Source of the DNA: a virus
Lineage: Duplodnaviria > Heunggongvirae > Uroviricota > Caudoviricetes
IMG/VR virus record: IMGVR_UViG_2529293142_000030
Span: 1 to 7,593 of that record
Reading direction: 5' to 3' (one strand)
DNA length: 7,593 bases
Within the stretch, counting starts at the first letter, position 1. Each line of letters opens with the position of its first letter. The position numbers were made by a program, and so were the translations under genes. Below, one piece after another: positions 1 through 7,593 of the stretch. The notes under the pieces were generated by a model. The model did no database searches. It saw only the letters and a list, made by a program, of their open reading frames with translations, and was not told the DNA's origin.

Positions 1-315
1 CTAGAAAATCTGCATAAGGGGGAGAAATCCCCCACCTGTAATAACATAACTACTAAAATTAACACCTTGTTCGCACAACTCCTCCACCAGCACGACAAGA
101 TGCCGCACACTGCGCCCCAGCCGATCCAGCTTCCAGACAACCAGAGTGTCACCTGCCGATAATGTCCTGAGCAGTTTTTTCAGTCCCGGCCTTTCGGACT
201 TTGTACCGCTTATCTTGTCTTCAAAAAACAGCTCGCATCCTGCACAGTTCAGCGCATTACGTTGTAGATCTGTGTTCTGGTCATTTGTTGACACACGTAC
301 ATAGCCAATAAGCAT
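1..315 (-). pseudogene. Serine DNA invertase (Hin/Gin/Pin/Cin family), 3'-truncated: only ~92 family-like N-terminal residues, then 17 unrelated codons and a stop
   Basis: Minus-strand ORF. From ATG at 315-313 it reads MLIGYVRVSTNDQNTDLQRNAL...GDTLVVWKLDRLGRS...EELCEQGVNF, matching the N-terminal catalytic domain of Gin/Pin/Hin invertases (catalytic Ser in VRVSTNDQ). After ...VNF (plus coord ~55-58) the expected continuation (RSLTDSIDTSS..GRFFFHV.. and the C-terminal HTH domain) is absent in all three frames; the ORF ends at TAG 3-1. RBS GGGAG lies ~8 nt upstream of ATG 315. The extra N-terminal residues in the ORF track ([12 protein letters not shown], 351-316) are an upstream extension, not gene. 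Confidence 0.75.
18..33 (-). terminator. Possible stem-loop at the 3' end of the truncated invertase ORF (6-bp GC stem, 4-nt loop)
   Basis: Plus strand 18-33 = GGGGGA GAAA TCCCCC, a perfect 6-bp inverted repeat. On the minus strand the hairpin is followed by TTATGCAGATTTTCT, only moderately U-rich. Weak support as a rho-independent terminator. Confidence 0.25.
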
Positions 316-369
316 GGTAGATCTCCCTGACAAAAGCAGGAATGATGCCATTTGCTCGTTATTTCTGCA

Positions 370-395
370 TTTTCATAAACGTTGGTTTGGGAGAA
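370..395. other. 26-bp invertase crossover site (hix/gix/pix-like), invertase-proximal boundary of the invertible segment
   Basis: TTTTCATAAACG-TT-GGTTTGGGAGAA: two 12-bp half-sites resembling the Hin/Gin half-site (TTATCaAAAACC-like) around a central dinucleotide at 382-383. The inner half plus core (382-395) is the exact reverse complement of 2240-2253. Confidence 0.7.
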
Positions 396-755
396 GCGGC
401 AAAACGGGGGGTGGGAACAGGGGAAAATCAGATACCGGACATGGCTTCATTTAGTGGGGTGAGGGATTATTACGGAAAACAACTTTTGCCAGGAGGGTTG
501 ATACTTCAGTGGCTGACGATTCCATCAAGTGCAGCAGCCAAAGCTGTAACACTGAATAATGGTAATTATCAGCTGTCAGGGTATAAATGGCCCCAGTCAT
601 TTGGTGTCCTGTTTGCTGTGTTTGCTACAAAAGTTTCTGGCTCGACTAACGAAGCATATGCAATCTCAGTTAATCGTCACTCTACCGATGTAATTGTCAC
701 CTGGAATGCCCGTAAGGCTGATGATGTCCACATTTTAGGAATTGGGAAATTATGA
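384..755 (+). CDS. Silent alternative tail-fibre C-terminal (receptor-binding) cassette; promoterless and start-less, expressed only after inversion as a fusion to the constant fibre N-terminus
   Basis: Open frame from the crossover core to TGA 753-755 (123 codons: [20 protein letters not shown]...HILGIGKL). It is in the same codon phase relative to the crossover dinucleotide as the expressed fibre gene. Its stop overlaps the downstream tfa start (ATGA at 752-755). The ORF-track N-terminus 342-383 lies outside the segment and is not considered real. Confidence 0.6.
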
Positions 756-1171
756 AAATGAAATGGTCCCCATCTGTTCAGGGATTTTTCTCTGAAAATA
801 ACAGCGATATTCCCGATGATGCTTTCGATATTGAAGATGCTCTTTATTATGAACTTATGAATGGTCAGAGTACGGGGAAAATTATTATCAATAACCCGGA
901 TAACTACCCTGTACTTACTGAATATCCAGCGAAGACACAGGAACAGGAAATAGCTGAAGCGGAGGGAATGAAAAGTATACTTATTGAACAGGCCAACGAA
1001 TACATGAACAGTAAGCAATGGCCTGGTAAAGCCGCTATTGGTCGTCTGAAAGGTGAGGAACTGGCGCAATATAATTTGTGGCTGGATTACCTGGACGCAC
1101 TGGAACTGGTGGATACCTCCAGTGCCCCAGATATTGAATGGCCTACGCCTCCGGCAGTTCAGGCCAGATGA
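752..1171 (+). CDS. Tail-fibre assembly protein (Tfa/gpU-type chaperone) paired with the silent fibre cassette
   Basis: 139 aa with the conserved Tfa C-terminal signature ...[28 protein letters not shown] 752 overlaps the stop of the upstream cassette. Convergent with, and overlapping by 29 bp, the other tfa gene. Confidence 0.8.
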
Positions 1172-1745
1172 CATCAGGCGCGGTGCTGGTATCTGTTGCC
1201 GCCACCGCGTCAATGTAATCCAGCACAGCGTTAAGCCGGTTTTTTTCTGCCTGCATCAGCTTCCGTCCGGCCTGTAATTTCAGCTGAATCAGACTAATGG
1301 AAGCCATTGCAGCATCAATCAGTGACTGGCGCTGTGCTTCTGCCGCTTCTACAGCGGCGCTATGCTGTGCCTCGGTATCCGTGACCCATTTCTCACCATC
1401 CCATTTATCGTATGGCGTTAACGGGACGATAGTGGTTGTATTTTCAGGGTAATCACCCGGAGCTGTGATTTCTTTTGATTCTCCCGTTTCGGTGTTATAG
1501 ACAACTTCTCCGCGATGGTCTGGCACATATTCCCATGAGTTTAAATCTGCCGAACGGCAGATTGCATAACCAGCCTTATGTGTGCCAGGAGCATCTAAAC
1601 AGGAATATGCAGGGATACCGACACCCACAGCAAGATATTCAGTTGATGTGGAAATATATTCCCGTGTTTCACCATCATAATTATAAACGGTAATATCTCC
1701 CGCCTTTGTGGTGATGAGTTCCTTATTTAATATAGCTTTATCCAT
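1143..1745 (-). CDS. Tail-fibre assembly protein (Tfa/gpU-type chaperone) for the currently expressed fibre
   Basis: 200 aa ending ...[27 protein letters not shown] (conserved Tfa C-terminus). The start overlaps the fibre stop as TGATG (1747-1743), indicating translational coupling. Confidence 0.85.
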   Translation of the reverse strand: MDKAILNKELITTKAGDITVYNYDGETREYISTSTEYLAVGVGIPAYSCLDAPGTHKAGYAICRSADLNSWEYVPDHRGEVVYNTETGESKEITAPGDYPENTTTIVPLTPYDKWDGEKWVTDTEAQHSAAVEAAEAQRQSLIDAAMASISLIQLKLQAGRKLMQAEKNRLNAVLDYIDAVAATDTSTAPDVIWPELPEA

Positions 1746-2608
1746 CAGGCAGCCCTTACGATATAATTAAAAGCGATGTTACGAGGACGAGTTTCTGTAC
1801 CTACATTTCCACTAATTTCGCCAAAACGTTTTACACTACGAGTACTAATAGCTCGTAGTGAGGAAGGTACCTTAATACCGGGTTCGTCTGTTTTAACTAT
1901 TCCCCCGTCACCGTATGTAGCCAGTATTCCTGGGTTTACGCCTTCCCGTGCACTTCCTGCGGCGAGTCCGCCCCCTGTCCATAATTCCATATAGTGTGCA
2001 TGGTCCAAAATTGTGTGTGGCTGCCAATTAAGCAAAGCGCGACCAGTATCAATCCCGCGACCGTCATCCCAGCCACGAATAAATTCACCGCGTAAATCAG
2101 GCAATTTATTGGTCGGGTAAGCCTTTGCCAGTTCCGGGTATTCTTCAGCAGAAAAAGCCGCACCATTGCATTTCAGCCAGCCTGTTGGCGGTGTGGCTGA
2201 AGGCCACGGAACAGGTACACCAACGGGTAACGCTGAGCCTTCTCCCAAACCAAGGTTTTCGAGAGCCGTTTTCACCGTGCCATCCGATTTGATATCGCCA
2301 AACGGATTCTTGCGGCTCAGGTATTCAACAGCAAACCCCGATCCCAGCAATTCAACAAAACCGGGCAGATCACCATTATCAAGCACATCCCGTTGCGTTT
2401 TATCACTTACAAACTGGGCCAGAGCTGCAGCAATAAAGCTGGCCTGCCGAATAACCTTATTGACTTGCGCACTGGAGGCTTTCCCTGCTGTAAATCCAGA
2501 TAAAAGCGCGGGCAACGCTTCCCATTCCTCCTGCGATATAACATTGGCATTTCGATCCGTTGCAAACGCTTTAAAGTCATTTTTCGCCATCAGAGTAATA
2601 CTCCCCAT
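1745..2608 (-). CDS. Tail fibre protein; constant N-terminal part (outside segment) fused to a variable C-terminal collar-type receptor-binding domain (inside segment)
   Basis: 287-aa ORF. The C-terminal part carries the phage tail-collar/fibre motif set (GWLKCNG...[22 protein letters not shown]...[15 protein letters not shown]). The crossover site sits at codons ~114-122 ([10 protein letters not shown]). Alternative start ATG 2590 (MAKNDF...) overlaps the upstream gene stop as TGATG and has GGGGAG ~10 nt upstream, so the true start may be 2590 rather than 2608. Confidence 0.8.
2240..2265. other. 26-bp invertase crossover site (hix/gix/pix-like), distal boundary of the invertible segment, inside the tail-fibre gene
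   Basis: TTCTCCCAAACC-AA-GGTTTTCGAGAG. The outer half-site reverse complement is CTCTCGAAAACC (hix-like TTCTTGAAAACC). The inner 14 bp are the perfect inverted copy of 382-395. Confidence 0.7.
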
Positions 2609-3270
2609 GCTCCTACATCAAAACCACTGATGAATTCGTTATCCATATCAAAACCAAAAAATTTTGAGCCTTCCGATGGGGTTTCCACCGAAGGTGTTTC
2701 AATGCCACCCGCCCATACCCCGGCGGCTTTTACTGTGAGATACCCCTGTTTAATTGCCGCAATTAACTCACGCGATACATCTGAAATATCAGTATCAGGA
2801 AAGACCCAGACCGATATCGTCATGTCCTGGTTATCGACTATCTGCATTCGCAGCCCGGATCCTGCTGTTGCCGCGTCAAGAATTGCCGGAAGCGAATCAT
2901 TCCGTCCGTCCCAGTTATTAATCGCAATCTTCGCTTTAAGAATGACACGATAAGTTTCATCGCTGAGATACATGTATCCTGAATCAGGATCGTATGGTCC
3001 CTGCCATACCCCCTGATCATATCCAAGCCCGTCGGTATCCCAGCTGAAATAGACACCTGAGATAGGCTGGCTGACAACACGGCTACGTCCGATCCACAAT
3101 CCAAGGATGTCAAGTTGCACACCAACCGCAGAGTCAATATCAAATGCACTAATCAGCCCTCTGGTGGCAGCCGCAACATCAATAAGTGGCCGGGTCATCA
3201 GATCAACATGCGCAAGAAATTTAGGTTTGGTGGCGTGGTAGTTCGTGATTAGTTCGGTGTATTTGCTCAT
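2590..3270 (-). CDS. Phage tail/baseplate protein, P2 gpI / Mu gp48-like (YmfQ/DUF2313-like)
   Basis: 226-aa ORF in the synteny position between the baseplate J-like gene and the tail fibre. Start ATG 3270 overlaps the J stop (ATGA). Assignment is by position and general resemblance to e14 YmfQ-type proteins, not by a clear motif. Confidence 0.6.
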
Positions 3271-4466
3271 GACTCCACCGTTATAACGATATTTTCCGGG
3301 GTACAGGACGCAGATTCGTTGTATCTGATATCAATGTTTGATGACGACAAAGCCCCCGGGGATTTCCCAATCGTCAGTTCCTGAATATCGTAATAGCGTG
3401 CATTCCCGCCACTCACCACGCCAAGATTCGCCGGTGAGTAAATGCGACTTAAAAGGACCGAATCACCAATCATCAGACTATTGATATAGTCGGAAATAGC
3501 CTGCTGGATCTGCTGCCCTATCTGTGAGGTATAACCCGTAAAAACTTTTAATTTGATCCGGGCATAAACAGGTACATCACTGGAACGCGAGAACTTGATT
3601 ACATGGGGATTGCCGTATTTATCCGGAACCGTAACGGATGTTGTACCGTGAGTGGCTGTCCCCTGACCTTTATTCCCTCTGATAGCCTGAGCAATATCCG
3701 TCACATCACCGCCATCCACAATTACAGCAACAGAGTGTGGCGGTAACCCGTTACCGTCCTCCGAACCAGTATCGTTTTCATAGAGTTTGTGGCGGGTTAC
3801 ACCTGTAACATTAGAAACAGCACCATCCAGTGCTTCAAATGGGGTTATTGATGGCAACGCAACACTTTGCGACTGGCGGATACGTAACTCAGCGTCAGTT
3901 TCTGCCGGAGTGCCCACAGTGGCTGCAGCAGGATTGGTTACCGAAACCCAGCCACGGGTTGGCGTATTAATTTCAGTGATAGTTCCAGCCAGCGCCGCCA
4001 CTGCACCACTGACGGAACATGTTGCGGTCACCATCACTGTACCATCCACGCCTACCACCACTGAAGCAGGCAAACGCCATATCACATTATTACTGTCTTT
4101 CACGCTGCCATTAATGATGGTTGTTCCGGCAGTTCCTGTAAGAAGCAAATCAACCGTAGAATTCGTCGCGCCTTTACGTGAAATACCATTTATTTTCACG
4201 TTACTGGTCAGTGCGGCTCCATAGCCGGTTGCTGGTGAAAAACAGTTATAGACAGTTATCGCCATATTATTGGCATCATGAATCGCCAGCGCCATCAGAG
4301 CCACCATCTGGCCGTCTTTACTGTCTGGTTCGAGGTAGGCATCACTGCCATAAATCTGCTGAAAATAGCTAATCAGGGTGCTGAGTATCGTCTGATAATC
4401 AGGCGCACTGATCCCCTCCGCGGTTACCTTTGCAGATAAACCGAGAGAATCAAGGTTCAGAGCCAT
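3267..4466 (-). CDS. Baseplate J-like protein (P2 gpJ / Mu gp47 family)
   Basis: 399-aa ORF of typical size and composition for baseplate J-family proteins. Start overlaps the upstream gene stop (TAATG at 4468-4464), stop overlaps the downstream start. Sits in the conserved V-W-J-I-fibre order. Confidence 0.75.
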   Translation of the reverse strand: MALNLDSLGLSAKVTAEGISAPDYQTILSTLISYFQQIYGSDAYLEPDSKDGQMVALMALAIHDANNMAITVYNCFSPATGYGAALTSNVKINGISRKGATNSTVDLLLTGTAGTTIINGSVKDSNNVIWRLPASVVVGVDGTVMVTATCSVSGAVAALAGTITEINTPTRGWVSVTNPAAATVGTPAETDAELRIRQSQSVALPSITPFEALDGAVSNVTGVTRHKLYENDTGSEDGNGLPPHSVAVIVDGGDVTDIAQAIRGNKGQGTATHGTTSVTVPDKYGNPHVIKFSRSSDVPVYARIKLKVFTGYTSQIGQQIQQAISDYINSLMIGDSVLLSRIYSPANLGVVSGGNARYYDIQELTIGKSPGALSSSNIDIRYNESASCTPENIVITVES

Positions 4467-4819
4467 TACGCCTCCGATGTAACAGTCGTTATTCCATAGA
4501 GAGTGTCGATTTCAGTGGAAAACCTGACACGTCGGGTCGTGGTATCCACCGTAGTATTGAAAGAGAGGATTGATTTAACGCCCCGCGTTTCGAGGATGCG
4601 CTTACGGATCGCCAAGTTGTAGGTTTCCGGCTTCTGCTTACCGAGTACGGACTGGATCCACGGAGTCCCCTCGGTGGTGTCGAGAAACCATTGCCCATAC
4701 CACAATTCGAATCGCGTTTTTACCGCCTGCGCCACGGCCTCCGGTGAGTTAATCAGCCAGGTGTCATCACCGCTGCCAAAGGTGTAATCGCCATCGGCGT
4801 CTTCACGTCTGTATCGCAT
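4466..4819 (-). CDS. Small baseplate protein, gpW / Mu gp46-like (gp25-type wedge protein), assigned by position
   Basis: 117-aa ORF, coupled on both sides (TGATG at 4821-4817; TAATG at 4468-4464). Size and location between the V-like and J-like genes match gpW/gp46. No strong motif recognised. Confidence 0.55.
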   Translation of the reverse strand: MRYRREDADGDYTFGSGDDTWLINSPEAVAQAVKTRFELWYGQWFLDTTEGTPWIQSVLGKQKPETYNLAIRKRILETRGVKSILSFNTTVDTTTRRVRFSTEIDTLYGITTVTSEA

Positions 4820-5481
4820 CAGTTTACTCCGTCGGTATTGCTTCCACCGCGCTGAACACCACCATGAGTGTGCGTATCATCGATTGGCTTGCCGTTAGCC
4901 TTCACGCTACCCAAAAACTCAACAGCACCAGTGATTTTTGAAGCCACACCAGAAACCACAGACCCCACCATGCCACCCATCCAGGTTAACAGGCCATGTA
5001 TGGTTACTTTCTCAGAAAAATCAGCCAGAGGGGCAACCACATCAAGACCACCCGGAGCGACAATTTTAATTTTCCTGGTATCAGGATTAAGCTCAAAATA
5101 GGTGCTGCCGTCGTCACTACGCAACTGTGTGGCACTGGTATTAATACCGCTAATCTTCCTCGCCTGCGACTGGGGACCGACAATACAAAACGCATCCGAT
5201 AAATCATGCATTCTGTCATCAACAGGCTCCTGTATCCCGCCGTTCTGCCACCAGAAATCAATACAACGATCGGCAAAAACGACAAGACACTCATCCCCGG
5301 CTTTTACCGGAAAAGTCAACGTACAGCCTCCGCCGCGCGGGAATACCACTGGCACATCCACCAGCAATGGGTAATTTTTGGTAATGCGGTTACCGTAGTT
5401 ATCCTTTTCAACCGAACGGATAGCTGGCTGCACAACCGCCGTCACCGCGTCAGGATCGAATGACTGAATAATGCCAGGCAA
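4819..5481 (-). pseudogene. Baseplate spike/hub protein, P2 gpV / Mu gp45-like, 5'-truncated by the IS66-family insertion
   Basis: 220-codon open frame with a gpV-like C-terminus (..GKPIDDTHTHGGVQRGGSNTDGVN) and a GII-containing N-terminal region that in P2 gpV lies ~20 residues in. No ATG start: the frame opens at a TTG at 5481-5479, directly abutting the IS end, and upstream in-frame codons are IS sequence with a stop at 5517-5515. The body of the gene is otherwise uninterrupted. Confidence 0.6.
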
Positions 5482-5568
5482 GGGTAAGCGTAAACCGACC
5501 GCCGTATGTAGCCATTAGACAAGAATTGGTAACTTAGACGCCCATCTGACACAGACGGACATCTAAGT

Positions 5569-5988
5569 ATGGAATTACAGGACTGGCGAAAAGAACCTCG
5601 TAAAAAGTATTCGAATGAATTCAAACTTCGTATGGTTGAACTGGCATCACAACCCGGTGCTTGTGTGGCTCAGATTGCACGAGAAAATGGCGTCAATGAT
5701 AATGTTATTTTCAAATGGCTCAGACTCTGGCAAAACGAAGGGCGTATATCACGGCGTCTTCCGGTGACAACCACTTCTGACGCAGGCCTTGAATTATTAC
5801 CTGTAGAGATAACGCCTGATGAGCCGAAAGAACCGATGGCTGCTCTTACTCCGCCCTTATCCACTCAGACTACTGTCAGTGCCAGCTCCTGCAAGGTGGA
5901 GTTCCGTCACGGTAACATGACGCTGGAAAATCCTTCACCAGAGCTGCTCACTGTATTGATTCGTGAACTGACCGGGAGGGGAAGATGA
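5569..5988 (+). CDS. tnpA: IS66-family accessory protein TnpA (orfA, HTH-containing)
   Basis: 139 aa with the typical IS66 orfA segment ...FKLRMVELASQPGACVAQIARENGVNDNVIFKWLR... Stop overlaps the orfB start (ATGA at 5985-5988). Confidence 0.85.
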   Translation: MELQDWRKEPRKKYSNEFKLRMVELASQPGACVAQIARENGVNDNVIFKWLRLWQNEGRISRRLPVTTTSDAGLELLPVEITPDEPKEPMAALTPPLSTQTTVSASSCKVEFRHGNMTLENPSPELLTVLIRELTGRGR

Positions 5989-6317
5989 TCTCACTCCCAT
6001 CCGGTACCCGTATCTGGCTCGTTGCCGGGATAACCGATATGCGTAAGTCTTTCAACGGGCTGGGTGAACAGGTACAGCATGTGTTAAATGTTAATCCCTT
6101 CTCCGGTCACCTGTTTATCTTCCGTGGCCGACGGGGTGACACCGTTAAAATTCTTTGGGCTGATGCTGATGGTCTGTGCCTGTTCACCAAACGTCTGGAG
6201 GAAGGCCAGTTTATCTGGCCTGCGGTGCGTGACGGTAAGGTATCCATTACCCGCTCGCAACTGGCAATGCTCCTCGATAAGCTGGACTGGCGTCAGCCAA
6301 AAAACATCCCGCCTTAA
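5985..6317 (+). CDS. tnpB: IS66-family Orf2 protein TnpB
   Basis: 110 aa, MISLPSGTRIWLVAGITDMRKSFNGLGEQV...LFIFRGRRGDTVKILWADADGLCLFTKRLEEGQFIWP: the hallmark IS66 Orf2 pattern. Translationally coupled to orfA. Confidence 0.9.
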   Translation: MISLPSGTRIWLVAGITDMRKSFNGLGEQVQHVLNVNPFSGHLFIFRGRRGDTVKILWADADGLCLFTKRLEEGQFIWPAVRDGKVSITRSQLAMLLDKLDWRQPKNIPP

Positions 6318-6367
6318 CGCCCTGACAATGTTGTAAAAAACGCCTGGCCGCATTATAAAAACGGCCA

Positions 6368-7593
6368 TGAGTCAGAAATACCTCATTCGCATTGCAGAAC
6401 TGGAAAGCCAGCTCCGTCAGAAAGACCAGCAACTGAGTCTGGTTGAAGAGACGGCGGCCTTCCTGCGCTCTGCACTGGCACGTGCCGAAGAAAAGATCGA
6501 AGAGGATGAACGGGAAATAGAACATCTGCGGGCTCAGATAGAAAAACTGCGCCGGATGCTGTTCGGTACCCGTTCTGAAAAACTGCGTCGTGAAGTTGAA
6601 CAGGCTGAGGCCCTGCTGAAACAACGCGAACAGGACAGCGATCGTTGCAGTGGGCGGGAAGACGATCCACAGGTTCCCCGCCAGTTGCGACAGTCGCGCC
6701 ATCGTCGTCCGTTACCGGCACACCTTCCCCGTGAAATACACCGTCTGGAGTCTGAAGAAAGCTGTTGCCCGGAGTGTGGCGGTGAGCTGGATTATCTGGG
6801 GGAAGTCAGTGCAGAACAACTGGAACTGGTGAGCAGCGCCCTGAAAGTGATCCGCACAGAACGGGTAAAAAAAGCCTGTACAAAATGTGACTGCATCGTT
6901 GAAGCACCGGCGCCGTCCCGCCCGATAGAGCGTGGTATCGCGGGCCCCGGATTACTTGCCCGCGTGTTAACGGGAAAATACTGCGAACACCTGCCACTGT
7001 ATCGTCAGAGTGAAATCTTTGCCCGACAGGGTGTCGAACTGAGCCGTGCATTACTCTCCAACTGGGTTGACGCGTGCTGCCAGTTAATGACACCGCTGAA
7101 TGATGCCCTGTACCGTTATGTGATGAATACCCGCAAGCTTCACACTGACGACACACCGGTAAAGGTACTGGCACCGGGCCTGAAAAAGACGAAAACAGGG
7201 CGCATCTGGACGTATGTCCGGGATGATCGCAATGCGGGTTCGTCATCTCCTCCGGCGGTCTGGTTCGCGTACTCACCGAACCGGCAGGGGAAACACCCGG
7301 AGCAACACCTCCGCCCCTTCCGGGGTATCCTGCAGGCGGATGCGTTCACAGGTTATGACAGGCTGTTCAGTGCAGAACGTGAAGGTGGTGCGCTGACAGA
7401 AGTTGCGTGCTGGGCCCATGCCCGGAGAAAAATCCACGATGTATACATCAGCAGCAAAAGTGCGACGGCAGAAGAAGCCCTGAAGCGAATCAGTGAACTG
7501 TACGCCATCGAGGATGAAATACGGGGATTACCAGAGTCAGAGCGTCTTGCAGTCAGACAGCAGCGAAGCAAAGCGTTAACTGACGTCGCTGCA
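6368..7593 (+). CDS. tnpC: IS66-family DDE transposase TnpC, 3'-partial (first ~408 codons; continues beyond window)
   Basis: Own translation from ATG 6368 (in-frame stop at 6356-6358 upstream): MSQKYLIRIAELESQLRQKDQQL... (coiled-coil/leucine-zipper-like N-terminus), zinc-finger motif CCPECGGEL..(x)..CTKCDC, then ..GKYCEHLPLYRQSEIFARQGVELSRALLSNWV...HTDDTPVKVL...RIWTYVRDDRNAG...PAVWFAYSPNRQGKHP...CWAHARRKIHDVY.., all typical of IS66 transposases. No stop before 7593. It is absent from the supplied ORF track because it lacks an in-window stop. Confidence 0.9.

Follow-up and report, generated by a model that had tools for sequence, protein, structure and literature searches.

A tail-fibre inversion switch behind a truncated pin gene in an Escherichia coli prophage occurs in both orientations and is probably inverted in trans

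We analyzed a 7,593-nt stretch of caudovirus DNA (positions 1 to 7,593 of IMG/VR virus record IMGVR_UViG_2529293142_000030), hereafter referred to as the window. Its left end carries the remnant of an e14-type pin gene, which encodes a serine DNA invertase. Next to the remnant lies an invertible segment bounded by two crossover sites and holding alternative tail-fibre ends and tail-fibre assembly genes, and further to the right, a baseplate spike gene is interrupted by an IS66-family element (Table 1).

Table 1. Annotated features of the window, in nucleotide positions
Feature	Position	Strand	Remarks
Truncated pin pseudogene remnant, e14-type PinE serine DNA invertase	1..315	-	104-aa ORF; ATG 315-313, stop 3-1
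Sequence unrelated to pin	1..48	.	3' flank of a 281-aa convergent ORF situated immediately to the left
GC hairpin GGGGGA-GAAA-TCCCCC	18..33	.	21 nt past the stop codon of the convergent 281-aa ORF
Pin-homologous part, residues 1-89	49..315	-	Ser9 nucleophile in YVRVST motif; nucleotide comparison with K-12 pinE
Pin-proximal 26-bp crossover site, TTCTCCCAAACC-AA-CGTTTATGAAAA	370..395	-	0 mismatches to Gin/Hin-type consensus
Invertible segment, e14 P-segment type, ~1.87 kb	382..2253	.	Inversion end-points in related genomes lie exactly within both sites
Silent alternative fibre C-terminus (Sv')	384..755	+	Weak Gp53-like_C match
Silent tail-fibre assembly gene (U')	752..1171	+	Caudo_TAP, E=5.7e-24
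Tail-fibre assembly gene, currently expressed orientation	1143..1745	-	Caudo_TAP, E=3.9e-31
Currently assembled tail-fibre gene, 281 aa	1745..2590	-	Collar domain
Second 26-bp crossover site, TTCTCCCAAACC-AA-GGTTTTCGAGAG	2240..2265	+	Inside the tail-fibre gene
Spike gene remnant	4819-5481	-	220 aa
IS66-family element in the baseplate spike gene	5484..7593	+	HTH_Tnp_1, TnpB_IS66; inverted repeat GTAAGCG from 5484
IS66 tnpA	5569-5988		
IS66 tnpB	5985-6317		

The ORF at the left end of the window opens with MLIGYVRVST, that is, with the N-terminal catalytic domain and its serine nucleophile, and residues 1-89 of the product align with both Gin and PinE. The Pfam Resolvase profile (PF00239) matches the 104-aa remnant with E=1e-28 over profile positions 2-98 of 145 only, and the Pfam search gave no HTH_7 match in it. 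The intact PinE of strain JNEC-KY208, which is encoded at the same chromosomal locus, has the Resolvase domain at residues 3-135, covering profile positions 2-144, and HTH_7 at residues 138-180. The initial annotation had the match to the Pin family run through the catalytic domain, but about one-third of this domain is absent from the remnant. The alignment to full-length family members that was proposed there bears out the truncation: against the solved Gin of phage Mu (3uj3/4m6f), the remnant aligns to residues 1-91 only (E=3e-41), with the Ser9 motif included and, unlike the 193-residue Gin, without the last part of the catalytic core and without helix E or the HTH domain.

In nucleotide sequence, the remnant is identical to e14 pinE of K-12 at 234 of 240 positions (~98%) over its first 240 nt (residues 1-80), whereas the next 27 nt (nt 241-267; window 75-49; residues 81-89) are decayed, with 19 of 27 positions identical. 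Homology to pin stops at window 48/49, corresponding to codon 89/90, with decay already from ~78, and the last 15 codons and the stop codon of the remnant (window 1-48) are unrelated to pin. These limits replace the breakpoint at ~55-58 and the 17 unrelated codons of the initial annotation, the latter number resulting from a count that began after ...VNF. The missing half was searched for with PinE residues 90-184 as a tblastn query, and the best match in the window and in related loci with 5-13 kb of leftward DNA had E=0.65; neither the remaining part of the catalytic domain nor helix E nor the HTH domain is present in the window, and related genomes do not have them in 10-20 kb of flanking sequence either. 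Thus, as originally proposed, the gene was cut by a breakpoint rather than a frameshift, and the helix E region and the DNA-binding domain are gone.

Helix E of Gin is the dimer/tetramer interface, and to our knowledge, all characterized small serine invertases possess this helix together with an HTH domain. The remnant has neither the complete catalytic domain, including helix E, nor the C-terminal HTH DNA-binding domain of a functional member of the family, and the position beside the segment where a functional cognate invertase would be expected is taken by this truncated gene. Judged by its sequence, the remnant is a pseudogene fragment, namely, the inactive 5' half of a pin gene of the e14 type, and from the domain requirements of serine invertases, we infer that its product would be unable to recombine DNA.

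The probability that the gene is not truncated, either because the start of the window is an artefact or because the product is a naturally short functional family member, appears practically negligible. In favour of such a reading, the 104-aa frame is uninterrupted and its exact product is widespread, with 1744 blocks of the assembly collection listing it; however, helix E and the HTH domain of characterized family members are missing, and every place among those listed for the exact protein adjoins yfhH, as do all related loci that we fetched, which represent one and the same locus. Furthermore, the junction (window 1-75) is found in 48 complete E. coli chromosomes, in 41 of them at >=99% identity and in seven at lower identity, with a single place per genome in all carriers but one, with the 281-aa ORF beyond the junction, and with no C-terminal half nearby. 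A contig or window-edge artefact, which the initial annotation had considered as a possible objection, is thereby rejected. RefSeq annotates the junction as “recombinase family protein, incomplete, missing C-terminus”, so that the pseudogene status was already on record. The truncated allele was encountered within E. coli collections only, and an exact search of the GTDB species-representative genomes with window 36-80 produced no match.

Left of the window, related genomes carry, in order, the convergent 281-aa ORF, a 489-bp stretch with an 88-aa ORF, and the interrupted yfhL gene. The 281-aa ORF (8151-8996 in L002 and 7292-8137 in L013) stops 4 nt before window position 1 in L002 and is carried by a 1.18-kb cassette that abuts the break in pin and fills the slot from there to the prophage end. 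Searches of Pfam, PADLOC, PHROGs, and NCBIfam with the 281-aa protein were negative, and its PDB match was at chance level (E=0.52). In complete E. coli genomes, this ORF is always accompanied by the truncated pin (44 genomes). The integration site of the prophage lies in yfhL, 48 nt from the start of this gene (L002 7375/7376), so that yfhH is split from the remaining part of yfhL. The 489-bp prophage end is common to a strain with intact pinE, in which the slot holds a different, 215-aa ORF and the 3' half of pin; in e14, the same slot holds the restriction gene mcrA. Because the 489 bp are shared with the intact-pinE strain and the content of the slot differs, the truncation is one edge of a cassette replacement inside the prophage.

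Two other candidates for what abuts the break, both suggested at the outset, were rejected. An IS end does not fit, since window 1-48 runs on into an ordinary ORF-bearing cassette, and the window contains no IS other than the IS66 element from 5484; a prophage boundary does not fit, since homology to K-12 ends 1.67 kb further left, inside yfhL. The 88-aa ORF was also considered as yfhL itself and rejected, having neither Fer4 nor any other match. The GC hairpin that had been noticed next to the break holds up on folding, with a dG of -14.6 kcal/mol in context (z=-2.9; 0/200 shuffles fold equally well). It has no T tract, and the terminator scan was negative; its assignment as a canonical intrinsic terminator was rejected for want of the T tract, and it is possibly the 3'-end stem-loop of the transcript of the convergent 281-aa ORF.

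The tail module of the prophage includes baseplate genes of the Pam3/E217-like type, unlike that of e14. The spike ORF is 220 aa long in the window versus 250 aa in the uninterrupted relative L012, and the IS66 element that cuts it, of which tnpC runs beyond the end of the window, shares 99.9% identity with plasmid-borne IS66 copies of E. coli and E. albertii. As the element disrupts the baseplate spike gene, the prophage, which is myovirus-like, is defective. Within tnpB, the window has an extra A in an A run at position 6304 (A6 versus A5 in the otherwise identical L014), which shifts the frame and shortens the product from 116 to 110 aa; the extra A is either genuine or due to a sequencing error in the homopolymer.

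The two crossover sites are mutually inverted, and both have an AA core; in the scan with the Gin/Hin-type consensus, 0.01 matches were expected by chance. The pin-proximal site is identical in all related loci, and the inner halves of both sites agree in 15/16 bases with the published e14 P-segment repeat TTGGTTTGGGAGAAGG (PMC12529663). The 281-aa tail fibre, of which the exact protein is on record on 22 contigs, consists of a constant N-terminal part (2590-2254) and a variable part within the invertible segment; its gene starts at 2590 and not at the start of the 287-aa ORF 1745-2608. When the segment is inverted in silico, Sv' fuses in frame with the constant part to give a 236-aa fibre, and the exact predicted protein is present in public assemblies (P0001), with the form of Sv' in the expressed orientation found in strain DEC5A. 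Like tfaP and tfaE in e14, the convergent tail-fibre assembly genes overlap at their 3' ends, here by 29 nt (1143-1171). The locus has three features of an enhancer-dependent invertible fibre segment, namely, two inverted 26-bp sites with identical central dinucleotides, in-frame fibre fusions in both orientations with alternative assembly genes, and the occurrence of both orientations with end-points at the sites. To judge from these features, the cis parts of the switch are intact, including the two sites, the two fibre ends, and the pair of assembly genes.

In Gin, Hin, and Cin systems, a Fis-dependent recombinational enhancer lies within the 5' coding region of the invertase gene. The corresponding 5' pin region (window 49-315) is the putative location of such an enhancer; the well-conserved first 240 nt of pin are retained there, and a simple Fis-motif scan gave no informative signal.

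Comparison of the window with its closest relatives shows the segment in both orientations. Three assemblies (L016, L018, and L019) are 100% identical to the window, and a fourth (L014), which extends into IS66, differs by one gap; all four have the orientation of the window. Five further assemblies (L023-L027) have flanks 99.7-100% identical to those of the window (1-396 and 2239 to the contig end), with at most one base different and with the pin-side 396 bp 100% identical in four of the five, and the inner 377-2258 is inverted. The inverted stretch differs from the window by two mismatches only, which are the outer half-site positions overlapped by the alignment. L023 continues 27 nt into the same IS66, and L024 and L025 break at the IS66 edge. 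With the inverted stretch unchanged except for the half-site positions and the flanks differing by no more than one base, the flips must be recent.

The same holds beyond the cassette type of the window: behind the exact 104-aa remnant, the segment occurs in both orientations in three different cassette types, that of the window included. Among the loci with the exact 104-aa protein, L005-L007 and L008 form an inverted pair with 99.6% identity, and L009 and L011 form another with 99.8% identity. In the O26/O111 group, strains 97-3250 and 8D share 3-kb flanks that are 100% and 99.9% identical and include the remnant and the 281-aa ORF, whereas the inner 1.6 kb is inverted, with end-points in the 20-bp repeats; among complete genomes with this cassette type, four have one orientation and five the other. 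For the ST38-type complete genomes, the corresponding numbers are 18 and three flipped. The initial annotation had left the switch as either locked or dependent on a trans-acting invertase. This pair of alternatives stands, and the near-identical genomes in both orientations decide within it: on the sequence comparisons, a locked switch is refuted for the allele and for the lineage of the window, and trans-dependence is supported.

Could the inversions have arisen without a site-specific invertase, by RecA-dependent homologous recombination between the short inverted repeats? The end-points do fall within 20-bp inverted repeats, and sequence alone cannot separate the mechanisms, but the repeat arms are perfectly identical over 15 bp at most. 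Efficient RecA recombination needs roughly 23-27 bp of homology, so RecA is an unlikely cause of repeated inversions with arms of this length. Moreover, the at least four flips among genomes with flanks 99.7-100% identical imply a high rate, longer imperfect inverted repeats within the segment never served as end-points, and the repeats used are the published Pin crossover sites (PMC12529663). We therefore consider the RecA route very unlikely.

Alternatively, the segment may not have inverted in place: the two orientations could have been acquired horizontally in separate events, or the locus could have been replaced by alleles of other prophages. The segment is mosaic, and in other genomes, at least five different cassette sets accompany this truncated pin allele. 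Window 377-2258 is 99.84% identical to the corresponding part of a prophage with intact pinE that is located beside pphA, at another chromosomal locus, in E. coli O55:H7 DEC5A (L003), and the flanks of the segment are only 95-97% identical in this comparison. This pattern suggests that invertible cassettes may be exchanged between prophages. As an account of the flipped orientation, however, acquisition is extremely unlikely, given that flipped and unflipped members share 99.7-100% identical flanks on both sides, that one flipped member has the same IS66 junction, and that the borders of any exchange would need to coincide exactly with both crossover sites, as they do in site-specific recombination.

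With repeated recent flips and repeat arms too short for efficient RecA recombination, the data are explained economically by a site-specific enzyme that acts in trans. We consider it probable, at roughly 0.8, that segment 382-2253 is inverted in trans by a serine invertase encoded elsewhere in the cell, and we infer both the trans action and the identity of the enzyme. Cross-complementation among Pin-family invertases, to which the initial annotation had appealed, is documented: PinQ and PinR of the Qin and Rac cryptic prophages invert the e14 P segment in trans at the repeat TTGGTTTGGGAGAAGG (PMC12529663), and the same paper cites inversion of the Salmonella H segment and the Mu G segment by PinE and the action of Fin of Fels-2 on the H segment. 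Flipping of the segment described here by a foreign invertase would be of the same kind. Unlike in those cases, where the targets keep their own invertase and the trans enzyme is redundant, the putative trans enzyme would here be the sole activity.

As a proxy for such helper enzymes, we counted extra places per carrier chromosome with chimeric blastn queries that joined the allele-specific cassette either to the 3' half of pinE or to pinQ; megablast alone missed most places. Every one of the seven minority-orientation complete genomes (97-3250, 97_3250, 10_253, 2003-3014, 22AR0747, MSB1_6C, and 1296KP, which are related strains) has at least one extra pinE-like or pinQ-like chromosomal place, and the 10 carriers with none all have the majority orientation; these are counts, without position, intactness, or matched query part, they cover chromosomes only (plasmids being separate records), and the strains are phylogenetically non-independent. 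As weak evidence, the counts fit trans-dependence, with locking where a helper is absent. No extra invertase-like place is present on the chromosome of strain 8D, whose orientation nonetheless differs from that of its relatives; 8D may carry the ancestral orientation, which in the O26/O111 group is an assumption.

Deletion of pinE in K-12 was reported to lock the P segment although pinQ and pinR are present (PMC12529663). This locking may reflect low native expression or activity of the trans enzymes or, alternatively, may come from loss of the enhancer in the 5' pin region, which is retained in the window. Together with the 10 helper-free carriers and a remnant that lacks every domain for DNA binding and synapsis, the K-12 result could be taken to mean that, without a cognate invertase, the fibre phase of the strain of the window is frozen in its present orientation. 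We regard this as unlikely, because assemblies with 99.7-100% identical flanks, one of them with the same IS66 junction, have the segment inverted and because two other cassette types occur behind the same allele in both orientations.

Inversion in trans would then be the outcome of the following course of events. In the cargo slot that separates pin from the end of the prophage, a cassette replacement would have brought in the 1.18-kb module with the convergent 281-aa ORF, and its right-hand junction, falling inside pin at codon 89/90, would have cost the gene the remainder of its catalytic domain together with helix E and the HTH domain. Both 26-bp sites, the fibre ends, the assembly genes, and the first 240 nt of pin survived, and inversion would be supplied by a PinE-like or PinQ/PinR-like enzyme of another prophage. 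The fibre phase is not fixed in the lineage of the window but should be fixed in strains that have no helper invertase.

The closest known counterpart is the P-segment system of e14 in K-12 (pinE, stfP/tfaP, and tfaE/stfE), with which the locus shares the order of a constant fibre part, the segment, and an invertase gene immediately past the site, as well as the content of the segment, which comprises two fibre ends plus a convergent pair of overlapping tfa genes. In addition, the remnant is ~98% identical to K-12 pinE over its first 240 nt, and the inner half-sites match the e14 repeat in all but one of 16 bases. From these likenesses, the locus would clearly appear to work like the e14 P-segment system and to derive from it. 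Unlike in e14, the invertase is cut at codon 89/90, and the cargo slot holds the 281-aa ORF in place of mcrA. The prophage itself is another element, with its Pam3/E217-like baseplate and its location in yfhL, whereas e14 resides in icd.

The situation as such is ordinary and of a known kind: RefSeq flags the invertase gene as a pseudogene, and cross-action within the Pin family has been known for decades. The small point added here is that public genomes alone show a switch that is still flipping after the loss of its own enzyme, so that “invertase pseudogene” should not be equated with “phase-locked”. Fibre inversion in a cryptic prophage can block adsorption of phage T2 (PMC12529663), and orphan switches of this kind could affect phage sensitivity. 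A further and doubtful proposal is that the 5' 240 nt of pin have been kept for the enhancer and that the fibre switch of this defective prophage is a host-retained module driven wholly by the invertases of other prophages, in which case the alternative fibres might serve the cell rather than a virion. If so, PinQ and PinR, which are reported to be induced on phage infection, would be candidate drivers, and the fibre proteins might act, for example, by receptor block like StfE2 of e14.

Finally, the pin remnant itself varies along its length and among loci. The last 30 nt of its pin homology (window 49-78) are identical to intact pinE alleles at 23/30 positions, compared with 97-100% identity elsewhere, and the pin allele of L002 has a differing N-terminal patch (Y5H, AECDRI). 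The remnant looks mosaic, as though an older, more divergent truncated copy had later been partly overwritten by recombination with other pin alleles.

Follow-up and report, generated by a model that had tools for sequence, protein, structure and literature searches.

The locus analysed here raises the question of whether two inverted sites in the tail-fibre genes of a prophage form an invertible switch and, if so, by which enzyme it could be operated. The window, i.e. the whole stretch of 7,593 bp that was analysed, very probably contains an inversion switch of the Din family (Hin/Gin/Cin/Pin) and of the e14 P-segment type, of which the invertase encoded in cis is dead and which would be flipped only in trans.

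Recombination sites

The left recombination site (370..395, minus strand, core dinucleotide 382-383) has the plus-strand letters TTTTCATAAACG-TT-GGTTTGGGAGAA. On the minus strand this gives TTCTCCCAAACC-AA-CGTTTATGAAAA, which is the published pixR of e14. The right site (2240..2265, plus strand, core 2252-2253) reads TTCTCCCAAACC-AA-GGTTTTCGAGAG, the published pixL of e14, and is located inside the fibre gene at the boundary between its constant and variable parts (..ALEN-L-GLGE..). Identity was complete in both comparisons (pixR with the reverse complement of 370-395 and pixL with 2240-2265, 26 of 26 positions each; Table 3, PMC3241671). The two 26-bp sites, inverted and about 1.87 kb apart, had been described in a first-pass annotation of this DNA, and their letters were found as written there.

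Each site consists of a 2-bp core flanked by two 12-bp half-sites of imperfect symmetry, as is the case for Din-family sites. The cores are reverse-complementary (TT at 382-383, AA at 2252-2253), and the sites are oriented in opposite directions. Core and inner arm together form an exact inverted repeat of 15 bp (382-396 versus 2239-2253), in agreement with the earlier statement that they are exact reverse complements, and a repeat search yielded an inverted pair of 20 nt with 95% complementarity at the two sites. The 14-mer TTCTCCCAAACCAA occurs in exactly two copies in the window, one on each strand (expected 0.00 from 200 shuffles). A third site with three or fewer mismatches to this 14-mer of core plus arm was not found in the whole window, and a multi-site shufflon of the Min or EPEC P2-like type was rejected for this reason. 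The 26-bp Din consensus TTCNNNNAAACNNANGTTTNNNNGAA matched the window only at the two sites (4 strand-hits with at most two mismatches; 0.23 expected), a number that was reached by none of the 200 shuffles. Thus, the comparison with known invertase sites against shuffled controls, which had been proposed as a check, came out in favour of pix sites.

The codon phase is the same at both sites, as had been noticed before (..GGT TTG GGA GAA, G L G E). The identity of the inner arms had also been taken as a sign of past inversion, an argument that does not hold: identical inner half-sites are general in pairs of pix, gix and cix sites (Table 3, PMC3241671), and the inner arms at both sites also encode the common peptide GLGE. 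That the segment has inverted in the past is concluded here from the comparison of genomes instead.

Tail-fibre cassettes and product of the inversion

The invertible segment (384..2251) comprises 1868 bp between the cores, or 1870 bp from core to core, and contains two convergent cassettes, each composed of a fibre C-terminus and its own tail-fibre assembly gene. In the present configuration the tail-fibre gene (1745..2590, minus strand; Pfam Collar, E=2.7e-15, and annotation of relatives) encodes 281 aa with the start used in RefSeq relatives, or 287 aa with the upstream ATG at 2608. Its constant part (2254-2590) comprises 113 codons including the core-spanning Leu, and its variable part (1745-2251) encodes 168 aa with a phage tail collar domain. 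The present fibre shares 59% identical amino acids with StfE of e14. The TfaE-like assembly gene of the collar cassette (1143..1745, minus strand; Pfam Caudo_TAP, E=3.9e-31; 90.5% amino acid identity to TfaE of e14) shares 29 nt at its 3' end with the other tfa gene.

The silent alternative cassette (342..755, plus strand) encodes, from position 384, a gp53-like C-terminus of 123 aa. Its Pfam match is weak (Gp53-like_C, E=0.0023, below the cut-off), and RefSeq relatives of this ORF are annotated as 'gp53-like domain-containing protein'. As it stands, ORF 342-755 starts with a fortuitous 14-codon leader, as in stfE of e14. The cassette is completed by its own tail-fibre assembly (chaperone) gene (752..1171, plus strand; Pfam Caudo_TAP, E=5.7e-24; 50% amino acid identity to TfaP of e14). 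A promoter-like site was not found upstream of ORF 342 or of pin when positions 1-2700 were scanned; matches to promoters and terminators were fewer in this region than in shuffles, so that the scan is mute on expression.

Inversion of the segment in silico resulted in an in-frame fibre of 236 aa (242 aa from the upstream ATG). This product is identical in 233 of 236 positions to the annotated fibres of E. coli DEC5A and A16, and its variable 123 aa are 100% identical to these natural proteins. The earlier prediction that inversion replaces the 168-aa collar tip by the 123-aa alternative in frame was thereby borne out. A crossover within the fibre gene, fibre products that remain in frame (281 aa with a collar tip, 236 aa with a gp53-like tip), and two convergent Caudo_TAP genes are the features of a host-range switch.

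Invertase remnant and putative enhancer

Next to the left site lies the remnant of a Pin-type serine invertase gene (1..315, minus strand). It comprises 104 codons and matches the Pfam Resolvase N-domain at profile positions 2-98 of 145 only. Residues 1-88 alone are homologous to PinE, i.e. about 88 of 184 PinE-like residues are left, and in place of the residues from about 89 on, 16 unrelated codons and a stop follow. According to alignments with PinE and Gin, the remnant is devoid of the rest of the catalytic domain, of the E-helix and of the helix-turn-helix domain; a full-length adjacent invertase (approximately 185-190 aa with catalytic domain, E-helix and C-terminal helix-turn-helix) is not present. 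The same remnant is labelled 'incomplete; missing C-terminus' in RefSeq. Nucleotide identity to pinE of K-12 amounts to 94% up to about window position 49-52, and the sequences are unrelated beyond this point; in a four-way alignment the remnant was 66% identical to Gin. It retains the N-terminal ..YVRVST.. stretch, which, as in other members of the family, presumably holds the catalytic serine. Judged by these alignments, the locus is a descendant of a Din-family system, yet incomplete in cis. The truncation of the invertase, the IS66 insertion and the occurrence of both orientations with an identical remnant (see below) were not mentioned in the first-pass annotation.

A putative homologue of the Fis-dependent recombinational enhancer (231..294, minus strand) is located in the 5' end of the invertase gene. 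It contains two G-N13-C 15-mers (280-294 and 231-245), which are presumably the Fis cores and were placed by analogy to the hin enhancer. The stretch shows two mismatches to pinE of K-12 and is strongly conserved in comparison to gin of Mu, a conservation that coding constraint could also explain. Between the nearer 15-mer and the left core there are about 96 bp, which fits the distance of about 100 bp that separates hixL from the proximal Fis site (PMC3798978). Fis may bind to 231-294, and this region may act as an enhancer.

Prophage context

The prophage is myovirus-like and occupies the yfhH-yfhL interval of the E. coli chromosome, with the invertible segment at the prophage end. Upstream of the fibre gene, a baseplate operon (2590..5483, minus strand) comprises a DUF2612/wedge gene (2590-3270), a baseplate J gene (3267-4466), a sheath-initiator-like gene (4466-4819) and a spike gene that has lost its 5' end (4819-5483). 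These minus-strand genes were assigned by Pfam and by the annotation of relatives, as well as by gene calls and Pfam searches on loci with more than 99.9% identity. The operon supplies transcription and the constant part of the fibre.

Homology to intact relatives stops at 5483, and at 5484 the spike gene is interrupted by an IS66-family insertion sequence (5484..7593, plus strand), which starts with GTAAGCG at the IR position and runs off the window. It contains three ORFs (from 5569, 5985 and 6368) and was identified by Pfam matches to HTH_Tnp_1, TnpB_IS66 and DDE_Tnp_IS66 on a 99.9% identical locus (L009). Because this element cuts the spike gene, the prophage is defective. In addition, the fibre operon is severed from its upstream part and the fibre may consequently go unexpressed. 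With the truncated cis invertase and the disruption by IS66, the switch at this locus can neither drive itself nor alter the host range of a viable phage.

Orientation of the segment among E. coli genomes

The inverted junction was contiguous in three complete E. coli genomes, and the junction of the window type in 22. In strain DEC5A, window positions 377-2258 aligned in reverse (99.84% identity over 1882 bp), while 49-396 and 2239-5375 aligned forward, which places both breakpoints within the sites. The segment is likewise reversed in E. coli FDAARGOS_946 (99.84% over 1882 bp) with forward flanks, and it is flipped in strain A16, which has the same yfhH locus and an intact pinE. The DEC5A copy is located at a different chromosomal locus; the segment is 99.84% identical to it, the flanks only 95-97%.

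The identical 104-aa remnant was present in 1744 index blocks of the collection. It was found at the purL-mltF-tadA-yfhH locus in 8 of 8 places among the matches listed, and both orientations occur. One such pair is CP041359.1 and UWWW01000001.1 (L018 and L021), of which the flanks are 100.000% identical over 2620 and 4896 bp and the segment between the pix sites is reversed. Both orientations beside the identical remnant at the yfhH locus were also observed for the pair L023 and L025 and for O111:H11 strain 8D. Hence, inversion with breakpoints at the sites has occurred in nature (DEC5A, FDAARGOS_946, A16, L018/L021, L023/L025), and, as remnant-bearing genomes with 100% identical flanks differ in orientation, flipping went on after the truncation, presumably by means of an invertase acting in trans. 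The 8 loci that were retrieved via the exact fibre protein all show the window orientation by necessity of this look-up, so that the IS66-bearing sublineage was sampled one way.

Related modules occur with a median of 2 and a maximum of 12 per E. coli genome. A pinE-like 3' half was detected by megablast in at least 1599 of the 5426 complete E. coli genomes, a minimum, since only one place was found in K-12 records, though PinQ and PinR are present there (PMC12529663).

Proposed mechanism and alternative explanations

From what is known of the family, a serine invertase dimer would bind to each 26-bp pix site, and the two sites would synapse with the Fis-bound enhancer. Both strands would then be cut at the AA/TT cores (382-383 and 2252-2253) with a 2-bp stagger, and rotation of a subunit pair by 180 degrees would flip the 1.87-kb segment. 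The 113 constant fibre codons outside the segment would be joined in frame to either tip: in the present state the 168-aa collar-domain tip with the TfaE-like chaperone, in the alternative state the gp53-like tip of 123 aa together with the chaperone of that cassette. This strand exchange at the cores is assumed here by analogy to the characterised members. With a pseudogene in place of the cis invertase gene, but with intact sites and an intact enhancer region, the segment would depend for any flipping on a different Din-family invertase acting in trans, which the source genome probably encodes elsewhere. Such a trans-acting invertase fits the published behaviour of e14.

It is possible, even if rather unlikely, that the pix sites are real and the segment is nevertheless a frozen fossil, locked in the collar-tip orientation in the source genome. 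The truncation of the invertase at about codon 88 and the disruption of the operon by IS66 would agree with this, as would the single orientation of all near-identical loci retrieved, which is forced by the exact-protein look-up. However, a clean inversion distinguishes genomes that share the identical remnant and have flanks of 100% identity, which means that flipping in this lineage goes on without the cis gene. Moreover, sites and enhancer region are intact, and PinQ and PinR invert pix-flanked DNA in trans (PMC12529663). A chance inverted repeat in tail-fibre genes without a recombination function can practically be dismissed: the exact repeat is short (15 bp), but both sites are identical in all 26 positions to experimentally defined pix sites, none of the 200 shuffles reached the observed matches, and natural inversions break at these sites.

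The differences in orientation might also be due to homologous recombination or gene conversion among related copies of the prophage, or to the choices made in assembly. With up to 12 related modules per genome the opportunity is given, and the high identity of the segment to the DEC5A copy next to less similar flanks indicates that cassettes are exchanged between prophages. We nevertheless regard this origin as very improbable, because forward and reverse alignments overlapped in every comparison only in the 20 bp at 377-396 and 2239-2258, because a repeat of 15 bp neither suffices for efficient RecA-dependent inversion nor misleads an assembler, and because the flanks of the L018/L021 pair are 100% identical. 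Hardly more probable is a switch that is kept for use by the host and outlives its phage. ORF 342-755, with its stfE-type leader, GLGE and gp53-like domain, would then be an analogue of StfE2 that is flipped into place by the invertases of other prophages and blocks phage adsorption. The architecture, a stfE-type leader fused to a gp53-like C-terminus, does resemble StfE2; the sites are intact, the identical remnant is widespread (1744 index blocks) and flipping continues. On the other hand, no similarity was detected between the gp53-like domain and that part of StfE2 which derives from StfP, a promoter-like site before 342 is absent from the scan of 1-2700 (with fewer matches than in shuffles), and a wide distribution can result from plain clonal inheritance. 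Taken together, a P-type switch with a dead cis invertase, flipped in trans, is the explanation we prefer.

This kind of system is already known; it is a textbook phase-variation module with the sites defined for e14. For annotation, an invertible segment whose invertase gene is a pseudogene should be entered at this locus, and either orientation may appear in assemblies of the lineage. The comparative data document, as a clean case from nature, that a segment between pix sites still flips after the loss of its cis invertase, in agreement with the trans action of PinQ and PinR on e14 (PMC12529663).

Comparison with known inversion systems

The closest known system is the P segment of e14, a cryptic prophage of E. 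coli K-12, with its invertase Pin (PinE), the sites of which were reportedly defined experimentally by Plasterk and van de Putte in 1985. Both 26-bp sites are identical to those of the window, nucleotide identity in the 5' part of the invertase gene, where the enhancer region lies, amounts to 94%, and the order of constant fibre part, cassette with tfa, convergent tfa with cassette, and invertase is the same. Furthermore, the TfaE-like chaperone (90.5%) and the collar cassette (59% to StfE) have their counterparts there, and StfP of e14 shows 90% identity to the final 30 aa of the window's constant part before the crossover.

In contrast, e14 sits at icd and the prophage of the window at yfhH-yfhL. 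The N-terminus of the constant fibre part and the baseplate genes differ (YmfQ DUF2313 in e14, DUF2612 in the window), the variable part of StfP is unrelated in sequence to the gp53-like cassette, and the chaperone of the latter is only 50% identical to TfaP. The e14 segment measures 1797 bp (PMC12529663) in comparison to 1870 bp from core to core in the window, and pinE of e14 in K-12 is intact. The locus was therefore rejected as an orthologue of the e14 P segment itself, given the yfhH-yfhL position in all relatives and the cassette content. With a constant part and one cassette unrelated to those of e14, it is a P-type module that is paralogous and belongs to another prophage.

The G segment of Mu with Gin and the C segment of P1 with Cin share mechanism and layout with the window. 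In Mu, the constant Sc lies outside, the cassettes Sv/U and Sv'/U' lie inside, and the invertase is adjacent with the enhancer in its 5' end. The sites of Mu and P1 fit the same Din consensus; however, gix of Mu has the core GA, where pix, hix and cix have AA, and the half-site sequences differ. The G segment is, with about 3 kb and much longer fibre parts, larger, and both phages, Mu and P1, are viable and have an intact invertase.

A further parallel is the action of PinQ and PinR, the invertases of other cryptic prophages, on e14. PinE, PinQ and PinR each invert the P segment, the repeats of which are the same TTGGTTTGGGAGAAGG (PMC12529663), and e14 inverts constantly in culture (PMC4272514). 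As proposed for the window, a pix-flanked segment is flipped there by invertases encoded elsewhere in the genome. After PinQ-driven inversion, StfE2 of e14 is reported to block the adsorption of phage T2, a defence phenotype that was demonstrated in K-12, where the cis gene pinE is intact (PMC12529663).

Recombination sites and gene arrangement

The left 26-bp site (370-395, TTTTCATAAACG-TT-GGTTTGGGAGAA) and the right 26-bp site (2240-2265, TTCTCCCAAACC-AA-GGTTTTCGAGAG) were found at exactly the positions and with exactly the letters described in the first-pass annotation. Published pixL is TTCTCCCAAACC AA GGTTTTCGAGAG, and published pixR is TTCTCCCAAACC AA CGTTTATGAAAA (Table 3, PMC3241671). 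All positions of the right site agree with pixL, and those of the left site, read as its reverse complement, agree with pixR (26/26 each); the match to known invertase sites, whose failure would have refuted the proposal, is therefore as close as it can be. The 26-bp consensus of the Din family matched the window only at these two sites, a result equalled by 0/200 shuffles. Identical pixL and pixR strings occur in K-12 e14 and in the related loci fetched, the only exception being L002, in which the pixR string was not found. The inverted, matching inner arm and core that had been claimed correspond to an exact 15-bp inverted repeat common to both sites (382-396 vs 2239-2253), and the repeat search of the window listed the site pair as 20 nt at 95% (pair I2). 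The 14-mer of inner arm and core is present in exactly two copies, one per strand (expected 0.00 from 200 shuffles), and no third copy exists in the window at ≤3 mismatches. The switch therefore has just two sites, and a shufflon was rejected.

The baseplate operon on the minus strand comprises the genes for the spike (4819-5483), a sheath-initiator-like protein (4466-4819), baseplate J (3267-4466) and a DUF2612/wedge protein (2590-3270), and ends with the tail-fibre gene (1745-2590). The latter encodes 281 aa if read from the start chosen in RefSeq relatives, which forms a TGATG stop/start overlap with the wedge gene, or 287 aa from an upstream ATG. pixL is located inside this gene. A phage tail collar domain (E=2.7e-15) is found in the 168 aa beyond the crossover, and the gene for a TfaE-like chaperone (1143-1745, minus strand) comes next. 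Convergent to these collar-cassette genes, the plus strand carries a promoterless gp53-like C-terminus of 123 aa (384-755), which starts at pixR and is contained in ORF 342-755 with a fortuitous 14-codon leader, and another chaperone gene (752-1171). The minus-strand invertase gene begins 55 bp leftward of pixR.

The convergent genes for tail-fibre assembly share 29 nt at their 3' ends (1143-1171), as do tfaP and tfaE in e14. The conserved C-termini of the two window genes form an 83% inverted repeat (1081-1103/1202-1224, pair I3). In the related locus L021 (UWWW01000001.1, 2967-3406), an in-segment chaperone gene is split (43 aa + 103 aa), and in L008, another such locus, the in-segment chaperone genes are fused (355-aa Caudo_TAP call). 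Such differences between otherwise identical genomes suggest that the cassettes contain frameshifts or sequencing errors.

Inversion in silico and in other genomes

Reversal of 384-2251 in silico kept the reading frame and yielded a fibre of 236 aa, or 242 aa from the upstream ATG, so that the proposed in-frame replacement of the 168-aa collar tip by the 123-aa tip holds. This fibre shares 233/236 residues with the annotated fibres of E. coli O55:H7 DEC5A and strain A16, including all 123 residues of the variable part. The inversion product exists in nature. A query of 721 nt spanning the in-silico junction was found contiguously in three complete E. coli genomes (100% coverage, 97.9-98.5% identity), and the window-type junction in 22. 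In DEC5A, window 377-2258 aligned in reverse (99.84% over 1882 bp) and 49-396 and 2239-5375 aligned forward, with an identical outcome in FDAARGOS_946; hence, the overlap between forward and reverse blocks is confined to the two sites. In strain A16, which has an intact pinE, the segment is flipped at the chromosomal locus of the window (yfhH).

These observations confirm the invertible segment and support the interpretation of the first-pass annotation with two caveats. The identical inner arms, which had been read as a sign of past inversion, are a family feature and no proof of it, and the switch has lost its own invertase and lies in a dead prophage.

Loss of the invertase and probable continued inversion

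The invertase ORF (1-315, minus strand) has 104 codons, and Pfam detected only positions 2-98 of 145 of the Resolvase N-domain profile. In nucleotide and protein alignments, homology to K-12 PinE and Mu Gin extends to about residue 88 (..GVNF), beyond which the ORF continues for 16 unrelated codons to its stop at window 1-3. The remnant lacks the remainder of the catalytic domain as well as the E-helix and the helix-turn-helix domain, and for other genomes that carry it the RefSeq annotation reads 'recombinase family protein, incomplete, missing C-terminus'. An active invertase cannot be produced from this cis gene.

The pinE homology ends at about window 49-52, and the 48 bases beyond are common to many E. 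coli genomes (e.g. MS20658, WP3-W18-ESBL-08, O111:H11 8D), where a 281-aa hypothetical gene without a Pfam hit comes next. The truncation seems to go back to a single old event, a deletion or replacement, that was widely inherited.

By homology, the recombinational enhancer is predicted at about codons 7-30 of the invertase gene (231-294, minus strand). This stretch has two mismatches to K-12 pinE, and its conservation is high even in comparison to Mu gin; the centre of its nearer 15-mer lies about 96 bp from the left core, in keeping with the ~100 bp that separate hixL and the proximal Fis site (PMC3798978). Putative Fis cores were placed in it after the hin enhancer sequence. As far as the sequence permits a judgement, the cis-acting parts, i.e. 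the sites and the predicted enhancer, are intact.

In the public collection, 1744 index blocks carry the identical 104-aa remnant protein. All of the eight places listed lie at the purL-mltF-tadA-yfhB-yfhH locus, and both segment orientations are present among them. Two related loci, L018 (CP041359.1) and L021, have 100.000% identical flanks over 2620 and 4896 bp, and the stretch between their pix sites is reversed (99.5% identity); the loci L023 and L025 are likewise reversed between the pix sites (segment 99.68%). In O111:H11 strain 8D, the remnant is adjoined by the collar cassette, opposite to the window. The simplest reading is that the segment kept inverting after truncation of the invertase, presumably driven in trans. 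In line with this, the e14 P segment, whose repeats are the same TTGGTTTGGGAGAAGG, is reported to be inverted by each of PinE, PinQ and PinR (PMC12529663), and e14 to flip constantly in culture (PMC4272514). A pinE-like 3' half was detected by megablast in at least 1599 of 5426 complete E. coli genomes, which is a lower bound because K-12 records gave one place although PinQ and PinR are also described there (PMC12529663).

Prophage context

In relatives, the module is located at the end of a ~40-kb myovirus-type prophage between yfhH and yfhL, which possesses head, tail, lysis and replication genes and an integrase. An IS66-family element (5484-7593, terminal GTAAGCG) with ORFs for an HTH protein (from 5569), a TnpB_IS66-like protein (from 5985) and a DDE transposase (from 6368, extending past the window end) is inserted in the spike gene, whose first ~30 codons are gone together with everything upstream. 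This renders the prophage defective, and at present the switch cannot change the host range of a viable virion. Public assemblies of the window's own lineage are 100% (L012) and 99.99% (L010) identical, and their contigs stop within the IS66-family element. In the pphA-yebW prophage copies of DEC5A (L003) and FDAARGOS_946 (L027), a Phd/YefM-Doc toxin-antitoxin pair (7754-8574 in L003) lies directly upstream of the spike gene; yfhH prophage copies have small hypothetical genes at this place.

Domestication of the switch by the host, with a StfE2-like role of ORF 342-755, is the only reading with some novelty, and it is very improbable. The ORF is built like e14 StfE2, which is reported to block adsorption of phage T2 (PMC12529663), with a stfE-type leader, GLGE and a gp53-like domain. 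However, this gp53-like part does not resemble the StfP-derived part of StfE2, and a search for promoter-like sites found none ahead of the ORF.

Comparison with known systems

The segment (377-2258) is 99.84% identical to the copy of DEC5A and FDAARGOS_946 in a different prophage at pphA-yebW, whereas the invertase and baseplate flanks are only 95-97% identical. Hence, the whole invertible module appears to have been exchanged between prophages as a unit. The kind of system is already known: in both its working and its descent, the switch belongs to the Hin/Gin/Cin/Pin family, with the e14 P segment as its closest match. Both sites are identical to those of e14, the 5' DNA of the invertase gene is 94% identical, the TfaE-like chaperone shows 90.5% aa identity, and the collar cassette is homologous to StfE (59%). 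In contrast, the module differs from e14 in its locus, in the baseplate genes and in most of the fibre constant part, homology to e14 stfP sets in only about 65 bp outside pixL (window 2238-2317), and the gp53-like cassette is unrelated to that of e14; on these grounds, identity of the module with the e14 element itself was rejected.

Follow-up and report, generated by a model that had tools for sequence, protein, structure and literature searches.

The DNA analyzed here, a stretch of 7,593 nucleotides from the viral record IMGVR_UViG_2529293142_000030 that is referred to throughout as the window, carries on its minus strand a frame for a central tail spike that opens without an ATG beside what looks like the end of an insertion sequence (IS). 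The question raised by this locus is whether that frame is the remainder of a gene split by the IS, a shortened gene working from a start of its own, one edge of a larger rearrangement or a product of assembly. The explanation that we favor, with a probability of about 0.88, is that a 2505-bp element of the IS66 family transposed into an otherwise intact prophage and split the spike gene by simple insertion.

Organization of the locus

The minus strand of the window is the end of a contractile-tail prophage module, and the host is E. coli. The prophage is of the temperate myovirus type and its chromosomal site adjoins yfhH-tadA-mltF in E. coli. A related E. coli prophage that is intact combines a complete set of structural genes with a Q-type antiterminator and an invertible fibre segment, and in intact relatives the spike gene lies deep within a long block of head and tail genes on the same strand, downstream of the Q-type antiterminator gene. 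The features of the window are as follows.

1-351, minus strand: serine recombinase (invertase) gene, running off the left window edge
342-1171, plus strand: alternative fibre-end and assembly genes
1143-1745, minus strand: fibre assembly protein gene
1745-2608, minus strand: tail fibre gene with a Collar domain
2590-3270, minus strand: gene for a DUF2612 wedge protein
3267-4466, minus strand: baseplate J gene
4466-4819, minus strand: sheath-initiator or gp25-like baseplate gene (ORF list and sequence; PF10934 recorded for an identical product)
4819-5481, minus strand: spike remnant, codons 31-250 and the stop of the intact gene (ORF list)
5476-5483, unstranded: left copy of the 8-bp target duplication, AGGCAAGG (CCTTGCCT in gene orientation), identified from the right-junction contigs
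5484-7593, plus strand: left 2110 bases of the IS66-family element (99.9% identity to copies in E. coli MINF_2E and elsewhere)
5484-5507, plus strand: left terminal inverted repeat, GTAAGCGTAAACCGACCGCCGTAT (end comparison of the full 2505-bp copy)
5569-5988, plus strand: tnpA, 139 aa, helix-turn-helix accessory protein (PF01527, E=7.4e-13; reference copies annotated as IS66-like TnpA)
5985-6317, plus strand: tnpB, 110 aa, compared with 116 aa in reference copies (PF05717, E=1.1e-36)
6367-7593 (window end), plus strand: tnpC, DDE transposase, first 409 of about 530 codons (PF03050, E=1.4e-69; PF13007; PF13005)

At the other end of the window, 20-bp inverted repeats at 377-396 and 2239-2258 (AAACGTTGGTTTGGGAGAAG and its complement, 95% complementary) bound a 1.9-kb tail-fibre segment. 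On contig L008, which has the same spike remnant and stops at the junction, this segment lies in the opposite orientation to that of the window, so that the fibre switch has flipped between isolates that are close relatives. The invertase beside the segment is cut to 104 residues, against 182 in intact pinE, and then gives way to unrelated sequence; similarity to pinE ends at about 49-55 in the window, and the same 104-aa form is found in L007 and L008. Inversion of the segment would need an invertase supplied in trans from another prophage.

The left junction

The minus-strand ORF at 4819-5481 comprises 220 codons with no internal stops and opens at a TTG (5481-5479). The 11 in-frame codons before this TTG (WLHTAVGLRLP), themselves preceded by a stop, contain no ATG, GTG or TTG, and the motif GTAAGCG occupies 5484-5490. 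An earlier, sequence-only reading of the window had described the uninterrupted 220-codon frame, its lack of an ATG, its TTG opening and the position of the motif correctly; it had also placed the TTG abutting GTAAGCG, and the two are indeed adjacent, save that two bases, GG (5482-5483), lie between them and still belong to the spike gene.

When the query 4819-5700 was searched against 5,426 complete E. coli genomes, many spike genes matched query positions 1-665 (window 4819-5483) with up to 99.8% identity, and none extended into the IS part. A three-way alignment gave identity through ...GCCAGGCAAGG and divergence from base 5484 onward, similarity to uninterrupted spike genes ending exactly at 5483. 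The same junction was present in four contigs (L007 and L012-L014), and the exact 220-aa ORF was found in eight contigs, each a separate NCBI draft assembly (about 18 samples). Exact scans of a one-genome-per-species collection and of JGI metagenomes returned neither the left nor the predicted right junction, and the left junction was absent from all complete E. coli RefSeq genomes searched. No complete E. coli RefSeq genome exceeded about 97% identity over window positions 1-5483, and the pre-insertion state was therefore taken from less close relatives.

The IS66-family element

From 5484 to 7593 the window matches, at 99.9% identity and over the full length, copies on the chromosome of E. 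coli MINF_2E and two of its plasmids as well as in many other records, and the matching copies in RefSeq E. coli genomes are annotated as tnpA, tnpB and tnpC of the IS66 family. Reference copies measure 2505 bp, which places the right end of the element about 400 bases past the window edge. Four independent copies in unrelated contexts all begin at the base equivalent to 5484 and end 2505 bases later; the earlier reading had allowed that the IS end might on proper alignment lie well upstream of 5481, and these copies place it at 5484. With similarity to the spike gene ending at 5483, the IS beginning one base further on and Pfam matches to all three tnp products, the proposal that an IS66-family element stands inside the 5' end of the spike gene is borne out.

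Ends of the GTAAGCG type are said to define the IS66 family, a definition attributed to Han et al. 2001 on IS679 and IS66. The right repeat (IRR), reverse-complemented, reads GTAAGCGTCAACGGAGCACCGTAT and matches the left repeat (IRL), the only one inside the window, at 20 of 24 bases by manual count. Exact look-up of TnpA returned other insertion sites only, and these were used for duplication statistics, in which perfect 8-bp duplications flanked 7 of 11 full IS copies. An 8-bp target duplication is also stated for IS66 (PMC6778807). The element resembles IS66 of Agrobacterium and IS679 and ISEc8 of E. coli in the order tnpA, tnpB (PF05717), tnpC, in a tnpC product that is a DDE transposase with leucine-zipper and zinc-finger regions, and in its imperfect terminal repeats starting from GTAAGCG, its 8-bp duplication and its length of about 2.5 kb, with no difference of substance. 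In gene order, terminal repeats and target duplication it agrees with the IS66 family, and it is essentially identical to the RefSeq-annotated copies.

Two single-base differences set the window's copy apart. An extra A at 6299 (A6 versus A5), absent from L007 of the same lineage, shifts the tnpB frame near its end, and an extra A at 7578 (AA versus A) shifts the tnpC frame relative to reference copies. They are sequencing errors in homopolymers or else inactivating mutations private to this copy, and the one at 6299 may be such an error; the 110-aa frameshifted TnpB had no exact match in the protein collection.

The right junction and reconstruction of the intact gene

Short-read assemblies break within the IS, the right end of which lies outside the window. 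Simple insertion with an 8-bp duplication predicts at that end a 40-residue ORF (MAISDQ…RVALP followed by VSVNGAPY and a stop) that reads into the right inverted repeat. Exact protein look-up recovered precisely this fusion ORF in at least 10 contigs, from NCBI assemblies and Logan runs, together with a partial form of 31 residues where contigs had been cut back to the edge of the repeat, and a homology search returned a 39-residue fusion variant of another allele among cluster representatives. The fact that the 40-residue ORF was missing among the cluster representatives was considered as a hint of deletion and was dropped, the exact look-up having found the ORF inside a cluster.

The right-junction contigs read ...GTCGCCTTGCCT up to the junction and GTAAGCGTCAACGG beyond it (in longer form, …ATCCGCGTCGCCTTGCCT followed by GTAAGCGTCAACGGAGCACCGTATTGA…), so that in these other public assemblies the right end of the IS directly adjoins bases 1-96 of the spike gene; the IS portion is identical to the reference over 298 bases. 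Further upstream the contigs carry genes for the major capsid, sheath, tube, chaperone, tape measure, a Dit-like protein and a plug, then genes of 354, 115, 184 and 56 aa, with at least 16 kb of upstream prophage genes in all. The start codon, the ribosome-binding site and the upstream genes are thus on the other side of the IS, in agreement with the earlier statement that it separates the tail module from upstream sequence. The 8 bases that lead up to the right repeat (CCTTGCCT) recur beyond the left repeat in the window (5483-5476, minus strand) as an exact duplication. Joined after removal of one duplication copy, the flank from right-junction contig L032 and that of the window give a 753-base ORF with a single mismatch to the intact gene of strain 2013C-4465. 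Since the two flanks rebuild the whole gene, the event was a simple transposition, and the 5' codons were displaced by 2.5 kb and not deleted. The sequence-only reading had taken roughly the first 15-20 codons to be missing and to have been removed; alignment to intact genes puts the missing part at 88 bases (30 residues), and the 5' fragment stands with the duplication at the IS right end in other assemblies. Its suggestion to look there for an 8-bp duplication and for the missing codons proved sound, both having been found, with CCTTGCCT on either side of the element and the right side provided by the other assemblies. No sample accession is listed for both a left-junction and a right-junction contig; that the two junctions belong to one genome is what we infer from their exact 8-bp complementarity and from the allele that they share.

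The element entered after base 88 of the target copy kept on the window side, in codon 30 of the 250 that make up the central spike gene, and the 8 bases CCTTGCCT were duplicated in the process. The 5' piece retains 32 codons along with its start codon and Shine-Dalgarno sequence, and to these the right end of the IS adds 8 codons and a stop, giving a 40-residue peptide. The 3' piece consists of 220 codons with no start codon, ribosome-binding site or promoter of its own. Transcripts of the baseplate and fibre genes beyond it would have to come from the upstream late operon, by antisense read-through of the IS.

A different outcome in the window's own genome, which we consider improbable, is a subsequent deletion or inversion ending at the IS, perhaps through recombination with a second copy of it, after which the 5' fragment and the upstream genes would no longer adjoin it. 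The right end of the IS does lie outside the window, many E. coli genomes have several copies of the element (at a median of 3 and a maximum of 47 places per genome), IS66-mediated deletions have been documented (PMC6778807), and the same prophage in the same lineage has a truncated invertase gene and is therefore decaying. Against such a rearrangement, however, the exact complementary right junction, with its intact 8-bp duplication and matching allele, is found in many assemblies together with the 16 kb or more of upstream prophage genes.

The spike remnant compared with intact copies

Intact spike genes in complete E. coli genomes are 753 bases long and encode 250 aa, and the remnant is 99.8% identical to their 3' 665 bases. 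The 88 bases missing on the window side of the IS correspond to 29 codons and one base; the ATG and the Shine-Dalgarno sequence are also absent on that side, the intact gene having CAGGAG eight bases ahead of its ATG. Judged from this alignment, the TTG is the codon for Leu31 of the intact protein (…IRVA-L-PGIIQSF…) and no natural start. The earlier reading had called for comparison with uninterrupted homologous prophages and had recognized that homologues naturally starting at this TTG would count against an insertion; none of the intact 250-aa genes does so, and the spikes of phages SEN34, Mulock, yong1 and Magia also start upstream.

In a Pfam search the remnant matched PF18352 with E=1.3e-44 (residues 1-102 against profile positions 1-98 of 98) and the Apex motif PF18946 with 21.4 bits, against a cut-off of 20.8. 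Nine PDB sequences match the spike (9ndy, 4ru3, 8eon, 9b45, 7yfz, 3pqi and others), with E-values down to 1.7e-13, and all nine of these solved homologues have about 22 or more residues ahead of the truncation point, as estimated from alignment offsets. Klebsiella phage Mulock and Hafnia phage yong1 conserve the N-terminal 30 or so residues, which in Salmonella phage SEN34 are near-identical, and the annotated spike of Burkholderia phage Magia begins some 15 residues ahead of the truncation point. A complete PF18352 spike has its own start codon and is extended at the N-terminus by about 20-30 residues; the remnant has neither and is a pseudogene fragment of a member of the PF18352-type spike family.

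Many NCBI records of E. coli and Salmonella give N-terminal fragments of the spike at contig ends (P0002, P0009, P0011, P0025 and others) the label “translation initiation factor IF-2, partial”, a misnomer that appears to be a propagated misannotation.

Transcription and translation signals

No Shine-Dalgarno-like motif occurs in the 40 bases that precede the TTG (…GGTCGGTTTACGCTTACCC). A crude consensus scan, of a kind that would miss weak or hybrid promoters, gave no sigma-70-like site on the minus strand between 4700 and 7593 and none in the whole reference IS, and the 120 bases upstream of the TTG, read by eye, offered poor hexamers only. The genes tnpA-tnpB-tnpC are on the strand opposite the spike remnant and directed away from it, so that transcription of the IS genes cannot drive the remnant; read-through from these genes into the downstream baseplate and fibre genes, as had been suggested, is for the same reason impossible. 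The remnant could be transcribed only via antisense read-through from the upstream phage operon or from an unrecognised outward promoter. A scan of the antisense strand of the IS showed no terminator-like hairpin, and the downstream genes could therefore still be transcribed by read-through. In what we consider the likeliest state, the late transcript, if still made, could cross the IS in antisense and reach the baseplate and fibre genes, the first of which (4466-4819) has its own GGAG seven bases upstream of an ATG that overlaps the spike stop (TGATG). Presumably no functional spike would be made, and with it no complete baseplate, leaving the prophage defective.

In intact relatives a terminator-like hairpin (a 9-bp stem with 6 G-C pairs, and a T run) lies 22 bases upstream of the spike ATG (L001 6776-6797, minus strand). 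The same hairpin is found in right-junction contig L032 and is absent from the window; it sits inside an apparent long late operon.

It is very improbable that the 220-codon frame is a working gene read from the TTG, which would supply a shortened but functional spike and keep the tail module active. In its favor, the PF18352 domain is complete and starts at residue 1 of the truncated frame, and the 220-aa ORF is called by gene callers and free of internal stops. Yet in the intact gene this TTG encodes an internal Leu, upstream of it there is neither a Shine-Dalgarno motif nor a promoter-like site, and the N-terminal extension that would be dispensed with is conserved among enterobacterial phages and present in the solved homologues. 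Moreover, the IS is 99.9% identical to other copies, which indicates a recent insertion, so that the open frame says nothing on selection. An assembly artefact joining a prophage contig to an IS contig is hardly credible: misjoins at IS elements are frequent and two homopolymer length differences lie inside the window's IS, but the identical left junction occurs in contigs from several independent assemblies and the reciprocal right junction, with its perfect 8-bp fit, in another 8 contigs, which come from different assemblies and sequencing runs.

For annotation, simple insertion means that the 220-codon frame should be treated as the 3' part of an interrupted gene and not as a TTG-initiated protein, and the 40-residue ORF at the other end as a fusion artefact. 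The insertion most likely leaves the prophage unable to build a tail; its practical consequences are small and it raises no new biological question, although it provides a clean marker for one E. coli lineage.

Relation to known spikes and phages

Spikes of the PF18352 type (phi92 gp138, 3pqi; Pam3 gp20, 7yfz; also 4ru3 and 8eon) have in common with the intact relatives an N-terminal domain, a beta-structured shaft and a C-terminal HxH apex, as well as a gene order that runs from spike through sheath initiator, baseplate J and wedge to fibre. The window copy differs from them in being without the first 30 residues, the start codon and the ribosome-binding site. With gpV of phage P2, to which the sequence-only reading had likened the protein, the spike shares the short apex motif (PF18946) and the role, that of the central spike with which a contractile tail pierces the membrane. 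It differs in having no N-terminal domain of the gpV type, PF18352 and Apex being the only domains listed at E <= 0.001. The term “V-like” thus holds for role and apex and, judged by domain content, is a functional analogy and not membership of the gpV family.

Among the named phages searched, Salmonella phage SEN34 (genus Brunovirus) has a spike 67.7% identical to that of the intact relative, and four Escherichia phages (including vB_EcoM-689R2, -611R5 and -606R2) have spikes 97.6% identical to it; the gene is uninterrupted in all of these. Inactivation of a prophage gene by IS insertion is an already known and ordinary event.

Other insertions in related prophages

IS insertions are common in this prophage family. 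A prophage of the same family with a different allele (L016; Logan SRR31565350 contig 239, position 10094) carries the same IS right end in the same orientation. Its junction (...GTCGCCTTG) and that described above (...GTCGCCTTGCCT) are 3 bp apart, the L016 junction corresponding to about window 5478-5486, and in that stretch the L016 allele is identical to the copy in E. coli IAI1. Because of the 3-bp offset, in an element that normally makes 8-bp duplications, the L016 insertion is probably an independent one rather than a shared event. Whether the first 90-odd bases of the spike gene form a preferred landing site for this IS66-family element is a matter for tentative suggestion, and we think it rather doubtful; if true, it would point either to recurrent selection for spike knockout or to a target preference of the element, whose family chooses its targets in a way that is poorly understood.

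Two further candidates for insertions at or near this site were rejected. ISCro1, another IS66-family element, in E. coli FDAARGOS_1059 (L017 4532-7147) was considered as a spike insertion and instead interrupts a fibre-assembly gene; the related prophage in that strain is at the same site next to yfhH and has a frameshifted invertase and a frameshifted baseplate gene. Fragment P0008, a candidate for a further IS junction three codons away on the upstream side, marks the edge of a deletion in a prophage remnant beside chromosomal genes. In L045 and L046 (3001-3132; JGI 3300012829, Logan SRR6474705), from another host, the spike gene stops after about codon 27 at a deletion edge, and chromosomal genes for a flavodoxin-like reductase and LysR regulators then follow; this, too, is a prophage remnant and no IS junction.
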